A stretch of 64,000 nucleotides of DNA from a virus. Taxonomy: Duplodnaviria; Caudoviricetes. Where the stretch lies: positions 7,010-71,009 of IMG/VR virus record IMGVR_UViG_2834101283_000005; one strand, written 5' to 3'. The notes beneath the pieces are model-generated. The model saw only the letters and a list, made by a program, of their open reading frames with translations. It was not told where the DNA came from and ran no database searches. Of the stretch, positions 1 to 64,000 are shown one piece after another. A program made the position numbers and the translations under genes. The first letter of the stretch is position 1, and every line of letters begins with the position of its first letter.

Positions 1-411
1 ACAACATTCAAGGATGCTCTGGAAATCTTTAATCTTTTCTCCGTTTTCCCACAACGAGCAGCGAATGAAGTTTCTTACTGGCGACATGGTTTCGTATGAC
101 CGCTTGAGATTTTCTTTGCGAGTGACCCAGCGAAGGTTATTCGCATGGTTGTTTCTTATATTTTTGTCTATATGGTCTACCTCTGGTTTGTTTTCTGGAT
201 TTGGGACAAACGCTGTTGCTACCAATCTATGTATAGAAAAACGTTTTCCTTTCCCATCTTTCCATAAATTCACATACAAATATTTTGAAGTGGAAGTTGG
301 AGACGCACTAATGAAAATGTTGTTTTTTAAGGAATATACGCGCCCATCATCAGAAACCATGTATGAATCTTCGTACCCTTTTATCGGTAACATATTAGGT
401 AAGTTAGTTAT
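1..411 (-). CDS. NUMOD4/HNH homing endonuclease, intron-encoded; 3' end runs off the window
   Basis: Manual translation: (ITNLPN)MLPIKGYEDSYMVSDDGRVYS...RFSIHRLVATAFVPNPENKPEVDHIDKNIRNNHANNLRWVTRKEN, a NUMOD4 plus HNH signature. SD AGGAG at 423-419, then ATA at 411 or ATG at 393. Absent from the ORF track because it has no stop in the window. Confidence 0.9.
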   Translation of the reverse strand, partial: MTNLPNMLPIKGYEDSYMVSDDGRVYSLKNNIFISASPTSTSKYLYVNLWKDGKGKRFSIHRLVATAFVPNPENKPEVDHIDKNIRNNHANNLRWVTRKENLKRSYETMSPVRNFIRCSLWENGEKIKDFQSILECC

Positions 412-609
412 AATAAATCTCCTTTTTATGAAGTCTTAGCACGGTATTGCCTGCTATCTATTGCATAGACCGTAGGTTCTCTTACGAAGTGTATTCGAGC
501 AATAATGCCTTATATAACTTCTACCGTTAGCCCCGTTAGGGACACCTGTAAGCAATACAGTTCACGTGAATTAACATCTATTGTTTCCAATAAACTCGAC
601 ATAAAATTT
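1..609 (-). mobile_element. Group I intron interrupting dnaE (5' part only)
   Basis: DnaE similarity stops at ...PERVTPAD, just before the expected (I/V)DxD catalytic motif. The exon ends in U (GAU, position 610), followed by a structured segment with a P4-like ACGGT...ACCGT(GCTAAG) pair and then an HNH ORF. The 3' exon is outside the window. Confidence 0.75.
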
Positions 610-1758
610 ATCTGCTGGGGTGACTCGCTCTGGGTTGCAGAACCGTTCAAATAAAAGGTTGTATCGCAGGGGGTCAACTTTGGTGATGCCCATAAAGTAA
701 GCCACATCGCTGCCGCAGACACTCCCACGCCCCATACCAGTGCGGATTCCTTTTTCTTTGCACATGCGTATCATGTCGTCGATGATGCACATGTAATTCA
801 AATAGTCCACTTTCCCAAGCATATCGATTTCGTAGTTGATACGGTCGATATGCTCTTTTTTATTGGTCCATTTGCCGACTTTCTTTTCCATGTAGCCTTC
901 ATTGCAGCGTTTACGGATGTAGGCTTCGGGGTCGGCGCAGAAGTTGGGGTAGTGTTGACCACCCACAGGGATTTCCACGTTGCATTTATTCACAATTTCC
1001 TTGACGTTGGCATAAAAGCTGTCTACGTCTTCCCTGCTGAACCCATGAAATTCCATCATGTAATCGTCCACTTCTTCGGTACTCATGAGATAGTACGTCT
1101 GGGTAGGGTAGTAGTCGCTTTCGTCTCCAAGGTTAAGCCATAAGCGGTGATACGGAGCGTCTTCTTTGCGGACATAGTGGCTGTCCAGCGTGACGATAAC
1201 TTTGTGACCATGAGCCTTGGCAAATTCATAGGCTTTTCGGTTGTATGCCTTTTGGTCATCCATGTCGTGTGGCTGTACCTCAACGTACAAGTCACGTCCA
1301 AAGATACAGGACAGCTCGTGCATGTCTTCCAATGGGTCGTCCTGTCGGAGGATACCGGCAAGGCAAGCGGTAGTGCAAATCAGTCCTTCGTGAAACTCGT
1401 CAATGGCTGTCATATTGATTCTGGGCTTCTTGTAGAAGTTTTCATGGGCAAACTTATTGAGCCGCATGAGATTCTTGTAGCCATCAAGGTCTTTTGCAAG
1501 AAACAGCATGTGATACATTGTGGATTCCTTGAGGTTGATGTCATGTACGAAATACATTTCGCATCCCAACAGCGGCTTGATTCCTTCCTTTTTGCAGGCT
1601 TCGTAGAACTGGAACAGGCCACTGACGGTGCCGTGGTCGGTGAGAGCTAAGGCTTCATAACCAAGCTCTTTGGCTCTCTTTGGCAATTCATTTATGTTCG
1701 CATATCCGTCATGGAGGCTATTATCGCCATGGCTATGCAAATTAGCTACAAAGTTCAT
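571..1758 (-). CDS. dnaE: DNA polymerase III alpha subunit, exon 1 (PHP domain and start of palm; exon probably ends at 610)
   Basis: NLHSHGDNSLHDG, ALTDHG, GMGRGSVCGS and LLFERFCNPER motifs of DnaE. Confidence 0.93.
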   Translation of the reverse strand: MNFVANLHSHGDNSLHDGYANINELPKRAKELGYEALALTDHGTVSGLFQFYEACKKEGIKPLLGCEMYFVHDINLKESTMYHMLFLAKDLDGYKNLMRLNKFAHENFYKKPRINMTAIDEFHEGLICTTACLAGILRQDDPLEDMHELSCIFGRDLYVEVQPHDMDDQKAYNRKAYEFAKAHGHKVIVTLDSHYVRKEDAPYHRLWLNLGDESDYYPTQTYYLMSTEEVDDYMMEFHGFSREDVDSFYANVKEIVNKCNVEIPVGGQHYPNFCADPEAYIRKRCNEGYMEKKVGKWTNKKEHIDRINYEIDMLGKVDYLNYMCIIDDMIRMCKEKGIRTGMGRGSVCGSDVAYFMGITKVDPLRYNLLFERFCNPERVTPADKFYVEFIGNNRC

Positions 1759-2524
1759 GCTGTAGTTCCTTCTTCCTTAAAAACAGATTGACAAAATAAA
1801 GCTGTCCTTCGCCGGTGACATAGGTTGTGAAGAAGGTGAGAGTGCCATTCGAGCCGACGCGATGGCGTTCGTTGACTCGGAACAGTCCCTTCTCCATAGC
1901 AATCTGGGTGGGTCGATTCTTGTCCATCCCAGTCTTCATGAGGTAATCGTTATCTCTCAGCCACTGGAATAACCGCTTTTGACCAATTTCAATTCCGTTC
2001 TGCTTGAGAATTTTGGAGAGATTTCCAATGGTGCAGTCGCTTTTTGTGATGCCGACAGCATTGGCGAACAACACCTTCGGCTTGTCTTGCTCGATTTTAA
2101 GCTCTGCCTTACGGCGAGCTTCTTTTTCTTTCTTTAATTCTGTCGCAAGGCTAATCAAAAAGTCTGGTTCGGTAATGGCTTTATAGATGGCTTCGTCGGT
2201 CATATATGCGCCATGCTTATGAATGGTGGGGAGGACTTCGTCGAAAACCCAACGCTCGAACCTTTCGGCAGCAGGAAGTTTACTACGAATGATTAATCGG
2301 TATACGTCACCTTCTGGTATAAATAACATGTTCTGCCTACCACCACTAGTAGGTACTTCCATTTTGGAAACCCCTTTGCAATGTGTATTTACTGCTTTCG
2401 AGGGGATGGCATAACCCAAAGCTTTGGCTACATCACTAGCGCAGAACAAGACATTCCCTTGCTCCACGATAGTTCTTACTTGACCGAATTCTTCGTTGTT
2501 GAATACTTGCACTTCGTTGTTCAT
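1742..2524 (-). CDS. Bro-N / ANT phage antirepressor
   Basis: FNNEEFGQVRTI...FCASDVAKALGY...WVFDEVLPTI (Bro-N); PKVLFANAV...TYVTGEGQLYF (ANT C-terminal domain). Confidence 0.92.
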   Translation of the reverse strand: MNNEVQVFNNEEFGQVRTIVEQGNVLFCASDVAKALGYAIPSKAVNTHCKGVSKMEVPTSGGRQNMLFIPEGDVYRLIIRSKLPAAERFERWVFDEVLPTIHKHGAYMTDEAIYKAITEPDFLISLATELKKEKEARRKAELKIEQDKPKVLFANAVGITKSDCTIGNLSKILKQNGIEIGQKRLFQWLRDNDYLMKTGMDKNRPTQIAMEKGLFRVNERHRVGSNGTLTFFTTYVTGEGQLYFVNLFLRKKELQHELCS

Positions 2525-2559
2525 TGGCAGTCACTCCTTTATTCAATAAATGTAACTAA

Positions 2560-2940
2560 TAGATACCTTTATTTATGGCTGGTTTTTAAAGGCATATACT
2601 TGACAACCTTAAGCCAGTGTGGCATCCGGCACCGGAGTCCGAGATATACTCATCCCAAAGGAGGCTCCGTAGAGTCGTCCTTGGGTGAGTATTGGGCATC
2701 CGTATACCGTCGCCTCGTTATAGCTGCTCTCATACACGCTTCATCGTCCCCAATCTGTCCCGGTTCCTCCACATGTTCCCACGTCCGAAGACGCCAGATT
2801 CCCGCCTGACCATTATGCCGTCATCGCCTTAGAGGGAAGCTTTATGAGCAGCACATAGGCCTGTCCGGCGTCACCCGTAACCCTCAGCCAGTTTTTTCTT
2901 TCGGTGATAGCGACACCGCTGTTTTTTAGAGTGTTATTCC
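2560..2940 (-). ncRNA. Candidate structured leader or ncRNA upstream of the Bro-N/dnaE operon
   Basis: About 380 nt with no credible ORF. Hairpins CGTC-UUCG-GACG and AUACUCA/UGAGUAU, and long-range GCUGCUC/GAGCAGC. Confidence 0.35.
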
Positions 2941-2987
2941 ACTAACCACTTTAGGTTAACTATTTAACTTGAACTGTTGACAGGAAG

Positions 2988-3113
2988 ATTGTACCTCTAA
3001 AAATGGCTATCGTCAATAGGGTAAAGCATTATTCTCTTTAGAATAATAAGTAAATTATTCGATTTAGAATAATTATGACGGGTATTGACGAAAAACTTTT
3101 CTGGAGGTATGAT
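2988..3113. promoter_or_regulatory. Divergent sigma70 promoters with two palindromic operators
   Basis: Minus strand: TTGACG-N17-TACAAT (3016-2988). Plus strand: TTGACG-N17-TATGAT (3085-3113). ATTATTC-N6-GAATAAT at 3028-3047 and 3054-3073. Confidence 0.8.
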
Positions 3114-3181
3114 ATATGCGTGCTCAAGTTAACGAGTTAACTTAGCATACAAAAACAATAGAAATGAAAGGGTGAAACAGT

Positions 3182-3724
3182 ATGATTACGCCGAAAGGCA
3201 AACTTATGTACGTCCACATCAATGGACGCGAAGAAGAATATCCCAAGGGGAATAAGACGGGTCGCTACACGGCAACGTTGGAGCTTACCGAAGAAAACTA
3301 CAATCTTGTCAAAGATGAGTTGAACAAGATTTGGGAAGCTTCGGACGAATACAAAGATGTGGCCGAAGTGGTCGAGGTGATGAACCCGAACCTTGGTGTC
3401 AAAAAGAAGAAAGATAAAAAGACAGGAGAAATCCATTATCTTCTCAAAGCCAAGCTTACGCGGTTCAAGGTCGATAAGACTACAGGTGAGCAGACAGAAC
3501 GTTTCGTTACCATTAAGGACGGTGCAAATGTCCGCTTAGCCGACGACACAAAAATCTTCAACGGCAGCGAAGGGCGGTTGATGGTATATCCACGCCCGTA
3601 CAACTTGGGGGCAAATTATGGCGTTAGCTTGTATTTGCAGGAAATCCAGTTAACCAAAGCAGCTACTGGCAACACCGAGGAATTCCCTATTGACGACGAA
3701 GACATCGAAGAAGCACCGTTTTAA
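3182..3724 (+). CDS. Single-stranded DNA-binding protein (T7 gp2.5/DUF2815-like)
   Basis: TPKGKLMYVHI...Y.ATL...GSEGRL...GVSLYLQEIQL, with an acidic tail ending in F (DDEDIEEAPF). Confidence 0.8.
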   Translation: MITPKGKLMYVHINGREEEYPKGNKTGRYTATLELTEENYNLVKDELNKIWEASDEYKDVAEVVEVMNPNLGVKKKKDKKTGEIHYLLKAKLTRFKVDKTTGEQTERFVTIKDGANVRLADDTKIFNGSEGRLMVYPRPYNLGANYGVSLYLQEIQLTKAATGNTEEFPIDDEDIEEAPF

Positions 3725-3855
3725 TCGGGAAGGGGGCTGAATCAACGGCCCTTTGAAATGCCTTGGAAGGACACCTTGTGTGCAACTGACATGCCAGCCT
3801 AAAAACGTCATTACACAAACTTACACGCTCCTTTCTTTAAATCTTTCCTTCCAAG

Positions 3856-4815
3856 GTGTCTCTAAGGGCCGTTCATATGACTCCAGGTGAATTTAGTAAA
3901 TTAGATATAAAAAAGCAGGCTCACCGGCTAACATTGCTGTACTTCAAAGGGCAATGTTTTCAGCGCGGTAAACCTGTTACTGGTTACTTTCAGTTGCGGT
4001 CGACATTCCTTAAAGCCAAGCAAGAGGACTTAACCGAAATGTTCCTTTACTTGTCTGGGACGGACGAACGGCCACCATTGAAAGAACTGTGGAATGGCTG
4101 CAAGCTTTGGAACCAAGAAAAAATCCAAAGTCATGCAGTCAGCGATTATGAACCTTTAAGCGTGGAGGAATTATGCCGGGACATGGAATGAAATTTACGC
4201 CAGAGAAGAAAGCCGTTGCATGGCTTAATGAAAATAGAAGCATTTACGCCGGCGTTTCCACGGGAATTCGTACCGAAGAACAGCTCCGTGAATGGAAAAA
4301 GAAGTGGAAACATGACATGGACACGCCGTTATATCGTAAATTGATGGACGAGCGGTCCGCCCTTGTTTCCATTTCGGACCTTGGAACATGCTACTTCATC
4401 GAATCCCTCGCCGCCAAGGCATTCAGTCTTTGGCTTGCGAAAGGGTACTTAAAGTGGCTCTGGGGCCCAACGCAGCGTGTTGAAGCGTTGCACGTTTGGA
4501 TTCCCATGCGCGGAATTGTTCATTCATTTGCAAGAAAGATGAAAAAAAATTACAACAAAGACGAAGAATTTAATATGAGAAAAGTAAAAAAACATGGGGA
4601 GGAAGGGAAACTTGAAAGTAGGCTCAAGAATCAAAAGCAGAAAGTTAAAAGGACTCGCAACCGTAGTCGCACAGCGAGGTTCCGAGATACTCGTTGAATG
4701 TGACGACCGGGAAGACGGCAAGTTTGTCGTGTCGGCCTTTAATGGCTATTATGCACGGGATATGAAACGTCGCCTGCGTTGGCTCAAATTGAAAGATGTC
4801 GAATTATGGACGTAA
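3856..4815 (+). CDS. Three hypothetical proteins (3856-4191, 4173-4697, 4594-4815)
   Basis: Overlapping, operon-like ORFs between SSB and primase; no recognisable motif. Confidence 0.55.
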
Positions 4816-5726
4816 TCGGTAGCCTGCTTTACAAGATTGATTTACGTGACCTTGTATGTTTCTACACGGAACTGACAGAATCCAGTAACGGCATCGCAAG
4901 AGGTAAGTGTCCGATACATCATGGCAACAACCCAACAAGCCTTGCAATATACCCTGATGGTACGTACTATTGCTTTGCTTGTCACTCTACCGGCAACGCT
5001 ATCAATTTTTATAGCGCGGTTACTGGCTATCCCTTTTATCAGGCCGTTGAGCGACTTTGCGAAGAATACGAAGTGTCAATGGATGATGCGACGTTCAAAG
5101 CGCAAAAGGACATCGTTGGGCGAAACACCCAGATGGCCGCGCGATTCAGCCGCTACATCGGACATTTGAGCGACTACTTGATGAAGTCACGAAAGCTGAC
5201 AGAGGAAACCATCAAAGAGTTTCATTTGGGTTACGACGGTGGAAATTTCCTAATGGAAACACCTGGGCTTATTATCCCAATTCAAGACAAATATGCTCGC
5301 ATCGTCGGTTTTTCCAAACGTCGCCTCAACGATGGGAAACCTAAGTACCGCAACAGTCCCGATGACGACATTTTCAAGAAGGGTAACATCCTTTTCAATT
5401 ACCATCGGGCCATTGGGCGCATCAAAGATTGCGGTTGCCTTCATCTTGTTGAGGGTTATATGGATGTTATGTCGGCTCATCAACAGGGGTTGCCATGCGT
5501 GGGCTACCTTGGAAGTAAACCGACAAAGCAACAACTATTGATACTTTCAGAGTTGCAGAAGCGTTACCCCGACATGGTAATCTACCTGTCCGTAGATAAT
5601 CCAAAGGTTGACAAGGAAGGCCGACGGATGCTGCCGAGAATCCGCAACGACATTGTAAAATACGCACCGAACTTGAATGTCCGATGCGTAGTATTCCCGG
5701 ATGGAGAAGATGATGAGAAATATTGA
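4779..5726 (+). CDS. dnaG: DnaG-type primase (CHC2 zinc finger and Toprim), C-terminally short
   Basis: CPIHHGNNPTSL..YYCFACH; PKYRNSP; LVEGYMDVMSAHQ. Confidence 0.9.
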   Translation: MAQIERCRIMDVIGSLLYKIDLRDLVCFYTELTESSNGIARGKCPIHHGNNPTSLAIYPDGTYYCFACHSTGNAINFYSAVTGYPFYQAVERLCEEYEVSMDDATFKAQKDIVGRNTQMAARFSRYIGHLSDYLMKSRKLTEETIKEFHLGYDGGNFLMETPGLIIPIQDKYARIVGFSKRRLNDGKPKYRNSPDDDIFKKGNILFNYHRAIGRIKDCGCLHLVEGYMDVMSAHQQGLPCVGYLGSKPTKQQLLILSELQKRYPDMVIYLSVDNPKVDKEGRRMLPRIRNDIVKYAPNLNVRCVVFPDGEDDEKY

Positions 5727-5919
5727 GGTGTTCGACATTATCATTGACCGTAAGTGTCATGCGTATGTCGTGAAAAATAAGCGTAAAGACCGAAACGGTC
5801 ATGACATTTTTGATTGTGCGACGACAGGCATACGACCACAAAGCCGTACCATTCAACGCGAAAACATCGTGGCCGTTTTGAACAGTATGAAAGGAGAACC
5901 ATTTGAATGCGAAAGTTAG
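5701..5919 (+). CDS. Hypothetical protein
   Basis: Overlaps both neighbours and is coupled in the operon. Confidence 0.6.
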   Translation: MEKMMRNIEVFDIIIDRKCHAYVVKNKRKDRNGHDIFDCATTGIRPQSRTIQRENIVAVLNSMKGEPFECES

Positions 5920-7046
5920 CAAGCGTTCAAGTCATTCAGGACTTGACGCCGATTCCGAACGCAGACCGCATTGAGACGGCGCATGTGCTCGGCTGGGAAG
6001 CTGTTGTGAAAAAGGGAGATTTCAAGGTAGGTGACAAATGCGTCTACATCGAAATTGACTCGCTACTCCCCGAAGACAACCCTGCGTTTGACTTTCTAAA
6101 GGATAGTAAGGGAAAAATCGAAAGAATCCGAACCAAGAAGCTTCGGGGACAGATTAGTCAAGGTTTGATAATGCCTATGTCGATACTGCCGGAAGACCAT
6201 GAGGTTGGCGACGACGTGACAAAGGTGCTGAAAATCAAGAAGTGGGAGCCGGATTTGTGGAACCGCCCGGCAGATAAACGTCCGAGTCGCCTTGTCCGCA
6301 AGTATAGTGGCAAGTGGGCGAACCGCCTCTTGTACAATAAGCCGTGGACGAATTGGTTCAGCAGATACCTTTTCACGCAGACAGCCAAGAGCTTCCCTGA
6401 CTTCATTAATCGCACTGACGAGACTCGCTGCCAAGCGATGCCAGAAGTTGTTGCTTATTATGCTGGCACTGATTGCGCTGTAACCGAAAAAATGGACGGC
6501 AGCTCTATCACTATTTGGTTTGACGATAAGCTCAAATTGCATGTCGCAAGCCGTAACCTTGAGGTGCTTGACACGAGCAATTATTTCTGGAAGGCGGTCA
6601 TTAACGAGGACATTGAGGATAAGCTTCGGGCTTGCTTTGTAAGCAACCTGGACAAGCTCAAGTGGTTATGCTTGCAGGGGGAACTCTGCGGGCCGAACAT
6701 TCAGGGCAACAAGTACAAGTTCAAGCAGAAAGGCATTTTCTTTTTCAATATTTTGTACTGCAACCCTGTTCGGTATCTGAGTTTGGCCAACTTGTGTGAC
6801 CTTACAACCCGCTGCGGACTCAAGACGGTACCTATTTTGGATATGCAATATAAGCTTCCGAGTGACATCGCAAGTATCGTAGACATGTCCAAAGGCGAAT
6901 CGTATTACGGCAATACGCCGAGGGAAGGTGTGGTTGTCCGTCCAGAGCCGCCTATTATCGACCATAACGGGTTTCCTGGGATGGTTGGCAATCGGGTTTC
7001 CTTCAAGGCAATCAACCCTGAATTTCTTTTGAAGTACAAATTGTAG
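5907..7046 (+). CDS. RNA ligase, DRB0094-like (N-terminal OB/tRNA-binding fold and Rnl2-type nucleotidyltransferase)
   Basis: MRKLAS...PIPNADRIE...VVKKGDFKVGD..YIEIDSLLP; motif I TEKMDGSS; LQGELCGPNIQGN; REGVVVR; SFKAINPEFLL. Confidence 0.9.
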   Translation: MRKLASVQVIQDLTPIPNADRIETAHVLGWEAVVKKGDFKVGDKCVYIEIDSLLPEDNPAFDFLKDSKGKIERIRTKKLRGQISQGLIMPMSILPEDHEVGDDVTKVLKIKKWEPDLWNRPADKRPSRLVRKYSGKWANRLLYNKPWTNWFSRYLFTQTAKSFPDFINRTDETRCQAMPEVVAYYAGTDCAVTEKMDGSSITIWFDDKLKLHVASRNLEVLDTSNYFWKAVINEDIEDKLRACFVSNLDKLKWLCLQGELCGPNIQGNKYKFKQKGIFFFNILYCNPVRYLSLANLCDLTTRCGLKTVPILDMQYKLPSDIASIVDMSKGESYYGNTPREGVVVRPEPPIIDHNGFPGMVGNRVSFKAINPEFLLKYKL

Positions 7047-8086
7047 GTGATTTATATGGGGGTCAAAGCTTGGGTGCTTTATATTGCAATGAGCATCCTT
7101 GACATAATTTGCATTTTCTTTGCCATCAAGGGAGCGGCGATTTTATTCGGGTTTGAGGGGATTGAACCGTTTGCCTTTGCGGTTGCTGTTGGTTTTGGCG
7201 TAAATAATTTCTTGGAGCGTGACAGATTTGGAATGCGAGATTAAACGAGAGTTCCGTGGTGAGGTCAACGGGTATGAGTTTGACAATCAAAACGCATATT
7301 TCGCCGTATCGAACATCATAGACACTCTCGAACATAAATTAGGAAGAAAATTTGGTGACTTTGAATTGGCGGCTTTGATTGCTGATGCCTATTTCTTGTA
7401 TCAAGATTTAGGGCTGTCAGCAGAGAAATTTGAAGATTCCTGCCTTTCAAACATATCTAAGGGTTCTTTAAGGTTTCTACCTAAGAACAAAAAAATTAAA
7501 GAATACAACGAATTATTGGGAGGGTTGTTGTCATGATGCGTAAATTTGATGTCGGTGATGATGTCTTTTATAACGGTGAGAGGGCTACGATTATTGGCCT
7601 TTATGTTCTTAACGGAAAAGCTAAATACCTCATTGCTGTCGATACAGACCACTCTGTTTTTGCTGCCGAGGATGAATTACTCGGCCTTGACTTAGATAAT
7701 GGTGTGCTGCGCTTCATTAAGGAAACGTATTCGTTTTTGCAGCACCATGAGGATGTTAAAGGGTTTAGCCTTTCGCTTGGCCCTACAGGAGTCTTGTCGG
7801 TAGACATTACAACGAATGTTCAGGGCAACTTTGATTTCGACCTTGATAAATTCGATTATGTGATGGCGACCGAGTACATCAACCGCTTTTTAGATTAATG
7901 AAGCGATACATGGTGTATGGTAACATTGCCGTTCCTGTCTACGCCGAGGATGAAGACGAAGCGATGGATAAGGTAGCTGAATGGATTGACGACATTTACG
8001 ACCGTCATCATGTTGCCGATAGTATTGAACTAACCGGTGCAGAACGGGACTACGATGGTGACTTTGACAAAGAATTATTGAGTTAG
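7047..8086 (+). CDS. Four small hypothetical proteins (7047-7244 membrane, 7219-7536, 7533-7898, 7898-8086)
   Basis: Tightly coupled ORFs with SD sites. Confidence 0.6.
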
Positions 8087-8089
8087 GGG

Positions 8090-9244
8090 GTGATTGCGGT
8101 ACTTAAAGATTACAATGATTTGCTTAAAAATGGCATAGAGATAGCGTCGTTAAAGACGGTTCCGCTTGATATTGCGGCTCTTGAGATTGAGTTGGACAAC
8201 TTGAGCGACAAAGAATCTGAGTATCGCAAAGCCTCGGCGTTTTGCCGCACGGTCAAGGACGGCCTGGTCAAGAGCGACATTGCGGAGCTGTTGGCCGACC
8301 GATGGAATAAGCCGGTAAAGGAAATTAAACAGTACCTGCAGGTCGACGCTGATTCAGCAGACGAGTTGCTTGCGTTGGCTCACGGTGTAGATGACTGCTT
8401 TGCCGACTTCAAGAATTTCCTGTCTGGCGGCGTCATCAACCTTGGGCTTAAATCCATCGACGAGTCCATTGGAGGCATTCAACCTACGGATGTTATTGGC
8501 TTGGCTGCATATTCTAATCATGGTAAATCCTTCTTGGCGGCCAAGATTGCGGCTTATCAGCTCGTAAGAGAAAAGCGTAACGTTTTAATTATCTCGCGAG
8601 AAATGACCAGAGGGGCATACCTTCAAAGTATTGTCCAAAACATCCTTCACATGCCCAAGCGCAAACTGATGGACTACATCAATACTGACCAAGGGGCAGA
8701 ACTGTACGGCAAGGTCACGGATGCCCTGTCGAACCGGCTACGGATTGTGGACGAAGGGTGCGGCTCCATCGATGCTATTTGGAAGCTGACACAAGCGTTG
8801 AACACGAATGGGTTTCATGTAGATTTCGTCATTGTTGACCATTTTATGCTGCTCGACGGCGTAAGCGAATTTACCAAGTTTGAAGAACAGGCCAACATGA
8901 TGAAAGCCTTCACGAAGCACTTCAAGGCTCCCTTGTTGATGCTTACTCAGTTCAATGATGCGTCGCTATCGTCTATGTCAAAGAAAAAGACGCCGACGAA
9001 CAATAACATCAAGGGCAGCAACGCATTTATTGCCGTGTGCGATGTAACGCTTCTTCTCTGGCGACCAGCCTTACTCGAAAACAGTATGGACTCGATAGCC
9101 AAGGAAGAAAACAAAGATATTACCTATATTAAAATCAGCAAAAGCAGAAGGGAGTTGGAAGGGCCTGTGCTGTTCAAATATAAGTACAACAAGGATGATT
9201 ACGGCTTCAATGAAGTGCCGTTAGGAGATTTTTCGGATGATTGA
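8090..9244 (+). CDS. DnaB-like replicative helicase
   Basis: Walker A variant AAYSNHGKS, VIVDH Walker B, LMLTQ, IKGS, ISKSRR. Confidence 0.88.
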   Translation: MIAVLKDYNDLLKNGIEIASLKTVPLDIAALEIELDNLSDKESEYRKASAFCRTVKDGLVKSDIAELLADRWNKPVKEIKQYLQVDADSADELLALAHGVDDCFADFKNFLSGGVINLGLKSIDESIGGIQPTDVIGLAAYSNHGKSFLAAKIAAYQLVREKRNVLIISREMTRGAYLQSIVQNILHMPKRKLMDYINTDQGAELYGKVTDALSNRLRIVDEGCGSIDAIWKLTQALNTNGFHVDFVIVDHFMLLDGVSEFTKFEEQANMMKAFTKHFKAPLLMLTQFNDASLSSMSKKKTPTNNNIKGSNAFIAVCDVTLLLWRPALLENSMDSIAKEENKDITYIKISKSRRELEGPVLFKYKYNKDDYGFNEVPLGDFSDD

Positions 9245-10073
9245 GTTTTTCAAGTGTCCGAATGGCGATAAGGTTCCTGTTAAGGATTGCCTCGCAGGGT
9301 GTGACCATCGGTGCCTGACATTGCCAACGTTGATTTTTGCGTCACGGACGCGCAAATGGGACGGCAAGACATTCTCGGTTACGCAGCTTTTACAGCCAAC
9401 ATTGCAGGCCTATTTGAAGTTGACGGTACCAGAGAGTATCAGCCCTATTGATTCTTTGGTGGCAGGTTTAGGAACAGCTGGTCATGCCTTGCTTGAGAAT
9501 TGTATTCCGCAAGGTTATGTTGGGGAATTCCGAATGATTAACAATAAAGGCACAATCACGGGTCAGCCAGATTTGATTGACCTAAAAAATCGTATTCTTT
9601 ATGACTACAAATTCGTGAGCGCATTTTCCCTTGCTATGATGCTTGGGTATCACTCCGTTGGTTACTGGCACGAGTTCAAGCGTGGCCCCAAAAAAGGCAC
9701 GAAAGAATGGCGGTTTAAGTACGAACACGGCGGCAAACCCGACTACCACAACTATGACTATCAACAGAATATGTATCGGCTGCTGTTAAAGGAAAACGGA
9801 ATAACTATTGACAAAATGATTTTGCAGGTTACGGCCAAGGAGTCAGATGCTCAAATCAAGCAACTTGGTCTTGACCGCAGGACATACCTTATTGAAATTC
9901 CCAAGTACGACGATGATGCTGTCTATGCGAAATTCGACGAAGCTTACGATAAGCTAAAGACTGCATTGGACACCCAAACGATGCCACCGATGTGTGACGA
10001 CACATGGAATGGCCGTCGGTGCAGCGGATATTGTTCCGTAAATGCGCACTGCCCATATTACAAGAAAGGATAA
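9237..10073 (+). CDS. Cas4-like PD-(D/E)XK exonuclease with Cys cluster
   Basis: GTAGHALLE, ITGQPDLID...YDYKF, YQQNMY, C-terminal C...C..YC.....C. Confidence 0.8.
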   Translation: MIEFFKCPNGDKVPVKDCLAGCDHRCLTLPTLIFASRTRKWDGKTFSVTQLLQPTLQAYLKLTVPESISPIDSLVAGLGTAGHALLENCIPQGYVGEFRMINNKGTITGQPDLIDLKNRILYDYKFVSAFSLAMMLGYHSVGYWHEFKRGPKKGTKEWRFKYEHGGKPDYHNYDYQQNMYRLLLKENGITIDKMILQVTAKESDAQIKQLGLDRRTYLIEIPKYDDDAVYAKFDEAYDKLKTALDTQTMPPMCDDTWNGRRCSGYCSVNAHCPYYKKG

Positions 10074-10075
10074 TC

Positions 10076-10333
10076 ATGAAGGTTGAACTTGATAGGGAAT
10101 TTTGGCACAAGATGGCATATCTGTACAGAGAAGGATTGATAAATTATCAATGCCTTTCCTGTGATTATACATGTGGAGCAGACACTTTAGATGAATTAGT
10201 AAGCTATTTCCCGCAGCGAGTAAATGACATGTGGAATAAAATCACCAATGTGGTATACCGCCACAGGCACGAGTGTGGTTATGATTCAACCCCCGAAATT
10301 AATAAAATTCTTGATGAATGGAAGATTGAGTAA
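10076..10333 (+). CDS. Hypothetical protein
   Basis: SD AAGGA before ATG 10076. Confidence 0.55.
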   Translation: MKVELDREFWHKMAYLYREGLINYQCLSCDYTCGADTLDELVSYFPQRVNDMWNKITNVVYRHRHECGYDSTPEINKILDEWKIE

Positions 10334-10349
10334 AGAGGGTGAAAGGGAA

Positions 10350-10715
10350 ATGAATATTGTGGTTGCAGGGAGTCGTAGCTTTAACGATTACCAGCTATTG
10401 CAAAAAACTTTAAATCGCTATATTAAAAACTTACCTAAACAGCCTATTACGATTATTTCTGGTGGCGCAAAAGGCGCAGACCAATTAGGCGAGAGATACG
10501 CCAAAGAACATAAGCTTTCTATCCAGCAATTTCCCCCAGATTGGGACTTGTGGGGTAAAGCTGCTGGCCCAATCCGTAACCGTAAGATGGCTCAAGTGGC
10601 AGATGTAATTTTCGTCTTTTGGGATGGCAAGTCAAGGGGTAGTCAAAGTATGATTCAGTGCGCTAAAAACGCAAAAGTCCAGTGTTTTGTGATAAGGAGT
10701 TATGGAAATGATTGA
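10350..10715 (+). CDS. YspA/SLOG-family protein (DUF2493-like)
   Basis: IVVAGSRSFNDY...IISGGAKGADQLG...AAGPIRNRKMA...FWDGKSRGS. Confidence 0.88.
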   Translation: MNIVVAGSRSFNDYQLLQKTLNRYIKNLPKQPITIISGGAKGADQLGERYAKEHKLSIQQFPPDWDLWGKAAGPIRNRKMAQVADVIFVFWDGKSRGSQSMIQCAKNAKVQCFVIRSYGND

Positions 10716-10881
10716 GATAAAATCGGACAGCGACCTTACGTTTGTCATTGACGTGCAAAATATGCCTTCGGAATACGACAAGGCGCGGAAGATTAGCGAG
10801 GGTATTGCCGAGTTTAAATCTATTAAAAAGTCGTTAGGTGCACTTAAATGTAGCGTAGGGATTTTATATTGAGGTGATTCA

Positions 10882-11424
10882 ATGATTGTGATTAATTTTT
10901 TCGGGCCATCATGTAGCGGCAAAAGCACATTAGCCGCAGGGGTGTTTTATCGGCTCAAAAGCTTTGGTTTAAACGCCGAGGTGGCCTTGGAGTACGTCAA
11001 AGACAGCGTGTATGATGGCAACCCATATCCCTTCAAAGACCAGATTTATGTTTTTGCTCATCAGCTCAAGCGGTTGCGACAATACGAAGGGAAGGTTGAT
11101 TATGTCGTCACGGATGCACCTTTGCTACTCTCGCATTCATTTGCAGGCGACAAGGAATGCCAGGCGTTCCATGACCTGATTGACCATGAATGGAAACGAT
11201 ACAATAACGTCAATGTCTTCCTTGATTGGCATAACGTCCCTTACACATCAAGTGGCCGAAAATCAGAGCATGACAACCGAGAGAAATATGCAAAGAAAGT
11301 CAAAAAACTCCTTGACGATAGAAACGAAAAATACATCGTTGTACCGAGCGACGGTGACCTTCTTGGTATCGTTGCTTTGATAAGCGACGAAATCGAAAGG
11401 GTGGAAAAGGGGGTGGCCGAATGA
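10882..11424 (+). CDS. NadR-like/AAA_28 P-loop kinase
   Basis: INFFGPSCSGKST, EYVKD, VVTDAPLL. Confidence 0.8.
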   Translation: MIVINFFGPSCSGKSTLAAGVFYRLKSFGLNAEVALEYVKDSVYDGNPYPFKDQIYVFAHQLKRLRQYEGKVDYVVTDAPLLLSHSFAGDKECQAFHDLIDHEWKRYNNVNVFLDWHNVPYTSSGRKSEHDNREKYAKKVKKLLDDRNEKYIVVPSDGDLLGIVALISDEIERVEKGVAE

Positions 11425-11870
11425 GTTATCGAACGAATTATGTTGACGAGTTTCTACAGGACAACGGCTTGGAGTATGAGAAGTGGTTTCTCATCGATGA
11501 GTTTCCCGGCGTCCATTTCATGATTGATAGATATTATAGGCTCAACATTTCCGACCCAACGGGAACAGTAAGTGGCACACGAATAGATTTTATTTATGAC
11601 AATCTTTTAGCGGGAATCTATCGCACATCAGCCATAAATGAAGGTATGGACTATCTGCGGAAAATCATTGGTATCAAGGTTGACGAAATTTTTAATGTCG
11701 TAAATGGAGATGGAGAGCTTGTTGCTGCCGGAGGGGAACCCTCAAGATACATTATGAAAAACGATAAAATTTTTTATCTCAATGGTAAGAATACCACAAT
11801 CGCTTGGGGAGTTATGGGAAAGCTTTTAAGTGGAGAATATAGAGCCGCCAAACAGGAGGGTTGTGTATGA
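11421..11870 (+). CDS. Hypothetical protein
   Basis: Coupled ORF. Confidence 0.6.
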   Translation: MSYRTNYVDEFLQDNGLEYEKWFLIDEFPGVHFMIDRYYRLNISDPTGTVSGTRIDFIYDNLLAGIYRTSAINEGMDYLRKIIGIKVDEIFNVVNGDGELVAAGGEPSRYIMKNDKIFYLNGKNTTIAWGVMGKLLSGEYRAAKQEGCV

Positions 11871-12015
11871 AAATCAAAGAGTTGATTGAGTTGCTACAAA
11901 AGGCTGACACAGACACAAAATTGTGGGCTGAATCTATTGATGAGCGGTTTGACATCGTTGGGGTCGAGACCGTAACAGAATTGAAACACGGGGAAAAATT
12001 TACGAGGATTGTCTT

Positions 12016-12618
12016 ATGTTAATCATTGGGAAAGCCGGCAGCGGCAAAGACACATTTGCGTCCATGTTTCCGCAGCTCAAGAGATACGCATTTGGTGATG
12101 AAGTAAAGAAAATAACCAAGATTTGTCAGATTGACGGGGCTAAGGCTGCCCATGATTACGTGCTTGCCAAGACCGGCATTTTGGATTCCGCCGTATATCC
12201 TATTTTGGAGTATGCAGCGGCGCACCACGAAGGTGGCAAACAGAGGCATATCCTGCAGGTGGTCGGCCAGGGCTTCCGTAACATTGAACCAAATTTCTGG
12301 GTTAATCTGGTTATCGGCAAAATAGCGGCAGACGGAAACCCACCGCATATCATTACAGATTGCCGTTATCGGAATGAATTCGACGCCTTCAAGGATGAAA
12401 TTTCAGTCTTCCTTTACGCGTCCCGCAAGACTCGCCTACGCAGACTCAAGGCAAGGGACGGTACGGTTTCATGGAAAGACTTGTCTCATCGGTCCGAGAC
12501 AGAAATTAACGAATTTTGCGACCTCTGCACGTATCGTATCGACAACAGCCGAGACAGCTTGCAAGAGCTGCGCCACAAAGCCGAGGCGATTATGCGCAAA
12601 GAAGGCGAGCTGTATTAG
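12016..12618 (+). CDS. Deoxynucleoside monophosphate kinase
   Basis: IIGKAGSGKDT, R..LQ.VG, FWVN, IITDCRYRNE, HRSETE. Confidence 0.85.
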   Translation: MLIIGKAGSGKDTFASMFPQLKRYAFGDEVKKITKICQIDGAKAAHDYVLAKTGILDSAVYPILEYAAAHHEGGKQRHILQVVGQGFRNIEPNFWVNLVIGKIAADGNPPHIITDCRYRNEFDAFKDEISVFLYASRKTRLRRLKARDGTVSWKDLSHRSETEINEFCDLCTYRIDNSRDSLQELRHKAEAIMRKEGELY

Positions 12619-12919
12619 ACGTAAGCCAAACGGTTCCCTTCCGGGATGGAATGAAGTCCGCATGGTTGTTTGGAACCGTGACAAGTGGTGTGTCATTTGC
12701 GGAAAACGCGGCGAAGAAGTCCATCATGTGACGTTTCGCTCGCAAGGCGGTAAAGACGTGTCGGACAATTTGGTGCTACTTTGTAGGAATTGTCACAAGG
12801 CAATCCATAACGACTATGCGACAGCTGATATGAATCGCCGAGGAATTCACAATAAGACAGAAGCCACGGAATATTTACGTCGGTATATAAAGAATAAATT
12901 ATGGAGGTGTTCGATTTAG
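12614..12919 (+). CDS. HNH endonuclease (true start uncertain, possibly ATT 12614)
   Basis: RD..CVICG....EVHH..FRSQGG....NLVLLC..CH..IH. Confidence 0.85.
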   Translation: MRRKPNGSLPGWNEVRMVVWNRDKWCVICGKRGEEVHHVTFRSQGGKDVSDNLVLLCRNCHKAIHNDYATADMNRRGIHNKTEATEYLRRYIKNKLWRCSI

Positions 12920-13140
12920 TGACGGTAAATTTACGGCCAAGAAAGCGAGACAAAACCAAAAAGGGAGCCGCCAAAATCGCTGATTTGGTAGCATGTGCTG
13001 CATCGGGTTTATTCCTTTGCGTTGTTGGTTTAGTTTTGTTGCTGATTGGTCTTGTTGTTCAGGTTTTGCCGATTGCGATTGTTGTCGGCGTGGTTTGTTT
13101 AATCATCAAGTGCTGTTTCTTTGGTGGCCTGCCGTGGTAA
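12901..13140 (+). CDS. Small membrane protein
   Basis: Long hydrophobic stretch. Confidence 0.5.
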   Translation: MEVFDLVTVNLRPRKRDKTKKGAAKIADLVACAASGLFLCVVGLVLLLIGLVVQVLPIAIVVGVVCLIIKCCFFGGLPW

Positions 13141-13484
13141 ATAGCAAAGCCAAGGGCAAAAGAGCAGAACTTGCCATTGCCCATTATTTTCAGGGACATG
13201 GGTTCCCTGATGCTCACCGAACGGCTCAAGTTATGGGCAAGACTGGCGGTTGCGCTGACGTAGAAGGTGTTCCGGGAATCCACATCGAGGTCAAGCATAA
13301 CGAACACTTGAATCTTTATGATGCGATTGACCAAGCGGTTCGTGACAGCGAAGCCAATGGGAACGGGAATGTCCCTACGGTCTTCCACAAGAAGAACGGT
13401 AAAGAATGGCTTGTGACAATGCGCCTTGATGATTGGTTCGGATTATATGAACGATGGAAAGGTGATAGTACCAATGCACAGTAA
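13134..13484 (+). CDS. Hjc-like Holliday junction resolvase (PD-(D/E)XK)
   Basis: NSKAKGKRAE...ADV...IHIEVKH; GTG start at 13134. Confidence 0.8.
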   Translation: MVNSKAKGKRAELAIAHYFQGHGFPDAHRTAQVMGKTGGCADVEGVPGIHIEVKHNEHLNLYDAIDQAVRDSEANGNGNVPTVFHKKNGKEWLVTMRLDDWFGLYERWKGDSTNAQ

Positions 13485-13777
13485 AGCATTGACCCTTGGG
13501 AGCCTGTTTGACGGCTTGGGTGGGTGGCAAATTGCTGCCGTAAGGGCAAACGTTACGCCACTCTGGTCAAGTGAAATAGAAAAATTTCCCTTGACGTTGA
13601 CTAAGATTAGGTTTCCAGAGACGGAGCAGTTGGGCGACATTACAAAGATTGACGGGAGCCAAATTGAGCCGGTTGATATTTTGACTATGGGAAGCCCATG
13701 CCAAAATTTGTCCGTTTCAGGCAACAGGAAGGGATTGAACGGTAACGAATCGTGTTTATTTAGAGAGGGGATTAGAA

Positions 13778-14202
13778 TTGCAAGAGAAATGCGTAAGGCA
13801 ACCAACGGGGTGTATCCCAGATACATTGTTTGGGAAAATGTTCCCGGAGCCTTCTCCACTAACAAAGGGGCTGACTTTAGAGCTGTGCTGGAAGAAATCA
13901 CAGAAACCGAAATTCCAATGCCTCGTAGCGGGAAATGGGCAACAGCTGGACTGGTTAGAAGCCCTGAGTGTACAGTCGGATGGCGAACATTGGACGCCCA
14001 GTATTGGGGAGTCGCCCAACGTCGCCGTAGAATCTTCCTTGTCGCAGATTATCGTGACGGGGGGGGGGCTGCGTTGAGGAAATACTTTTTAAGCCCGAAA
14101 GCCTGTCAGGGAATCCTGCGCCGAGCCAAGACGAAAGGGAAAACGTTGCCGGACATCCTGACAAAAGCTTTGGAATCGCAAGCTGCGACCCTTGGTGTAT
14201 AG
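13778..14202 (+). pseudogene. Overlapping alternative-frame protein (M.EcoHK31I beta-like), broken by the same G10 tract
   Basis: LFGKMFPE...GESPNVAVESSLSQI before the tract joins RKYFLSPKACQGILRRAKTKGKTLP after it when one G is added. Confidence 0.65.
14059..14068 (+). repeat. G10 homopolymer tract
   Basis: GAC-GGGGGGGGGG-CT. Confidence 0.95.
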
Positions 14203-14799
14203 CCGGTAACATAATCGGTCGCAATGACTGCAACGGCGGCAATCAACTAGGTGTTCAAAAGGATAAAAGCTACACTTTAACGACACAGGATAGGCATGCT
14301 GTTGTTTATGACATGGGGCATCCTTGTGACGTTATCAGGGAATTTCGGCGCGTGTCTCCTACATTATTGAGTGCTATGGGAACACACGGGAATAGAGTGC
14401 CTTTGGTTCTAAATGACCAAGGCGGAGAATCTATAGGGGTTAGCCATGGGGTTACAGCCACTCTCAGGGCAAGCGAACATGGTCATCAACCAGTTATCGT
14501 CCAGGCTGATTCGTTTAGCAGTTTTAGCGATACTGGCGTGGCAAGTTCACTCAAAGCCAGCGGCGGTGTCCTTGGGGGAGGCTCAGAAAACCTTGTCACA
14601 GGGAATGAGGAAGTTTGCCCAGTGGTGCGCAAGCTAACTCCCTTGGAATGTGAGCGGCTACAGGGGCTACCAGATAATTGGACACTGATTGACGATAAAA
14701 GTTGCAGCGATTCGGCTCGATATAAAGCTATTGGGAACGGCATGGCACAACCTTGTGCAGACTTTATTATTGCCAGAATCGCAGAAGTAGAAAGGAAAT

Positions 14800-15318
14800 A
14801 TGAAGGAAATTAAAAGGAGCAATGTTCCTTGTTGGGGAAATGAGCAGAATCCCTTCCATGTCAACGAAATGGACGATACGATTTCACAAGTCAATTCGAT
14901 TGACACGAGTATTGCAGAAGTTAATTCGTTGCCGTGGACGTGGAAGCCTGACCCAAGTCTAACACCCACAGAACTTATTGATTCGTGGAAGAATTTCCAA
15001 ACCACTCTTAATGGAGCAGTAGAGAAACAGAAAAAGGAACAAGCGGCTAAGAAGACAGAAAGACTAAAAGAAAGGAAAGTGTTAGGGATGAACAAAAGCA
15101 GTGTCGAGTACGCAAATAAATTGAAACGATTTTTGAAGTATAAAGAGTACGATAAAGACACGCTGAAGCTGCTTGGAGTTATTGCAACTCGTAGCAGTGA
15201 AAAGCATACGAAATTGGATAGCGAAATTAAGAATGCCATTGTTGAGCTTGAATGTAGGCTTAACGACAGCACATGGCTCGTTAATCAAGCAAGAATGATT
15301 GGGAAGGGGATTCACTAA
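14800..15318 (+). CDS. Hypothetical protein
   Basis: Operonic ORF with SD. Confidence 0.6.
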   Translation: MKEIKRSNVPCWGNEQNPFHVNEMDDTISQVNSIDTSIAEVNSLPWTWKPDPSLTPTELIDSWKNFQTTLNGAVEKQKKEQAAKKTERLKERKVLGMNKSSVEYANKLKRFLKYKEYDKDTLKLLGVIATRSSEKHTKLDSEIKNAIVELECRLNDSTWLVNQARMIGKGIH

Positions 15319-15792
15319 ATGGCAGTGGCAAGAAAGACAGAAACAACCAATGAAACTGAACCGATTGAAGTCAAGGTAAAGCTCTTGCGGGATGGCGCAC
15401 AGATGCCCGTAAAGAAGGATGGCGACGCGGCTTTTGATTTCTTTGCCGCTGAGGATATCCGCATTTCCCCAAGATGTGCAGGCGTCCCGGTTCCTACGGG
15501 CGTTGCCATTGAAATGCCTAAAGGGTATTACATGGAACTGTTCATGCGGTCGTCTTACGGAGCCAAGAAGCAGCTGCGGTTGAGCAACTGCGTGGGAGTT
15601 ATTGACAATTCTTACCGTGGCGAAATCAAAGGTTTATTTGACAACCATAGCGTAGAAACTGACTTTATCCGCAAGGGTGAACGGTTCATGCAGGGGATTA
15701 TCAAAAAGGAAACCCCTGCGAATCTGGTCTTGGTTGATAAGTTATCGGAAACAGACCGTGGCGACGGTGGCTTTGGGAGCACCGGTAAGTAG
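15319..15792 (+). CDS. dut: Trimeric dUTPase
   Basis: AAFDF, MRSS, GVIDNSYRGEI, RGDGGFGSTG. Confidence 0.95.
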   Translation: MAVARKTETTNETEPIEVKVKLLRDGAQMPVKKDGDAAFDFFAAEDIRISPRCAGVPVPTGVAIEMPKGYYMELFMRSSYGAKKQLRLSNCVGVIDNSYRGEIKGLFDNHSVETDFIRKGERFMQGIIKKETPANLVLVDKLSETDRGDGGFGSTGK

Positions 15793-16328
15793 TGTACGGC
15801 ATTATTTATGCTGACCCACCGTGGCCTATCACGATGGCAAATCCTAGGAACTCAAAGAAAAATCTCATCCCTGAGCTACCATATAAAACCATGAGCGTTG
15901 ATGATTGCTTTGCGGCGATTGACCCATTTCTGCAACAGGCGAACGATAAGCACAACGTTTTCATCTGGGCGGTCGATAAGTTCTTGTGGGATGCTGAACA
16001 GCAAATGAAAAATCGTGGCTACAAGTTGCACGCTCGTATGATTTGGGACAAGGGCAATGGGTTCCCGGCGGCGTTTACCATAAGGCCAAGTCATGAATAT
16101 TTGCTATGGTTTTACAAGCCGGGGCATTTGCTAAAACCTCGGAAGGAAGTCCAAGGCAAGTACACAACGGTCTTTTATGAGCCAAGTACGGTCCATAGCA
16201 AGAAACCCATTGCCGCATATAAAATGCTTGAAGATATGTTCCCAGATGTGACCAAAATCGAGCTGTTCGCAAGGAACACTCGTGATGGTTGGCAGTCTTG
16301 GGGTAACGAAGTAGGGAAGTACAATTAG
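15792..16328 (+). CDS. MT-A70-family adenine methyltransferase
   Basis: IIYADPPW, IWDK, HSKKP, IELFAR. Confidence 0.9.
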   Translation: MYGIIYADPPWPITMANPRNSKKNLIPELPYKTMSVDDCFAAIDPFLQQANDKHNVFIWAVDKFLWDAEQQMKNRGYKLHARMIWDKGNGFPAAFTIRPSHEYLLWFYKPGHLLKPRKEVQGKYTTVFYEPSTVHSKKPIAAYKMLEDMFPDVTKIELFARNTRDGWQSWGNEVGKYN

Positions 16329-16337
16329 GAGGGTATC

Positions 16338-16685
16338 ATGTACAAAGATAAAGATTTTGCAAGTTGGGCAGCCGAAGATTTTCTGGAAGCTTATGATGAT
16401 GGATATGAATTTAATGAAGACAAGATTCGCCAGTTAGCATGGGGCGACATTGGCTTTGGGGAAATGATTACACAAGAAGAAGGTGACAGCGGACGTTGGG
16501 AACGGTACATGACGACAATTCTTAAAATTAAAGATAGATACTTTGCCGTAGGGTGGGAATCTGGTCTTACGGAATGCCAAGAAAATTACTACGATGGTCC
16601 GGTATATGAGGTTAAGCAGGTCAAGAAAATGGTTGAGATTACCGAATGGGTTGGGGTAAAAGCAGATGCCGAACATGAAGATTAA
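16338..16685 (+). CDS. Hypothetical acidic protein
   Basis: SD GGAGG; operonic. Confidence 0.65.
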   Translation: MYKDKDFASWAAEDFLEAYDDGYEFNEDKIRQLAWGDIGFGEMITQEEGDSGRWERYMTTILKIKDRYFAVGWESGLTECQENYYDGPVYEVKQVKKMVEITEWVGVKADAEHED

Positions 16686-16926
16686 ATATTTCCCTTATAA
16701 TGTCTGCGCTACGGAAATCCGATGCGACATCATAGATGGCCGTGTCTATAATGTCGAATTTGATGGCGGCTGCGCAGGAAACCATTTTGGGATTGCACGA
16801 TTGGTTGAAGGGATGAAGGTCGAAGATGTTATCCATAAGCTCAGTGGTGTTCGTTGTGGTAGCAGAAAGACATCCTGCCCCGACCAGTTAGCGGAGGCAT
16901 TGATAGAGCGATATGGGGAAGTTTAA
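16666..16926 (+). CDS. TSCPD-domain protein (TIGR03905-like)
   Basis: VCA.EI...FDGGC.GN...L.G..CG...TSCPDQLA. Confidence 0.9.
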   Translation: MPNMKIKYFPYNVCATEIRCDIIDGRVYNVEFDGGCAGNHFGIARLVEGMKVEDVIHKLSGVRCGSRKTSCPDQLAEALIERYGEV

Positions 16927-17416
16927 GCTACCTGTCGTTTCCGAAGGGGTTACGCTGACCGAAATCCCGAAACATTTGGCGGTATACTTTGAGATTGGCA
17001 ACTGTACCCTTCATTGCAAAGGGTGTCATAGCAAGCATCTGTGGGACTCGATGAAGGGTGACTGCACAGATTCGTTAGATGATATCATGTATTACATCGA
17101 CAGATATTATGAGACAGGAGCCAATGCGATTTTGTTTATGGGTGGTCTTCGTAGTTCCAATGTGCCGCCATTAAAGTTTATAACCTGTATTTTGCGCCCG
17201 TTGTATGAAAAAGGGTATGACATTGGTCTGTATGATGGCGGCGAGTGGGACGGATGGATAGAAAAGGCTTCCCGGTATTGTAAATGGGTCAAGGTAGGGC
17301 CTTATATTGAGAAATTAGGAGGCCTTGACAATTCCACAACAAATCAGCGGTTTTACGAAAAGATTGACGGAAAATTCGTGGACAAGACTGCCGATTATTT
17401 CCAGAAGGGAGAATAA
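16913..17416 (+). CDS. nrdG: Anaerobic RNR activase (radical SAM)
   Basis: CTLHCKGCHS; adjacent to nrdD. Confidence 0.9.
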   Translation: MGKFKLPVVSEGVTLTEIPKHLAVYFEIGNCTLHCKGCHSKHLWDSMKGDCTDSLDDIMYYIDRYYETGANAILFMGGLRSSNVPPLKFITCILRPLYEKGYDIGLYDGGEWDGWIEKASRYCKWVKVGPYIEKLGGLDNSTTNQRFYEKIDGKFVDKTADYFQKGE

Positions 17417-17418
17417 AC

Positions 17419-17700
17419 TTGGTTATTACGAAATATTACATCGCAAATTGTTTCCATTGCAAGCATATTGAACAAACATTTGCGGATTTAAAGAAACAGT
17501 TTGAGTGCGAACAAATTAAATTCCGTGAAGTGTTCGTTGCCGGCGAATCTGATTTGACCCGCAAATTGAAGCTTCACATCTTTCCGGCGGTTATTATTAC
17601 AGATAATGAAGGCAACACATTAGAAAGAGTAGAAGGTGTGATTCTTCCTAAAGAATTGAAAAAGATGGTAGAAGGGGCGGTTCGTTCAGTTAATGACTAA
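17419..17700 (+). CDS. Thioredoxin/glutaredoxin-like protein
   Basis: CFHC motif, FPAVII. Confidence 0.75.
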   Translation: MVITKYYIANCFHCKHIEQTFADLKKQFECEQIKFREVFVAGESDLTRKLKLHIFPAVIITDNEGNTLERVEGVILPKELKKMVEGAVRSVND

Positions 17701-19519
17701 CAAAAAACAATACTTCAACTGGCTCACAGCAGACCAGATTCAAAAGAAAATTGATTTTATCAAGTTTTATGTGGGACAGGAAAATAACGCATCGGCGTCT
17801 TTGGTTGACCCAAATTCCAATGTGTCCGAAAAGAATATGGGGACGTTGGTTTCGGAAATGTACAAATTCGAGAACATTCAGGTTAGCCGAAAAATCATTC
17901 AAGATAAGCTGCGGGAATTGTTTGGTGACGACCTTGCAGAGCAGTACAACAAAGACATTGAGTCTCATCTTTTATACTGTCACGATGAGACTTTAGCGGC
18001 GTTCCTTCCGTATTGTGCAAGTGTTACCATGTACCCCTTCCTTTTGGGCGGTACAAAATGTATCGGCGGCACTAGTAAAGCCCCTACAAATCTTCAAAGT
18101 TTCTGTGGTTCCTTTGTCAATTTGGTATACCAGTTGGCGACAAATTGGGCTGGAGCCACGGCGACGGTCGAGTTCCTTATGTACTTTGATTATTTCGCAC
18201 GTAAAGAATACGGAAATGATTACCTTGTGACTAACCCGAAAGAAATTGCTCAAGAATTTCAAGGTGTCGTGTATGCGTTAAACCAACCGGCGGCAGCACG
18301 AGGCAACCAATCTGTGTTTTGGAACATCAGTGTATTCGATAAATTTTATTTCGATTCTATTTTTGGCGGGTTTAAATTCCCCGATGGAGACGAACCAAAC
18401 TACGACAACCTTGCAGCCTTGCAAAAGTTTTTCATGGATTGGTTCCGAGAAGAACGAAAGAAAGAGCTTCTAACGTACCCGGTCTTGACAGCGGCTATTT
18501 TAGTAGATGAAGAGGGAAACCCTCGCGACGATGATTTCGTCGAGTTCTTGGCTGACGAAATGTCGAAAGGTTTAAGTTTCTTCCTCTATGAGTCCAAGAG
18601 TGCCGACTCGCTTGCGTCGTGTTGCCGGTTGCGTAACGAATTGGCCGACAACGAATTTTCGTACACTTTGGGCGCAGGTGGGGTAAGCACTGGTTCTTTC
18701 CGGGTCATCACGGTCAATATGAATCGGTATGTCCAGATGTACGAAAAAGATTTACCATTTAGTGGCCTGATTGAGCGAATTCATAAATACCTTGTGGCTC
18801 ACCGGGAGGTTATCAAATGGTATGTCGGTAAAGGCATGCTTCCGGCTTACACTGCCCAGTTTATTAATTTGGACACCCAGTTTGGCACCATTGGTATCAA
18901 CGGCATGTTAGAAGCTATGGAGTTTAAGGGCTATTCTCCTACAAAAGATATGGATGCTTACCAAAATGCTGTGGCTACGTATCTCAAAGTTATCTACGAT
19001 TCCAACAGTAAAGACCGCATTAAGTACGGATTCCGATTTAACACAGAATTTGTCCCCGCCGAGGGATTGGGTGTTAAAAATGCCCAGTGGGACAAACATG
19101 ACGGCTTAGTGGTGCCGAGAGACTGCTACAATAGCTATTTCTTCCCTGTAGAAGATAACTCACTGAACATTTTGGATAAACTGATTCTTCATAGCAACAA
19201 GACCACACAATACCTTGATGGTGGTAGTGCATGTCACCTCAATATTGCCCAGTTGCTCAGCAAAGAACAGGCATTACAGCTTATCAAGGTAGCTGGCATA
19301 TTGAACGTGAACTACTGGACATATAATTGCCTAGTTACGATTTGCAATGATTGTGGTTACATCAACGTCAACACCGAAGACCATTGTATCAAGTGTGGCT
19401 CCAAGAATGTTGATTATGGCACGAGAGTTATTGGCTACTTAAAGAGAATTAGTTCCTACTCCAAGGAACGTATGATGGAAGCCTCTAAACGTTTCTATGT
19501 AAAAGTAAAGAAGGAGTAG
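17693..19519 (+). CDS. nrdD: Class III anaerobic ribonucleoside-triphosphate reductase
   Basis: HD..PYC, SCCRL, FVPAEGLG, CNDC/CIKC, RVIGYL. Confidence 0.95.
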   Translation: MTNKKQYFNWLTADQIQKKIDFIKFYVGQENNASASLVDPNSNVSEKNMGTLVSEMYKFENIQVSRKIIQDKLRELFGDDLAEQYNKDIESHLLYCHDETLAAFLPYCASVTMYPFLLGGTKCIGGTSKAPTNLQSFCGSFVNLVYQLATNWAGATATVEFLMYFDYFARKEYGNDYLVTNPKEIAQEFQGVVYALNQPAAARGNQSVFWNISVFDKFYFDSIFGGFKFPDGDEPNYDNLAALQKFFMDWFREERKKELLTYPVLTAAILVDEEGNPRDDDFVEFLADEMSKGLSFFLYESKSADSLASCCRLRNELADNEFSYTLGAGGVSTGSFRVITVNMNRYVQMYEKDLPFSGLIERIHKYLVAHREVIKWYVGKGMLPAYTAQFINLDTQFGTIGINGMLEAMEFKGYSPTKDMDAYQNAVATYLKVIYDSNSKDRIKYGFRFNTEFVPAEGLGVKNAQWDKHDGLVVPRDCYNSYFFPVEDNSLNILDKLILHSNKTTQYLDGGSACHLNIAQLLSKEQALQLIKVAGILNVNYWTYNCLVTICNDCGYINVNTEDHCIKCGSKNVDYGTRVIGYLKRISSYSKERMMEASKRFYVKVKKE

Positions 19520-19522
19520 GCT

Positions 19523-19699
19523 ATGGAAGCTATTTACGCTAAAAGCAACATCTGGAAAGCCATCAGGGCCAAGTGCATGGACTGTTCCGGCAACGTGTTT
19601 AAGGAAGTTGAACACTGTGCCGTCAAGAACTGCCCCTTGTATCCTTACCGCTTTGGCAAGTCCGAAAAAGTGTACAAGAAAAAGGCTCAGAAAGCTTAG
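19523..19699 (+). CDS. Small Cys-rich protein (58 aa; not in ORF track)
   Basis: MEAIYAKSNIWKAIRAKCMDCSG...CAVKNCPLYPYRFG; SD AAGGAG. Confidence 0.7.
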   Translation: MEAIYAKSNIWKAIRAKCMDCSGNVFKEVEHCAVKNCPLYPYRFGKSEKVYKKKAQKA

Positions 19700-19738
19700 A
19701 TTTTAGATTTGAGACATACCCTTTAGCGACAAAATCAC

Positions 19739-20839
19739 ATGTCGACGATTCCGCTTATGATTTATCCTAAAGGGTGTGTACATAAAATTAGATACGAAAG
19801 GGTTGATAATTTGGTTGAGATTTTTATTGTGATTACCGTATTGGTAATTTTGTATATTTGCATTTCATGGTATCAAGGTTCCAAAGACGAAGCGGTAGGT
19901 CGCAAGGACATGATGGCGGATTACGCCGACGCCAAGAATGGATTAACCATGTTGTGCAATAAGATGCTCCGATATGGCGTTCCGCACTCGGAAGTCATCG
20001 AGTTGGTCGATAAGGCTGCCGATGCGGCATTGCTTGCGGATGCCCTGCAAGTGGGTGCGGAAGAAGATAAATATGTGCCTTTGGTGGCAACATATGACGG
20101 CGTAGATATTACGATTCAGCCGGAATGGAGCGACCTTGAAAGACACGCTTAGTCTCTTTAACGAGATTCGCGAGATGTACCCGCTTGTTAAAGACACTGA
20201 CGCCACCCAGGCGTACAATCTGATGCAAAAAGCAAACCTGCTGCGGGCTACATTGGATGAGTTTGCTGTAGAGTGCGACAAGGCTGCCATCGTGGCAAAG
20301 AATAATATCGACGTGGTTAAGTCGTACTTGTCTTATCAGTTTGACCCCAAAAACAGCACTAATGGGAACCGCCGGGCCATGTGCTGTGACTCCTATAAGG
20401 ATGCGGTCGAGGCTTACGCGGATGCCAAATCCAAGGCCGACCTGTACGCACGACAAATTGAATTCCTTAAAAATGTTTCCTTCCAGATGTTCGCTGTGTG
20501 GGACAACTGCCGGAAAGTAGGCGAGCGGTATTGATTGTTCACTACTTTTTGGTTGATTACGGCAATAGTGGCGACATCTATGACATTGGCTGTGTGGGCG
20601 ACTTGGACGCCTTGAAAAAGTATTGGCAGGGAATCAGCCGGGACGTGCGGTACAAATACACGCAGGAGTTGCACGAATTCAACGAGAACGGCAAACCAAG
20701 ACGGCTCCCCAAGGGATGCGGGAAATTAGGGAATGCTGGTTATGCCGTGTCCTGCAAGTTCTTCTGCGATTTTCCGCAAAGTATCACGCGGTCGATGCGG
20801 TTGAAATATTTTGACGAGAGGTATAAGTTTGTTGACTAA
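19739..20839 (+). CDS. Three hypothetical proteins (19739-20152 N-terminal TM, 20136-20534 coiled-coil, 20498-20839)
   Basis: Overlapping operonic ORFs. Confidence 0.55.
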
Positions 20840-21437
20840 CGAAGAACAGTATATCCAATTTGAACGTACCGAACGGTTTAAAGAATGGGAACAGGATAAG
20901 CGGCAGCGAGGATTGGCCCAGACATTATCGGAGGGTATGCTCGATTATGTCCCACCCCCGGATGTCATCTTGAGTGCTGCTGAACGAAAGAAACTTATCG
21001 CTGACATGATTCGGAGCCTGCAGGAATATCTTGGTGATGATTGTTTCGAGTTCCTTTGCCGGTATCACCTGAGCGAAGAAACTGCGGACGACTTGGCGGA
21101 AGCTTATGGTGTCTCCAAACGGACGGTGTATCGAACGGCAAGATTGAACGATGCGGTCGCTCGGAATTTCCTTCTGGGGGCATTCGAGGATTGCTTGGAA
21201 GCAGTCTATTATACGCCGCCCGGTAAATCTTCGTCGGGAATCATTGGCCCTATGTTCCAATTTGAATACGAACAGAAGCGGCCGCATAAAATCTACAAAT
21301 ATAAAGGTAAGAGGGCCAAAACCAAGTGTATGATACCTGAGTATCTGGAATGCGCCTTTGGGGATGCGGCTACGAAATGTAGTTTATGTTTCAATGATTG
21401 GGGTGGTAGCACATGCAAGAGGCATTTGGAAAATTAA
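20811..21437 (+). CDS. Sigma70 region-4-like HTH transcription factor with C-terminal Cys cluster (candidate late activator)
   Basis: YHLSEETADDLAEAYGVSKRTVYR HTH; terminal C..C...C....C. Confidence 0.5.
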   Translation: MTRGISLLTNEEQYIQFERTERFKEWEQDKRQRGLAQTLSEGMLDYVPPPDVILSAAERKKLIADMIRSLQEYLGDDCFEFLCRYHLSEETADDLAEAYGVSKRTVYRTARLNDAVARNFLLGAFEDCLEAVYYTPPGKSSSGIIGPMFQFEYEQKRPHKIYKYKGKRAKTKCMIPEYLECAFGDAATKCSLCFNDWGGSTCKRHLEN

Positions 21438-21581
21438 TGGATGCATATTGCGAGTTAATAGATAACCATCCCGTTGGATGTTTGTTAGGGCTTGTAATTT
21501 TTAGTATAGCGTTCGAGGTGACATTTGGGCCGATTGTAACTTCTTTAGCTTCGGTGTGTATTAGCTTCGTCGCTCTTGTTG

Positions 21582-22154
21582 TTACGTTTTTGGCTTCTCG
21601 CTAGGCGGTTTAAACACCGACACATCAACATCTCTCCTAAAGGTTTTCCATGGAGTTTCAACGATTAATTCTGCCGAAAATGCTCGCGGTTTATCAATTA
21701 AGAAGTATGCAAATCCAAATTCTATAGTATAAGCATCTATTTTTAACGGCGGGATTAGTTGTTTGTCTACATGCAAGACAGATAAGGTGTCTAAGTCCAA
21801 GGGGAATATCTCACCTTGGACTTTTGTATGTGGGCTAGTGACATATTTTGTTTTTACTCTATCGTGAGGGCGTAAATAGATGCGGCTCACAGATATAGGA
21901 GCGGAAGCTTTATTAGCTAACTCTAGCCATAAACAACAACGTGCTTTTTGGTCATACCCTACTTTCTCTAAAGGTGAAGCGAGAAAGGAAATTGAAGTTT
22001 CTTTATTATAAAAAATTTCTAACTTAGGTCTGGAATTCCAGTATGCCTTTATTGATAGCGCCGCAGTGGCAACCGAAATCAGAAAAGCTAGGGTGGCAAT
22101 AACATCTGAGTATTTTAATACTTTAATTAATGGTGCCAAATCCAAAATTATCAC
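21582..22154 (-). CDS. Low-GC membrane-anchored moron protein
   Basis: N-terminal TM (ATLAFLISVATAALSIKAY) followed by a soluble domain; opposite strand to neighbours. Confidence 0.7.
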   Translation of the reverse strand: MIILDLAPLIKVLKYSDVIATLAFLISVATAALSIKAYWNSRPKLEIFYNKETSISFLASPLEKVGYDQKARCCLWLELANKASAPISVSRIYLRPHDRVKTKYVTSPHTKVQGEIFPLDLDTLSVLHVDKQLIPPLKIDAYTIEFGFAYFLIDKPRAFSAELIVETPWKTFRRDVDVSVFKPPSEKPKT

Positions 22155-22302
22155 TTCCGATGTTCAAAAAATAAGGATTGGAAAACTTTGAAATCCCAAA
22201 GCCAAATCTATTCTACTCCAAAAATAAAAAATGAGAAACTCCAAAAATAAGAAATCCAAAACTTGAAATTTTCTACCAGAAAAATAAGAATTGGGTACAA
22301 AG

Positions 22303-22350
22303 AAAACCGCCATTGGTAGCTCTTAATGAGTTGTCATTTGGCGGTTTTTG
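22303..22350. terminator. Bidirectional intrinsic terminator
   Basis: AAAACCGCCA...TGGCGGTTTTT. Confidence 0.7.
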
Positions 22351-22956
22351 TCATTCTCTATAGTTTTCTTTTGTGTCATTCCCTGCAGGCTTTTCGGGAG
22401 TTTCAGTGGTTTTGTTATCTGTGTTATCTGGAGTATCCTTTTGATTGACGCGCCTTAAAATGTCGCTTAGTTTGTCGGAGATGTCTTTCATCTCGCTTTT
22501 TGTGGTCTCCTTTGAGAATTGGGATATAAGTTTCAGGTCTGCTTTGGTTACTTCGTCCGATTTGCTCAAGCTTCTTCGTTGCAAGCTCATGTATAAATCG
22601 TCGAGACATTCTTCTTCGGTCATCGGAAGCGGTAGCTTGGTATCTTGGTCGTAATGCGTAGGGGATGAGAAGAAATATTTCCCGATGCGGAACCTTGATT
22701 CTGGTGCGCTTATGTATTTATCTATATCTTTTTCAAAATCAGCAACCCAAGGGATATTTATGATACCCTCTGCCGCATCTTGGATGTCTTGAGTCTTAAC
22801 GTTCAGGAGGTCTTTAAGTTTATAATTGGCTGCAAATAATTTCAGCATAAGTTGGATGTATGCAGAGCGAATCTTAATTTTTTCTATTTTCTTAAATACC
22901 GCAACAACTTCTTTGTCTTGGTTTTGCGGAGTCAGTATCATAAATTTCACCTCCAT
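22351..22956 (-). CDS. Hypothetical protein, weakly resembling a degenerate tyrosine recombinase
   Basis: YKLKDLLNVKTQDIQD and KYFFSS resemble LRISDLVKLKPEDIKD and EYLFQS of the 30537 recombinase. Confidence 0.55.
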   Translation of the reverse strand: MEVKFMILTPQNQDKEVVAVFKKIEKIKIRSAYIQLMLKLFAANYKLKDLLNVKTQDIQDAAEGIINIPWVADFEKDIDKYISAPESRFRIGKYFFSSPTHYDQDTKLPLPMTEEECLDDLYMSLQRRSLSKSDEVTKADLKLISQFSKETTKSEMKDISDKLSDILRRVNQKDTPDNTDNKTTETPEKPAGNDTKENYRE

Positions 22957-23759
22957 TTAGTTATTTGGTTAACCTTTATTACATTCTATCATATCATAGC
23001 AACTTATACAACTATAATTTATTGGCATTGATGATTAGTAAATGAGTGAGTATATGTTAATATAATTAATGTATATGCCGCATAAGTTTTAAAATTTGTC
23101 TTCTATTATATATAATTTGCATAATATGACAATATATATTATTTGTAGTTAAAGTGTTAATGAGATTAAATAGGTAAATATAGTGGGAATAAGTAGTATA
23201 TATAGTGGATAGTATAAGTAATATATAGTAAGTATAAGTAGTGGTATATAGTAGTAGGTAATAGTTTGAAGAAGGTAGTAAGTCGGCCGGGCAACCAGAA
23301 CGAAAAAGTTTGGGCCAGTGAAGGCTGCGCGTCTTGTCCTGCGGGCGGCTGACCGATAGGCCACGACGCCCATTGTGACGGTCTACAAGTAGTAACCTTG
23401 CACAATGTCGCCATATTTGCCGATTTGACGGCCTAAAATTTTCTGTAGGTATAAAACCATTAGCGGCCGTATTTTCGTGTCTTAAATCGGCAAATATGAA
23501 ACATTCGACGCAGCGACGGCGGCAAAATAATTTGCAAAATATGGGGAACGCCCAAAAATCGCCCATTTTGCCACCTGTAAGGCGTTCTATTTGTCGGCAG
23601 GTATAAAACCATTCAAGGCAAAAATAAAACGCCTTAAAACGGCAAATTCAAAGGCGTTCGGGTGTTGATTATGTGAGATTTTAGAGGTAAAATAAATATG
23701 GCACTACGCCACTACGCGGCAGGCGGTCAAACCTTGCCCCTAGAATTGGGGTGTTGCGT

Positions 23760-23831
23760 ATGGACAACATCAATACAACGATTGTTTTGTTGATTATGTT
23801 TGCTCTTGTATTGCAGCACATAAAGAAATAA
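23760..23831 (+). CDS. Type I toxin-like hydrophobic peptide (23 aa)
   Basis: MDNINTTIVLLIMFALVLQHIKK. Promoter TTGATT-N17-TAAAAT (23665-23693); SD within a CCCC/GGGG hairpin; downstream AAGCCGC...GCGGCTT stem. Confidence 0.7.
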   Translation: MDNINTTIVLLIMFALVLQHIKK

Positions 23832-23953
23832 GCCGCCCATAGGCCCAACTATTAGCGGCTTAATTTCTTGCTAGTATTTATACGGGCATGGCCGTCTGTT
23901 GGCGTAGTGCCTTTTTACGTCTTCATAATAGCAGATTGACCGGCGCAAGTCAA
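23830..23953 (-). ncRNA. Candidate antisense antitoxin RNA and its promoter
   Basis: Minus-strand TTGACT-N17-TATTAT (23953-23925), convergent on the toxin 3' end. Confidence 0.5.
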
Positions 23954-24029
23954 GCGGCCCAAACGTACAGACCACGCCGGAAATCTCAACAGGCACAAAA
24001 AAAAAGGGCCGCCTTAGTGGCGGCTCTTG

Positions 24030-24086
24030 TTATCCTTTTAAGTTTACAATTATCCAGACCAGCAGTGCGGCCACTATTGTGCCCAT
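24030..24086 (-). CDS. 18-aa hydrophobic peptide
   Basis: MGTIVAALLVWIIVNLKG; SD GAGGTG, upstream TGTTATAAT, followed by a GC-rich terminator with a U run. Confidence 0.5.
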   Translation of the reverse strand: MGTIVAALLVWIIVNLKG

Positions 24087-24130
24087 GATTACACCTCATT
24101 TCTTATGATACATATTATCAATTATAACAA

Positions 24131-26119
24131 CTAATCCAATACAAAATACTTCACTCTATACCCCAATTCATGACATTTATTATAGTATAATAATTCATTT
24201 GCAAATTCGAAAAATCCTTTTTCGGTGCGCCCTTCTGATTGACTTACAAGGCTAGGAAAAGCCCATTCACTGCACAAATTTTCCTTATCCATGCAGGCGA
24301 ACACGTCAAACCCTTGTAAATAAGCTTTTAAAGCTTGTGTTTTATTAACTCTAACGTACTTTTTGCCGTGCAAGTTATATGTTTCTTGTCTCATCCTGCG
24401 CCACCTCCTACAACGGAAACAATGTATTGACTAGCCAGCTACCGAAAAGGCACCACAAGGCAAGTAATATCATTACAGGAATAGGGGATAAATATTCGAT
24501 TAAATTCCAAAATTTTTCAAACATACGAATCGCCGTCCTTTAATTTTTTCAAAATATAATTGATATTAATTTGCATAATAAGACAAGTCTTCGACGGGCG
24601 AAAGGTTAAGGCCGAATTCTTTATTGTGAATTTTGCAAAGAATTGCACATGCTTTTTTGAGTTTCCACGGCGCAAGATAGCGATGTAATGTATACGCCGC
24701 TTTTATGTTTGGGGCACGGTCAAACGCATATGCGTTATGCAACATAATTGTGTCCTCATAGTCGAATGCGTTTGGGTCCCCTTTTAAGGTAAAATAGTCA
24801 AATTTTCCAATAGAATTCCTTACAACGCGCCATTCAACGCCTGCAATTTTGTATGTCTGTTTCATAATGTGCACCTCTTCTAAATTCCGTAAATCTTATC
24901 AAAGTCATTCCTATACGTGTCTTTGAAAATACTATCTAAGTCATGCAAAATACAGATACAAGCGGCGACATGGTTATTATATTCGTCAAGAATCGCCTCA
25001 AAGTTGGCCGCCTGCGCCTCAATCATTTCTATGCGTTGGCGCATTCCTTCACGGCCTCTATTGATAGCCTTCACAATGGCCGGGGCGTTTACGCGTTCTG
25101 TTTTGCCAACTACGCGCGCCCATGGGCGGTCACTGTTGTTCATTAACGCCATGACTGCGTATGTGTAGCAGTTGGCCGGGCTTGCCAAAATTTCAAAATG
25201 TCCGTTGTTCATTTCATAGCCCCTGCATACGGCTTTTCCGTCTGCCGACTTGACGGCCCGTAAAGCGTCATTAAATCGCTTATTAAATTGCTTACCGTCG
25301 AATTTTTCAACGACTGCAATAATAGCTGGGGCCATTTCAATATATTTTTTAAGCATTTCAATTTCGTTTGTGATAGCCTTCATTTTTTTGTCTGCATTAT
25401 ACATCATGATATTCTCCCCCTATTTTTCGAATCTATCGGCATAGCCTTCTATTAACCACGGCACCAAACGGCCATATTTTTCAATTTCTCTCATCATCTC
25501 AGCAATGACTTGCACTGAATTTTTATAAAGAGCATAGAATAAGCTACTAGCCCCTATAAACTGCTGAAAAGCTTGATTTTCCTCTTCCCGTTGTCCTGCT
25601 TTTCTAAAAGTGAAATAAGCGTCCAAACGGTCAGCCATATACGTTACTGCTACTATTTTTTCTTTTCTAGTCATAATCAATTACCTACCTTCCTTTTATT
25701 TCAAAATATTCTATATGTTTTTTCCAGTCGTCAACTTGAAAATCAGCAACCACGCAGGCGACTATATAACTTTCATCGCTTGTAAGTTTTTCCTTTTCGT
25801 AAGCCTTAAAACGATATACTAAGCCTTCATATTTGCGAATCATGGCCCCATAGGTTAAAAAGCCATAATCTTCATACAGCCGATTTATTTCATTGGCTGC
25901 ATATTGCAATGACTTATAATATTCACGGTTACAAGTGATACATAATGCCGCATTTACGACTTTTTCAATATCGAAAGAGTCAATGCCTAGAATATTCGCG
26001 TATTGTTCGGCAACTTCTGACGTGCTGCCGTAACATTCTGTAAATTTTTTTGTCCAATAGTCTTGCGATTTTTGAGTGTTTAACATGTGAATCATCCTTC
26101 CAGATTTTAAAATATTCAT
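24131..26119 (-). CDS. Early operon of small hypothetical proteins (25685-26119, 25420-25680, 24880-25407, 24566-24874, 24408-24524 membrane peptide, 24131-24394)
   Basis: Co-oriented, each with SD; downstream of TTGACA-N17-TATAAT at 26221-26193. Confidence 0.75.
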
Positions 26120-26301
26120 TACATGTATGTATTTGTAATTACATAAACGGTTATTTTTTTAGGGGCTTTTCCCTGCCCCTTATCTTGATTATATTATACC
26201 TCCGTTGTAATTACATGTCAATACAAATGGATTAAATTAATTACAAATATTGACATGTTATTACAAATAATTTATACTTAATCAAAAAGGGGGTGCATTG
26301 T

Positions 26302-26463
26302 ATGGAATTGCAAAAGGAAAAAACCAAAGTTTTACAAATTAGAATAGAAGAGCATTTATTACAAGATTTTAATACAATCACGAAAAAATATAGCATAAAT
26401 AAAAGCGAATTAATTAGGAAATGGATAGAAAAATATGTTAATGACCATAAAGAAATAGAGTAG
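26302..26463 (+). CDS. Ribbon-helix-helix repressor 1 (53 aa; not in ORF track)
   Basis: KTKVLQIRIEEHLLQDFNTITKKYSINKSELIRKWIEKYV is an RHH pattern; promoter TTGACA-N17-TATACT (26250-26278). Confidence 0.8.
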   Translation: MELQKEKTKVLQIRIEEHLLQDFNTITKKYSINKSELIRKWIEKYVNDHKEIE

Positions 26464-26488
26464 GGGCGGGCTATAGCTTGCCCTTGTT

Positions 26489-26843
26489 TTAAATTTCAAT
26501 GTCTTGCAAATAGGCGATAAGGTCAGCCACTAAGGCAGCACGTCCTGCCGATAATGGCGGTCTAAATGTGTTGGTGTCGTCGTACCAGGCTGAACAAATG
26601 TCGTATAGTGTCATAGCAATCAACCTCCTAAAATTCCCGCCCGTCGGCGAAAAGGGTGTAAATAATTTCCCCGTTTTCATCTTCTACGTCGACACCGGCA
26701 AAATTTACGCCTCCATTGTCAAGCAACTCATGGGCGAATTCGATAGCGGTATCAAGGCTATCGAATTCTTTCCATTCCATGTCAGTTTCTTCCCATTCGT
26801 CGCCCGTGGGATAAAATTCATAATTCAAAATATATTTACTCAT
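26489..26843 (-). CDS. Two small early proteins (26628-26843 highly acidic; 26489-26680)
   Basis: SD GAGG; downstream of a TTGACA-N16-TATAAT promoter. Confidence 0.7.
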
Positions 26844-27033
26844 AATTACAACCTCTTTTCTATGTACGCTGTTTGTTCGTACAAAATATTTTAAAATTTT
26901 TTAGGAAGGTTTTTACTTCCTTCCCTTATCTTGATTATATTATACCTCTTGTACGTACAATGTCAATAGAAACAAAAAGAAATTTGCACATTGTACGGAC
27001 GTATGATATAATCAAAAAAAAAGAGGTGGTAAT

Positions 27034-27195
27034 ATGAAAACAAAAGACAATAAAACCGAAAGAATATACTTCCGATTAACAAAAGAAACAAAAGATAAAT
27101 TTATAGAAACATTAGAAAAAAATGGGGACACTATGAGTGGCTTTTTGCAGCGTTCAATAGTTGCATATATCAATAAAAACGAAAAAGAGGCGTAG
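27034..27195 (+). CDS. Ribbon-helix-helix repressor 2 (53 aa; not in ORF track)
   Basis: KTERIYFRLTKETKDKFIETLEKNGDTMSGFLQRSIVAYI; promoter TTGCAC-N17-TATAAT (26984-27012). Confidence 0.8.
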   Translation: MKTKDNKTERIYFRLTKETKDKFIETLEKNGDTMSGFLQRSIVAYINKNEKEA

Positions 27196-27301
27196 GCATA
27201 GCAAAATATATGGTTTTAGAAAATAATTGCTTGCAAATGGTTGACATGTGGCGACATGTATGATAAAATAACACCCCAATAAAAAAAAGGAGGGCTACAG
27301 T

Positions 27302-27538
27302 ATGTTTTATCTACATTTACAAGTATGGCAACATGGCGAATTGACTTATGAAGGAAATATTAGTGAAGAATTTGAAACCGTAGAGGACGCTATCACATTT
27401 GTTAATCGCGGAAATGTTTGTAAAGCAGACTCTTCAAAATGGGATTATGATTTTCATGGCAACATCTTTGAATTATACGACATAAAAAAAGACATTGAAT
27501 ACAAATTGCAAATAAAGCGCGACTATAGCGATGATTAA
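27302..27538 (+). CDS. Small acidic early protein
   Basis: Own TTGACA-N17-TAAAAT promoter and SD GGAGG. Confidence 0.7.
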   Translation: MFYLHLQVWQHGELTYEGNISEEFETVEDAITFVNRGNVCKADSSKWDYDFHGNIFELYDIKKDIEYKLQIKRDYSDD

Positions 27539-27580
27539 GGCATAAAAGAGCCGCCCGGAGTGGGGCGGCTTTTTATTAAA

Positions 27581-28063
27581 TCATTTATTCCAGCGTTCAG
27601 GGTACATTTCTTCCTTTATAATATCGCCGTCGTCGTTTGTGTAAACGTTGCGACGCAACCAGCCATTTTCTTGATATGTGTCAACTATAATACTATCGTG
27701 CGACACATGTATATTTACCTCTTCATTATTTTCATTATGGCCGGTATATATGTATTTACTATCCCCGAACTTTTCCATAATTTCCAGCAAACCGTCGTAG
27801 TCCGTAGGGTCAACTACAAATACAGCTTTTTTCTTTTCCATGTTTGTACCTTCCTTTTTTATAAATAGAGGGGCGAATTGGCACCCCATGCCTGCCGCTA
27901 ATTTTTCCAGTGTCTCAATAGTGACGTTCTTTTTACCGCGCTCTATCTTGCTTATTTCACTTTGGGCAACGCCGGAGGCAGCGGCTAATTCTTTTTGTGT
28001 CATTCCTGACTCTTTGCGTGCGTCAATTAAACTATAGAACACGCATTTATTATCGCTATTCAT
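27581..28063 (-). CDS. XRE-family HTH protein fused in frame to an acidic domain
   Basis: ARKESGMTQKELAAASGVAQSEISKIERG...TLEKLAAG; internal SD and ATG (KKEGTNMEKKK). Confidence 0.8.
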   Translation of the reverse strand: MNSDNKCVFYSLIDARKESGMTQKELAAASGVAQSEISKIERGKKNVTIETLEKLAAGMGCQFAPLFIKKEGTNMEKKKAVFVVDPTDYDGLLEIMEKFGDSKYIYTGHNENNEEVNIHVSHDSIIVDTYQENGWLRRNVYTNDDGDIIKEEMYPERWNK

Positions 28064-29141
28064 CCATTACCTCCCTCCCTTTATCTATATATATTATATA
28101 TGTTTTCCCTCATATTGTCAAGAAAAAATATAAGAAATAACTAATATTTTTATTATATCAAATGTCTTCTATGAGTGTACGCAATTAATCAACGTATATA
28201 GACTTTTGCGGCGTTTTTTATTGTTTGTATGTGATTATACCTATTTTTCTTTTTCGTGCGTCATACGGGCAAATAGGGGCATGCCTTATCTGTATTTTGT
28301 TGTAGTGGATAATGGTTATTCATAAGGCTGCGCGGGAAATAAAAAATTTTTTCGTTCATAGTCTCATTCTTATATATAGAGTAGTAAGGGATAAAAGCAT
28401 ATAAAAGGTAGGTATCTATTTTTGTTTATGAACGCGCATAGGTCTTTATATAGGTTTAGATAGGTGTATCAAAAAAGGCGCAAAGGGCATTGCGATAGCT
28501 ATGATATTTTGCGTATTGTGATGAGTCCTATAGGTCTATATAGATACAATATATGTATACCTATAGGGGTATAGGGTGCCTTAGGGTAATATAGTTTGGG
28601 CCGCAAGTATAGAAGCGCGCGAGAGATATATCATACTGTTGACTAAGTCAACTATCTAAAATCACAAGTCCAGGCTGGCAAAAGGGGCGACATGGGGCAG
28701 ACGATAAGGCCATAGGGGGTATATTAAATAATAATAAATTAAAGTAAATTTAATTAAAATAAAATAAAAATTGATAACACAAATGAGAACAAATGCGAAT
28801 CTTTTACAAATCTTTCGCATTCCGCATAACCATGCCGTCTTTCGCAATTCCAAAAAGCCCTTTTTTATTCGTCTCCGGCGGCGTATTACCCCTCGAAATC
28901 ATCCCCACAAAATTTCACTAAAGGAATCACTTCAAGGGTGCCATCCTGGTCGTCTTCTCTGATTCCAAAAGGGGACCCAAAATAGGACTCCAAAAGCCAT
29001 CAAAATTACCCCCAAAATGGCTATAAATGACATATGTCAAAAACATGCTATATATCGCTCCCCATGATACCGCACCCCAAGAAGCCTAAAATTGAGATTC
29101 TTTTGCGAATAAGACGATTCTCTTGAGAATAATCAAAAATC

Positions 29142-29181
29142 GTGTCACAAAATGGCACTTTCAGACATTATATATAGAGGG
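29142..29181 (+). promoter_or_regulatory. 40-bp conserved phage promoter motif, copy 1
   Basis: GTGTCACAAAATGGCACTTTCAGACATTATATATAGAGGG, identical to 31853-31892. Confidence 0.8.
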
Positions 29182-29189
29182 AGCATTTT

Positions 29190-29700
29190 CCGTGAGGTTT
29201 GCTTGCGCACGTGGATAAAAAATAGTGAAGCGTGGTAGTCCAATCCCCTCCGATTTGGGCCAGTTCGAGAACCTTGGCCATATAACCCGTACTGTGTGAC
29301 GTCGAGCCCTATGGACCTTTCAAGTAAGTGGGGGAAAGGTGATGTAGGGGGTGGAATAATCAGGTCACTTGTTTACTCTTAGGCTTCGGCCTTCATGGTA
29401 AAGAATACATCTGGACTGGTGAGGGATACAGGATAAACAACCGCGGTTTGGTCGGGAACCGATTAGACAACTTCGACCTTTATAAAGCGAGGCAATACCA
29501 CAGTACTCAAGTCCGACGAGTCTTCGGGCAGTCTAAGAAGCTGCTTAGGAGCCGTTTAGGGACAATCACATAGGCACGACCCATGTCAAGTCGTCTTCCA
29601 TGCTCAGACGGCGTAGTGATTTTAGGGATGCATTTCTCGCGGCCGTAGGGAAAGGTGGTGGCAGTTCCTACGCTCCGGGTGGCATGGGTAAATAATATCT
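29190..29700 (+). ncRNA. Candidate structured ncRNA downstream of motif copy 1
   Basis: GC-rich with several hairpins (AGGC-UUCG-GCCU, GUAGGGAA/UUCCCUAC) and no credible ORF. Confidence 0.35.
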
Positions 29701-29754
29701 TGGAGGAGGAATATCTTAAATAAAGTCTTAAACCTAACCCTGATAAAAAATAAA

Positions 29755-30060
29755 GCCACGAACGAAGTGAGTGGCTCTGGCGAACGTAGTGAGCCAGCAA
29801 GTAAAGGTAAGCCTTAAGGCTACCTTATAAGAGTCACTTATAAGTGTCACTTAAAGGAATAGCCTTAAAGTTACCTTTAGGATTAGCCTTAATGTGCTGC
29901 CGCTACGCGGCAGAAAGGCTCGCTTCGCTCGCCTTTTACTTATTGAATCAGTAATGATAAAGATAGTGTAAAGGCAAGCTTTAAAGATAGCCTTTACACC
30001 CTTTACCCTTACCTGGTCAATAAAGAAAGTGCGAAGCACTTTTGCGAGCCGAAGGCGAGC
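29755..30060. repeat. Cluster of GNA-triloop DNA hairpins with short periodic CCTTA/CTTATAAG repeats (origin-like)
   Basis: AC-GAA-GT, AC-GTA-GT, CTGCCGC-TAC-GCGGCAG, GC-TTC-GC, AAAGTGC-GAA-GCACTTT, CC-GAA-GG. Confidence 0.6.
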
Positions 30061-30114
30061 AAACCCTTACAAGACGACTCCTAATGTTCTCTTGACCAAT
30101 AAAAAAGAGCAGCA

Positions 30115-30474
30115 TTACGCCGCCCTTTTGTGAGTCTTGAGATATGCCTTGATATAATCTATAAGCATGTCTCGGTCAAGCATTGCACCATTGAAAGAAT
30201 TCATTGGAGACATAGCTGGTTCATCCTCGATGAGCCCGATGGCCCACAGGTGACCTTCCAGATGACATGGGGCGAAGACCGAAAAGGTATCGTCCCTTTG
30301 GTTCAGTCCATAGTGGCGACCGGCGCACAGCACAAGGGAAACGAATCGCTCGTCCGTAGGCATTTCGCCAGTGAGCAGAATTGTTTCCAAATATTCATTC
30401 CATTCCTTTCTAGCCTTCAACAGTGCGGTTTCAATACTGGTCATTCCTTGCCCTCCTATGCTCTTATTATACAA
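30115..30474 (-). CDS. Hypothetical protein
   Basis: SD GGAGG before ATG (MTSIE). Confidence 0.65.
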   Translation of the reverse strand: MYNKSIGGQGMTSIETALLKARKEWNEYLETILLTGEMPTDERFVSLVLCAGRHYGLNQRDDTFSVFAPCHLEGHLWAIGLIEDEPAMSPMNSFNGAMLDRDMLIDYIKAYLKTHKRAA

Positions 30475-30536
30475 TTACCGAACAAATGTTTCAAGAGGGG
30501 AGCATAAAAAATCCACGGACGATGCCGTGGAAATTT

Positions 30537-31085
30537 TTACATATCCATTTTGCCATACGCTTCTTTGTTCATAATGTCTTCGGTGATGCCGAGATACCGC
30601 ATAGTGGTTCTTGGGGAGGAATGGTTGAACGCTGTCTGAATCAGTTCGAGGGGTACTTCCCGACGCCATGCGTGGTACCCAAATGTTTTCCTCATGGAGT
30701 GGGTGCCAATATGTTCAAGGCCAAGTTTCAATCCGGCTTCATGGATGATACGCCATGCGGATTTTTCTTGAATATGCCCACCCTTTCGCGACTGGAACAG
30801 ATATTCCTTTGGGTAGGCGTCAATATATTCAACGACTTGTTTATACACAGAATCGCTGAGTTGTAAGCGTTTAATCTTAGATGTTTTCTTTTCTCGGAGT
30901 TCGATATGCCCGTCTTTGATGTCTTCGGGTTTAAGCTTTACCAAGTCGCTAATACGCAGACCTGTGTTAATCCCGATGGTGAACATGATACGGTCACGCC
31001 ATCTCGGCAGGACTTCTTTCATTTTTTTTACATCTTCCATATCACGAATCGGTTGTGTGGTTTTGATGTCTTCCATCTTTTTCAT
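30537..31085 (-). CDS. Short tyrosine recombinase (catalytic domain only)
   Basis: TGLRISD, THSMRKTF, FNHSS, TMRYLG: complete R-H-R-H-Y set. Confidence 0.92.
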   Translation of the reverse strand: MKKMEDIKTTQPIRDMEDVKKMKEVLPRWRDRIMFTIGINTGLRISDLVKLKPEDIKDGHIELREKKTSKIKRLQLSDSVYKQVVEYIDAYPKEYLFQSRKGGHIQEKSAWRIIHEAGLKLGLEHIGTHSMRKTFGYHAWRREVPLELIQTAFNHSSPRTTMRYLGITEDIMNKEAYGKMDM

Positions 31086-31174
31086 AGTATCACCCCTTAA
31101 TGCGATTTAATTGTACCTCTATTCGCATTCATTGTCAATAATAAAAGATTAATTGAGAAAGGAAGTGACAGATA

Positions 31175-31825
31175 ATGCCCGCAAGTAAACTAAAACCAAT
31201 AGACCCGAATGCCCCTTATGCATTTGCCAACGCTAATATGTCTAAGATTGACTATTATGGCTTAGGAGAAACTGTCATCGAATTGCGCCGAAAGGGTATG
31301 TCTTATTTGAATATTTCAAGGGAACTGTCAACGAATTACCTAGATAAGACAAATGGCGACAAAATTTCGATGGATGCTGTGTCTCGTTGGTTAAAGCAGC
31401 ACGAAGAAGAATCTGCGGACTACGAGAGCGAATATATTGCCGTCAACACATACCGGGAAAACCTCAAGATGCTTCGTCTGGTTGACAACAATATTGAAAT
31501 GCTCAAGGTCTTCCTCGATGCCGTTCAAAACATGATTGCCAATGGGGCAGACGATGCGACGGTATTAAAAATGTTCAGGCACACCAAAGAGTTGCAGACC
31601 GAACTAGAACATTACATTGCCCGTAAGCAAAGCATCGTCACCAATATCTATAATTCGCAGAAGGAAATTTTTAACATGATGACCTTGAACGAAATTATTC
31701 GGACAACCCTTGACACGGTTCGTAAGCTTGACAAGGGGATTTATGCAAAGGTGCTGGTGCAGCTCCGAAATAACCCAAAATACGTCGAGGCAATCAAGAA
31801 AATCGACGATACAGACGTAAAATAA
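31175..31825 (+). CDS. Terminase small subunit (probable)
   Basis: N-terminal HTH (RRKGMSYLNISRELS...VSRWLK), helical C-terminus, located upstream of TerL. Confidence 0.65.
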   Translation: MPASKLKPIDPNAPYAFANANMSKIDYYGLGETVIELRRKGMSYLNISRELSTNYLDKTNGDKISMDAVSRWLKQHEEESADYESEYIAVNTYRENLKMLRLVDNNIEMLKVFLDAVQNMIANGADDATVLKMFRHTKELQTELEHYIARKQSIVTNIYNSQKEIFNMMTLNEIIRTTLDTVRKLDKGIYAKVLVQLRNNPKYVEAIKKIDDTDVK

Positions 31826-31852
31826 TTATTCTATTTAGAATAATGAAAATTT

Positions 31853-31892
31853 GTGTCACAAAATGGCACTTTCAGACATTATATATAGAGGG
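31853..31892 (+). promoter_or_regulatory. 40-bp conserved phage promoter motif, copy 2
   Basis: Identical to 29142-29181; preceded by the ATTATTC-N6-GAATAAT palindrome (31825-31844). Confidence 0.8.
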
Positions 31893-32760
31893 GTAATTTT
31901 TTAGGCGGCGACCCGACAACGAGAGCGCTGTAATCTCTACGGGGACCGGCGCGATGGGCGGCGACCTATTACGCCTCGATGCTAAATGCAGTTAGATGTA
32001 TCTTTTTGAACACTGTGAAGACCGTTGACAGCGTGCAGTGACTAGCCCATATTCGGGGGCTTTTTACGGATACGTAAAATTGACCAACCGTTTCGTGTAG
32101 CAGCGATGCTGCACGAGTAGGAGCCGACCAAAGTTCCGAAATAAGGCTATGGTGCTGCGCCATAAGGTACTGTAATGCAGGGCTTTCGGTGGGATGCGTA
32201 ATTTGTCGTGAGTGAAAAGCTGCGGCAGCCTGCGACGGCGATAGTGGGGGCTATCGAGCCTAGCAGGAATCCCAACCAAGCATCTTAGCTGTGACGCCTT
32301 GGAAACAGGGCTATAACATTGGAAGCTTGTACAAGTAGCTCAAACGGCTGATTCAAAAAAGACATTTGTTATTTAATACTACATTAAAATCATATGGCGA
32401 ATGTCGAGTGAACGTTGCCGGTAACAACCCGGCCATGCATTTTCCGTTCTAAAACGGCTTGGAGATAGTCATGGGGTAGCTCCCCTCGGCTCGCCCTCCT
32501 TGGCATGTAGCAAAACAGCTTTATGGCGGAGTAAGCAGAAATGCTCAATAAAGGTGCATCTGAGTGCATTTAGCACAATATATAGTGAATGTCCTAAGGG
32601 ACATGTTCAAAAAGGGGCACGGCTCCTTGGGTATAACAGCTTTGTGCTGACATACATATGATTACCGGGTTCCTTTTTCAGGTGCGGTCTTGGACAAACC
32701 GCACCTTGGGACCGTTATGTTGCGAGGCTTAGGGCGAGCCTTCAATCGCTCTATTTTCAT
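31893..32760 (+). ncRNA. Large structured ncRNA candidate (ROOL/GOLLD-like)
   Basis: About 870 nt without a credible ORF, ahead of tRNAs. Perfect 11-bp pair TGCTAAATGCA (31980-31990)/TGCATTTAGCA (32565-32575) closes 596 nt; many internal hairpins. Confidence 0.6.
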
Positions 32761-32836
32761 ACTCCGATAGCTCAATCGGTAGAGCAACTGGCTGTTAACC
32801 AGTGGGTTACAGGTTCGAGACCTGTTCGGGGTGCCA
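32761..32836 (+). tRNA. tRNA-Asn(GTT)
   Basis: ACUCCGA/UCGGGGU acceptor stem, CU-GUU-AA loop, GGTTCGAG T-arm, CCA. Confidence 0.92.
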
Positions 32837-32839
32837 TAT

Positions 32840-32916
32840 GCCGGTGTAGCTCAGTTGGCTAGAGCAATAATCTTGTAAATTAAAGGTCGAAGGTTCGAGT
32901 CCTTCCATCGGCTCCA
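32840..32916 (+). tRNA. tRNA-Thr(TGT)
   Basis: GCCGGUG/CAUCGGC acceptor stem, CU-UGU-AA loop, CCA; one mismatch in the anticodon stem. Confidence 0.88.
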
Positions 32917-33024
32917 CGATTGAAAAATCGTCTAAGCGCACGGTTTTTGGAGGGGTTAGGTTACGACCAGACCCCAATTTTTTATCATCACAGATAATTG
33001 GCAGGGTACGTTCCTGCCTCGCAT

Positions 33025-33112
33025 GGGCGGTTGGCCGAGCGGTTGAAGGCACTTGTCTTGAAAACAAGCAGGCTGAAAAGTCTCGTAGGTTCGAATCCTG
33101 CACCGTCCGCCA
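33025..33112 (+). tRNA. tRNA-Ser(TGA)
   Basis: GGGCGGU/ACCGUCC acceptor stem, CU-UGA-AA loop, long variable arm, CCA. Confidence 0.92.
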
Positions 33113-33175
33113 GAATGTCTAAGGATGCGAAGCTGCTGCCTTAGACCCAAAGAAAACTAGCTAGGAGGTGATACA

Positions 33176-34810
33176 ACGGACGAGATATTTAAGGAAATCC
33201 TTGGCGACAAAGCCGAAGAGAAGAAAGCTGTGGAAGAAAAAAGCAACGTGGAGCTTGGGAAAAATGATTTTCAGTTCTTTGCGCTGACATATTTCCCGCA
33301 CATTTTCACGAAGCCGCTCTCCCGGTTCCATCGGGAAATGTTTCGCGATTCGCAGCGGATGATTCTTGGGGATAGATTTTCCCAGAAGTTTTTCGTCCGG
33401 GCTGCCCCTCGTGGCTTTGGTAAGTCTCGTATCATTTCCGTTGTATTGCCGCTTTGGTGTGTTTGTTATCGGCACCGCAGGAATATTTGTTTAATTTCCG
33501 ATACTGGTCCCCAGGCTACAGAGTATATCCAGACAATTAAAGATGAACTGGAATCCAACGAAAAACTACGAGCTGACTTTGGTCACTTAGAGACAGACCG
33601 TAAATGGTCTGAATCTGAAATTGAGACAGCCAACGGAGTGCATGTCGTGGCGAAATCGTCTGGTAAATCCCTTCGTGGTACGTCTTGGCATAACATTCGC
33701 CCCGACTTGGTTGTTCTTGATGACCTTGAAAATGATGAAATGGTAAACACCGAAGACCAGCGAGCCAAGCTTCGTACATGGTTTACGAAAGTTGTGCTCC
33801 CGATTGGCAACGAATCGACATCTTTTTTGTACGTCGGTTCCATTTTACACTACGATGCACTGCTTAACATCGTGTTGACTAGTCCTAAGTATTCCAACTG
33901 GGACAGGGAAATTTACCGCTCGATTTATGAGTTTTCGCAGTCGTCCTTATGGGATAAATGGGAAGAACTCTTTACCGACTTGTCCGACAAAAGAGCGGCT
34001 CAGACGGCTTACAAGTTTTATCAAAGGCACCGCAAGGAAATGCTTGAAGGTGCCGAGGTGCTGTGGCCGGAGTGGCGTGTCGATAAGGACGGCAAGAGCG
34101 ACACTTATTACATGCTGATGATTCAACGTCTGCAGGATTCAGATGCCTTCAACTCGGAATACCAGAATAACCCGATGACAGAAGATACGCGAATCTTCAA
34201 GGAGGCGTGGATTAAAAATAATTACTACGACGAGCTGCCAAAGATGAAAGAAATCTACGGGGCAGTCGATTTGTCAATGGGCAAAACCCGGACAGCCGAC
34301 ACGTCGGCAATCATCATCGTTGGCCGGGGCATTGATAATTATATGTATGTTTTAGAAGCGGATATTTCAAGGCGCAACCCGGACGCCATTATCGCCGACA
34401 TTATCAAATATCTGGTCAAGTACGAAGGCGAGATGACTGGTTTTATCGTTGAAACAAATGTATTCCAGGAATTTTTTGCCAACACGCTTGAACAGACATG
34501 CATTGATATGGGCATGTATGTCAACTGGATTGAGCGGAAGAGTGTCGCTGGGGACAACAAGTTACTGCGTATCAAGGCCCTAGCTCCGAAAATCAAGCTT
34601 GGTTATATCAAATTTAACCGATACCATTCGGTGCTTGAAAATCAACTCAAGGATTTTCCGAAAAGTCATGACGATGGTCCAGACGCATTGGAAATGTGCG
34701 TTTCCCAATTTGTAGAAAATGGCAGCCGCATCGCTGTGACCTGTTTGCGACATGCTCCGTCTAGTAAAGGTCTGGATGCGGGAAAAATTATAAAGGGGTG
34801 GTTCAGATAA
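33176..34810 (+). CDS. terL: Terminase large subunit (probable ACG start at 33176; ORF track start 33230)
   Basis: RAAPRGFGKS Walker A, LVVLDDLE Walker B, nuclease GAVDLS and HDDGPDAL. Confidence 0.93.
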   Translation, partial: TDEIFKEILGDKAEEKKAVEEKSNVELGKNDFQFFALTYFPHIFTKPLSRFHREMFRDSQRMILGDRFSQKFFVRAAPRGFGKSRIISVVLPLWCVCYRHRRNICLISDTGPQATEYIQTIKDELESNEKLRADFGHLETDRKWSESEIETANGVHVVAKSSGKSLRGTSWHNIRPDLVVLDDLENDEMVNTEDQRAKLRTWFTKVVLPIGNESTSFLYVGSILHYDALLNIVLTSPKYSNWDREIYRSIYEFSQSSLWDKWEELFTDLSDKRAAQTAYKFYQRHRKEMLEGAEVLWPEWRVDKDGKSDTYYMLMIQRLQDSDAFNSEYQNNPMTEDTRIFKEAWIKNNYYDELPKMKEIYGAVDLSMGKTRTADTSAIIIVGRGIDNYMYVLEADISRRNPDAIIADIIKYLVKYEGEMTGFIVETNVFQEFFANTLEQTCIDMGMYVNWIERKSVAGDNKLLRIKALAPKIKLGYIKFNRYHSVLENQLKDFPKSHDDGPDALEMCVSQFVENGSRIAVTCLRHAPSSKGLDAGKIIKGWFR

Positions 34811-34811
34811 T

Positions 34812-36140
34812 TTGAAACTTGTAGAGCAGTTGGTTTATCTGGCAGCCCAACGGTTTATTAAGCGAGATACGGCTTACAACATGTTTGACTCCTGGTATCC
34901 TTATGGAGCCAGAAGTAGAACACCGCAACAGAAAGCCAGTGTCCGAACGTTACGAAATCTTGCAAGGACTCCGATTGCCCGGTCGGCCATCAACCAAATC
35001 AAAGATGGTGTCTTGGCATTGGATTGGCATTTTGTGTCCGCCGATGGGAAGGAACACGAGAAAGAAATTGAGTTACTGACACGGATAATGAAGCGGCCTA
35101 ACCAAGTGAACGATTTCCAGTCTTTTATTGGACAGGAACTCGACGACATGTTGGTCCTTGACATGGGATGCTTTGAAAAGAAAAAAGTTCGTTCCGAGAT
35201 TCAGCCATTGTATCTCTTCCCAATCGATGCCCAGACTATCAAGATATTGGAAGACTGGGACGGCAATCCCAAGAGCCCTCGATATGAACAGGACGTTCAC
35301 GGTAAGCAAACCTATTTCACGACCGAAGAAGTGGCCGTAATGACCAAAAATGAGTTTACTCATTCGTGGTTTGGCCTTTCGCCGACAGAACAGGCATGGC
35401 GACATATCCAATATCTTGTGGATTGTCAATCCTATGCCAATGATATTGCTTCTAATGCGATGCCAAAGTATCTGGTAAGCCTTGGTGAAAAAGCCGGGGA
35501 AGACGAGTTGCGGAAGCTTCGTATGTACATCGCAAACGAGGTGCAGGGGCAGTCAACGCTTGCTATTTTTGGCTCCAAAACGTTGGATGCCAAGCAGGTA
35601 AGCCCTATTGGCGATGATGCAGCTTGCTTGAATTGGCAAAAGATGCTGTTGCAGATTATTTCGGTATGTTACCGAGTACCTGCAGAACGGCTTGGTTCGG
35701 CAATATCCAATGACCGCTCAACGGTAGCCGACCAAGAAGAAGATTTTGTAGAGAACACGATTAAACCATGGGCGCAAATTATTGAAAACGCAATCAATCA
35801 TCATGTGGTTGAATTGCTTGGGTTTGGTAACAAGGTAAGGTTTGAATTTATCTATTTGCCGACGCAGGCCCAAAAGACCGTACTGAAAGATACGGTAGCG
35901 TCGTTAGTAGAAAAAGATGTAATCACATTTAACGAAGCTCGCCGGGCTGTTAAAGGTGTGTTACCTATAGAGCTTCCTGATTTAGACGACGGAGACATGC
36001 GAATGAGCCAATACAAGAATAGCTTAAATATCAAGCTGGCAGAGGCGCACGGAGCCGCAAGCGGATTAGGGGACGCTCAAAATCACAACAATAAAGATAA
36101 TAAAGGTGGTGAAGGCGACGGACGAAAAGAGGACGATTAA
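34812..36140 (+). CDS. Portal protein
   Basis: LFPIDAQTIK, FGLSPTE, YRVP, TIKPW; follows TerL. Confidence 0.9.
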   Translation: MKLVEQLVYLAAQRFIKRDTAYNMFDSWYPYGARSRTPQQKASVRTLRNLARTPIARSAINQIKDGVLALDWHFVSADGKEHEKEIELLTRIMKRPNQVNDFQSFIGQELDDMLVLDMGCFEKKKVRSEIQPLYLFPIDAQTIKILEDWDGNPKSPRYEQDVHGKQTYFTTEEVAVMTKNEFTHSWFGLSPTEQAWRHIQYLVDCQSYANDIASNAMPKYLVSLGEKAGEDELRKLRMYIANEVQGQSTLAIFGSKTLDAKQVSPIGDDAACLNWQKMLLQIISVCYRVPAERLGSAISNDRSTVADQEEDFVENTIKPWAQIIENAINHHVVELLGFGNKVRFEFIYLPTQAQKTVLKDTVASLVEKDVITFNEARRAVKGVLPIELPDLDDGDMRMSQYKNSLNIKLAEAHGAASGLGDAQNHNNKDNKGGEGDGRKEDD

Positions 36141-37068
36141 ATTTGAGTCATCGGACATACAAGTGTCTCTGACGAATGACGGTCACATCAACAAGCTGCC
36201 GTTCATAGCCACTTTTATGCAGATTGGCTCGCCTTCCAATGGTACGCCATGTGGAGCTGATTATCCGATTGTTTTAGCAATGGACGAGGCTCAAAAGTGC
36301 GTCAGCACGATGGACTTGATGGCTGTTGATTGCGTCTGGTCTGATTGGTGGCCTGAAGATTGTATGACAGGTCACGACAGCCGGAATAAAATCGGCGTTA
36401 TCGAAAAAGCGTACATTGAAGGCAATGAAATGAAGATGAAAGGGTTTATCTATGCTTTAGATTTCCCGGACATCGCATACTTTATCAAAAATGCAACGCC
36501 CGCCTTGGGGTTCAGCATGGAGTGCATAGCCGATGTAGAAACAAAAGATGATGGCTATGAGCACATGACGAACGTCACGTTTACGGGGGTTGCTATTTTA
36601 TTTCAAAATTTAGCCGCATTTAAAGACACCTACATTGACTACATTGCGGCCAAGCGAAAGGAACAAGAAGAATTGACAGAACAGGAAAAGAAAGAACTGA
36701 TGGCGTCCATCAAAGAAATGATGGAAACAACGGTGTCGGAAAAAATTAGCGCTTTAGAAGAAAAGCTCGAAGCCAGTAAGACCGAACCGAAAGCAGACGA
36801 AGCTATGGAAGCCGAACTCGAAAAGGTAAAGGCTGAAAAAGAAGCTTTGGAAGCGGCAAAAAAGGAAGCCGAAGAAAAGGCTGCCGCAGAAAAGAAAGAA
36901 TTGGAACAGAAGATTGCAGACCTTGAGGCGAGCCGTAAGTCTAGTGGCATCAAAGCTAACAAAAAGACCGATGGCGTTGATTACAGTCATGTTTGGGATA
37001 ACGGCTACAAGAAAGGCGTTTCCTTGATGTTTGCGAAAATGAAAGAAGAAGTAGAGGGGAAAGAGTAA
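36106..37068 (+). CDS. Prohead protease/scaffold
   Basis: GH....IG.I, LGFSME, FTGVAIL; coiled-coil C-terminus. Confidence 0.8.
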   Translation: MVKATDEKRTIKFESSDIQVSLTNDGHINKLPFIATFMQIGSPSNGTPCGADYPIVLAMDEAQKCVSTMDLMAVDCVWSDWWPEDCMTGHDSRNKIGVIEKAYIEGNEMKMKGFIYALDFPDIAYFIKNATPALGFSMECIADVETKDDGYEHMTNVTFTGVAILFQNLAAFKDTYIDYIAAKRKEQEELTEQEKKELMASIKEMMETTVSEKISALEEKLEASKTEPKADEAMEAELEKVKAEKEALEAAKKEAEEKAAAEKKELEQKIADLEASRKSSGIKANKKTDGVDYSHVWDNGYKKGVSLMFAKMKEEVEGKE

Positions 37069-38082
37069 TTGAGCAATATCAACACAAAATTTTTGAGCGC
37101 AGCCGAAGTCGCTGACTACAACACTTCGCACTATTGGGAATTCCCGCAGTTCCAGCCGGGTATCCTTGATTTTATCAATCGTAACGTAACTATTTTGCCT
37201 AGAATCAAAACGGTGGCGGCGACAGGTCATCCGTCTCGGTATCGCGAACAGGCAAAATTACCGTCGAATGCTCAGTTTGTTAATGTCCGCAACGGCGTTG
37301 CTGATGGTAGCTATGGCTTGACAAGTGTTAATGCAGATTATGGCCGTGTCGAAAAGGCCGCCTTCTTGAAATGCCTTGTAAGTCGCATTCAGTACACCTT
37401 GTTTGACAAAGAAGTTGTTCAGCAGCAGGGTATCACAGAAGAAACACTTACGAAAGATTTCAATGACATGTTGGCTGACTTCTATATGGTCCAGAACGAT
37501 AAAATCTGGAATGGCAAAGGCACTGGCCCGGACGACAGCTCATCGACGGAATACTCCGGTATCTTGACACAGGTTAAGACGAAACTCTCCATCGCTACGC
37601 CGTATGACTTTACGACGAAGCAGGGCGATATGGTCACGGACCAGATTCGTGCGCAGATTGCCAAAATGCTCGCCGAGGCAAAATGGAACGTATGGCCGAC
37701 AGCAGTCTACACAGACCCCGTAATGGTTGAACGTATCACGATGGAAGAACGGAACCGCGAAGGTACGGTACAGGTCGTTCCGCCTACGATGAAACTGGCA
37801 AATGGCTGGGAAGTCCCGACGATTAATACGCCGGTTGGTAATTTGCCGTTGATTCCTGACGCTGCATTGAAATCTACGGCTGATGCTGGCAAGCAGAAAC
37901 ATACGATTGCGGTTGTGAATGAAAACCTCATCGAACGCCATTATTTGACATCCTCGACGCCGCGTATTTTCAAGATGTCGCAGGACGAAAAATTGATGGA
38001 TGATTACATTGCTATTTTGTTTGATACTCTCGTTGTAAAAGGCGCAGAACAGGCGCACTTTATTATCGAAGAAAGCATCTAA
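37069..38082 (+). CDS. Major capsid protein
   Basis: 337 aa; position after the scaffold; HK97-like features. Confidence 0.8.
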   Translation: MSNINTKFLSAAEVADYNTSHYWEFPQFQPGILDFINRNVTILPRIKTVAATGHPSRYREQAKLPSNAQFVNVRNGVADGSYGLTSVNADYGRVEKAAFLKCLVSRIQYTLFDKEVVQQQGITEETLTKDFNDMLADFYMVQNDKIWNGKGTGPDDSSSTEYSGILTQVKTKLSIATPYDFTTKQGDMVTDQIRAQIAKMLAEAKWNVWPTAVYTDPVMVERITMEERNREGTVQVVPPTMKLANGWEVPTINTPVGNLPLIPDAALKSTADAGKQKHTIAVVNENLIERHYLTSSTPRIFKMSQDEKLMDDYIAILFDTLVVKGAEQAHFIIEESI

Positions 38083-38137
38083 GTGACTGGGGCCTTCATT
38101 GGCCCCGCCAATTTTGATATTTCGTAGAGGATAGTAT

Positions 38138-38341
38138 ATGACAAAATACACGTTAAAGGATAAGAAAGTTACCGAGGTCATGGTAAATCACTATATTTAC
38201 CCTGTTGCTTCGGATGGCACTGTAGAATTGCCCGACGCATCGAATATTGATAAAAACTTATTTGAAGCATCTGGTGATGGTGACGACGAAGAGTCTGCTG
38301 AGGTGGGCAAAGCTAAAGTCGGCATAGCAAAAGTAAAATAA
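38138..38341 (+). CDS. Small head-associated protein
   Basis: Ends AEVGKAKVGIAKVK. Confidence 0.6.
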   Translation: MTKYTLKDKKVTEVMVNHYIYPVASDGTVELPDASNIDKNLFEASGDGDDEESAEVGKAKVGIAKVK

Positions 38342-38350
38342 GGAGAGCGT

Positions 38351-40461
38351 ATGGCTGAACCTTCGAGATATATTCCAGATGAAGAAATCAATTTATATTG
38401 CGATATGCTCCCGGTAACGCCGACGCAAATCATGTTTGCGAGCGGCATTATTGACGCATTCGTAGGGATGCGCAAAGGCAAGAGCAAATTTCAGTCGGAG
38501 CAAGTGACCGAAAAAGGGTTGCGCCCGAATCGCAAAGGCGTTGTTAAACTCAAATATGCGCCGGTGATTTCGCTCGATGACATCAGCCTATGCGTTCCCA
38601 ATGCCTTTAAATTTACATCAGCCGTAAAAATCAATCCGTCTGAGGTCTACGTGGAGCCAGAAGGGTATGTGTATTTACCCTTATATGATGAGTTGCCGGT
38701 CACGCCGAATAATCTGTACGGGCGGCCGCCTGTAGGAATGGATATTACGTATACCTATGGCTATGAGACGGTGCCTGAAAAGGTAAAGCTTGCGTGCGCC
38801 ATGATTGCCATGAACATTTCGCAGCAGGGCGGCTTTGCGAATATCGAAAGTGCAACCAACTTGGACGCCAGATATGCACTGACCGACCCAAGCGTTTTTA
38901 CCGAAGATATTAGGCGGATGCTTATGGAGTATCGCGGATGACGTGGGCAGTCAACTTTGATGCGACGGCCATGTTTAATCAGTTTCGCCTAAGATGCTCA
39001 GTCAAAGATAAAGAGGACGAGTTTGTATTGTTCACGCGAATTGGTCGTGGTACGAAGCGGTTTACCGTCAACAATGTCTTCTGGGGGTTGCTTAAATACG
39101 ACTCAGCGTTCGACGTTGGGGACATCGTAACCGACCCGAAAGGGTTCAAATATTTCCTCGTGGCGAAATCCAATTCGTACCGAGCCGATAAGGCCGAATT
39201 GTACAAGTCGAACTGCACGGCCAAAATCGTGCGGCTCAAAGATGTGTATGAGGGGTACGAAGTGGTCGGCCAAGAGGAAGACATTATTTGTGAAGACATG
39301 ATTGGCGTTTATGAACGAGTATCGGCGCGGATGAAGTTGTTTGATTTGGGCCTTTTGAAATCAACGACTATGCGAGTCTTGGTGCCTAAGATTGAAGGGA
39401 TTAAGTTACTCGACCGACTATACATAAACGAAAAGGCTTACCAAATCGACGACATAGACACCGCATCCTTCCCAAACTTCCTTTATATCCAGCTTTCCGA
39501 GGACAATCGTGGATAGCTTTAATAAGCACCTGCAGGATTTCGTCAAAGGGCAAGTAAAGGTACTTAACGACCGCATCCGCATGAAATTATCAGCCTACGA
39601 GGGCAGCCATGAAGGATTTACGGATTGGCATGTCCACGAGCCGGTATTTACGGCGACGCCGACAACGATACGAGCCTTGCTGACATATAGCGGATTGGCG
39701 GCATGGATTGCGGAATATGGGTCAGGCTCCGAAATGGACATTAATAGCCCGTATTACCATAGCTATACTATGAATCCGGCACGACGAGCCAAAGGAAATG
39801 CGTTTCTGGGCCGTGGTGAAGGAGAAGTAGTGTATCGTCCAGACGGCACAACCTATATCTCATCGGGTCAAGCCAAAGGGCGCAATCTTGAAATGCCACT
39901 TGGTAAATTGGCTCCGTACATTCCGCAAAAGGCGCAGCATATCATCCATCAAGAGATTGATATGTGGGTGCAGGAAATGGTGCCGGAGTTGAAGCAACTA
40001 GTGCGAAGGGAAATTATCACAAGAATCAAAGAAGGGGTGAGAACTTGAAATATTCGCTTGAATTGCAGGACGAGTTGTTTGGCCTGTTTATCAAAGACGC
40101 TACGATTTGCGAGCTTTTGGGGATTACAGATAGCGAAGACTTCGAGTTTTGCTCTAATGTGATTCGCCGAGGAGTACAGCCCGCAGCGGTCATTAATGAA
40201 GCCCCCGATTTGTTTTTTAGTTACTATATCGTTCCAACCTACAGCGGTTTTAGCGAAAACTATTTGGTGAATCAGCAGGTTGTCGAATTTACAGTCTACG
40301 GTAAATTTAAAGGCCAAATTACAAAACTATTCAAGGCGATTAATGCTGTCTTGAAACGAAATTATGAAGATATGCGCATGGTAGCGGAAGGGAATGTTTC
40401 TTCTTCCGTCACCGGCCTTTACGCATATATGTTTAGGGTTAAGCCCTTAGTAAGAAGTTAA
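38351..40461 (+). CDS. Head-tail connector and tail completion genes (38351-38941, 38938-39516, 39509-40048, 40045-40461)
   Basis: Synteny between MCP and tail tube; YTYGYETVPEKVKLAC adaptor motif in the first. Confidence 0.75.
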
Positions 40462-40474
40462 AGGAGAAAAATAA

Positions 40475-41284
40475 TTGGCAAAACAGTCTAAACCTATTGT
40501 ATTGAATGGCGTAGGCAAGGCATACATTTCGTCTACTGTCAATGGTAAAGCACAGGTCACGCCGATGGGTACCATGCAGGACATGAAGATTTCCTTTAGT
40601 GGTTCCACAGATAAAGTATACGGTGGCGACGGCCTAGCACCTATTTACATCATCAATAAAGACCAGGACATCACGGTAACGGTCACAGAAGCCCGTTTTG
40701 GTCTTGAATACCTGAATCTTGTCCGTGGCGCGAACATGGAATCGAATGGCTTGCTTATCTTTGATGATGGCCCGTCTCTGATTGCATCTGGTACGTCGTA
40801 TACGGTTTCGGGCGAACTCACTACGATTGTCCCCGAAGAAACTATCGTTACGATTTCGGATGACGCAGACGGCGAAGAAAATGCAACCCCGTTGGCTTAC
40901 GTAGCTGAGTCTCCGGACGAAGGCGAATTTACTATCACGGCGGCTGGTGAAGTTACCCTTGGCGCAGAAGTTACGAATAAGTACATTTCTGTTTCGGGCA
41001 TGTACACGGTTTCCGATACGGTTTCCGCAGCGGTTACGACAGCGTCGCTTCCGGGCTTTGTCATGCTTCGTCATAAATCCATGCCGATTGATATTGACGA
41101 TGGCAAGAAAGTTGTTATCCACACGGTCATCTACAAGGCTCGTTCGACAGGTTCCTTGGATGTAGATTACAAACGTCAGGAAGCATCGGCTCCCGAACTG
41201 GAATTCGATGTATTCGATTCTGGCCGGAAAGACGGTGTAATCTTACGCATGACACAGGAAATTGTAGATTCTGCGAGTGAATGA
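40475..41284 (+). CDS. Major tail (tube) protein
   Basis: Position, size and beta-rich sequence; precedes the chaperones and TMP. Confidence 0.8.
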   Translation: MAKQSKPIVLNGVGKAYISSTVNGKAQVTPMGTMQDMKISFSGSTDKVYGGDGLAPIYIINKDQDITVTVTEARFGLEYLNLVRGANMESNGLLIFDDGPSLIASGTSYTVSGELTTIVPEETIVTISDDADGEENATPLAYVAESPDEGEFTITAAGEVTLGAEVTNKYISVSGMYTVSDTVSAAVTTASLPGFVMLRHKSMPIDIDDGKKVVIHTVIYKARSTGSLDVDYKRQEASAPELEFDVFDSGRKDGVILRMTQEIVDSASE

Positions 41285-41363
41285 AAAGAACCGACCTCTA
41301 GCGTTGCCAAAGTAGGCAGCGCTAAGGTGGGCGAATCGGTTATTGGATAGGAGATAATAACGA

Positions 41364-41816
41364 ATGGCATACACAAAACAGACTTGGGCAGCAGGCCAGA
41401 CAATTACGGCCGAAAAAATGAATCACATGGAAGACGGCATTCTGAATAATCAGGGTGCTAAGGGGGACCCTGGCCCTGCTGGTGCTGATGGAGCCGCGGC
41501 GGAAATTACGTCGGTAACGGCAACAGTAGACGCCAACACCGGCACGCCGTCTGTGACAGTCACGCCGGGAGGTACGGCGCAGGCGAGAACCTTTGCCTTC
41601 GCATTTAAAAATCTAAAAGGCGCGAAGGGGGATAAGGGTGATACGGGAGCCACTGGCGCAGACGGGCAGGACGGTGCAACGGGCCCTGCTGGCAAGAATG
41701 CGCCGACGATTACTGGCTGTACAATTAATGTGAATGGCACGACCATTTCGGGTCAGCTCACAATGTCGGAAGGCGAACCTATCACTATTACTGGTACATA
41801 TACAGCAGGCGAATAG
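41364..41816 (+). CDS. Collagen-like virion decoration protein
   Basis: MAYTKQTW...[10 protein letters not shown] plus Gly-X-Y repeats. Confidence 0.8.
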
Positions 41817-41892
41817 CCTATAAATTTTTGAAAGGGGGAGAACAAAGGAGGTTTCTTCCCCTTATTTTTTTTTATTGAAAGGAATCTAATGA

Positions 41893-42470
41893 ATGGCAAA
41901 TGATACATTAGTACCACAAGAAAACTATGTCGGATTAGACGGCAAAGAATATAAGATTTTCCCTATGCGGTTACATGACTATGCAAAGGTAGAACGGCTT
42001 TTTAGCAAAATTGACGACCAATTTTTGTACCTTAACCTTCCTTTCCCGGAAACCGATAAAGAAGGCAAGGTGGTTCGCTCCAAAGAAGGTAAAATTAAAT
42101 ATAATTATGACCGATGGAACGCTATGTGCGAGCTGTTTGAGTTGGCCCTGCATGTCCCCCGTCGTGAACTTGTTGAGATTTTGGATGTCAACACAGGCGT
42201 ATTTGTTTTAGACGCTTACCGCGGTATCAGCGGATTAAAAAAAAAGATGGTGGAACAGATGACACAGGCAGCCTTGATGTCGTCATTGCAAGCCTTATCC
42301 AAAACACCAGCGAAACCAGAGAAAGCATAATGCGGTACACCATTCCGCAGCTTGAAGGATTGGCCGAGGCGATTTCTGAAATCAACAAAGACATTAAAAC
42401 GGATGATGACGATACGCCGCTTACCGGCAAGGACGCAGTAGCCGCATTGCAGGCTCGCGGATTATTTTAA
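41893..42470 (+). CDS. Tail assembly chaperone G (41893-42330) and GT product via -1 frameshift (to 42470)
   Basis: A9G slippery run at 42237-42246; the -1 frame is open for about 74 codons to TAA 42468-42470, directly before TMP. Confidence 0.85.
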
Positions 42471-42493
42471 CATGATTATAGAAAGGTAATTAC

Positions 42494-44605
42494 ATGGCAG
42501 ACGAATTAAATAATGAACGCATAGGGTTTTCCGTCGATGTGACGACAGGGAAATCTACAGAAAATATTGATGCGGTCGTTAAACAGATTGACTCTTTAAA
42601 AGACCGAATTACTGATTTAAAGAAGCAGCGTAAAGGTGCAGATGAGGTTGCTCTTGACGACTTAAATAAGAGCATCCGAGAAGCACAACGGGAGTTGAAT
42701 AAGCTCAATTCGGTCTACACTTCATGGATTCAAAAAGCAACCGACATCAACACGAAACCTATCGGCGACGTAAAGAAACAGATTCAGGAATTGCAGAGAG
42801 TGTTGGAGTCGTGGAGTGGCAACCCGAAGGATTTTCAAAAGCAGATTCTTGACCGCTTCCTGATTCCCAACTCAGCCATCGAACAAGCCCGGTTGTATCG
42901 GGAAGCTATTCGGCAGATTGAAGGCCTGGCTAATTCGGGAGCTATCAGCACGCAGAGAGCAGCCCTAGCTACAAATCGATTTAGTGCATCTTTAAAAGAC
43001 GCAGAACGTAGAGCTAGGGCATTAAAAGATGCGGTCGATGGCATTCCGAGTTCGACTAAGCGGTTAACCGATAGAACCGTTCAGCAGGTCTTCTCTGGTT
43101 GGGATGGAAAGACCGATTTCCTTCGTAATTTCACGCCCGCTGAAAGCTACTCTAAAGAGCTTTCACAGCTTAAGAAGATGGTCGATGAACTCAAAAGGGG
43201 TTTCGGAGATAGCACAGACATTGGCGTTCAGAACCGCTTAAAGAAAGCCATCGATGAGATTACGGTTGCCTATCGAGAAGCCAAAAAGGCCAAAGATGAG
43301 CTGAACGGGCGGATTACTGGCAAGGCCGAAGAAGAAGCCAAAAAGGCACAGGCCAAAGCGCAGCAAGAATTAAACAAGGAAATCCGAGAACAAGCCAAAG
43401 CGTCCAAAGAGGCAGAGCAGGCGACAACGCAAAGTGTGCGGTCGGCAGTACAACAGTATAGACGCCTTCAAGAGCAGCTTGAAGAAGTACAAGCCAAGAT
43501 TAAGATGAATTACATCGACAACTATAAAACGAACCGTAACGCTTATGGCGAGAATTTAGCTCCTTTGCTTACTCAATATAAACAGCTTTCTAAGCAAATT
43601 AAGGATGCAGAACGCAACATGGATTTGTTGGCACTCAAGGCGGACTTTTTCGGGACCACTTGGGATAAAATTACTCATCGTATGGGTTGGGTATTGACAA
43701 GTTTTGGAGCAGCAGGACTTTTCGGTGGCGCAAACGCATATTTCAACACATTACGCGATGTTGAAAAAGAAATGGCTCAATTTTCACAGGTCATGAGCCA
43801 CGGTGCGCCTGTCGTCGAAGGAGCAGAAGAACTTTCCCGGTCGGTTGGAGCTGCTTCCATTTCCGTAAACGCTTTTGGTAAATCCATCCATGACTTGTCT
43901 ATTGAGGATTTGCAAAAAGGGATGCGCGAAGGGGTTGTTGGTTCCAAATTATTTAAAGATGAACTTGACGCTATGCAGCAATCCTTGATAAACCTTGCGA
44001 TTAAATATGGCGAAGCTCATAAAGACGTTGCCGAGTCCGCTACATTGTGGGGCCGGATGTACAAAGATAATAACATCGTCCTGACCATGACTGACGCTGC
44101 CATGAAATTGGCCGTAGCGGATAGTTTTAGCGTTGTTCAGGCGAATAAAAATCTCGAATCGTCTATTGCTCAGTGGGGATTTGAGATTAAAAACAACAAC
44201 GATGCAATGGCCGTTTCGTCTAAGATTTGTGACTCATGGACTGCGATTGCGCACAACATGGCCGTATCCGCACAAGACTTGTCGGCTGCTAATCAGAGAG
44301 CTGCTTCTTCGATGCACGCTGCAGGTATCGAATTTGACGTAGGGCAAGCCATCCTCGCCACAATGCTTCGTAATACGCAGCAGGCAGGCGGCGAAATCGG
44401 TAACGCTATGAAGTCTATTATCGGTTCTATTCACAGCAAAAAAGCTGTTGAAGAAATCGAAAAAATGGGCGTTGCGGTATACGAGTTCGACGAAAATGGT
44501 TCTAAGCATTTCCGTAATGTAGGCCAAGTGCTTGTCGACTTAATGATTAAAACCCAAGGCACAGAAAAGAACCTTGAAAACCTGTTCATGAAAATTGCTG
44601 GGGGT
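42494..44605 (+). CDS. Tape measure protein, exon 1
   Basis: TP901-type TMP core (SLINLAIKYG...EIGNAMKSI); similarity ends at KIAGG. Confidence 0.9.
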
Positions 44606-44895
44606 AAACCATCATACTTGCCCCAACCGCAGGTAACTGCGGCGTAAAAAACGGTTTTATATCGGTCAAAGTCCCAGAAGTGGGGGAGACCGAGGGAAAC
44701 TGCAATTATTCCAATTAGAACACAAACATATGTTTGTATAAAAAGAAAAAATGTGTTATAATATATTTAGTGATATAAAAAAAGAGCCTACAGCTCAGAT
44801 TCGGCATGTTTAAAAAAATAGGGTATAAGCGAAGCGTAACGTAAACGGCCCTGAGTATCAGCGAAAACCTTCGTTGGGTTGCAACGCTGCGCATG

Positions 44896-44982
44896 TTAGC
44901 ACAGCTTAATGACCCAAATCAGGTTGGAGACAGAATCAACCAACCGAGACAGGGCCAAAATGAGAGATACAATATCACTCAT
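44896..44982 (-). CDS. 28-aa hydrophobic peptide (type I toxin-like) inside intron loop L6
   Basis: MSDIVSLILALSRLVDSVSNLIWVIKLC; SD AGGGAGG; overlapped by a plus-strand transcript from TTGTAT-N17-TATAAT (44734-44762). Confidence 0.65.
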   Translation of the reverse strand: MSDIVSLILALSRLVDSVSNLIWVIKLC

Positions 44983-45072
44983 AAGACAACCTCCCTAGGA
45001 CTAATCACCAATAAAAAACATGCCCCTTGGCTGTGGCTCTCGTATATTACTATAACACAATACGCGCAAAAG

Positions 45073-45100
45073 AAAAAGACACCCCAAAAGGTGTCTTTTT
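45073..45100. terminator. Bidirectional terminator inside the intron
   Basis: AAAAAGACACC-ccaaaa-GGTGTCTTTTT. Confidence 0.8.
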
Positions 45101-45200
45101 GATTGGAATAAATGCAGACCCCGAACGACTGACATAACCGCCCCTTGCAGGACACAAGGGTGAATATACAGTCTAACCATAGGGATAACTGAAAAGAAGC

Positions 45201-45563
45201 CTATGATTTATTTTGTTGTTGCTGTTCGTATGCTGCTTGTAGAATAAAGGGGAAGAAAAAGACTATTGCTACAATGACCGCAATAATAATTCCGCCAAAT
45301 GACCAAGATGGGCTAACCCCCAACCATTTAAAGAATTCTATTACAAGTAAACACCAAATTATCCAACCTATTATTTGAACAAGCCAACCAAGGAAGAAAA
45401 ATTGCAGAATCCCGTAAAATATAGGAATCATGACCCTAGCTAAGCACAGAAAAACAATGGTCATAATAAAGCCCATCGCCCCAACTTTTGCGGCGTAGGC
45501 AAATCCGAGGATTAACAAAATAATTCCGATTAATATGGTTCCGCACCCTATTTTATCGTTCAT
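45201..45563 (-). CDS. Multi-pass membrane protein encoded antisense within the intron 3' region
   Basis: 120 aa, 3-4 TM segments; own TGGTATAAT promoter and SD AAGGAAG. Confidence 0.8.
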   Translation of the reverse strand: MNDKIGCGTILIGIILLILGFAYAAKVGAMGFIMTIVFLCLARVMIPIFYGILQFFFLGWLVQIIGWIIWCLLVIEFFKWLGVSPSWSFGGIIIAVIVAIVFFFPFILQAAYEQQQQNKS

Positions 45564-45641
45564 AGTATCACTTCCTTTATAACAATATTATACCACGAAC
45601 ATACATACGTAACAAAAATAATTACAACAGAATAATATAAG

Positions 45642-48600
45642 AAGTATCAATGGAACAAAGCCGGAGCTATGCTTAACTACAGCGATTTTCTTCATGCGTT
45701 GCGGTTAAGCACTGAATCTTACGGCTTTACTCAAGAACAGGTAGCAATGCAAATGGATACGATAGCAAGAAAAGCTGAACAATTTCAGCAACAGCTTGTA
45801 TCACTATCCACTGGTGCAGGCAATTTATCTTCTGCCTTTAAATTAATTATTGACGGCGCAAGGAAAATAGTTGAAATAGCAGACCAATTAAGCACATCCC
45901 AATTAATCACTTTTGTTGTAAGCGGTGTTTTGTTTGCTAAAACAACTGCTATTGTGGGTGCGTTGAAAAGTATAGTTAGTATTTTAGGGACTATGCGTGC
46001 TTTGTTGGTCAGTATAGGGACTAGAAATTTCCTTAGTAATTTAAGTGCCACAGCCACTTTGCCGGGTATATTAAAAATTGTTGGTGCTTTGGGAATGTTA
46101 ATCACCCTTTATGACGTATTGAGTGGAAAAGAAGCAGATGCTCGTGCTATCCGTGAAGGCCAAGCGGAAGAAATTACATCCCAAATTGAACTTGAAGAAG
46201 AATTATTAAACCGTAAAGAACAGTCTCTCGAATCTATCCGCGCATATGCGGAAGGATACCGTGCAATTTCCGAACGCTTGAAAGAAGCCAACCTTTCAGA
46301 AGAAGAACGGAATAAGTTGCTTAAAGACCAGCAAAGCACCCATGAGGCGTTGGTTAATATTATTGGCGAAAAAGACGCGGTTAATGTAGAGGCTCACGCA
46401 AACGAGTCTGCTTATTTAGACGAAATTATCAGTAAGCATAAAGAGCAAATCGCCACAGACCGAAGTGGATTGCAGGAAAAAGCTCAAGGTTTAAAAACGA
46501 TTGCGGATGCCGAACTTGAATACACTAAACAAGTTGCTGAAAACCTCGACATCCAAAAACAGGGTATTGGTGGCGTTATTGAGGAATTAATCAGGTTGGG
46601 CCGTTGGTGGGACGCCATTATGTTGAAATTACAGGATTTCAACCGCTCCTTCGATTCGGCAATGCTTAAAAACCACACTCGGCGGTTACAGTCTTTGCAG
46701 AACATGAAAAAGCAAGGGCTTACTAATGAATGGGGGCTTTTGGGCGAACTTGTTGGTACTCAAAGCATAGACGAAGCGATTGCCGAAGAACAAGAGTTAG
46801 TCAATAAATATAGTAGCGCAGTAGACGAAGATACTAAATCCATCAATGGGGCAGCTAATCGCACCAAAGGGGAAGAAGTTACTAAAGGATTGCAAAATAT
46901 ACAGCGCTACAATGCCAATATGAACAGCATACTTGGTAATGGCTTTAACCAGACCTCAAAGGGTGGTTCGGAAATTGATGAATCTGGTGGCGGCTCTGGC
47001 GGTTCTGGCAAGAAAGGCAAAAAGCGAGTTTTTGACATGGAAGGCAACGAAATCCGCATCCCGAACGCTTCCAATTACGTAACCGAAGATGGCGTAGACC
47101 GCAATGTAACCCAAGATACAGAACTCAAGCTCCGCATTATGGACGAAGCCTTTTATCGCAAATTTGGACAGCACTTGCTTGTATCTTCCATGAAGCGGAA
47201 TCGTGGCGATGGCTCCAAACATGACGATGGGTTAGCATTCGACCTTGTTGGAGACATCCTTGAAAATAACCCCGGCGCACGTCAATGGTTGTCGGATTAT
47301 GGCTCTTGGATTGGCTTGACCGCCTTGGACGAATATTTGCCAGAGAATGCGCATTATGCTCGTGGCGGTGGCAATCTTCATTTTTCCAACAACGGTGCAT
47401 CCATTTATGACATCCTTGGTTCAGCAGCTAAGACGAATGCCGACTTTAAGGACAATTCTGTTCAAAGGCAGCTTTATGATGCCCTGAAAGCAGAAAACCT
47501 TTCGGACAAACAGGCATGGGCCGCAATGGCTGCTATTGGTGGAGAATCCAGTTTTGACCCCGGTGCCATCCAAGAAGGGATGAGTTTTGAAGACCCCAAG
47601 GCTGGTATTGGTTTGATGCAATGGACAGCCGACCGCAAACAGGCTTACCTTGACTTTGTGGCTCAGAGGGCTGCAATGGGGGGCAGTTCAGATTGGCGTG
47701 ATTTGGCAAACCAGTTGGCCTTTATGCGGTGGGAAATGAATAACACCGAAGCAGGCTCTTGGCAAGAATATTTAAATGGCGTAACCAATGACACATCTGC
47801 CGAAGGCGACGTAAGACTGTTCACGTCGAAGGTAGAACGTGCGGGCATCCCCAATATTGCCAACCGTATGCAGTATTACGGCGACGTTTCCAGCCATTAC
47901 GTAAACGGTATGTCCCTTTACGACTCTGACCCGTCTAAGGTAAAACAACTCACGCCTGAACAGAGAGCCGAAAAAGAAGCGAAACGGTTGCAGCAATATT
48001 ACAATACGCTCAACAAAGCCGCCGATACGCTCGAAAAAGTTGTTGGAGAAAAGTATAAGTACGCTATGGATGTTATCAATGAAGACCAGCAGTTGTTTGG
48101 TCAGAACATGGAAAACACTGGCAAGCAGCTCGACACCTACCAGGCGAAACTTGTGGACGACGTAAATATTACGGAGCAGTATTCCAAGGTGCTTGAAAAA
48201 GTTGTCAACAACTTGAGCGATGCTGACTCACAGCGGCTTTTCCATATGGGTAAAGACGACTTTTTGAAACTTGAACTGGAAGAGCAGCAAAAGCTTATTG
48301 CCGGGATTGATGCAGAATCAGCCCTCTATAAACCTATTCTGGCAACTTTGAATGAGATTGTCAAGGTTAAGCAAAAGATTCGTGAGTCGGATGAGCAATA
48401 TCATAAAGACCAAATGGAATGGGTTAAGCTGTATCAGAACCGCACAAAGCTTCGGTATGACAAGCCAATCCAAAGCGAAAACGACGACATCCGGGAATGG
48501 GAAATTACGCATAGCAATGAAAGATATGATGCGTTTTATCGTAATATTTTCGAACAGCAACATCTTGAAGAAATCGCAAGACTTGCCAAGGAAAAATACG

Positions 48601-49898
48601 ACGAAATGATGCAGCCTATCTTGGATGCGGAAGGGAACCCTGTGTATGACCGAGCTGGCAATCAGTTGTTCGGTGGTTCTCCCGAAGAAATCGAAAAGCA
48701 GAAACAGGCATGGCTTGAAGCGGATGCAGCAGCCAAAAAGTATGCGGCGACGCTCAAGAACGACGTAAACCAGCAGTTTACCGAGTTTACTAAGAGTGTA
48801 CTAATCCAAGGAGAAAGCTTGCGGGATAAACTCAAAAACCTTTGGAAGCAGCTTGGCGAAGATGCTTTAACGTTACTTTTGAGCGGTGGCAAAGAAGGGA
48901 CAAATTCGCTTCTTGGAAACATCCTGCGTCAATTCGTAAATCGTCATCGTGACCAGAAAGACCAATTTTTAGATGGCCCATATGGCTATAAAATGCCATA
49001 TGACACAACCTTTACAACGTATGCGACTGGTCCCATGTCGGCATATATGAGCAACGGCACCTATCGGCCTAGTATGGCTTCTTGGGGACAAGCAATCGGA
49101 GCAACCGAGCCAGTTGTAGGGGTTGACCCGTTGACAGGTAGCCACTTCTCGACCATCAATACAGCCACATTGGCGAATCCGACACCCGTGTACGTAACTA
49201 ACGCAGCTAACATTGCAGGTGGAATCGGGAACGCAGTTAACTCACTCACTGATGGGCTACCTGCAGGCACGGCTATCCCTGATATGAAATATTCTTTTGG
49301 CGTCGACGGAAGCGTAACCAATATGGCTAAAACTTTGCAAGGTATAGCCGGTTTTACGACTAAATACAACTGGGGGATGCCAACCTCCGGTGGCGGTTGG
49401 GGAGATTTAGCTCTTGGCAATAAGCTTGGTATTTTTGCTAATACACTTCCTTGGCTGTTCCGTTTATTTGGCCATCATGCGAGCGGTGGCAAAGTAGATG
49501 AAGAAGAAATAGCAACCCTTGGCGAAAATGATAAGACCGAATACGTCATCCCTACGGAGCAGAACCGCCCTCGTGGTGTGGCTCTTTGGAAGAAAGCTGG
49601 GGAAGATTTGGGTGTACTCTCAAAAGGTTCCCCGGTAGTCCCGAACTTCAAGAACAAGGAACTTGCCACGAGGGGTGTCATGTCAGTACAAGTCAAACAG
49701 CAGGCAGTCTACATGGAGCAGATGAAGCGGCAGAATCAGACGTTGCTTAACATCCTTTCGGCGATGGCTAATAACCAGGCCAACAACGGCGGTGGCGGAA
49801 CAGCCGTTATGCAGCCGGTTGTCGTTAAGCAGTCTATGGACATGAACGAATTCACTCGGATGTACCAGAAAGGGAAAAGCTACAACTACTTGAAATAA
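45642..49898 (+). CDS. Tape measure protein, exon 2 (peptidase M15-like and phage-lysozyme-like domains); spliced product about 2122 aa
   Basis: In frame with ORF 45669-49898; SKHDDGLAFDL...LHFS; AIGGESSFDP...GIGLMQWT...QLAFMRWE. Confidence 0.88.
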   Translation, partial: KYQWNKAGAMLNYSDFLHALRLSTESYGFTQEQVAMQMDTIARKAEQFQQQLVSLSTGAGNLSSAFKLIIDGARKIVEIADQLSTSQLITFVVSGVLFAKTTAIVGALKSIVSILGTMRALLVSIGTRNFLSNLSATATLPGILKIVGALGMLITLYDVLSGKEADARAIREGQAEEITSQIELEEELLNRKEQSLESIRAYAEGYRAISERLKEANLSEEERNKLLKDQQSTHEALVNIIGEKDAVNVEAHANESAYLDEIISKHKEQIATDRSGLQEKAQGLKTIADAELEYTKQVAENLDIQKQGIGGVIEELIRLGRWWDAIMLKLQDFNRSFDSAMLKNHTRRLQSLQNMKKQGLTNEWGLLGELVGTQSIDEAIAEEQELVNKYSSAVDEDTKSINGAANRTKGEEVTKGLQNIQRYNANMNSILGNGFNQTSKGGSEIDESGGGSGGSGKKGKKRVFDMEGNEIRIPNASNYVTEDGVDRNVTQDTELKLRIMDEAFYRKFGQHLLVSSMKRNRGDGSKHDDGLAFDLVGDILENNPGARQWLSDYGSWIGLTALDEYLPENAHYARGGGNLHFSNNGASIYDILGSAAKTNADFKDNSVQRQLYDALKAENLSDKQAWAAMAAIGGESSFDPGAIQEGMSFEDPKAGIGLMQWTADRKQAYLDFVAQRAAMGGSSDWRDLANQLAFMRWEMNNTEAGSWQEYLNGVTNDTSAEGDVRLFTSKVERAGIPNIANRMQYYGDVSSHYVNGMSLYDSDPSKVKQLTPEQRAEKEAKRLQQYYNTLNKAADTLEKVVGEKYKYAMDVINEDQQLFGQNMENTGKQLDTYQAKLVDDVNITEQYSKVLEKVVNNLSDADSQRLFHMGKDDFLKLELEEQQKLIAGIDAESALYKPILATLNEIVKVKQKIRESDEQYHKDQMEWVKLYQNRTKLRYDKPIQSENDDIREWEITHSNERYDAFYRNIFEQQHLEEIARLAKEKYDEMMQPILDAEGNPVYDRAGNQLFGGSPEEIEKQKQAWLEADAAAKKYAATLKNDVNQQFTEFTKSVLIQGESLRDKLKNLWKQLGEDALTLLLSGGKEGTNSLLGNILRQFVNRHRDQKDQFLDGPYGYKMPYDTTFTTYATGPMSAYMSNGTYRPSMASWGQAIGATEPVVGVDPLTGSHFSTINTATLANPTPVYVTNAANIAGGIGNAVNSLTDGLPAGTAIPDMKYSFGVDGSVTNMAKTLQGIAGFTTKYNWGMPTSGGGWGDLALGNKLGIFANTLPWLFRLFGHHASGGKVDEEEIATLGENDKTEYVIPTEQNRPRGVALWKKAGEDLGVLSKGSPVVPNFKNKELATRGVMSVQVKQQAVYMEQMKRQNQTLLNILSAMANNQANNGGGGTAVMQPVVVKQSMDMNEFTRMYQKGKSYNYLK

Positions 49899-49925
49899 AT
49901 ATTCTCTCTCAAATAATGCAAAAAT

Positions 49926-49965
49926 GTGTCACAAACCGACACTTTGGGACATTATATATAGAGGG
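49926..49965 (+). promoter_or_regulatory. 40-bp conserved phage promoter motif, copy 3
   Basis: GTGTCACAAACCGACACTTTGGGACATTATATATAGAGGG; followed by a GGGACTC/GAGTCCC hairpin and U run. Confidence 0.75.
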
Positions 49966-50011
49966 GTAATTTTTAGGGACTCTCGCGTGGGAGTCCCTTT
50001 CTTTTTACTAG

Positions 50012-50437
50012 GTGATTTATATGAAAGAAAATTTGAATAAATATATTGGGAAAGTCCATGAGTACCAAGGGGCAGGCGACACCTGCGACTGTCTAAATCT
50101 TGTGCAGCAGTTTTATAAAGACCACGGCTACGAACAAGATTTTGACGACGGCAGGCCCAGACCTGCGACCTACGACGAATATATTAAGCACGAACCAACA
50201 CGGCTCATTCGGTACCTTTTGAAGCACTTTGCCGTAACGGAAAACCCCGACGAGCTAGAATACGGAGACGTTATCCTTGTGTTGGTCGATGGCGACCCCC
50301 ACGTCGGCGTTTATGTGGGCGAGGGGAAAGCTCTTGCAATGGAAATTCCGGTAATTTATGGGAAGTCAAAGAGTACGATTTATAGGGCTAGATATTGGAA
50401 GCCTTTCTTTCGTGCGGGATTTAAAAGGAGAAAATAA
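50012..50437 (+). CDS. NlpC/P60-like tail tip assembly protein (lambda gpK-like)
   Basis: CDCLNLV...GDVIL...HVGVYVG. Confidence 0.8.
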   Translation: MIYMKENLNKYIGKVHEYQGAGDTCDCLNLVQQFYKDHGYEQDFDDGRPRPATYDEYIKHEPTRLIRYLLKHFAVTENPDELEYGDVILVLVDGDPHVGVYVGEGKALAMEIPVIYGKSKSTIYRARYWKPFFRAGFKRRK

Positions 50438-51629
50438 ATGGCATTACAGAAATTTCCGTTGCCATATATCTTCGAAATAGACAAGAGTAAAGCGTATGCT
50501 ACCAAATCGGTCAAATTCTACTCCCAGAAGGAACAGGTGCAGATTCAGTCGTTGAACCCTGTTCGCACATGGAAAATTAATGTAAGGGGGACTGCCGACG
50601 AAGCGGCTGTATTAGAGTCCTTTTTTGACGATTGTGTAGGCGATGCTTATCCTTTTCTTTTTACAGACGAAAATGGCGACGAGCAGCAAGTGCGTTTTGC
50701 AGACGCAACACTAAATATAAAGAAATATAGAGATTTTGACAAAGGAAGCGCAACGCATGGCTTTGTGGTTGGTTTTGAAGCGGATATTAACTTGAAGGAG
50801 GTGTTATAACTTGGCAGTATCGTTGCCTGTATCAATGGCCGGAGCAAAAGAGTCCGGCACGACGTTTTTCATTGAACTGTATCGGATTGAGTTACCTAGT
50901 TATGACCTCTTGATTGCTTCGTGCGACCAAGACATCCCCTTTGCAGGAGAAACCTACATGGCTTATCCTGTCAAGCGTGGGGAAATCACAAAGACGGTAG
51001 ATAGCCGTGTCGATAACTGCGACATCGAAATTAGCAACACCAATGACTATTTTACGCTGGCTTTATTAAACGGTAAAAATTTCTTGGGGTGCCGCTGCTA
51101 TATCTATCGGATTCAATACCCCGAAAGCCTGACAGACCCGAATTGTGTGTCGCTAGTCTTTTACGGGCAGATAGACAGCCCGGAACTCTCCGAGGACGCA
51201 ACATTTAAGTGCTCTATCGTGTCGGACATCCCAAACATGGATAGTTGTCGTACAATGGGGTATAACTGTAGCGCAGAATTCGGGGACGAGAATTGCAAAC
51301 ACTCCATCGCAACCGCAAGCGGCTCCTGCCGTCTTGAGACGATGAAATTTGACGGGGTGATGCGGCCAACGTGTTACAGTACCGTCTTGGGCAACGGGTA
51401 TTGGCTCAACGCAATCATAACCATTGACGGCCTGTCTCGCAGGGTTGTTGGGCAGGGGCCAAATTATGTTGTCCTTGAATACGAATTTCCTTCGGAGATT
51501 GATACAAGTGGCGGATTTAAGATTGCACAGAATTGCGACAAGACGGTTCCCTCGTGCAAAGCATATGGCAACTTACATCGCTACGGCGGATTTTTGTACG
51601 TACCGTTTGAATATCAGGTTAAGACGTAA
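50438..51629 (+). CDS. Minor tail proteins (50438-50809 gpM-like; 50811-51629 gpL/DUF2163-like with Cys cluster)
   Basis: Synteny; C...FGD..C and CDKT...C...GN...YGGF. Confidence 0.75.
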
Positions 51630-51644
51630 TGAGAGGTGAATTAA

Positions 51645-54600
51645 TTGGGTAAAGGCGGAGGCAAAGGCGGAAAGTCAGGCTTAGGGAAAGCGTTAGGCCT
51701 TGTTGGGGCTGTGGCCGGGTTTGCATTTCCAGGGATGTTTGGGATTTCTTCTGGGCTTTTATGGGTACAGAGAACAGCCGGAGCCATTATGGGGTTGTCT
51801 TTAGGCCAGACAATCGGGTCGGCATTAGACCCTATTGACCAAGAGACAAAGGCAAGTTCGTTCGATTCCAAGATGAATACCGTCGACTCGGATGCTCGTA
51901 TTCCTTTGGTGTATGGGACCCGAATGATTGGCGGATTACAGTCTTGGCACCAAACCAATTCAGATGATAAATGGTTAATTAAAGACGTAATCCTCGGTGA
52001 AGGGCAGTTCAGTGGTGCATACGGCTTGACAGCCAATGGCTACTTATTGAAACCGAACGGGAATATCCCGACGGTTGTTCGTCAGTACACGACAAACAGC
52101 CACTATATGTCCTCTATCAGCACTGGGAATAATCCTGTTTTTGGGCTAATTAACTGGAAATATCCAGACGCATCCGTTGAAATTAAAAATGGCGGATGGG
52201 GACGGCCCACTGATAACGATAAGCAGCTTATTCTTCGTTGGGGAACCAACGAGGTAAAGATTTGGTTGCAAGACCCAGTAGATTTAAATGACGATAGTTC
52301 CAATGATTATAATTGCTCTTTCTCTTTGTTGTACCAGTATCTCGAAGGGATTCATTATGATACCAATTTTGCAGCGGAAGGGTGGCAAGTAGTCAACCCT
52401 GTTGTTATTTCTGACCCGCCGGAAGATTTAGCTACGTGTAGTCGTACAGGCTGTTACCAAAAGCCAGTCATGTTCCGGCTGGAATCATATGACGCCACAA
52501 ACGATTCATGGATTCAGTTTTTTGATGGCACACAGGGTGCGCCGGAATATTACGAAAAGTCCGGGGCATACCCCAACATGGCATATCTCCATGCGTACCT
52601 TAAATATTCCGACAAGTTGGGGGCAGGGAACCCTACAGTAGTCTGTATTGCACATGGCCGTAAAATTTACGACACACGGACCGGCAAGACCGACTATTCG
52701 GAAAACCCCGCGATGATTGTCCGAGACTTTTTGATTAACCGAACGTTCGGCGCAGGGCATTTCATCACAGCGGACATGCTTGATGAGGATTCCTTTAAGG
52801 ATGTGGCGAATTATTGTGATGAAATTATTACGAGTACCGATGGCGCAGGGCGTTCCATTACGGAACCCCGTTACCGGCTGAATATCGTTGTCAACGAAAA
52901 GCAGACTTATCTTGAGACGTTGCAGAATATGTTGGCTTGCTTTGCCGGGTTCCTCGTATTTACCAACGGGAAAGTAGCACTAAAAGTAGAAAAAGCCGAA
53001 TCGGCGGTTTATTCTTTTACGGACGATAATATTATCGCCGACAGTATTTCCTATAAGGCCGACTCTACGGCAGACAGCCCGAATCGCTACAACGTAAAAT
53101 ACATCGAACCGAACCTTAACTGGACGGCAGTCCCGGTTATCGTGGAAGATTTAGTAAGCCAGGCGGCAAGCCCGATTGGCCGAGGAAAAGTCATTTCCAA
53201 AGATGTTGAGCTGATTGGGGTTACAAGCCAGTCCCAGGCTTCACGGTTAGGGAAAATTTATCGTGACCTTGTACGATTATGCCCCATCACCATGACCTTT
53301 AAAACTGGGATGCAGGGGATGCATTTGGAACCGGGCGATGTCGTGTTGGTTTCGCATAAAATGGTCGTTGAAGGCAAAGAAGTGGATTTGTTCAAGGATA
53401 TGCCGGTGCGTATCTTGCAAATCCAAGACGACAACGGCGAATACACGCTGACTTGTCGTCAATACAACGCATCCATTTATGACGACCGATTCGGTGGTAA
53501 CTTACAACTTCATTCGTATACGCCGATTCAGCCCGGCGACGAGGAAGAAATTATGCCCACGGCTGTCCCTCAACCAGAAAATCTAAGTGCCTACACCGTG
53601 TATAAGCAAGGGCCAGATGGTGCGGTTGCCTACGATTTGGTTGTTAAATATGACTTGCCGGATGGTTATGGAATTGAAACTGGTTTGGTCTATTATAAAA
53701 CCAATGAAGATTACGACTTGGAAAACGCCGGTGTTATTGAAGAAGATGTCCCGGCTGACGAAATTGGTTTTTCTCGTGAGTGGAAATATGCCGGTGACGC
53801 GCCTGGCGAATTCATTTTTAGTAACGTGAATGTGGGCGTAACGTATAAAATCATGGTCCGCTGCCGTAACATTAATGGCGGCGTTTCGTCCGAAGTCGGC
53901 GCGCCTACGGAAACCATTACGATTGCCCGCAAGACAGAAGTCCCGAACACTCCTGCAGGTTTCAGCGTTGTATTTGGGCAAACGTGCAAATTTGTCTGGG
54001 AGCCGGTAACAAACTCTGATGTCGACTTCTACGAATTGCGTAGCGACGAAAACGCAGGCGAACAGGAAGGATTAATTGCTAGAACAACCAACACGAGCGT
54101 TGAAGCTTCATTAACCGAACGGACTGGGACGGTCTATTTGTTCGCTCATAATGCTACAAAAGCCTATGGTTATCCTGCGGTTTTGGAATACAGCAAGGAA
54201 GAACCGCCGACGCCAGAAGTTCCTAAACTAGAGGCTAAATTAGGTGGCTTTAGCATTACTGCCGACCCAATCCCTAATGGATGCATGGGGATGAGCATTT
54301 ATATTAGTGCTTCTGGTGCTGATAATGCAGATACCGTCATCTATACACAAAATAACGTCTACTCTCATATGTGTGGAGCAGGTATTTACGACGTACAGAT
54401 TGCCTACAAGGACATCTTCGGCGAAGGCAATAAGTCTCAAGTCTCAAGCGTCCTTGTAAAAGTGTTGGTTGACAACGACTTTTTGGATGACGAAGCGGTC
54501 AGCGTAGAAAAAATTGATAAGGTTATCCAAGATGCTATCGACCAGGGCATTGAAGCTAAGAATCAAGTAGTCCAGTTAGTTGGCAACTTGAATTCTGAGG

Positions 54601-54944
54601 ATGGGGCAAAGAACTATTCGGCGTTGGTACAGCTTGAAGACGCAATTAATCTGCGAGTCAAAAAGGATGATGTGATTAACCAAATCAATGTATCCCCAGA
54701 GAGTATCTTAATTGATGGTAGCAAGGTTCATGTGACTGGTGACACTATTTTTGATAATAACGTTATCACAAACGGTATGGTTCAAGCCGGAGCCATTTCG
54801 ACCGATAAATTAGCGGCCCAAGATATAGCTATCGGCGTTGACCCGACGACAGGCATTGTGGGTGGCGCAGTTCGGCTTGACGAAAATGGTCTTACGGTAA
54901 CAGGAGATATGGGACGTCGGTTGTCTTTGACGACCAAGGCATGA
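51645..54944 (+). CDS. Central tail tip/host-specificity protein (lambda gpJ-like, FnIII domains)
   Basis: IPLVYG, YPNMAY, YSENPA.I.RD.L, LEPGDVV. Confidence 0.88.
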   Translation: MGKGGGKGGKSGLGKALGLVGAVAGFAFPGMFGISSGLLWVQRTAGAIMGLSLGQTIGSALDPIDQETKASSFDSKMNTVDSDARIPLVYGTRMIGGLQSWHQTNSDDKWLIKDVILGEGQFSGAYGLTANGYLLKPNGNIPTVVRQYTTNSHYMSSISTGNNPVFGLINWKYPDASVEIKNGGWGRPTDNDKQLILRWGTNEVKIWLQDPVDLNDDSSNDYNCSFSLLYQYLEGIHYDTNFAAEGWQVVNPVVISDPPEDLATCSRTGCYQKPVMFRLESYDATNDSWIQFFDGTQGAPEYYEKSGAYPNMAYLHAYLKYSDKLGAGNPTVVCIAHGRKIYDTRTGKTDYSENPAMIVRDFLINRTFGAGHFITADMLDEDSFKDVANYCDEIITSTDGAGRSITEPRYRLNIVVNEKQTYLETLQNMLACFAGFLVFTNGKVALKVEKAESAVYSFTDDNIIADSISYKADSTADSPNRYNVKYIEPNLNWTAVPVIVEDLVSQAASPIGRGKVISKDVELIGVTSQSQASRLGKIYRDLVRLCPITMTFKTGMQGMHLEPGDVVLVSHKMVVEGKEVDLFKDMPVRILQIQDDNGEYTLTCRQYNASIYDDRFGGNLQLHSYTPIQPGDEEEIMPTAVPQPENLSAYTVYKQGPDGAVAYDLVVKYDLPDGYGIETGLVYYKTNEDYDLENAGVIEEDVPADEIGFSREWKYAGDAPGEFIFSNVNVGVTYKIMVRCRNINGGVSSEVGAPTETITIARKTEVPNTPAGFSVVFGQTCKFVWEPVTNSDVDFYELRSDENAGEQEGLIARTTNTSVEASLTERTGTVYLFAHNATKAYGYPAVLEYSKEEPPTPEVPKLEAKLGGFSITADPIPNGCMGMSIYISASGADNADTVIYTQNNVYSHMCGAGIYDVQIAYKDIFGEGNKSQVSSVLVKVLVDNDFLDDEAVSVEKIDKVIQDAIDQGIEAKNQVVQLVGNLNSEDGAKNYSALVQLEDAINLRVKKDDVINQINVSPESILIDGSKVHVTGDTIFDNNVITNGMVQAGAISTDKLAAQDIAIGVDPTTGIVGGAVRLDENGLTVTGDMGRRLSLTTKA

Positions 54945-55705
54945 GCTTTAAAGATTCTTTAGGGAACCGCTTTGCTGGCGTCGGCCGATTTTGTACAGGT
55001 GTTGCTTCCGACGGAGACAAAGTTAGGTTTAGCACCCCTTGGGATGTTGTGCCGTCAGTGCTTATTTTCCCGTCTAATTTACAGACATCTGCTGTTGGAT
55101 ATTCTAATGTCAATATTTACCAAATGGTATCAGCATCTGAAATATCTACAGCCGGATTTACCGTAAACTGCCGGAGTATTTTAAAAGCCGGTTCTGGTGG
55201 ACAGGTTATTGTAAATAAACAGTTTGCCGATTGGAATGGCACTGATGATGGTGGATGGAAAGAATATTCGTATACATTCCCAGTTACATCAAATGCTAAC
55301 TCCATGACATTTGCTGTATCTGTTTCTGGTTGGGGACACGTTATGGAGTATCGGGACCCTCATTATTACCAATATGGGCAATGCAATGTAGATGTAAAAT
55401 GGGTAGTAGATGGCGTAGCTGTTCAGGATTGGACGAATGTTATATATCACGCTCAATCAGCTACAGTAACCAAAAATATAGAAAAAACAATTCCCGTTAC
55501 TGGGAAAAAGAATGTTGTTTTTTATGTAAAATTCTATGGTGGGAAAACTGGTGATGGGAGTGGGGACTTAAGCTATCCACCTTGCTCTGGCACCGCTTAT
55601 GTAAACTATTACAAATCAGATGTCACCACCGACACGGTAATTACTAGAGGGAAGGCCGGTTTTATCGCAGTCGACCCCAATACTGTCCCGTATCGCATTG
55701 AATAG
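54941..55705 (+). CDS. Probable C-terminal module of the gpJ-like protein, separated by a frameshift
   Basis: Its frame extends upstream as GTSVVFDDQG|MSF, continuing LTVTGD; ATGA overlap. Confidence 0.7.
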   Translation: MSFKDSLGNRFAGVGRFCTGVASDGDKVRFSTPWDVVPSVLIFPSNLQTSAVGYSNVNIYQMVSASEISTAGFTVNCRSILKAGSGGQVIVNKQFADWNGTDDGGWKEYSYTFPVTSNANSMTFAVSVSGWGHVMEYRDPHYYQYGQCNVDVKWVVDGVAVQDWTNVIYHAQSATVTKNIEKTIPVTGKKNVVFYVKFYGGKTGDGSGDLSYPPCSGTAYVNYYKSDVTTDTVITRGKAGFIAVDPNTVPYRIE

Positions 55706-55713
55706 GAGGCATT

Positions 55714-55899
55714 GTGGCATACAAAATTTACAAACAAAAATTACTCCATATCCTTGCAGAGCAGCAAGAGGATGGGAGCTACGTCATCAAACCTTATAGG
55801 TACTCAGAAAACGGTGACGTGGAGTTGCTTAATGCGGATAGCACACAAACCATGCCGCAAGAAATTTTTGAACAAAATTATGAAGTAGTGGAGGAATAA
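55714..55899 (+). CDS. Small tail-associated protein
   Basis: SD GGAGG; operonic. Confidence 0.6.
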   Translation: MAYKIYKQKLLHILAEQQEDGSYVIKPYRYSENGDVELLNADSTQTMPQEIFEQNYEVVEE

Positions 55900-58125
55900 G
55901 TGAAGCGACAAGCATTTCAGCGCGGGGAAATCCGCGATTCAAACGACAATATTATCCAAGCCGGTTCATATGGCAAAAAGTCGCCGTTTGTCACAAAGGA
56001 TAACCAAGGTATTCTTGACTATATCATAAACAACTTCCAGGCGTTGTTTGATATGGTCAGCGGAGCCTTTATTTACGTAGACAACTATGCTTCATTGCCC
56101 GAAGCCGGCTTAGATAATGCATTTTATGTGACGAAAGATGACGGTAAGACGTATCGCTGGGACGGGGAATCATGGGTTTTAGTTTCTTCGTCCGTGGATG
56201 GTTTGTCTGCATACGAGATTGCCGTAAATCATGGTTTCGAAGGCAGCGAAGACGAATGGCTTCAAAGCCTTATTTGTCAAGTTATCGACGCCGAAGTGGA
56301 TGATAACGGCAATCTGTTCTTTAATTTCAACAATGGGGTTAAGGTAGAGACACCGATTCAGCCGATTATTGATGCTATAAAATATCGCGACGAAGCAGCG
56401 GAAAGTGCGACCGAGGCGAAAACAAGTGAGACTAACTCGAAGACATCAGAACTTAATGCTAAATCTTCCGAGACAGCAGCTAAAGCGTCGGAGAATGCGG
56501 CGGCGGAATCTGAATCTAATGCCCAGGTCAGCGAAACTAATGCAAAGGCATCCGAAAATTTAGCTCAGGCTTGGGCCGTATCGGAAGGTTCCCCAGACAA
56601 CCAAAGCGACAACGAAAGCCCTACAGGAAAAACTAGAAGTGCTCGTTCATGGGCGTTAGAAACGATTGCGGCGAAAAAAGCTGCGGCAGTATCGGAGGCT
56701 AACGCAAAGGTCAGCGAAACGAACGCCAAGGCGTCCGAAGTGTCTAGTGCCAATAGCGCATCTGCTGCGGCATCATCAGAAACCCATGCGGCAAGTAGCG
56801 AAACGTCCGTGGCCCAAGCGTTAGCTGAAATTAAAGTCATCCAAAATTCCCTTGAGAGCGCGCTCTCAAAAGTTACTGGCATGGCTAAGTATTGTGGCTC
56901 GGTCAATAACTACTCAGACTTGCCGACAAGCGGGAATAAAACTGGTGATGTGTGGAATGTTGTGAATGCTGATTCCTCGCATGAAATCAAAGCTGGTGAC
57001 AATGTTATCTGGAATGGGGCTGGATGGGACAACCTTAGTGGCTTCGTAGATTTGTCCAATTACCCAACGAATGCGGACGTGTCAAAAGCTGTGGTTTCTG
57101 TCACTTACAGCAACGACCAATTAACATTTATTCAAAAGGATGGCAGCCGTATTTCTACTACGGTGAATAATGTTAATTCTGCCGTTAAGGCCACATATGA
57201 TGGTAATGGGCGTAACATAGCCAATACTTACGAAACCCAAAGCGATGCGTCTAGTGCGCATCAAGAACTAAGCGGGTATATTAACGGTATCGTATCTGGG
57301 ACAACAACTGTAGGGAAAGCCAAACAGGATGCTTCCGGCAACATCATCAATGAAACATATTTGCGACAGGATGTAGCTTCGAGTGTTTACGAGAGTAAAT
57401 CGCAAGCTAATAGCTTGGTCAAAACAGTTACGGAAAATGAGGGGAAAGTCACGGTTACGACTCAAGCTGGCTCTCAGAATAGTTTTTACACCGGTTTGAA
57501 CTTATTGCAACGTAATAAGAAATACGCTGTAGGCGATATAGCGTATAGCCCAAATCTTCCTAGTTGGGCATACCTAGAATGTATTCAAGCAGGCACAACG
57601 GGTGCGGCTGAACCCGACCTCCAAAGTAGTGGGGGGGGGGTACTAACGTCTGATGGGAGTGTACGTTGGCGCATTCGAGACAAAAGATGCCGCTATGAAG
57701 TTGGCGATATAGTGCCTAAATTGGTATCACCCAAGGATTACGAATATTTGCTTATATGTGACGGCAGTAGCTTTGATACGAGTAAATACCCTTTATTGGC
57801 TGAGGTGTTCCCGGATGGAGTATTGCCAGATTTAAGAGAGCGGTATCTCGAAGGAGCTGCTACATCAAAACAATATCGGGAAGCAGGGTTGCCGGGGATA
57901 TATGCTGCGGTTGCTGCTAAAGACGCTGTTGCATGGGGGAGTACAGGCGGAGCCTTTTACCTTAGTGGAGATTATTACAATGGGCCATTAGGGAATGGCA
58001 CGCAACCATATGCACAGAATATACTCAATTTCAATGCGTCATTGTGCAGTCCGATTTATGGCAAATCTGATACAGTACAACCTGCTTCTTATACAGTTAC
58101 TTACTATGTGTGTTGCGGAGGATAA
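55900..58125 (+). CDS. Tail fibre protein (AK.SE repeats, tail-collar-like C-terminus) with an in-frame G10 tract at 57631-57640
   Basis: NAKASE repeats; LICDGSSF...LPDLRERY; C-terminal IYGKSDTVQP. Confidence 0.88.
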   Translation: MKRQAFQRGEIRDSNDNIIQAGSYGKKSPFVTKDNQGILDYIINNFQALFDMVSGAFIYVDNYASLPEAGLDNAFYVTKDDGKTYRWDGESWVLVSSSVDGLSAYEIAVNHGFEGSEDEWLQSLICQVIDAEVDDNGNLFFNFNNGVKVETPIQPIIDAIKYRDEAAESATEAKTSETNSKTSELNAKSSETAAKASENAAAESESNAQVSETNAKASENLAQAWAVSEGSPDNQSDNESPTGKTRSARSWALETIAAKKAAAVSEANAKVSETNAKASEVSSANSASAAASSETHAASSETSVAQALAEIKVIQNSLESALSKVTGMAKYCGSVNNYSDLPTSGNKTGDVWNVVNADSSHEIKAGDNVIWNGAGWDNLSGFVDLSNYPTNADVSKAVVSVTYSNDQLTFIQKDGSRISTTVNNVNSAVKATYDGNGRNIANTYETQSDASSAHQELSGYINGIVSGTTTVGKAKQDASGNIINETYLRQDVASSVYESKSQANSLVKTVTENEGKVTVTTQAGSQNSFYTGLNLLQRNKKYAVGDIAYSPNLPSWAYLECIQAGTTGAAEPDLQSSGGGVLTSDGSVRWRIRDKRCRYEVGDIVPKLVSPKDYEYLLICDGSSFDTSKYPLLAEVFPDGVLPDLRERYLEGAATSKQYREAGLPGIYAAVAAKDAVAWGSTGGAFYLSGDYYNGPLGNGTQPYAQNILNFNASLCSPIYGKSDTVQPASYTVTYYVCCGG

Positions 58126-58128
58126 AGA

Positions 58129-58600
58129 TTGAATATAAACGATGTGATTACAGACGGTACGGCAAAATTTGTCGTCCGCTCTATGGGATTTTTGGATTTA
58201 CTGGATGCCCTTCATCCTATTGGAGATATTTATTTGACAGTAAAAGAAGGGACTCCTTTTGCCAAATTTGGTTTCGGCCAGTGGAAACTTGTAGGACAAA
58301 ACAAATGTCTCTGGGGGGGGGGGTACTGATAATGTAGCAGGGACGGAAATCGAAGCAGGTTTGCCAGAAATATATGGCAACACTGATATAGGCGGATTCT
58401 CTGGGATATATTCTGAGGCTAGTGGCGCGTTCCACTCAACGATTGTTGTTCCTAATACTACTGTTGCTACGGTAGCAAGTGCGGACACTCATTTAGAAGT
58501 AGTAGATTTTATGGCTTCTCGGTATAACCCTATTTACGGCAAATCTACTACAGTACAACCACCAGCTTATATAGTATATATATGGCAGCGAATAGCATAG
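58129..58600 (+). pseudogene. Tail tip module 1, frameshifted at G11 (58313-58323)
   Basis: G10 would give QNKCLWGGGTDNVAGTEIEAGLP, colinear with modules 2 and 4. Confidence 0.85.
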
Positions 58601-58612
58601 CAAGGAGGATAT

Positions 58613-59095
58613 ATGCAGGAAAACGATATAATTACAGATGGAGCAGCCAAGTTTAAGGTTGTAAGTAAATCAATGTTACATTGGTTTGACATTATATACC
58701 CAGTTGGGAGTGTATATGCAACAACGAAAAAAGGGAAACCCTTTGAACTTGGCGAATGGGAATTAGTCGGGCAAGACGGGACTCTCTGGGGAGTAGGAGA
58801 AGATGAAGAAGCCGGGCAGAAGAAAGATGCTGGCCTACCGAATGCGACCGGCTCTTTTGCCACCTTTAATTGGTGGGACAAGTCTGGTGCTGGAGAGACT
58901 GCGGATTATGGAGTTATTCGTAGGCGGTACAATAACAATACAAAGGCGAGCACGGTTGCTGATAATAGTGGCGGAAAAGGATTTTTTAATACGTTTATAG
59001 ACGTTGAATTATCAGGCGGGAATGGTATTTATGGCAACTCAGATACAGTTCAACCCCCAGCATACACCGTCTATTTTTGGCATAGAATTGCTTAG
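58613..59095 (+). CDS. Tail tip module 2 (YPVGS-type, no G tract)
   Basis: IITDG..KF.V, YPVGSVY, DAGLPN, IYGNSDTVQPPAY. Confidence 0.85.
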   Translation: MQENDIITDGAAKFKVVSKSMLHWFDIIYPVGSVYATTKKGKPFELGEWELVGQDGTLWGVGEDEEAGQKKDAGLPNATGSFATFNWWDKSGAGETADYGVIRRRYNNNTKASTVADNSGGKGFFNTFIDVELSGGNGIYGNSDTVQPPAYTVYFWHRIA

Positions 59096-59103
59096 GAGGA
59101 TAT

Positions 59104-59628
59104 ATGATACAGGAAAATACAATTATTACGGACGGTTCATGTAAGTTCGTAGTACGAAATATTGGTGGGGGGGGGGTAATTTCTAAAGGTTTCATTGCGA
59201 TGTTCGATGGGACTTTTCAGAACGGATACCCCATAGACGAAACCACAGGACTTCCCGATACTCATTGGCATATATGTGATGGCACGAATGGGACTCCCGA
59301 TTTGAGGGATAGGTTTATTGTTGGTTCAGGAAGTTCATATAAGGTGGGCGACAAGGGCGGCGAAGAAAAACATAAGTTAGCGGTAAACGAGTTACCAGAA
59401 AGAACTGTTGTTTCTTTTAAAAACACTAGCGGGAAAGGTATTACCACCCAACCAATTAGAGTCTGGAATACCGAACTTGAGACGATGGTGAATAATGGCT
59501 GGGGAGATTGTAATATTTATGACGCTAAAAATAATGTAACCCCACCATTAACCTCTGGTAATTTATGGCAACCCCACGAAAACCGACCACCATATTACGC
59601 TTTAGCATTTATTAAAAAGATTAGATAG
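59104..59628 (+). CDS. Tail tip module 3 (tail-collar-type) with in-frame G10 (59167-59176)
   Basis: IITDG..KF.V; WHICDGTNGTPDLRDRF; HENRPPYYALAFI. Confidence 0.85.
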   Translation: MIQENTIITDGSCKFVVRNIGGGGVISKGFIAMFDGTFQNGYPIDETTGLPDTHWHICDGTNGTPDLRDRFIVGSGSSYKVGDKGGEEKHKLAVNELPERTVVSFKNTSGKGITTQPIRVWNTELETMVNNGWGDCNIYDAKNNVTPPLTSGNLWQPHENRPPYYALAFIKKIR

Positions 59629-59637
59629 GAGAAATTA

Positions 59638-60135
59638 TTGGACAATATGATTACAGACGGGACAGCTAAGTTTGCTGTCCGCAGCTTCAAATTCAAGGAT
59701 ATTTTAGTTGGCGTATTAGACGCCATTTTCCCCGTCGGGAGCATTTACTTGACAACAGCCGAGGGTAGCCCATTTGAAAGCTTTGAATTTGGCACTTGGG
59801 AACTTGTGTCGCAGGATAGATGCCTGATGGGGGGGGGGGCTAAACACCCTGTAGGAGAGAACGTAGAAGCAGGGCTGCCAAATATTATAGGTGGTGCTAA
59901 TTTTAGAGATTGTACTACCGAAAATAGAGATACGTTAATGCAAGCACACGATGCATTTTATACTAAAAAAACTCTTTGGAAAGGCCGTCATGGGTCACTT
60001 ACTATAGAAGCGAACGAAGACCCATATTATAACTATTTATATATGGATGCTTCTCGTTGTAGCAGCATCTACGGTGCATCCGATACGGTACAGCCCCCTG
60101 CGTACACGGTTTATGTGTACAAAAGAATAGCATAA
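59638..60135 (+). CDS. Tail tip module 4 (FPVGS-type) with in-frame G11 (59829-59839)
   Basis: MITDGTAKF.V; FPVGSIY; EAGLPN; IYGASDTVQPPAY. Confidence 0.85.
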   Translation: MDNMITDGTAKFAVRSFKFKDILVGVLDAIFPVGSIYLTTAEGSPFESFEFGTWELVSQDRCLMGGGAKHPVGENVEAGLPNIIGGANFRDCTTENRDTLMQAHDAFYTKKTLWKGRHGSLTIEANEDPYYNYLYMDASRCSSIYGASDTVQPPAYTVYVYKRIA

Positions 60136-60143
60136 GGAGAAAT

Positions 60144-60653
60144 ATGGAACTATCACAAGATTTACAAAATAAAATTAACGCTGTCGCTGTTACGAGCCAA
60201 ATCAATAAACTATTAATTAAAGTAGCATTGGCGATACTTACGGGGCAGCCATACGACGACATCAAGACTGAATATGAATCAAAATTAGCCGCTGTAGATG
60301 ATACAGTGGCTTTATGTATGCCAGATTACTTCCCTGCTTGGGATGGGAACGGAGTAGCTTATGAAGTTGGGCAAAGGGTTGTGTATGATAATGTTTTATA
60401 TAAAGTCATCACAGCACACACATCACAAGCTACATGGACACCTGTGGATGCTCCGTCATTGTTTGCCAAGGTGCTGACCTCCGACGATGGAACGCCATTA
60501 CCTTGGGAGCAGCCAGACTCGACGAACCCATATATGAAGGGCGACAAAGTGCTCTATAATGGTAAGGTTTATGAGTCGTTGATTGATAATAATGTTTGGG
60601 CACCAGACGCGTATCCTGCAGGATGGAAGGAAATAGGAGACGCAGAAACATGA
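60144..60653 (+). CDS. Protein with tandem CBM5/12-like (chitin-binding type 3) domains
   Basis: PAW...YEVGQRVVY...YKVITAHTSQ.TWTP; Y..GDKV.YNGKVY.S...N.W.P...W. Confidence 0.8.
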   Translation: MELSQDLQNKINAVAVTSQINKLLIKVALAILTGQPYDDIKTEYESKLAAVDDTVALCMPDYFPAWDGNGVAYEVGQRVVYDNVLYKVITAHTSQATWTPVDAPSLFAKVLTSDDGTPLPWEQPDSTNPYMKGDKVLYNGKVYESLIDNNVWAPDAYPAGWKEIGDAET

Positions 60654-61341
60654 TGTTGAATTACTCTGTAACCGAAGTTTTAAACTTGTTAATGATTATT
60701 GGGGTTTTAGCTACATGGTTCCACTATGTAGCCTTGCGCCCTATCAAGCAGCTTTTGTTTGCGCTCAAGGATGAAATTAAAGAGCTGTCGGTCGAAATAA
60801 AAAACAGTCGGGAAGACCGCCGACATTTTGCGGAAAAGTTGTCTGGCCTTGAAGAAAGTCTCAAAGCGGCTCATGCGCGTATCAAGGAATTACGTCAAGA
60901 GCTTTTGACGTTGCGGCGAGAAGTAGAGGATGGCAAGAAATGATAGAAAAAATCGTCAACCTTTTAAACAGCGTAACATCTAAAGCTGTGGCGTTAAAAA
61001 AGCCTATTTTATGGGTTGTCATGGCTTACTTATTGGCTGTAGCTTTTATCGTTGCTGCGGTCATTGTGGGATGGGTTGCCTTATGGTACACGAGTGGCAA
61101 CCCTAATATACCTCAGGGGTTGCAAATCATTCATGAATTGGTTGGCCCGTCTACGGTTGCTTTCGTGACTTTCGTTGCGGGTTGCTTCGTAGACACTAAT
61201 AGCAATAATATCCCCGACAATATGGAAAAGAATGTTTCGAAAAGTGAACCTCAAAAATTGCACAATAAAAATGAAAGTCCGGCAGTTAATTATTGTCCTG
61301 GTAGACGGAAAAGTAAAAATAATGGAGGATTGAATAACTAA
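60650..61341 (+). CDS. Two holin/antiholin-like membrane proteins (60650-60943; 60940-61341)
   Basis: TM helices directly upstream of the endolysin. Confidence 0.65.
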
Positions 61342-61994
61342 TGTTAGGAGAATTATCAGCACGTTATGAATCAAACGGCGATTGTGGCTGCATTTCAAGC
61401 GGCTACAATGACGCCGGGGGTAAATCTTACGGTACGTATCAGTTGGCAAGCGCAGTCGGCAGCGTAGATGAGTACATCAGCTGGCTTTGCGATAAAGGGT
61501 ATTGGTTCGGTAAAGAGCTGGCTAAATATCAGGTAGTTAGTTCTGAATTTGATGCGACATGGCGATGGCTTGCGGAAACCAATAAAGCCGACTTTGAAAA
61601 GTCCCAGCACGACTATATCAAGGAAAAGTATTACGACCACGCAGTTGCTCTTTTGGCTTCTAAAGGCTGGCACATTGAAAACCACAGCGAAGTCATGAAG
61701 GATGTTGTTTGGTCAAGAGCTGTCCAGTACGGCATTGGTGATGGCTCTGGGGCGAATGGCGGCGTAGATGAAATGTGGGACGATGCGGTACACCAGATGT
61801 GGAACGTCAACGATGGCGGTTATACGGGCTATCCTAATTTGTCCTATATTGACGATGCACGGTTCGACTATGACTTCATCTATGCCATCTACATTCTGGT
61901 TTGCTCAAGCCCTGAATGGAATAGCTCGGCCTTGCGGGATAGCCTGAATAACCGATTTGCGGACGAATGTAACAGAGCCTTGGCACGCTTATAG
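61341..61994 (+). CDS. Endolysin, lysozyme-like (VgrG3-C-like muramidase fold)
   Basis: LGELSARYES.G...SG.ND.GGKSYG.YQLAS...VWSRAVQYG. Confidence 0.8.
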   Translation: MLGELSARYESNGDCGCISSGYNDAGGKSYGTYQLASAVGSVDEYISWLCDKGYWFGKELAKYQVVSSEFDATWRWLAETNKADFEKSQHDYIKEKYYDHAVALLASKGWHIENHSEVMKDVVWSRAVQYGIGDGSGANGGVDEMWDDAVHQMWNVNDGGYTGYPNLSYIDDARFDYDFIYAIYILVCSSPEWNSSALRDSLNNRFADECNRALARL

Positions 61995-62002
61995 GTGACT
62001 CA

Positions 62003-62446
62003 ATGTGGAAAGCCGTAAAAATCTTTTGCCTGTGCTTGGCGTTGTCTTGTTCATCTGCTTTTGTTTTGCCATCGCAAGCTGCGTCCACGATAGCAACAAC
62101 GCAGCAAAAGCAGACAGTGACAATATCCGAATCACAGTTGAGCAATCTCAAAAGGACAGCCAGCGAGCTACGGATGAAATTGGAACTGCTCAACAGCAAC
62201 TCTCAAGCGGACAAGAAACGCTTGGAAGAGCTAAATCAACAGTTGCAGACTTACGAGAATCAAATCAATCAAGCGCAGACCTCATTGGCCAATGCACAGA
62301 CTTACTTGACGAACTTGACCGCCAACTTGGAGAAATTGGGAACTCAGGTAAATGAGTTGGAACATAAGTTGGCCGTCAAGAATCGTCAAAATAAGACTGG
62401 TTGGACAGTTGCTGGGATTGCGTTGTTGATGGCCGTAACAAAATGA
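62003..62446 (+). CDS. Spanin-like exported coiled-coil protein (outer frame)
   Basis: N-terminal signal, heptad coil, C-terminal hydrophobic GWTVAGIALLMAV. Confidence 0.65.
   Translation: MWKAVKIFCLCLALSCSSAFVLPSQAASTIATTQQKQTVTISESQLSNLKRTASELRMKLELLNSNSQADKKRLEELNQQLQTYENQINQAQTSLANAQTYLTNLTANLEKLGTQVNELEHKLAVKNRQNKTGWTVAGIALLMAVTK
62005..62355 (+). CDS. Spanin-like lipoprotein fully nested in another frame
   Basis: Hydrophobic signal with lipobox IAS-C and a coiled coil; starts 2 nt after the outer gene. Confidence 0.6.
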   Translation: MESRKNLLPVLGVVLFICFCFAIASCVHDSNNAAKADSDNIRITVEQSQKDSQRATDEIGTAQQQLSSGQETLGRAKSTVADLRESNQSSADLIGQCTDLLDELDRQLGEIGNSGK

Positions 62447-62448
62447 CA

Positions 62449-62485
62449 AAAAAGCCAAAAGAGCCAATTCTTTTGGCTTTTTTTA
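62449..62485. terminator. Terminator ending the lysis operon
   Basis: AAAAGCCAAAAGA...TCTTTTGGCTTTTTTT. Confidence 0.8.
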
Positions 62486-62560
62486 TTAGAAAAATTAATA
62501 TCAATATGGTAAAATAAAATTAAATAGCGACTATTAGAAAACCATGGAAGAGGTTTTTGT

Positions 62561-63010
62561 ATGAATCCATATGTGCAAGATAATGAATTTCCAGATTCAT
62601 TTCCTCGGAATTTTGTGAGTGAAATTTTGCCAGAAAACGCAGTCCCGATAAACTTAAATGTTTATCGAGTATGTTTAGAAGGGGTTATAAATGCAGAAGC
62701 ATTTCAAAGTTCTTTTGAAGCCGAGTCTCGACTAATCAGGCCAAGAGAACTTGATTTAAAAGACCCGTCGACGTATTCAACTAGTTGTTTCGAAAAAGCA
62801 AAAGACATAAAAAGAAGTTTAAAAATGTTTCGAAAGAAAAACCATCCTAAAGCAATAGTGGCTAGAGGAGAAACTGGTACTACTCATGGACTAGTTTTAC
62901 AGGCTCCGCATAAGAGCAAAACAAGCCATGTAAATTGGTGGATTTATAAAGGACATGATGTGTCTGGGAATTTTACAGATGTTACAGATGAGATTGTAGG
63001 GGGAGAATAA
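62561..63010 (+). CDS. Putative ADP-ribosyltransferase-like toxin
   Basis: VYRV...YSTSCF...HVNWWIY, an R/STS-type ART-like pattern; first gene of a low-GC operon. Confidence 0.5.
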   Translation: MNPYVQDNEFPDSFPRNFVSEILPENAVPINLNVYRVCLEGVINAEAFQSSFEAESRLIRPRELDLKDPSTYSTSCFEKAKDIKRSLKMFRKKNHPKAIVARGETGTTHGLVLQAPHKSKTSHVNWWIYKGHDVSGNFTDVTDEIVGGE

Positions 63011-63014
63011 AGTA

Positions 63015-63572
63015 ATGAAAATACCAAAGCCATATTTTACCAATGTCCCCCATGTTGGGGATTTAGAATTTTATTATGCTTTTTACATGCTTGAAAGACC
63101 CATTTTATTTATTTGCAAAGACGCTAACAACAACGTTTATTTGTGTTCATGTTGTGAGTTGTACCCAGAATTACAATGGGTAATAGCTAAGATTTCTATT
63201 CAAGAGATACTTTCTTTAATCGATAATAAGCTTTCACTGTTTGACATTTTCCAGTCAAGTGAAAACAAATGGGTTGCCGAATGGAAAGAAGGAGATTTAA
63301 CAGAACGTATTTATGAAGTGAATTTATTTGACGATGATATGTTGCCTGACCAAGGCGAATTCCTAGATGCAGAAGATGGCGAATTTAACGATGTTGCTTC
63401 TGTGTTATTGGCAGAAAATATTGACACTAATGATATTCAATATGACCAAGACGATGGAGTTGGGGCTTCCGAATACTTCTCCGAAGGGGTTTATGTATGT
63501 AACTTTAATTGGTCAAGTGAAATTAACCAAAAAACGATTAGTCTTGCTGACAATTTCTCATCAGCGGCATAG
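63015..63572 (+). CDS. Putative antitoxin (DUF6575-like) with acidic, aromatic C-terminal tail
   Basis: FYYAFY...PILFICKD...YLC; tail ends LADNFSSAA. Confidence 0.5.
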   Translation: MKIPKPYFTNVPHVGDLEFYYAFYMLERPILFICKDANNNVYLCSCCELYPELQWVIAKISIQEILSLIDNKLSLFDIFQSSENKWVAEWKEGDLTERIYEVNLFDDDMLPDQGEFLDAEDGEFNDVASVLLAENIDTNDIQYDQDDGVGASEYFSEGVYVCNFNWSSEINQKTISLADNFSSAA

Positions 63573-63586
63573 TAAAAAAGGAGGGG

Positions 63587-64000
63587 TTGATTTTGGAAGA
63601 AAGTCACGTTCAGTTTAAGCAACCAATGTTAGAAGAATGTTGCTTTAGTGTTAATAAAGGTTTTTTTAAAGCGGACAAAAAAAACACAAGTAAATCCCAA
63701 AAAATAAAGTTACCATTAAAAACCGAAATTAATGTGGGGGAAATAATAGATAATAAATCGTTTGTCTCGTTATTGGTAGAAGTTGGCGAGAAAAATAACA
63801 ATACCCCATTTTACGCTCGCACCAAAATGAGTAGTTTGTTTGTTTTAGGAGAAGGCTTATCAGAAGATGAATGTGAAAGTTTTTTAAAAATAAATGCTCC
63901 GGCATTATTATTGAGCTACACTCGTCCCATTATCGCATCGTTAGTTAACGATGCTGCCCTTCCTAAATATAACATTCCTTTTATAAATTTTACTAAATAA
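63587..64000 (+). CDS. SecB-like chaperone
   Basis: NAPALLLSYTRPIIASLVNDAALPKYNIPFINF is a SecB-family C-terminal signature. Confidence 0.8.
   Translation: MILEESHVQFKQPMLEECCFSVNKGFFKADKKNTSKSQKIKLPLKTEINVGEIIDNKSFVSLLVEVGEKNNNTPFYARTKMSSLFVLGEGLSEDECESFLKINAPALLLSYTRPIIASLVNDAALPKYNIPFINFTK

Follow-up and report, generated by a model that had tools for sequence, protein, structure and literature searches.

In the present study we find that a run of ten G in the C5-methyltransferase gene of a prophage is probably a hypermutable contingency tract lying in dual-coding methylase DNA, with its length set by slipped-strand mispairing. The run was found in a stretch of 64,000 nt, hereafter called the window. 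A sequence-only reading had proposed a phase-variable switch at this site, and the analysis supports that proposal; switching in this prophage, translation of the nested frame and an effect on methylation are inferences, as neither read-level variation in the prophage nor a nested product nor a methylation change has been shown. What is new is the placement of the tract inside DNA that codes in two frames, the recurrence of such tracts within a single methylase family and the evidence for the nested frame being a gene of wide conservation.

The two methylase halves on either side of the G10 tract were analysed separately. Both matched Pfam PF00145, the N-half over profile positions 3-164 (E 2e-31) and the C-half over positions 272-322. 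In frame 1, motifs I, IV (PCQ) and VI (ENV) start at 13504, 13690 and 13831, and motif VIII (QxRxR) occupies 13996-14049; in frame 0 the EEILFKPESL linker is found at 14076, motif IX at 14625-14681 and motif X at 14721-14753. The C5 methylase motif set is complete and ordered, and is split across the two frames at the tract, which is the sole break that we found in the gene. The G10 lies exactly where the sequence-only reading had placed it, in a methyltransferase gene that is otherwise intact, and motif IX is kept in the main frame as claimed there. The frame-1 ORF at 13426-14202 encodes 258 aa when counted from its TTG; the ATG at 13474, preceded by GGAAAGGTG, is a likelier start of the methylase than the TTG at 13426. 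A model of the homologous methylase of locus L001 matched M.HhaI in Foldseek (E 9e-17). We take the prophage enzyme to be an orphan C5-cytosine methyltransferase. The host is probably a member of the Firmicutes, as inferred from the hosts of related phages; no close relative of this phage at the DNA level was found among GenBank phages.

Table 1. Features of the methylase locus and G runs of the tail-fibre region, in positions of the window.
Feature	Position	Strand	Remark
C5-methyltransferase N-half, motifs I-VIII, frame 1	13426..14068	+	PF00145 match and motif coordinates
Methyltransferase C-half, frame 0 (linker, target-recognition region, motifs IX and X)	14058..14813	+	
Nested +1 ORF, N-part, frame 2	13778..14077	+	Cut by TGA 14075-14077 in the G10 state
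Nested ORF, conserved tail (KYFLSPKACQGILRRA...), frame 1	14077..14202	+	In the G10 state continuous with the methylase N-half; ends at TAG 14200-14202
G10 homopolymer, proposed slippage site	14059..14068	+	Gly codons in all three frames
G10 run inside 741-aa tail-fibre ORF	57631..57640	+	In frame
G11 run in fibre-tip module 1 (58129-58600)	58313..58323	+	Module split, currently out of frame
G10 run in ORF 59104-59628	59167..59176	+	
G11 run in fibre-tip module 59638-60135	59829..59839	+	In frame

Past the tract, frame 1 reads into the tail of the nested ORF (14077-14181) before it reaches its stop, and in relatives this same peptide is the natural continuation of the nested ORF. The spacer between motif VIII and the tail measures 54 nt in the window as against 46, 49 or 52 nt in homologues, hence the methylase frame needs either one G more or two G less. 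Each of these changes joins frame 1 to frame 0, giving 462 aa from 13426, and at the same time joins frame 2 to frame 1, giving 141 aa. The earlier claims that G11 or G8 would restore a 462-aa methyltransferase, and that the same change would create a 141-aa alternative-frame fusion from 13778, are right for the starts chosen, and the frame arithmetic behind them is confirmed. With 8 or 11 G the full methylase and the full nested protein are both encoded. With 10 G, as in this record, or with 7, neither normal product is encoded, the methylase N-half running on into the nested tail, and with 9 G the nested N-part is fused to the methylase C-half and the methylase N-half is truncated. The coding output of the G10 state is the 258-aa fusion of motifs I-VIII with the nested tail along with a truncated nested N-part of 99 aa; the methylase C-half would here be untranslated or internally started.

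The tract is not a chance run, as the lengths of the G/C runs in the 64 kb taper to a single run of six and then jump to five runs of 10-11. These five, the methylase tract and the four runs of the fibre region, which fall in the 741-aa tail-fibre ORF and three of the small tip modules after it (Table 1), are the only G/C runs longer than six, and all are G on the + strand. A contingency locus is expected to hold a long in-frame homopolymer that sets the reading frame, which the G10 does, and to show length polymorphism between otherwise identical sequences, which is fulfilled in relatives only. We suggest that replication slippage would alter the length of the run, and that the run length would in turn set the methylase and the nested protein together, on or off. 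The methylase would, by inference, protect the phage DNA from host restriction, and its variation would be a hedge, since some hosts restrict DNA that is unmethylated and others DNA that is methylated. Both methylation and the fate of the phage under host restriction would then change with the state of the tract.

To find relatives we scanned viral and metagenome collections for the exact pattern of the tract-upstream sequence followed by at least 7 G. Ten true homologues with G7 to G11 at the same site were recovered; scanning genome contigs for the tract pattern gave chance matches only. The run is G7 in L093, G8 in L082, L083, L089 and L101, G9 in L092, L094 and L098, G10 in L084 and G11 in L095. 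Over flanks of 250 nt, L094 (G9) and L095 (G11) are 100% identical, and so are L089 (G8) and L092 (G9), the latter two being 99% identical to L084 (G10). Counting the window, all three frame states occur: both genes are in frame in five loci, the methylase N-half is joined to the tail in three (the window included) and the nested N-part is joined to the methylase C-half in three. Upstream of the tract, even the closest of the relatives that bear it share no more than about 75-79% identity with the window, and several of the tract-bearing relatives are low-coverage metagenome contigs in which homopolymer lengths are less certain. The tract is hypervariable across relatives; no reads were available for this prophage and its own population has not been examined. 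A comparison of tract lengths across related phages had been put forward as a check on the switch, and the range from G7 to G11 at one site, with pairs of identical flanks, bears it out.

As reads are missing for this prophage, its G10 could be a miscount or could be fixed. If the true tract were G11, the methylase would be intact and no switching would take place in this phage. Runs of 10-11 bases are error-prone on many platforms, and a single base restores an otherwise intact gene; both points speak for a miscount. We nevertheless consider it unlikely, since the independently assembled relatives span more than a one-base error would explain, a second record (L084) also reads G10, and of the four other G10-11 runs in the window some are in frame and some are not.

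A second variable G tract (G7-G9) was seen in the variable region about 289 nt after the first in five relatives (L082, L084, L089, L092 and L101); the window has only G5 at this position. In the same five loci the last ~72 codons, with motifs IX-X, are out of frame with the variable region; they may form a small ORF of their own or be a sign of decay.

Long homopolymers are known sites of RNA polymerase slippage, and none of the three frames is closed across the tract. One genotype could yield a mixture of products if RNA polymerase slipped or ribosomes shifted frame on the G run; the DNA state would then be less important than it seems, and such recoding could accompany slippage in the DNA. 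As the explanation of the locus we find it quite improbable, because the tract length differs at the DNA level among relatives; for the RNA itself there are no data.

In two further clades of this methylase family the linker has acquired a separate tract, here located past the nested tail. One has G7 in L034, G8 in L042, L052 and L064 and G9 in L044, with near-identical flanks, and the other has a poly-C run, C9 in L053 and C10 in L051 and L058. In the +1 state of the L034- and L051-type clades the nested ORF is fused in frame to the methylase C-half. The methylase family has evolved linker tracts at least three times, independently, and a linker that tolerates runs of Gly or Pro appears to be a preferred site for such switches. 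It seems very unlikely that the window gene is merely a pseudogene which broke at a fragile run without any adaptive switching. Some members of the family are indeed broken elsewhere (L005, L030, L107 and the truncated L112), and L082 and L084 have more frame breaks downstream, but the window methylase has a single break, the tract site is kept in a clade that has diverged to about 75-79% identity, and the three origins of tracts in one linker go along with coexisting in-frame and out-of-frame alleles.

For the nested ORF a homologue set was made by scanning IMG/VR with the frame-1 product, which gave 80 loci with methylases 48-68% identical; motif VIII and the tail could both be located in 75 of these. 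The query used for ranking contained the tail, and the share of the family with a nested ORF is therefore a biased estimate. In every one of the 75 scorable loci the tail is in the +1 frame of motif VIII, the window being the exception, where motif VIII and tail share one frame. In none of the 75 do the two methylase halves form one chain that includes the tail in frame between them. The +1 ORF is mostly 134-140 codons long, starting 70-72 codons before motif VIII and ending 62-69 after it, and the +2 frame is open for 9-123 codons only, mostly fewer than 55. Stops in the +1 frame number 0.11 per 132 codons, compared to 1.96 after synonymous shuffling; taken alone this depletion is only suggestive (median per-locus P 0.07).

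The decisive test is the comparison of frames in the tail block, 40 codons aligned over 72 distinct loci. Here the nested frame has a mean pairwise amino acid identity of 0.68 and the methylase frame one of 0.41, no different from the non-coding third frame (0.41), and nucleotide conservation tracks the codon positions of the nested frame (0.81, 0.83 and 0.61). The difference in identity along with this periodicity indicates selection on the nested frame, and we take it as the signature of purifying selection acting on that frame itself. The nested frame is a real coding frame, with the reservation that its translation has not been shown in any phage. Lack of conservation among homologues would have refuted the sequence-only reading, and its alternative frame passes on both counts, the uniform +1 position and the higher identity. 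We give least credence to an untranslated +1 frame conserved through nucleic-acid constraint or as a by-product of methylase conservation, for which it can be said that the nested N-part is largely dictated by conserved methylase motifs, that the +1 frame is stop-poor anyway (about two expected per 132 codons) and that no protein evidence exists for the +1 product, but against which stand the methylase frame of the tail block being conserved no better than the third frame, the nested-frame periodicity, the codon bias building the nested SD and ATG (see below), the conservation of the peptide across Firmicutes phages, P1 and mycobacteriophages in spite of a diverging methylase linker, and the equivalent +1 stretch of the canonical enzyme gene, E. 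coli dcm, which is not open and has 5 stops.

In homologues the nested ORF starts at an ATG with an SD-like motif (mostly GAGG/GAGGT) within 18 nt upstream in 42 of 58 distinct contexts. The SD and the ATG are formed by the methylase codons for E-M-R and N/D-G. At the SD the Arg codon is AGG in 34 of 43 cases versus 15% gene-wide, and at the start the Asn codon is AAT in 30 of 31 versus 49% gene-wide; the nested start signals are under selection through synonymous choice. The window lacks both conserved start sites, having ACG and AAC-GGG in place of ATG, and its only remaining nested start is the TTG at 13778 with the SD-like GAGAGGGG 7 nt upstream, which is a weaker signal. A general short form of 60-64 aa from an internal ATG, plausible in P1, was considered and rejected, as it was present in only 6 of 52 contexts and without codon bias there.

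The N-part of the nested protein is predicted to be disordered over about 100 residues; the end of the protein has helices at 94-99, 111-123 and 130-141, and pLDDT reaches about 90 or more only in the tail, from about residue 111 to 140. This C-terminal part is confidently predicted as a basic two-helix module. The AF2 model of the L001 methylase has a confident fold except for residues 207-265 (pLDDT <50), which are the linker overprinted by most of the nested tail. In these models the methylase linker and the nested tail show a reciprocal pattern of predicted order and disorder.

The nested ORF belongs to no Pfam family, with neither a PF00145 match nor a methylase motif, and its profile had no match among PDB sequences. 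A structure search gave no convincing fold, the best Z being 3.5 or less on a generic helical hairpin. We found a single weak PHROG match (16143), and in the ESM Atlas unnamed clusters only. With hhalign the nested profile aligns exactly to Dcm residues 288-338, the canonical segment (L-x-D-I-L ... KYxLS) that comes after motif VIII in C5 methylases of a single chain, but the alignment is not statistically supported (probability 3.9%, E 0.011). Its function is untested; most likely the nested protein is an accessory or regulatory partner that works with the methylase, which is a guess that may equally well be wrong.

By tblastn the nested frame was detected in 135 of 50,697 phage records, with hosts that include Vibrio, Mycobacterium and Escherichia. 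Gp127 of Mycobacterium phage Omega, the methylase of Caulobacter phage DMCA and dmt of coliphage P1 all encode the peptide +1 of the methylase, and none of these three records, which were opened, annotates the nested ORF. In P1 (L111, AF234172.1) the nested +1 ORF of dmt lies at record positions 66710-67201, spans 163 codons between stops and includes the conserved tail; a product of 64 aa would result from a start at the internal ATG 67007, which GGAG precedes by 8 nt. As P1 carries the nested ORF, its role is directly testable in E. coli. The Omega methylase (L105, 1053-2357) is annotated as gp127 and gp128, which are in the same frame and split by a stop and two further codons, and a nested +1 ORF of 159 codons lies inside gp127.

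The nested-ORF profile matches 5184 representative protein clusters, and the inspected members were all stand-alone calls or frameshift fusions with methylase parts. Gene callers miss the nested ORF or mis-call its frameshifted fusions. A free-standing copy of the nested gene was not found, and no paper describing the nested ORF was found in the literature. Two candidates for a free-standing gene were rejected: P0142 arose by a deletion joining PolA with a methylase remnant, and P0122 is a one-base loss in an A run. At L107:2780-2900 one A is lost in an A run at the nested start, giving a 246-aa protein made of methylase residues 1-112 and the whole nested ORF. This fusion is present in two metagenome samples, a similar fusion protein of 247 aa exists in an NCBI assembly, and many of the ~246-aa database proteins may be fusions of this or a similar kind.

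A different arrangement of the same parts is seen in L114 (1021-2778) and L116 (840-2660), which have a fixed two-ORF layout without a homopolymer at the junction. There a stop closes motifs I-VIII and the linker, and the nested ORF continues through the variable region to motifs IX-X; loci of the L034 clade in the G8 state are arranged alike. Such joining of the nested ORF to the C-half is found in 6 of the 75 loci, 5 of the 6 at homopolymers. Among the best 150 database matches to the nested profile about half are longer proteins, consistent with the two-ORF layout (12 inspected). With two-chain layouts in L114, L116 and the L034-clade G8 loci, OFF may not be the proper description of every state, and a two-chain form of the enzyme might make use of the nested head. 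We also entertain, tentatively and without favouring it, that the product of the nested +1 ORF is a partner, so far undescribed, on which a very large clade of phage C5-methyltransferases, P1 Dmt among them, depends. It could be a small subunit, or else the head by which a beta chain binds alpha. Fused to the half with the target-recognition region and motifs IX-X in L114, L116 and the L034-clade G8 loci it would form a two-chain enzyme, and the tracts, placed repeatedly by phages in the shared DNA, would toggle between single-chain, two-chain and OFF rather than simply ON and OFF.

In bacterial phasevarions a simple repeat in the frame of a methyltransferase switches the enzyme ON or OFF; the enzymes are host regulators, mostly Type III Mod adenine methylases. 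The contingency tract that we propose here differs in that it sits in an orphan phage C5 enzyme, whose likely role, by inference, is protection against host restriction, and in that a second gene is co-switched. M.AquI is a naturally split C5-methyltransferase, and L114 and L116 resemble enzymes of its type in encoding motifs I-VIII and the target-recognition region with motifs IX-X as two overlapping ORFs, unlike the window methylase, which is a single chain once the tract is in frame. The overlap in L114 and L116 is about 135 codons, with the second chain starting with the nested ORF, compared to the 20 nt shared by vsr and the end of dcm in E. coli; the nested protein does not resemble Vsr.

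Repeats in phage genes were named contingency loci in a 2025 preprint (bioRxiv 10.1101/2025.10.21.683753), which describes poly-G tracts in receptor-binding genes of Fletchervirus (Campylobacter phages) and repeats in T2/T4, citing Sorensen 2021 and Liu 2004, and mentions a poly-G run in the methylase gene of Bordetella phage BPP-1. The tracts found here are like these loci in being homopolymers of 7-11 G inside phage genes that give reversible frameshifts, the reversibility being known for the published loci. They are unlike them in that one methylase family has evolved tracts at least three times, and in that the tract lies in DNA read in two frames, so that three length classes give three protein sets.

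The sequence-only reading had also pointed to a resemblance with M.EcoHK31I, where the beta peptide is encoded within alpha in another frame, carries the motif IX that alpha is missing and is needed for activity (PMC2836561). The nested architecture holds, as here too a small ORF is contained entirely within the gene of a C5-methyltransferase, sharing its strand but not its frame. The supply of motif IX by the small protein does not, since in the window motif IX and motif X are both retained by the main frame, and methylase motifs are absent from the nested protein; the nested ORF moreover overlaps motifs VI-VIII and the linker, unlike the M.EcoHK31I beta. As motif IX stays in the main frame, we do not regard the locus as a member of the M.EcoHK31I type.

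Whether the DNA of a phage withstands host restriction or falls to nucleases that depend on methylation is decided by its cytosine methylases, and a stochastic switch in such a methylase, if true, would amount to bet-hedging by the phage. The proposed switch sits in a gene within a gene, and the nested gene spans phages of gut Firmicutes, mycobacteriophages and coliphage P1. Along with the four tail-fibre tracts, the methylase tract suggests a prophage that varies host recognition and DNA marking alike.

A rearranged member of the family was detected at L085:3750-5300 (Logan SRR19918143 and two other runs), where the methylase is circularly permuted and has two frame breaks. The order is motifs II-VIII, the variable region, IX, X and then motif I, and it is identical in contigs from the three runs.

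Follow-up and report, generated by a model that had tools for sequence, protein, structure and literature searches.

Known introns and cargo genes in phage tail operons

The classic group I introns of bacteriophages, such as those of T4 td, nrdB and nrdD/sunY and those of SPO1 and Twort, carry homing endonucleases, and phage introns of this group are viewed as vehicles for these enzymes, while morons are thought to require intergenic space. The intron analysed here, which lies in the tape measure gene of a prophage, follows the classic logic in the way its guide sequence serves P1 and P10, in its terminal G, in the early in-frame stop that precedes the core and in the presence of open reading frames in peripheral loops. 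It departs from the classic examples in what these loops hold: where the latter carry homing endonuclease genes on the same strand, we find antisense genes for membrane proteins and RNA cassettes, and no endonuclease.

Tape measure genes from prophages of the Bacillus cereus group are known to harbour the group I introns TMP-IVS1, IVS2 and IVS3 (Tourasse and Kolsto, 2008; PMC2504315). In the part of that article used here, they resemble the present intron in being self-splicing group I elements, in occupying a highly conserved stretch of a prophage tape measure gene and, for some of them, in lacking a complete homing endonuclease, these last being thought to be passively transmitted with the phage (PMC2504315). 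The same part of the article places them in subgroups IA1 and IA2, with hairpins P7.1 and P7.2, whereas J7/3 of the present intron is only ACAU, without any hairpin; it mentions neither independent antisense genes nor toxin-like loop cassettes (PMC2504315). The present family belongs to phages of gut Negativicutes and has no detectable sequence in common with any GenBank phage.

Two further systems bear comparison. In the IStrons CdISt1 and BcISt1 a group I intron is fused to an IS200/IS605 element: the 5' end is an endonuclease-less ribozyme, which renders a large 3' passenger, itself no endonuclease, harmless to the interrupted gene, with a 3' splice site far from the core (PMC4227781), as would also hold here. 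The IStron ribozyme is of subgroup IA2, and its cargo is a TnpA/TnpB transposon through which the whole element reaches many sites (PMC4227781), whereas the present intron occupies one fixed site, lacks a transposase and holds, in two loops, mostly antisense cargo of many unrelated kinds; identity with an IStron was rejected in view of the absence of transposase domains, a J7/3 of 4 nt, a single site and a single copy. Gene 15 of HK97 is a moron located next to the tape measure gene, and its product, the small inner-membrane protein gp15, prevents the entry of phages dependent on their tail region (PMC3594210). Phage morons lie as small genes within the late tail operon, each has a promoter and a terminator of its own, and they are expressed while the phage is a prophage (PMC3594210); the cargo described below would share these traits. 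The known ones are intergenic, whereas the present cargo is intragenic, which the intron would make tolerable. That group I introns occur in prophage tape measure genes is already known; the novelty lies in moron-like cargo that is interchangeable within such an intron. The whole is, in our opinion, best and very probably correctly explained by a group I intron with predicted splicing, a vertically transmitted core and two slots for moron-like cargo.

A tape measure gene split at a conserved site

The window, that is the whole stretch of 64,000 nucleotides that was analysed, comes from a phage record that is a provirus with a completeness rating of 100%, and the provirus is that of a temperate phage of gut Negativicutes, probably of the Megasphaera family. 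Exon 1 of its essential tail tape measure gene (42494..44605, plus strand, 704 codons) ends in KIAGG and has the PF10145 core region at residues 501-694; exon 2 (45642..49898, plus strand, 1418 codons) begins with KYQWNKAG and encodes a PF18013 tail lysozyme domain. Joining 44605 to 45642, which removes 1036 nt, yields a frame of 2122 amino acids without a single internal stop and with KIAGG directly followed by KYQWNKAG, just as the first-pass annotation had predicted. When this joined protein is aligned with 12 uninterrupted metagenomic homologues, it runs free of gaps over the invariant motif SGG/KWQWNK (the slash marks the joint), and the tape measure protein of Alicyclobacillus phage KKP_3916, also uninterrupted, reads IAGG/KYQ at this place; alignment with uninterrupted homologues thus shows the exact junction.

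The frame that reads through from exon 1 meets a stop (TAA 44645-47) 3' of P2 and 5' of P3. At least 13 further distinct phage or metagenome loci, in each of which both boundaries were located, have the same element at this very codon, with inserts of 385-1892 nt, and more than 100 clusters of N-terminal tape measure halves stop 9-14 codons after GG, one of them after 32. An intein, ribosomal bypass and a group II intron were all rejected on account of stops in all frames, a length of 1036 nt, and the lack of a reverse transcriptase gene and of domain V/VI features. As far as comparison of sequences can establish it, a tape measure gene split by a self-splicing-type group I intron without a homing endonuclease is confirmed.

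Architecture of the ribozyme

The intron (44606..45641, plus strand, 1036 nt) extends from the first base after U44605 through the terminal G45641, and the pairings proposed at the outset for P1, P10, P2, P3, P4, P7, P8 and P9, together with the terminal G, were all recovered. P1 and the guide occupy 44601..44624 (plus strand): GGGGT at 44601-05 pairs with GCCCC at 44620-24 over five of five positions, with the wobble U44605-G44620 at the 5' splice site. The guide itself spans 44614-24, its 5' half (44614-19, ATACTT) being the P10 strand that pairs in all six positions with AAGTAT (45642-47) at the start of exon 2. The P2 hairpin (44627..44642, plus strand) follows, with six pairs (44627-32/44637-42) closed by the GNRA loop GUAA. 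The 5' half of the core (44652..44699, plus strand) contains the 5' strand of P3, J3/4, P4, P5 and the 5' strand of P6, with P3 as 44652-56/45136-40 (5/5), P4 as 44662-67/44688-93 (6/6), P5 as 44672-75/44682-85 and P6 as GGG 44694-96 with CCC 45119-21. The helix 44700-15/45102-17, taken at first for P6, does exist, and 15 of the 16 positions of its 5' strand (44700..44715, plus strand) pair with 45102-45117; it is, however, P6a.

The 3' half of the core (45102..45206, plus strand) runs from the 3' strand of P6a to P9. J6/7 is CGA, J7/3 is the four-nucleotide ACAU mentioned above and J8/7 is 45161-68. P7 (45125-31/45169-74) joins ACGACUG to CAGUCU, with C45126 bulged and a G45127-C45173 pair, P8 (element 45142-60) pairs 45142-47 with 45155-60 and P9 pairs 45178-83 with 45200-05, each over six of six positions. 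The P3-P9 core, with its P4-P6 stack and P3-P8/P7 pseudoknot, is thus present in canonical order, and CGAACGACUGACAU and GAAUAUACAGUC resemble the consensus of the R and S elements. The intron could be assigned to no subgroup and lacks the P7.1 and P7.2 hairpins of IA1 and IA2, and a search by eye for a P9.0 pairing before the terminal G gave none that was consistent.

Beyond P9, a strand at 45208..45219 (plus strand) pairs with 45624-45635 to form P9.1, 12 bp including one G-U, which compares with shuffled sequences at z -3.0, none of 200 shuffles pairing as well. The passenger of about 435 nt that the first-pass annotation had placed after P9 is indeed there; it is not a free tail, though, as P9.1 encloses it. 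The compact ribozyme from P1 to P9 amounts to about 215 nt. Stripped of its two cargo loops, the core has a folding energy of -97.4 kcal/mol, whereas shuffled sequences reach -57.4 +/- 5.1 (z -7.9); apart from the pseudoknotted P3, all helices reappear in the minimum-energy fold.

Cargo in two peripheral loops

The first cargo fills loop L6a (44716..45101, 386 nt) and forms a convergent two-promoter cassette. On the plus strand, a promoter-like site read from the sequence (44734..44762) consists of TTGTAT, a 17-nt spacer and TGtTATAAT, hence an extended -10 with a weak -35; it is conserved in the related intron L006, and the promoter scan missed it because its -35 matches at only 3 of 6 positions. 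An antisense RNA of about 330 nt would start from this site and end at a terminator at 45078-45100. On the minus strand, a 28-amino-acid hydrophobic peptide (P0244, 44896..44982) is preceded by the ribosome-binding site GGGAGG, 8 nt upstream of its ATG; its transcript would depend on an extended -10, TGTTATAGT (45049..45057, minus strand), identical in L006, and would end at an intrinsic terminator found by the scan, GAGCTGTAGGCTC followed by T7 (44784..44796, minus strand). In L006 the amino-acid sequence of the peptide is conserved; the start codon there is TTG, and 5 of 12 changed codons are synonymous, conservative changes being present too. A two-way terminator hairpin (45070..45100), in which GACACC 45078-83 faces GGTGTC 90-95 between flanking A and T runs, adjoins the 3' strand of P6a, and a similar hairpin lies in the same place in L004, L006, L013 and L015.

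The fold of the peptide mRNA shows long-range 5'-3' pairing (z -4.7). In type I toxin-antitoxin pairs the toxin is a small hydrophobic peptide, neutralised by an antisense RNA that overlaps its mRNA. The L6a cassette, with its hydrophobic 28-amino-acid frame and ribosome-binding site, its convergent promoters and the 5'-3' pairing of its mRNA, resembles such a pair in these sequence traits, although it matches no family. Four RNA-type runs of two studies, three of the four being RNA only by a guess of library type, yielded contigs of 188-214 nt with an identity of 99% or more; these contigs cover only 44804-45031, and their strand and ends are uncertain. In relatives, L6a may be empty, may hold just a terminator hairpin or may house a cassette for a small RNA or a small ORF. 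The present cassette was not found elsewhere, either in IMG/VR by exact pattern or in 39 genomes of the Megasphaera-MAG family.

The second cargo, in the P9.1 loop, is a gene for a protein of 120 amino acids (P0002, 45201..45563, minus strand), hydrophobic almost throughout and with about four membrane spans, whose stop codon overlaps the 3' strand of P9. Its promoter (45587..45615, minus strand), found by the scan, consists of TTGTTA, a 17-nt spacer and TATAAT with TG upstream, 10 of 12 positions matching. P9.1-like closing stems are seen in L006, L007, L008 and L016, with weaker support in L013, L010 and L011, and across the family this loop houses genes for small membrane proteins of six or more unrelated kinds, nearly always in antisense orientation.

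That the intron carries no homing endonuclease, as first proposed, is borne out, since no scanned cargo open reading frame matches an endonuclease family: none did in Pfam or PHROGs for the window and eight related introns, and NCBIfam (five proteins) and PADLOC likewise returned no match for cargo proteins. Pfam, PHROGs, NCBIfam, PADLOC and the protein atlas suggested no cargo function, the only matches being to phrog_8436 and weak ones to zinc ribbons. One may then ask whether the intron is real while its cargo is not independently expressed, consisting of leftovers of a lost endonuclease and of the chance promoters and open reading frames of AT-rich DNA. Loss and decay of the endonuclease are common in group I introns, as the part of the B. 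cereus-group study used here indicates (PMC2504315), the scan finds six promoter-like sites against 3.7 expected by chance, and no cargo belongs to a known family; yet the P9.1 frames, of 78-137 amino acids, are hydrophobic throughout, have ribosome-binding sites and fall into families that are 47-92% identical across introns, one of which matches phrog_8436 (of unknown function) at E 5e-21. The score of the cargo 2 promoter with its upstream TG, the RNA-library contigs on the L6a cassette alone and the pattern of codon changes in the peptide gene speak in the same direction, so that we regard the explanation as distinctly unlikely.

The claim that two independently promoted passengers are present thus finds support in the minus-strand promoter at 45615..45587, the terminator at 44796..44784 and the contigs over 44804-45031. 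Of the traits that mark a moron, a promoter and a terminator and variable presence among relatives are seen, and expression while the late genes are silent is predicted; the contigs cover the L6a unit only. It had further been proposed that the ribozyme makes the gene a neutral landing pad. Varied or absent cargo in both loops of relatives agrees with a landing pad, but "neutral" may be too strong a word, as the plus-strand T run at 45078-45100 and the strong convergent promoter could lower expression of the tape measure gene.

Conservation of the splicing elements among relatives

Comparison of relatives, as suggested in the first-pass annotation, turned up intron-less alleles as well as the same core with other cargo or with none. 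The nature of the element as a group I intron is supported by the junction fixed by homologues, the splice-site pairings of 14 introns and covariation in the core. Exon 1 ends in GGGGGT and the guide contains GCCCC in all 14 distinct introns, P1 being invariant in 12 aligned relatives as well. P10, of 6-10 bp, is present in 14 of 14 and tracks the exon-2 variants AAGTAT, AAATGG, AAGTGG and AAATTC, and the terminal base is G in every one of them, though the sequence that precedes it is unrelated. Three intron-less alleles carry GGCGGT in place of GGGGGT, and P1 would therefore be broken in them; it is only among intron-bearing alleles that the Gly codon is always GGG.

In the core alignment (53 pairs), 97.9% of cells pair, as against 27-40% when partners are slid, and in 11 pairs both partners have changed, as opposed to 0-2 in the slid controls. 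Compensatory changes are seen in P2, P3, P6a, P8 and P9; in P2 both bases differ in 4 of 7 pairs, and the loop is GUAA, GUGA or GCGA. P7 is invariant in all members of the family, its bulged C included. A point against is that P3 of the related intron L004 has two U-U mismatches. RNAalifold, run on 12 relatives, predicts P1, P2, P4, P5, P6, P6a, P7, P8 and P9 unaided. Model R1, built without the window, matches it at 44596-44762 (112 bits, the 5' half of the core) and 45060-45207 (46 bits, E 9e-11, the 3' half) and nowhere else. The nrdD gene is a classic host of group I introns, and R1 also detects, within one such gene, a related core with a proper U-G in P1. Two further matches to the core pattern, L017 and L024, were rejected as GC-rich chance matches without intron features.

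Rfam RF00028 gave no match in the window, in the phage's own genome or in the 385-nt relative L007, either at the gathering score or at E up to 10; as the nrdD relative was also missed, this silence may reflect low sensitivity of the model. Within the insert, Rfam matched terminator look-alikes only. Searches of the region and of the core against GenBank phages by blastn gave nothing meaningful, tblastn of exon 2 against the same phages gave nothing, and a single-protein scan of IMG/VR gave no relatives.

Were the ribozyme dead, the insert would simply split the tape measure gene into two, with products of 717 and about 1409 amino acids that assemble without a covalent bond. Both halves are open frames, ATG 45669 has GGAG upstream, the Rfam group I model is silent, and the four RNA runs showed neither exon cover nor joints nor spliced RNA over 44000-46300, because the runs found contain no exon sequence. 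Against this stands selection visible on pairings relevant only to splicing, namely P10 and the terminal G in 14 of 14 introns, the GGG codon and the compensatory changes of the core; moreover the Met at 45669 is unconserved, homologues reading AGAM, MGAL or LAAS, and the nonsense tails that close the N-terminal halves are in fact translated P1 and P2 sequence. We consider a dead ribozyme highly improbable. Still harder to credit is a mobile element at the DNA level, a MITE or IS-like cassette with inverted repeats that inactivated the gene of a decaying prophage or is excised as DNA before lytic growth: inverted repeats do flank both cargo units (the extended P6a arms and the P9.1 arms) and the record is a provirus, but the scanned cargo frames contain no transposase or recombinase, there is no target-site duplication at 44605/45642, the insert occurs once, at a single site, in its own genome, the record is rated 100% complete, the insertion is kept over lineages whose exons differ by 25-50%, and conservation resides in the structured core, not at the cargo ends.

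The group I intron appears to be inherited vertically, since core and flanking exons have diverged to a similar extent.

A proposed mechanism for splicing and cargo expression

In the late transcript, the guide at 44614-24 would pair with the end of exon 1, forming P1 with the U-G at 44605, and with the start of exon 2, forming P10. The P3-P9 core would bind guanosine at the invariant G45127-C45173 pair of P7, and two transesterifications would join 44605 to 45642, giving an mRNA for one protein of 2122 amino acids with the predicted junction GCTGGGGGT followed by AAGTATCAA. The two peripheral loops would be slots for independent transcription units, their closing stems insulating the fold of the ribozyme. 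The L6a unit would produce the minus-strand mRNA of the 28-amino-acid peptide and an overlapping plus-strand RNA, while the cargo 2 transcript would traverse the ribozyme core in reverse and stop at the L6a hairpin terminator. Like morons, both units would be active while the prophage is silent.

By analogy with gp15 of HK97, we may imagine the intron as a domesticated platform that ties prophage-expressed membrane proteins, as candidate superinfection-exclusion factors against tape-measure-mediated DNA entry, to the phage's own tape measure allele. Since the antisense transcript of cargo 2 would cross P9, P8, P7 and P3 on its way to the L6a terminator, it could also act as a brake on splicing, hence on tail assembly, until lytic override. 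Both ideas belong to a speculation that we hold to be rather unlikely.

Consequences for gut phages

At a single codon of an essential virion gene, this family retains the same ribozyme, whose two stem-closed loops have repeatedly been filled with unrelated promoter-bearing units: genes for membrane proteins, small RNAs and a cassette for a toxin-like peptide. The ribozyme would thus be a general insulator that lets cargo sit within coding sequence, a natural counterpart of the IStron in which host-directed cargo replaces the transposon. This class of intron, missed by Rfam's group I model, supplies a compact ribozyme tolerant of large inserts at two positions, and it would explain many of the "split" tape measure annotations in gut viromes.

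A tape measure gene split at a single codon

The window carries a phage tail module in which the tape measure gene is interrupted. Its 5′ open reading frame (42494-44647, plus strand, 717 codons) encodes, in residues 501-694, a tape measure core domain of the TP901 type (PF10145), and about 1 kb of non-colinear sequence separates it from a 3′ open frame (45642-49898, plus strand) encoding the tail lysozyme domain PF18013. In Alicyclobacillus phage KKP_3916, whose 2609-residue tape measure protein is uninterrupted, the alignment to exon 1 extends through ...IAGG, after which the protein goes on with KYQY, and 12 uninterrupted metagenomic homologs (1607-2236 residues) align without gaps to the joined frame across an invariant SGG/KWQWNK. 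Joining 44605 to 45642 yields 2122 residues without an internal stop, so that, given this colinearity, the insert is exactly 44606-45641; the predicted product agrees with the first-pass annotation, which had proposed that splicing restores an in-frame protein of about 2122 residues. Of the handful of cut positions that are equivalent, 44605/45642 is the only one with U preceding the 5′ cut and G preceding the 3′ cut.

The same intron recurs in other loci. A protein search returned more than 100 clusters of N-terminal halves (671-885 residues), nearly all ending 9-14 codons past the same GG, one of them 32 codons past it, with tails (e.g. K..LPQPQVIEV) that are P1 and P2 sequence in translation. 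Ten related loci were fetched from these clusters and further ones by a core DNA pattern. Both boundaries were located in 13 further distinct introns, 385 to 1892 nt long, all at the same codon as the window's. In all 14 introns, the window's counted, exon 1 ends in GGGGGT and the guide sequence has GCCCC, the terminal intron base is G, and the 5′ part of the guide forms 6-10 contiguous P10 pairs with exon 2. P10 tracks the exon-2 start (AAGTAT/ATACTT, AAATGGC/GCCATTT, AAGTGGC/GCCACTT, AAATTCC/GGAATTT). Intron-less alleles, which had been suggested as a check, do exist: the insertion site is GGC GGT in all three (L014, L034, L001) and GGG GGT in every intron-bearing allele. As GGCGGT is expected to place a C-C mismatch in P1, the glycine codon stays GGG just in those alleles that carry the intron, a synonymous choice that tracks intron presence.

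Fold and class of the ribozyme

All the pairings written out in the first-pass annotation are present in the window. Two points of its description had to be amended: the 16-bp helix that it named P6 does pair, but it is P6a, closing the first cargo, the true P6 being 3 bp only (GGG 44694-96 with CCC 45119-21); and the second cargo does lie after P9, not as a free tail but enclosed in the loop of P9.1, a 12-bp stem (45208-19 with 45624-35) that stands only 6 nt from the 3′ splice site. Reducing both cargo loops to tetraloops leaves a 277-nt core with a folding energy of -97.4 kcal/mol (shuffles, -57.4 +/- 5.1), and its minimum-energy structure includes P1, P2, P4, P5, P6, P6a, P7, P8, P9 and P9.1; P3 is absent because it makes a pseudoknot with P7.

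In an alignment of 12 relatives' cores from which the window was left out, 97.9% of cells pair under the proposed structure and 27-40% in controls with slid partners; pairs changed on both sides number 11 and 0-2, respectively. The structure outscores all 500 shuffles on four of five measures, and RNAalifold returns the same helices unprompted. Covariation is located in P2, P3, P6a, P8 and P9; P4, P5, P6 and P7, invariant or nearly so in the 12 cores, speak neither for nor against the fold. In the window and the related locus L006, P6 has GGG/CCC in place of AGG/CCU. A covariance model built from the 12 cores gives just two matches in the 64 kb of the window, 112 bits for 44596-44762 and 46 bits for 45060-45207, which are the core halves flanking the L6a cargo.

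Two local differences between cores may be recorded here. The P8 hairpin (45142-45160) and its counterpart in L006 are exact reverse complements, with loop CAGGACA in the window and TGTCCTG in L006 and the stem kept; judging from the two sequences, the whole hairpin is inverted. In locus L004 (3279-3534), the same two positions of P3 differ in each of its strands (CGGUU to CUUUU, AACCG to AAUUG), so that two U-U mismatches stand where compensated pairs would be expected; this may reflect a weakened intron or an assembly artefact.

The Rfam group I model RF00028 matches neither the window, nor the genome, nor the compact 385-nt member, and thus does not itself assign the intron to group I. The class is compact, without P7.1 and P7.2 and with ACAU only as J7/3, and we read this silence as limited sensitivity of the model for such introns. 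The covariance model built from the 12 cores also detects a weaker relative (36 bits), which RF00028 likewise misses, in a bacterium from the same family as the uncultured Megasphaera genome discussed below (L036:1501-1701; G003:C1:1994164-1994364). That core splits nrdD after ...NTEFVP, has a proper 6-bp P1 with U-G, and is followed by a 76-residue Cys/His-rich frame truncated by an IS3-type transposase gene; the same nrdD gene also bears a LAGLIDADG intein. nrdD is among the genes classically interrupted by group I introns, and the core type is hence present in such a gene too. We are highly confident that the insert 44606-45641 is a real group I intron, predicted to be catalytic.

The cargo frames scanned in the window and eight related introns match no LAGLIDADG, GIY-YIG, HNH or other nuclease or transposase family, in keeping with the view that the intron goes without a homing endonuclease. 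Identity between the window's core and the cores of relatives is 73-88%, and for the adjacent 300 nt it is 65-77% (exon 1) and 50-63% (exon 2); intron and host gene have therefore diverged together. Such figures argue for vertical descent, with no recent sweep into the tape measure gene.

Two loops with variable cargo

The L6a loop is a plain loop of 4-7 nt in L007 through L012 and a hairpin only, with a U run on the minus strand, in L004 and L013. It holds a 122-residue frame (plus strand) in L005; in L015, an uncultured Megasphaera contig, it holds a candidate small RNA of about 90 nt (intron 100-260), preceded by the promoter TTGCTA-17-TGgTATAAT and followed by a terminator that is strong (AGAGGTCAGGC...GCCTAGCCTCTTTTT). 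The window (44716-45101) and L006 share a 386-nt cassette which, in the window, has an extended -10 promoter-like site on the plus strand (44734-62), an extended -10 on the minus strand (45057..45049), a minus-strand frame for a 28-residue hydrophobic peptide (44982..44896; ribosome-binding site GGGAGG), a minus-strand terminator found by scan (44796..44784) and a two-way hairpin terminator (45078-45100). The peptide is kept in L006 with a TTG start, five of the 12 changed codons being synonymous. In its predicted fold (z -4.7) the minus-strand RNA pairs its 5′ end with its 3′ end, as do several type I toxin mRNAs. Four runs from two studies, with RNA libraries on record for one and by guess for three, each contain a single free-standing contig (188-214 nt) that matches the window at 99% identity or more; these cover 44804-45031 and nothing else of the 2.3 kb compared, and carry no readable strand or ends. 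Contigs of this unit alone would fit transcription while late genes are silent.

In the window, the P9.1 loop holds an antisense gene (45563..45201, minus strand) for a 120-residue protein, hydrophobic throughout, with the promoter TTGTTA-17-TATAAT and an upstream TG (10/12). Promoter and terminator predictions support the claim of two independently promoted passengers. The corresponding loop encodes a distant homolog of 137 residues in L005, a pair of paralogous membrane proteins from a different family in L006, a zinc-ribbon membrane protein (phrog_8436) in L008 through L012, yet other membrane proteins in each of L004, L013 and L015, and a 43-residue membrane peptide on the plus strand, read by eye, in L007. 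Antisense P9.1 transcripts would necessarily traverse P9, P7, P8 and P3 backwards, and the hairpin adjoining the 3′ strand of P6a would be oriented to halt them; in L013 this hairpin terminates on the minus strand only, and in L004 mainly on that strand.

Host and neighbouring features

The source record is a 71-kb IMG/VR provirus rated complete, and the only named genome with the intron is an uncultured Megasphaera metagenome-assembled genome from the human gut. In four metagenome contigs (L021, L027, L028, L029) a CRISPR array is fused directly to the intron: its last 'spacer' starts at P3 (GGTTTTATATCGG...) and runs on into phage sequence, and in L021 another spacer matches tape measure exon 2. 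These contigs look like assembly chimeras through a spacer against the ribozyme core. The repeat GTTTCCGTCCCCTTGCGGGGATTATGGTTCTTATC is present in 7 of 39 genomes of the Megasphaera genome's family, a distribution pointing to the host. With spacers matching from P3 onward, host CRISPR systems therefore appear to target conserved ribozyme sequence.

The window also has a full-length ROOL RNA (RF03087, 238 bits, E 8e-53; 31987-32565, plus strand), with three tRNA genes directly after it (32761-33109, plus strand). In Bacillus phage Nate (L002:2875-3864), a Xer-family tyrosine recombinase is annotated just upstream of the tape measure gene, within the tail module.

The intron as a probable cargo carrier

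For the Bacillus cereus group, prophage tape measure genes have been described that contain group I introns, a subset of which lacks a complete endonuclease (PMC2504315), so that the intron as such is not new. IStrons are group I ribozymes bearing a large non-endonuclease passenger near their 3′ end (PMC4227781); their passenger, however, is a transposon and their ribozyme of IA2 type, unlike the tape measure intron, which has no transposase match and is without P7.1 and P7.2. Gene 15 of HK97 is a moron, a promoter-bearing membrane-protein gene beside the tape measure gene (PMC3594210), whereas the window's membrane-protein cargo sits inside an intron of that gene. Full-text literature searches returned no report of phage group I introns housing interchangeable moron-type units. 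The proposal that the intron acts as a cargo carrier, which included a comparison of the same intron with different cargo, is upheld by the relatives: both loops vary around a shared core, with differing or no cargo in L6a and differing genes in P9.1. We can therefore understand the two insulated loops of this intron, as read from sequence comparison, as slots for variable, independently promoted cargo, whose expression is predicted.

What the first reader, a model, noticed from the sequence alone, without database searches (positions are those of the whole stretch)
44717..45100. Type I toxin-antitoxin-like cassette nested in intron loop L6
A minus-strand extended -10 (about 45049-45058), a structured leader and SD AGGGAGG precede a 28-aa amphipathic peptide (44982-44896). 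A consensus plus-strand promoter (44734-44762) and a terminator (45073-45100) define an antisense RNA of about 330 nt covering it entirely. Such an addiction module could replace homing as the force maintaining the intron. The late TMP transcript and excised intron are also antisense to the toxin, and the internal terminator implies late antitermination.
Basis: partly seen in the sequence, partly recalled or inferred. Interest (0 to 1): 0.8.

Follow-up and report, generated by a model that had tools for sequence, protein, structure and literature searches.

The report
Toxin-like minigene inside a phage intron
A self-splicing intron in a gut prophage's tail tape-measure gene carries, backwards in one hairpin loop, a small self-contained gene for a 28-residue membrane-type peptide built like an RNA-controlled (type I) toxin-antitoxin module, but neither toxicity nor the antisense RNA is shown.

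Summary
The tape-measure gene is split by a group I-type intron (44606-45641), and the cassette sits in the extended P6 hairpin.

Relatives changed the reading in four ways.
- The cassette (about 44718-45067) is an optional insert. One close relative has it, and another with a 99% identical 5' intron half lacks it.
- The hairpin at 45073-45100 belongs to the intron backbone and is present in relatives without the cassette. It always carries a minus-strand U-run, so it most likely terminates the 3'-domain gene.
- The peptide gene looks real. A phage whose tape-measure exons are only 45-68% identical carries three such minigenes in tandem in the same loop. One encodes a homologue of this peptide: no indels, dN/dS about 0.28, four charged positions kept.
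- All four predicted mRNAs pair their 5' end with their 3' end, as hok-type toxin mRNAs do.

The plus-strand promoter has a perfect extended -10 but is the mirror arm of an inverted repeat with the peptide promoter, so it is weak independent evidence.

There is no expression data and no homology to any known toxin. Most intron relatives lack the cassette, so it cannot be what maintains the intron. Other notes of this scan report similar cassettes in other gut-phage tape-measure introns.

The parts
44606..45641 (+). Group I-type intron splitting the tape-measure gene. Exon 1 ends at 44605 and exon 2 starts at 45642.
   Evidence: U.G pair at the 5' splice site in P1 (44601-44605 with 44620-44624). 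P10 pairs 45642-45647 with 44614-44619 and covaries with exon 2 in relatives. The last intron base is G. The unsplit homologue P0127 aligns exon 1's end to residue 681 and exon 2's start to residue 682. RNAalifold on 6 short relatives gives 55 pairs, 12 of them compensatory. Rfam does not call it.
44708..44715 (+). 5' arm of the P6 extension helix that encloses the cargo. It pairs with 45102-45109.
44718..45067 (.). Optional 350-nt insert (the cassette proper) relative to cassette-less intron variants.
   Evidence: Alignment A1: the insert is present in L002 and absent in L003, L006 and L007, which have only the backbone hairpin here.
44722..44737 (+). Small palindromic hairpin overlapping the -35 of the plus promoter. 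It is an RNA hairpin of the P6 extension or an operator-like site.
   Evidence: The homologous position in L009 is a hairpin with a GAAA loop.
44734..44762 (+). Plus-strand promoter-like site: TTGTAT, 17-nt spacer, TG-extended perfect TATAAT. The predicted start of the antisense RNA is near 44769.
   Evidence: Geometry is kept in L010/L011 (TTGCAT, 17 nt, same -10), and that site was listed by the scan. It is the mirror arm of the minus promoter.
44777..44796 (-). Intrinsic terminator of the peptide mRNA: 5-bp stem, 3-nt loop, seven U.
   Evidence: The stem is conserved in L010 module B.
44783..44812 (-). 3' arm of the long-range 5'-3' pairing of the peptide mRNA.
   Evidence: It is 93% identical to L010 module B, while the adjacent 3'UTR is 62% identical.
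44896..44982 (-). 28-codon ORF (P0001), an amphipathic peptide with charges at positions 3, 13, 16 and 26.
   Evidence: A homologue in L010/L011 has no indel over 78 nt, 6.5 synonymous and 6.5 non-synonymous differences, and dN/dS 0.28.
44990..44996 (-). Shine-Dalgarno AGGGAGG, 7 nt upstream of the ATG.
   Evidence: The GGAGG core is kept in L010 module B.
45016..45043 (-). 5' end of the peptide mRNA, which is the 5' arm of the long-range pairing.
   Evidence: Promoter plus arm are 47/48 identical to L010 module B.
45049..45057 (-). Extended -10 promoter (TGTTATAGT) of the peptide mRNA.
   Evidence: The same motif precedes modules B and C of L010. It is one of 11 such motifs in the provirus.
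45073..45100 (.). Backbone P6 hairpin of the intron. It is a terminator for minus-strand transcripts coming from the 120-aa gene at 45563-45201, and a possible plus-strand terminator.
   Evidence: Present with or without cargo in L006, L008, L009, L010, L020 and L024. The minus-strand U-run is always present; after the plus-strand stem L020 has only two U's before an A-run. Weak Rfam resemblance to antisense-RNA terminators on the minus strand.

Best explanation
The 350-nt insert is a genuine, self-contained minigene added to the P6 loop of a group I-type intron, and it reads opposite to the tape-measure gene.

Proposed mechanism:
- In the lysogen, an extended -10 promoter (45057-45049) makes an mRNA of about 265 nt. 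This mRNA carries a strong SD, a 28-codon ORF for an amphipathic, TisB-sized membrane-type peptide, a 100-nt structured 3'UTR and its own terminator.
- The mRNA's 5' end pairs with its 3' end. This fold-back should keep the full-length mRNA poorly translated, as in hok-type and other type I toxin mRNAs.
- A facing promoter (44734-44762) would make a plus-strand RNA that is fully complementary to the mRNA and stops at the intron's own P6 hairpin (about 335 nt).
- During lytic growth, the late tape-measure transcript and the excised intron supply the same antisense sequence.

The unit therefore most likely works like a type I toxin-antitoxin or antisense-gated small-toxin module carried as a moron.

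Shown: anatomy, optional presence, conservation of the frame and of the RNA arms, and membership in a small family of tandem modules.
Inferred: transcription from both promoters, peptide toxicity, and the antitoxin role of the plus RNA.
For: - All elements are at the stated coordinates.
- Presence/absence polymorphism in otherwise near-identical introns (L006 is 99% identical in exon 1 and the 5' core).
- L010/L011 carry three tandem minus-strand modules in the same loop. Each has the extended -10, an SD, a 20-27-codon hydrophobic or amphipathic ORF and a terminator.
- Module B is the homologue of the window peptide. ORF codons 2-27 are 83% identical with 0 gap columns, against 17 gap columns in the 3'UTR. 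dN/dS is 0.28, the lowest of the six frames. Charges at positions 3, 13, 16 and 26 are kept, while the overlapping plus-strand ORF is not kept.
- All four module mRNAs fold with 5'-3' end pairing although the arm sequences differ between modules A, B and C. In B the arms are 93-98% identical across lineages whose exons are 45-68% identical.
- The RNAalifold consensus is more stable on the minus strand (-64.8 against -56.4 kcal/mol) and includes conserved G.U pairs that would be A.C on the plus strand.
- The plus promoter keeps TTG, a 17-nt spacer and a TG-extended TATAAT in L010/L011. Only 8 perfect TGnTATAAT sites exist in the whole provirus.
- Established knowledge: type I loci pair a small hydrophobic toxin with an antisense RNA and are common in prophages, often as converging transcripts (abstracts; PMC4147584).
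Against: - There is no RNA or protein data.
- There is no similarity to any known toxin or antitoxin family: Pfam, PHROGs and Rfam gave nothing, and tblastn in phages and plasmids gave nothing.
- Only two independent lineages carry the peptide, so dN/dS rests on 13 changes.
- The plus promoter is the inverted-repeat partner of the minus promoter, so a closing stem would generate it by itself. Its -35 matches 3 of 6.
- The long-range helices are almost all Watson-Crick, so they would also form in the intron RNA. The plus-strand z-score (-7.0) is stronger than the minus-strand one (-5.3).
- The peptide has four charges and is amphipathic rather than plainly transmembrane.
- Two of the three L010 modules have weak start codons (TTG, ATA). 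This could mean decay.
Confidence: 0.5

Rival explanations
1. It is a plain moron: a lysogeny-expressed small membrane peptide, for example for superinfection exclusion or another host-modifying role, like the other small membrane proteins carried by this intron family. There is no dedicated antitoxin. The plus 'promoter' is only the mirror arm of a stem that keeps the insert compact in the intron RNA.
For: - Every intron relative carries some small membrane-protein gene, mostly on the minus strand.
- The cassette has its own promoter and terminator and is present or absent among close relatives.
- The plus promoter is part of an inverted repeat.
- There is no homology to known toxins.
Against: - The perfect TG-extended -10 with TTG at 17 nt is kept across lineages, and by established knowledge of Firmicute promoters it is likely to fire. 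Any transcript from it is antisense to the peptide mRNA.
- The 35 nt from the -10 to the terminator stem are identical in L010 although the adjacent module differs.
- 5'-3' fold-back and SD-masking hairpins are typical of tightly silenced toxin mRNAs.
Confidence: 0.3
2. There is no gene. The insert is a structured RNA extension of P6 (a peripheral intron domain), and the SD and ORF on the other strand are fortuitous.
For: - The plus-strand fold z-score is -7.0 and the insert closes on itself.
- An SD plus ORF arises in 7% of shuffles.
- Compensatory changes occur inside the ORF hairpin.
Against: - The frame, SD and start are kept with no indel, and replacements are conservative, across a lineage where the UTRs carry many indels.
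- Three different modules in L010 all show promoter, SD, short hydrophobic ORF and terminator on the same strand.
- The insert is dispensable for the intron.
- The minus-strand consensus fold is the more stable one.
Confidence: 0.1
3. It is a relic of a mobile element: a MITE-like unit with terminal inverted repeats, or a decayed homing-endonuclease gene.
For: Inverted-repeat ends and an A-rich 10-nt direct repeat flank the insert (44740-44749 and 45066-45075).
Against: - No other copy exists in the provirus.
- No copy was found in IMG/VR, GTDB genomes, JGI metagenomes, phage records or plasmids.
- No endonuclease remnant appears in any frame.
- The arms differ between modules A, B and C, which fits RNA pairing rather than a shared transposase site.
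Confidence: 0.05

Closest known systems
Type I toxin-antitoxin loci of Firmicute prophages and mobile elements with converging transcripts: txpA/RatA and bsrG/SR4 of B. subtilis, and fst RNAI/RNAII of pAD1 (PMC4147584)
   Same: A small hydrophobic or amphipathic peptide ORF on a structured mRNA. A facing promoter whose RNA overlaps the toxin mRNA from its 3' end. A location in a prophage. A size of about 350 nt.
   Different: There is no sequence or profile similarity to any of these families. The predicted overlap is complete (about 265 nt) rather than 75-120 nt. The antisense RNA would end at a hairpin that belongs to the host intron. The module lies inside a ribozyme loop within an essential structural gene.
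hok/sok-type fold-back mRNAs, and TisB as a peptide type (own knowledge, not tested here)
   Same: The 5' end of the full-length mRNA pairs with the 3' end. The peptide is 28 residues and amphipathic, with four charges whose positions (3 with 26, 13 with 16) would match in an antiparallel dimer, reminiscent of the TisB charge zipper. Hydrophobicity and moment are similar to TisB (the TisB sequence was recalled from memory).
   Different: No homology. No evidence of 3' processing. tisB's antitoxin is divergent, not overlapping.
Group I introns in prophage tape-measure genes of the Bacillus cereus group (TMP-IVS1-3; Tourasse and Kolsto 2008, PMC2504315)
   Same: A group I intron in a tape-measure gene of a temperate Firmicute phage, mostly without a homing endonuclease.
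   Different: Those introns are described as ORF-less or endonuclease-bearing. Here the loops carry antisense accessory minigenes. Rfam's group I model does not recognise this family.
Phage morons: promoter-gene-terminator units present in one phage and absent in its close relative (own knowledge)
   Same: An autonomous transcription unit, optional among near-identical relatives, presumably expressed from the prophage.
   Different: It is inserted inside an intron loop rather than between genes. It is arranged with a facing promoter. It occurs as tandem arrays with conserved terminator-promoter junctions.

Membership tests
Type I toxin-antitoxin system | Small (under about 60 aa) hydrophobic or membrane-active peptide ORF with its own translation signals | tested here: met
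   28 aa, mean hydrophobicity 0.39, moment 0.30, SD 7 nt from the ATG. The frame is conserved in L010/L011.
Type I toxin-antitoxin system | An antisense RNA from its own promoter that base-pairs with the toxin mRNA | tested here: inconclusive
   A perfect TG-extended -10 with a 17-nt spacer is kept across lineages. It is the mirror arm of an inverted repeat, and no transcript data could be obtained.
Type I toxin-antitoxin system | The peptide is toxic when over-expressed and the RNA relieves the toxicity | not testable with these tools
   Needs an expression assay.
Type I toxin-antitoxin system | Homology to a described toxin or antitoxin family (Fst, TxpA, Hok, Ldr, Ibs, TisB and others; RatA, SR4, Sok and others) | tested here: not met
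   No hit in Pfam, PHROGs or Rfam, nor by tblastn against phages and plasmids.
Type I toxin-antitoxin system | Toxin mRNA structure that limits translation (fold-back or SD masking) | tested here: met
   Predicted 5'-3' pairing in all four modules and SD-masking hairpins in modules A and C. This is in silico only.
Group I intron | P1 with a U.G pair at the 5' splice site, an internal guide that also pairs with exon 2 (P10), and a terminal G | tested here: met
   P10 changes together with exon 2 in L008, L009 and L010.
Group I intron | Precise removal restores a continuous host protein | tested here: met
   The unsplit homologue P0127 is contiguous across the junction, residues 681|682.
Group I intron | Conserved catalytic core recognised by the family model | tested here: inconclusive
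   12 compensatory pairs in P2, P6, P8 and P9 and an invariant P7. The Rfam model gives no hit, even on the minimal variant.
Group I intron | Self-splicing activity | not testable with these tools
   Needs in vitro or in vivo splicing assays.
Moron | Autonomous promoter-gene-terminator unit, present in one phage and absent in a close relative | tested here: met
MITE-like mobile element | Multiple dispersed copies with terminal inverted repeats and target-site duplications | tested here: not met
   Inverted ends are present, but there is no second copy in the provirus or in any collection searched.

The most novel reading that the evidence does not exclude
Introns in essential phage structural genes serve as protected landing pads for arrays of lysogeny-expressed, toxin-like minigenes. 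These minigenes are gated by antisense transcription. A mirror-image promoter pair at the ends of the array gives both the peptide mRNA and its antisense. The late transcript and the excised intron act as a built-in 'off' switch at induction. Modules are gained, lost and shuffled by recombination at conserved terminator-promoter junctions.
Probability: 0.25. Interest if true: 0.75.

Novelty: new variant of a known kind. Interest (0 to 1): 0.6.

Why it matters
Group I introns in phages are thought to persist through homing endonucleases or simple neutrality, and type I toxin-antitoxin modules and morons are known between genes. If confirmed, this case shows a ribozyme loop inside an essential tail gene acting as a safe harbour for accessory minigenes. 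Splicing removes them from the host message, and the host gene's own transcript is their antisense. That links lysogeny-specific expression, antisense control and intron biology. Natural with-cassette and without-cassette pairs (window/L002 against L006) make it directly testable. The papers I searched do not describe a toxin-antitoxin-like module inside a group I intron.

Tried and rejected
Searches for relatives of the cassette or peptide that found nothing:
- blastn of the region against phage records.
- tblastn of the peptide against phages and plasmids at E up to 10.
- Exact or degenerate DNA patterns for the SD-start region, the peptide C-terminus, the conserved leader block and the A/C-type leader in IMG/VR.
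- The leader block in GTDB genomes.
- The leader block in JGI metagenomes. The single hit, L019, is a chance match in an unrelated high-GC contig.
- Paralogues within the provirus.

Tools that could not be applied:
- The peptide is too short for the search for related loci and the search for homologous proteins, and for structure or complex prediction.
- The genome search draws no relatives for a virus record.

Other negative results:
- Single-protein scans with the tape-measure exon found no close relatives in IMG/VR or GTDB. A profile scan later found L023 and L024.
- Rfam gave no group I hit at the gathering or E-value thresholds on the window, on cassette-less relatives or on the minimal intron. 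The only local hits are sub-threshold terminator look-alikes.
- Pfam found no homing-endonuclease remnant in any longer ORF of the insert.

Ideas rejected:
- The plus-strand 69-aa ORF overlapping the peptide was rejected as a gene. It has no start and is truncated in L010.
- I considered using G.U asymmetry to decide which strand's structure is selected. The long closing helices are all Watson-Crick, so the test only leans towards the minus strand.
- Host identity was not settled. The terminase is closest, at 37-39%, to phages of gut Clostridia.

Full report
**What is at the coordinates.**
- On the minus strand there is an extended -10 (TGTTATAGT, 45057-45049), a leader of about 60 nt, the SD AGGGAGG (44996-44990) seven bases before an ATG, and a 28-codon ORF (44982-44896).
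- A minus-strand intrinsic terminator follows about 100 nt later (stem 44796-44784, seven U).
- On the plus strand lies TTGTAT, a 17-nt spacer, and a TG-extended perfect TATAAT (44734-44762).
- The -35 matches only 3 of 6, which is why the consensus scan did not list it.
- At 45073-45100 there is a hairpin flanked by an A-run and a U-run.

**The intron is real.**
- The tape-measure gene is in two ORFs, 42494-44647 and 45669-49898.
- Exon 1 ends at a U (44605) that makes a U.G pair in a 5-bp P1 with 44620-44624.
- The six bases just 5' of that guide (44614-44619) pair with the first six bases of exon 2 (45642-45647), the intron ends in G (45641), and the junction is in frame.
- An unsplit homologue of 2121 aa (P0127) aligns exon 1's last residue to its residue 681 and exon 2's first residue to 682.
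- In relatives, the first exon 2 codons differ and the guide changes to match. The last intron base is always G.
- RNAalifold on six short natural variants gives P1, P2, P2.1, a P4-P5-like arm, P6, P7, P8 and P9 with 12 compensatory pairs.
- Caveat: Rfam's group I model gives no hit on the window, on cassette-less relatives or on the minimal variant.
- Group I introns in prophage tape-measure genes, mostly without endonuclease, are published for the Bacillus cereus group (PMC2504315).

**Comparative census.** The 120-aa minus-strand membrane protein in the intron's 3' part (P0002) and tape-measure exon 1 led to 13 intron lineages at this same site in gut and animal metagenome assemblies and in IMG/VR.
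- All carry some small membrane-protein gene in the 3' domain.
- The P6 loop is a plain 7-bp hairpin in the minimal forms (L012-L018, L021-L023).
- It holds only a longer hairpin in L003-L008 and L020.
- It carries cargo in four lineages: the window with L002 (one peptide module), L010/L011 (three tandem minus-strand peptide modules), L009 (a plus-strand 114-aa ORF) and L024 (a plus-strand promoter-plus-terminator unit).
- L006 is 99% identical to the window in exon 1 and the 5' intron core, lacks the 350-nt insert, and is only 83% identical to the right of it. The loop is therefore also a recombination junction.

**The 'terminator' belongs to the intron.**
- The hairpin at 45073-45100 is present, with small compensated changes, in every long-P6 variant whether or not cargo is present.
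- On the minus strand it is always followed by a U-rich run: six to nine consecutive U in L006, L008, L020 and L024, and interrupted runs of about nine U in the window, L002, L009 and L010.
- On the plus strand the run is four or five U, except in L020, where only two U precede an A-run.
- Its most economical role is to terminate the minus-strand gene of the 3' domain (45563-45201 here).
- It may also stop a plus-strand RNA, but it is not a part of the cassette. Arguments built on it, such as late antitermination, concern the intron backbone.

**The peptide gene is probably real.**
- L010/L011 come from a phage whose exons are only 68% (exon 1) and 45% (exon 2) identical to the window at the DNA level, yet its intron cores are 88-93% identical.
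- Its middle module is the homologue of the window cassette.
  - Promoter plus 5' arm: 47/48 identical.
  - 3' arm plus terminator: 26/28 identical.
  - ORF codons 2-27: 65/78 identical with no gap.
  - Rest of the leader: 73% identical with 4 gap columns.
  - 3'UTR: 62% identical with 17 gap columns.
- There are 6.5 synonymous and 6.5 non-synonymous differences. dN/dS is 0.28, the lowest of the six frames.
- Replacements are conservative, and the four charged positions (3, 13, 16, 26) are kept.
- The start is ATG here and TTG there, and the SD core is kept.
- The overlapping plus-strand 69-aa ORF is not kept.
- The sample is small (13 changes, two independent lineages), and an SD plus ORF arises in 7% of shuffles. 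I therefore put 'real gene' at about 0.8, not higher.
- The two flanking modules of L010 encode different short peptides. One is a plainly hydrophobic 20-mer (P0273).
- Both flanking modules have the same promoter type, an SD-masking hairpin, an SD and a terminator.

**RNA architecture.**
- The predicted peptide mRNA (about 45043 to 44777) folds with z = -5.3.
- Its 5' end pairs with its 3' end.
- The same 5'-3' closure is predicted for all three L010 modules although their arm sequences differ. This is the strongest hint that the closure is functional.
- The helices are nearly all Watson-Crick, so they also form in the plus-strand (intron) RNA, which folds with z = -7.0.
- The two-lineage consensus is somewhat better on the minus strand: -64.8 against -56.4 kcal/mol, and 68 against 61 pairs. 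Conserved G.U pairs would be A.C on the other strand.
- Both constraints may act: fold-back control of the mRNA, and compaction of the insert so that P6 still forms.

**The plus promoter.**
- Its -10 is one of only eight perfect TGnTATAAT sites in the 71-kb provirus, and three of eleven TGnTATA(A/G)T sites lie in this intron.
- The TTG, the 17-nt spacer and the -10 are kept in L010/L011.
- There, the 35 nt from the -10 to the terminator stem are identical to the window even though a different module follows.
- By established knowledge of Firmicute promoters, such an extended -10 is likely to fire, and any transcript from it is antisense to the peptide mRNA.
- Against this, the site is the left arm of an inverted repeat whose right arm is the minus-strand promoter. 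A stem that includes one promoter automatically writes a mirror promoter on the other side, so this is not independent evidence for an antitoxin gene.

**Family membership.** Pfam, PHROGs and Rfam gave no match for the peptide or the RNAs, and there is no endonuclease remnant. The module works like a type I system on paper but is not a member of any described family.

**Most likely mechanism (confidence about 0.5).**
- This is a moron-type minigene whose mRNA is held inactive by fold-back and by a fully complementary plus-strand RNA. In the lytic phase the late transcript and excised intron supply the same antisense.
- The peptide acts on the membrane.
- The main rival (0.3) is the same minigene without a dedicated antitoxin.
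- A purely structural RNA (0.1) and a mobile-element relic (0.05) are less likely.

- 'Addiction replaces homing' is not supported. The intron is widespread without the cassette, and only 2 of 13 lineages have peptide modules.
- The statement that the late transcript and the excised intron are antisense to the mRNA is true by geometry.
- Late antitermination is untested.

**Novelty.**
- A full-text search found no paper that places a type I toxin-antitoxin module in a group I intron.
- Tape-measure introns and prophage type I systems are both known.
- Other notes of this scan, which I did not check, report similar cassettes in tape-measure introns of other gut phages. The arrangement seems recurrent rather than unique to this window.

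Noticed in passing
window 45147-45153 versus L010 5646-5652: The 7-nt loop of intron helix P8 is the exact reverse complement in L010/L011 compared with the window, with identical stems. This looks like a DNA-level flip between the stem arms. L006 has a different P8 with compensated stem changes.
   Followed up: partly
window 44606-45641 versus L006 and L010: The P6 loop is a recombination junction. L006 is 99% identical to the left and 83% identical to the right of it. Between the window and L010 the intron cores (88-93%) are far more alike than the exons (68% and 45%), which suggests that the intron with its cargo moves between diverged phages.
   Followed up: partly
L010 4746-5556 (same in L011): Three tandem minus-strand peptide modules sit in the P6 loop, joined by conserved terminator-promoter junctions. 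Two of the three have weak start codons (TTG, ATA).
   Followed up: partly
L024 7165-7440: Another relative carries different cargo in the same loop: a plus-strand TG-extended promoter followed about 85 nt later by a hairpin with a U-run. This is an sRNA-like unit with no clear ORF.
   Followed up: no
window 45201-45615; L018 5660-5805; L082 5130-5870: Every intron variant carries a small membrane-protein gene in its 3' domain. Most are antisense (120 aa here, with a TG-extended promoter at 45595). In L018 it is a sense-strand 47-aa two-helix protein. In L082 sense-strand membrane ORFs follow a related intron 5' core.
   Followed up: partly
window 31987-33109: Rfam calls a full-length ROOL RNA (238 bits) followed by three tRNA genes, just upstream of the terminase.
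   Followed up: no
window 44606-45641 and L012 5512-5747: Rfam release 15 does not recognise this intron family at any threshold, even in its 230-nt minimal form, despite P1/P10 and core covariation. Automatic annotation will therefore call the tape-measure gene as two genes.
   Followed up: yes
window 44740-44749 and 45066-45075: The same A-rich 10-mer flanks the insert on both sides and recurs at the module junctions of L010. It could be a target duplication or the site where modules recombine.
   Followed up: no

Follow-up and report, generated by a model that had tools for sequence, protein, structure and literature searches.

Poly-G tracts as probable contingency switches of tail-fibre tip genes in the prophage of a gut anaerobe

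Hypermutable polyG tracts have been described in the receptor-binding protein genes of the Campylobacter Fletchervirus phages (Sorensen et al. 2021, Cell Rep 35:109214, as summarized in PMC10579305, PMC11959909 and bioRxiv 10.1101/2025.10.21.683753). These tracts are the closest known case to the locus described here, and the principle of phase-variable receptor-binding genes is already published. PolyG phase variation of phage receptor-binding proteins has been treated as exceptional and as limited to lytic Campylobacter phages (PMC11959909). In T2 and T4, the contingency loci lie in genes for evading defence and consist of A runs 6-9 long; the recent coliphage survey by Gomez, Barrick and Waters (bioRxiv 10.1101/2025.10.21.683753) found such repeats to be under-represented in tail-fibre genes.

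We analysed a stretch of 64,000 nucleotides of a Caudoviricetes provirus (hereafter the window: positions 7,010 to 71,009 of IMG/VR record IMGVR_UViG_2834101283_000005) in which a side tail fibre gene is followed by four small genes. We consider it likely that the G10-11 runs in the fibre gene and in three of the small genes are hypermutable contingency tracts, whose slippage toggles these genes and yields mixtures of tips as a form of bet-hedging. The features of the locus are as follows.

14059-14068, plus strand: G10 tract in a C5 cytosine methylase gene (13426-14202)
55900..58125, plus strand: side tail fibre gene, 741 aa (PHROG tail-fibre families, weak Collar match)
up to 57630, plus strand: fibre shaft, ending at the G10 junction tract
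57631-57640, plus strand: G10 tract at the shaft/tip junction of the fibre, within SSGGGV; ON here
57641-58125, plus strand: 'tip 0', the putative covalent distal tip of the fibre, matching the module HMM
58129-58600, plus strand: putative tip module 1, Gp10_C type, split by its G11 tract into ORFs of 66 aa and 79 aa; OFF
58313-58323, plus strand: G11 tract of module 1 (run search and frame analysis)
58613..59095, plus strand: putative tip module 2, Gp10_C type, 160 aa, without a G tract; A6 run at 58727-58732
59104..59628, plus strand: putative tip module 3, tail-collar type, 174 aa (phrog_8469, phrog_1800); ON
59167-59176, plus strand: G10 tract of module 3, directly 3' of its 20-residue N-terminal hairpin segment
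59638..60135, plus strand: putative tip module 4, Gp10_C type, 165 aa (PF21939 match); ON
59829-59839, plus strand: G11 tract of module 4 (run search and frame analysis)
60144..60653, plus strand: CBM_5_12 protein (PF02839, E 2.7e-18), last of the fibre cluster, with the lysis genes immediately 3'

The small modules are predicted to be receptor-binding tips solely from their homology to PF21939 and to tail-collar PHROGs. Against PF21939 (Gp10_C, gathering cut-off 27 bits), the N-terminal part of module 1 scored 32.3 bits, module 2 36.5 bits and module 4 40.5 bits. Module 3 had no match in Pfam and was assigned to PHROG tail-collar fibre families (phrog_8469, E 5.7e-18, and also phrog_1800), while the tip of the fibre itself scored 22.2 bits against the phage tail collar family PF07484, under the gathering cut-off of 24 bits. 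The best PDB matches of an AF2 model of module 4 were to the C-terminal domain of T4 gp10, weakly so (TM 0.28, low-confidence monomer) and with no Foldseek match at E <=0.001; the profile of the module family also points to gp10. Each stand-alone tip gene has its own Shine-Dalgarno sequence and start codon and lies in the same late operon as the fibre, and no terminators were found within the fibre cluster.

Modules 1-4, which fall into two tip families, all open with the beta-hairpin I-T-D-G-T-A-K-F-x-V-R. This hairpin is homologous to the fibre segment that directly follows the junction tract, and it shares the reading frame of the tips. Since, in addition, modules 1 and 4 carry their tracts about 60 codons into the gene, a coupling through leader peptides was rejected as a reading of this locus. 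Recombination of cassettes between tracts was considered and rejected: the positions of the tracts in the proteins are not equivalent, and the modules are only 60-80% identical in DNA, even at their conserved ends.

A census of G runs in the window returned one G6, three G10 and two G11 runs, while G7-G9 runs and C runs of six or more were absent; the G10-11 tracts therefore stand apart as a class of their own and are not just the longest runs of a continuous distribution. G9 was matched 12 times, compared with 0.26 expected from shuffled sequences. The run search reproduced the four tracts that the earlier note had placed at 57631, 58313, 59167 and 59829, together with its single further run in the 64 kb, which is the methylase tract. 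Judging by its sequence, the methylase tract at 14059 marks a candidate second type of contingency gene within this phage.

All tracts fall on Gly codons of plus-strand ORFs, as had been noticed before, and those of the fibre and modules each encode Gly-Gly-Gly. GGG accounts for only 23% of Gly codons, but among the ten Gly-Gly-Gly runs of plus-strand ORFs four are pure G9. The early stop that had been claimed for slips of one nucleotide was obtained in silico for slips of -2, -1, +1 and +2 alike, 0-4 sense codons past each of the four fibre and module tracts. When codon positions were drawn at random from the genes of this phage, both alternative frames closed equally fast in 6.2% of cases, compared with four of four tracts. 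Taken together, the close out-of-frame stops and the choice of GGG codons argue for selection. In the case of module 1, the frame analysis agreed with the earlier proposal that the gene is OFF and that G10 restores its colinearity with modules 2 and 4: shortened to G10 in silico, it encodes one protein of 156 aa.

If the tracts do slip, related phages should differ in their lengths, and such differences were found at all four sites, with all three frames represented. Most of the relatives' tract lengths were inferred from the protein ends or starts set by gene callers, and DNA-level lengths come only from the X2 contigs and from the prophage of Megasphaera massiliensis NP3. Among public proteins, each tract-bearing gene is represented by ON as well as OFF forms. 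Module 1 is ON in P0273, P0274, P0276 and P0279, and OFF in P0275, P0277, P0278 and P0280, where the tract is read through in other frames; the lengths implied are G8, G10, G11 and G12. One of the ON forms (P0273, 156 aa) is 99% identical to the window over the part 3' of the tract. Module 3 is recorded at 174 aa (ON), 154 aa and 142 aa, with P0137 identical to the window apart from the tract-related change. For module 4, P0009 is ON, whereas P0008 and P0128 (both implying G10) and P0130 (implying G13) start upstream of the tract in a shifted frame. Modules 3 and 4 are recorded in both OFF frames.

At the DNA level, the X2 contigs, from a chicken-gut metagenome, differ from the window by -1 G at 58313, -2 at 59167 and -2 at 59829. 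The NP3 prophage carries G7 at the shaft/tip junction, and its module 3 site has G9. Each of these is an OFF length, and the 2.7-Mb genome of this isolate contains only two G9 runs, both within the prophage. The sequencing runs that hold the locus were used as assembled contigs only, from bird, chicken-gut and faecal metagenomes (word shares 0.05-0.09); they document that the locus occurs there and, for a single run, that its tracts differ.

These differences could in principle be homopolymer errors of sequencing or assembly, with tract lengths in fact fixed and the frameshifts, including that of module 1, artefactual. Runs of G10-11 are prone to sequencing error, the X1 and X3 Logan contigs have termini that fall exactly inside tracts, and an A6/A7 difference in one public contig could mean homopolymer errors in that assembly. 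However, the differences reach three G, cover all three frames, come from many independent assemblies and are confined to these tracts, and OFF lengths at two of the sites are also present in the isolate genome NP3. In addition, a consensus assembly gives the majority length, and neither the tracts nor their codon choice nor the stops beside them can be put down to artefact. We regard error as a very improbable explanation.

The same A run bears on module 2, which the earlier note had considered constitutive. The module does lack a G tract, but the start frame of one public variant (P0135) requires A7 in place of A6, and because this variant is frameshifted, module 2 may not be strictly constitutive.

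In the fibre gene, G9 or G12 at 57631 is predicted in silico to give a protein that ends in ...GGG(G)Y-stop at 581-582 aa. The three closest homologues of the fibre (P0153, P0154 and P0155, 83-95% identical) end in ...SSGGG(G)Y at 581-582 aa. Their length and end are exactly those predicted for the OFF lengths G9/G12. P0156 and P0157 are fused ON forms. In public data, at least 4 of the 7 fibres with the junction are truncated there.

We therefore also weighed a more specific reading, in which the junction tract chooses between a covalent tip and an open socket onto which a stand-alone tip docks non-covalently through its hairpin; we hold this only tentatively. Equally speculative is its structural corollary: the out-of-frame shaft would end in an incomplete last domain that any ON tip could complete by donating its N-terminal beta-hairpin, giving a strand-complemented fibre with a repertoire set combinatorially by poly-G slippage. 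The hairpin shared by all four modules and the fibre would fit this reading, as would the frequency of truncation at the junction and the phrog_20658 profile, which spans the tract without a break (fibre residues 520-591). When the shaft end was modelled with its tip in AF2, the hairpin reached a pLDDT of ~81, similar to the preceding domain (77-87) and above the following part (32-43), and the same hairpin reached only 59-61 in stand-alone module 4. On the other hand, pLDDT is no measure of contacts and both AF2 models are poor (means 57 and 67), the truncated fibres could be plain OFF variants, and another part of the baseplate could be where the tips attach. Such docking refines the contingency-tract explanation and does not exclude it.

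The number of OFF copies, and the frequent decay of accessory genes in prophages, would also be expected if the tracts were neutral hot spots in a decaying prophage, with unselected slippage and OFF copies as pseudogenes on their way out. This provirus, however, was classed as complete and has intact structural genes, and an intact ON form is on record for every gene. The tracts have been kept at the same sites over 5-17% protein divergence, and into another species, with the downstream frames remaining open. The enrichment of out-of-frame stops and the GGG codon use likewise point to selection, and neutral decay is thus unlikely.

Contingency slippage, as the earlier note had suggested with its independent ON/OFF switches, is supported by the tract lengths in relatives, the recorded ON and OFF forms and the conservation of tract positions. 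Because related phages differ in exactly these run lengths, the phage probably toggles its host-recognition parts at random. Under the proposed mechanism, slipped-strand mispairing during replication of the prophage or phage would add or remove a G, and each change of length would either open the frame of one gene or close it at a stop a few codons on. One tract would act at the joint between the shaft and its own tip, and the other three inside three of the four stand-alone tip genes. Since switching would proceed by frame, gene by gene, it would be combinatorial. A lysate or a lysogen population would therefore be a mix of genotypes building different sets of receptor-binding tips, and this mixture would serve as bet-hedging against changing surface receptors of the host. 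We infer that switching is frequent and reversible within one population, and the X1 and X3 contig ends that fall inside tracts give no more than a hint of mixed lengths; the tips would bind receptors and host range would change.

Transcriptional slippage can arise at long homopolymers, and the tracts might be sites of recoding instead, where RNA polymerase or ribosome slippage along the G run would give each genotype truncated and full-length products in a fixed ratio. Recoding would make OFF genotypes leaky, which could explain the tolerance of truncated fibres, but length differences are seen directly in the DNA of the X2 contigs and NP3. As the main explanation we find it improbable. Transcriptional or ribosomal slippage can coexist with slippage of the DNA.

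Other diversification systems were looked for across the 71-kb provirus. It contains no RVT_1 reverse transcriptase, so that the locus does not qualify as a DGR, and no match to Resolvase (serine recombinases/invertases of the Gin/Cin/Hin type). Near the fibre there are no significant inverted repeats, the sole candidate being a weak 24-nt pair with 75% complementarity. These results are in line with the earlier claim of switching without an invertase or DGR.

The host is probably related to Megasphaera and from the chicken gut. We call it 'Megasphaera-like' because of the source names of fibres that are 41-44% identical and because of the NP3 prophage; the protein atlas gives 'Viruses' only. 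The fibre region had no blastn match among GenBank phages, and in tblastn module 4 matched only two unannotated faecal phage fragments. In IMG/VR, relatives of the fibre were at most 46% identical and all without tracts, and no related loci were found for module 4; GTDB genomes gave none for module 2, and NP3-family genomes gave distant DNA matches only.

The arrangement of a hairpin or short N-terminal segment, a G run and a tip domain is seen again in prophages of Megasphaera, Veillonellaceae, Christensenella and Erysipelotrichaceae. A set of 79 module-bearing loci contained 16 G/C tracts of at least 8 nucleotides, and 9 of them lie in module frames, versus 19% expected (p = 0.001). If the contingency reading is right, the locus extends the polyG principle to the prophage of a temperate phage of a gut anaerobe, with a switch at the fibre joint and an array of independently switched spare tips. 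Prophages from several phyla of the gut show traces of the same design. Should that hold, a random and heritable reshuffling of tips may often underlie broad or shifting host ranges of gut phages without having been noticed, and it would yield the 'frameshifted' tail genes that annotation pipelines throw out as pseudogenes.

Compared with Fletchervirus, as far as the summaries of that work describe it, this phage shares the G runs in receptor-binding genes and the presence of several tracts per genome. There, length changes are reported to cause phase-variable expression and mixed progeny; here, the G runs in the fibre gene and three putative receptor-binding tip genes differ in length between close relatives, and in silico a change of length toggles the protein ON or OFF. 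In contrast, the Fletchervirus phages are lytic, AT-rich myoviruses of a host itself rich in polyG use, whereas the present phage, at ~45% GC, belongs to the temperate siphovirus-type prophages and has a gut anaerobe as host; in the genome of the related host NP3, G9 runs are absent outside the prophage. Also unlike those of Fletchervirus, the tracts here would control a series of small, separately encoded tip genes along with the fibre shaft/tip joint. Unlike the loci of T2/T4 and coliphages, they are concentrated in fibre genes.

The proposed homopolymer slipped-strand mispairing, with reversible frameshifts and bet-hedging, is that of bacterial contingency loci (Campylobacter, Haemophilus, Neisseria), and the apparent gating of a methylase gene (tract 14059) resembles bacterial phasevarions. 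Like the invertible segments Mu G and P1 C and the DGR of Bordetella phage BPP-1, the locus would diversify the distal receptor-binding end of the fibre, with alternative tips encoded beside it, but by frame switching, without a Gin/Cin recombinase, inverted repeats or a reverse transcriptase.

For the small modules, one comparator is the C-terminal domain of T4 gp10 (PF21939; PDB 2fkk), since modules 1, 2 and 4 pass the Gp10_C cut-off; in T4 this domain is part of a baseplate wedge protein of 602 aa, whereas the modules are stand-alone siphovirus proteins of 155-175 aa. The other comparator is the gp12 type of tail-collar tip. In T2 and S16, a separate tip adhesin, gp38, docks on the end of the gp37 fibre. 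The modules resemble gp38 as small, separately encoded proteins at the putative receptor-binding end of a fibre; they have no sequence relation to it, and docking is hypothetical here.

The window covers the greater part of an IMG/VR provirus of 71 kb that is rated complete and whose siphovirus-type late genes include a portal, a tape-measure protein with a lysozyme domain, minor tail proteins and a baseplate-hub-like protein. In the list below, modules 1-4 are the small stand-alone tip genes after the side tail fibre, whose own covalent distal tip we call tip 0.

Fibre and tip cluster, with its G tracts (window positions)
51645-54944, J-like central fibre, 1099 aa
55900-58125, side tail fibre, 741 aa
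57631-57640, G10 tract in the side tail fibre
58129-58600, module 1, split in two
58313-58323, G11 tract in module 1
58613-59095, module 2
59104-59628, module 3
59167-59176, G10 tract in module 3
59638-60135, module 4
59829-59839, G11 tract in module 4
directly after module 4, a CBM_5_12 protein, then lysis genes

Each module has its own Shine-Dalgarno sequence and start codon, and no convincing + strand terminator was found inside the cluster. Modules 1, 2 and 4 score above the Pfam cut-off for PF21939, the C-terminal domain of T4 gp10; module 3 and the end of the side tail fibre are of the tail-collar type. Among solved structures, a profile of module homologues matched T4 gp10 and an L-shaped tail fibre, and the AF2 model of module 4 (mean pLDDT 66.8) gave gp10 as its best, weak, Foldseek matches.

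The poly-G tracts are a real and well-supported feature. The earlier note had placed four G10-11 tracts in the fibre and modules 1, 3 and 4, with a single further run of this kind in the 64 kb, and its description proved correct in all checkable details: the tracts start at 57631, 58313, 59167 and 59829, and the sole other long G run is a G10 at 14059-14068. The window contains one G6, no G7-G9, three G10 and two G11 runs, and no C run of six or more. GGG accounts for only 23% of glycine codons, and of the ten Gly-Gly-Gly runs in + strand ORFs four are pure G9 and six use mixed codons. The surroundings of the tracts bear signs of selection. As had been claimed, slippage leads rapidly to a stop: at all four fibre and tip tracts any one- or two-base slip brings a stop 0-4 sense codons past the tract, whereas both alternative frames close this fast at only 6.2% of random codon positions in the genes of this phage. 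Module 1 is indeed OFF (a stop shortly follows the tract) with its G11, and G10 would restore a 156-aa protein. The tract at 14059-14068 lies in a C5 cytosine methylase gene (13426-14202; Pfam DNA_methylase, E 2.8e-31); a separate ORF downstream (14313-14813) carries the C-terminal methylase motifs.

A comparison of strains, proposed earlier as a check, revealed that tract lengths differ among relatives, both in protein ends and starts and in DNA. The three closest public homologues of the fibre (95, 88 and 83% identical) measure 582, 581 and 582 aa, with the respective ends ...SSGGGGY, ...SSGGGY and ...SSGGGGY, the exact products predicted for G12, G9 and G12. Two less similar homologues read through the junction as one fused protein. 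For module 1, a public 156-aa form is ON (its frame open through the tract) and 99% identical over the part past the tract; three more ON forms have different variable cores, and four OFF forms, called in other frames through the tract, imply lengths of G8, G11 and G12. Module 3 occurs publicly at three lengths: 174 aa, which is ON, 154 aa, where the protein begins with MGGGV at the tract, and 142 aa. One of the 154-aa proteins is otherwise identical to the window. Module 4 is represented by one ON form, by shifted-frame starts M-P/L-D-GGG(G)-A implying G10 and G13, and by two forms of only 65 aa.

Public sequencing runs yielded no raw reads of this phage, and the best of them contain only small parts of it, as assembled contigs. 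In a chicken-gut metagenome, contigs across three tracts, where the DNA is read directly, carry 1, 2 and 2 G fewer than the window; this relative is ~90-97% identical over the compared pieces, with its variable cores replaced. Logan contigs of two other metagenomes break off exactly inside three tracts (57631, 58316 and 59836), as assembly graphs behave at a length-heterogeneous site, although low coverage could have the same effect.

In the window, tips 0, 2, 3 and 4 are ON and module 1 is OFF. Public combinations differ: in one, fibre and module 1 are both OFF, and in another module 1 is ON with modules 3 and 4 OFF. On a contig of the latter kind module 2 is also shifted, at an A6 run (58727-58732 in the window), and P0135, a near-identical public protein, begins in a frame that needs A7. 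Either module 2 has a second, slower kind of switch, or that assembly contains a homopolymer error. Module 2, described earlier as constitutive, does lack a G tract, but the shifted public variant means that it may also switch.

The modules belong to two tip families, and all four begin with a hairpin, I-T-D-G-T-A-K-F-x-V-R, homologous to the segment L-T-S-D-G-S-V-R-W-R-I-R that follows the junction tract in the fibre. One PHROG profile runs unbroken across this tract, and of the seven fibres that have the junction at least four stop at it. AF2 modelling of the shaft end together with the tip gives the hairpin a pLDDT of ~81, against 77-87 for the preceding domain, and the chain afterwards falls to 32-43; in the model of a stand-alone module the hairpin is weak (59-61). 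These features fit a split fibre, its truncated shaft being completed by a stand-alone tip, but they fall well short of proving it, and the reading is rather improbable.

Slipped-strand mispairing at each tract, giving independent and heritable ON/OFF switching, is the best-supported mechanism. Slippage at the junction tract would turn the fibre's own tip ON or OFF and slippage at the module tracts would do the same, independently, for the three spare tips, so that phage populations would be mixed in their receptor-binding repertoires. The frame logic, the signs of selection and the length differences among relatives are shown; a rate and reversibility of switching, receptor binding and a consequence for host range are what we infer. 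The proposal that switching needs neither an invertase nor a DGR held up, as the provirus has no serine recombinase or reverse transcriptase and the fibre region no meaningful inverted repeats; the single tyrosine recombinase lies ~27 kb away. Recombination between tracts was considered and rejected. Colinear proteins would not result, because the tract precedes the hairpin in the fibre, follows it in module 3, and lies some 60 codons into the gene in modules 1 and 4. Even at their conserved ends, the paralogous genes are no more than 60-80% identical in DNA. The phage also encodes replication proteins of its own, namely a PHP plus DNA polymerase III alpha fragment (571-1758, -), a DnaB-like helicase (8090-9244, +) and an anaerobic ribonucleotide reductase (17693-19519, +). 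A replicase of the phage's own could affect how often the G tracts slip.

A related prophage of Megasphaera massiliensis NP3 (locus L079) has a fibre whose N-terminus is homologous to that of the window. At a G7 run (L079 5983-5989) the shaft terminates as ...EPDWQTIKSNMGG-stop, with the tip going on in the +1 frame: the shaft/tip junction is the one seen in the window, in the OFF state. The homologue of module 3 carries G9 at the same site (6954-6962) and is also OFF. The 2.7-Mb NP3 genome has just two G9 runs, both in this prophage, so the tracts are a property of the phage rather than of a general mutational style of the host. The other G9 (9029-9037) falls in a gene with an NPPF motif, by which it is probably a DNA methyltransferase. 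Both phages gate fibre genes together with a methylase, which in NP3 is putative from its motif.

Searching GTDB genomes with a profile recovered 79 loci that contain modules of this type, spread over many gut phyla. Eight of them have G or C runs of at least eight bases (16 runs); nine of the 16 lie in module frames, against 19% expected (p = 0.001), and the rest mostly in neighbouring tip-like ORFs.

Modules in other bacterial genomes (positions within the locus)
6178, G10 splitting a module, Bulleidia prophage (L063, MAG)
4516, 5016 and 5964, G8-9 in three of four tandem modules, Christensenella sp. MAG (L045, 33% GC)
two G9 tracts, both ON, Erysipelotrichaceae contig
module adjoining a J-like protein, Desulfovibrio prophage

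The Christensenella tracts come right after an N-terminal segment of ~14-24 residues (M-x-K-F-K-I...), one ON and two OFF; with 11 G9 sites in 1.1 Mb, this host may itself use polyG. Fibre relatives at greater distance, whether from IMG/VR or from other Megasphaeraceae genomes, were without tracts, so the trait is sporadic and confined to certain lineages. In the Bulleidia cluster a perfect 23-nt inverted repeat (7498-7520 / 7909-7931) surrounds 388 nt, and the opposite strand (7692-7964) encodes an alternative copy of the C-terminal end of a 287-aa collar-type tip gene; the arrangement, which shares this cluster with the G10-split module, resembles an invertible tip segment. A Dialister sp. 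locus (L068) has five C8-9 runs (2997, 4652, 5586, 6461 and 7348) spaced ~900 bp apart at the 5' ends of tandem ~290-aa paralogues, often with the upstream ATG in a different frame. These have a hydrophobic N-terminus and a tail-collar/Gp10_C-like C-terminus, and are candidates for a phase-variable family of either cell-surface or tail proteins.

We found no published description of poly-G-gated tip arrays in gut prophages. The closest precedent is in Campylobacter Fletchervirus phages, whose receptor-binding genes contain hypermutable polyG tracts (Sorensen et al. 2021, according to the accounts of it in PMC10579305, PMC11959909 and bioRxiv 10.1101/2025.10.21.683753). A 2025 review calls that case 'an exceptional case' (PMC11959909); a 2025 preprint extends contingency loci to T-even and other phages and reports that homopolymers are depleted in coliphage tail fibres (bioRxiv 10.1101/2025.10.21.683753). 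Beyond the Fletchervirus precedent, the added interest here lies in a probable switch placed at the shaft/tip junction and in the recurrence of such tracts across gut prophages.
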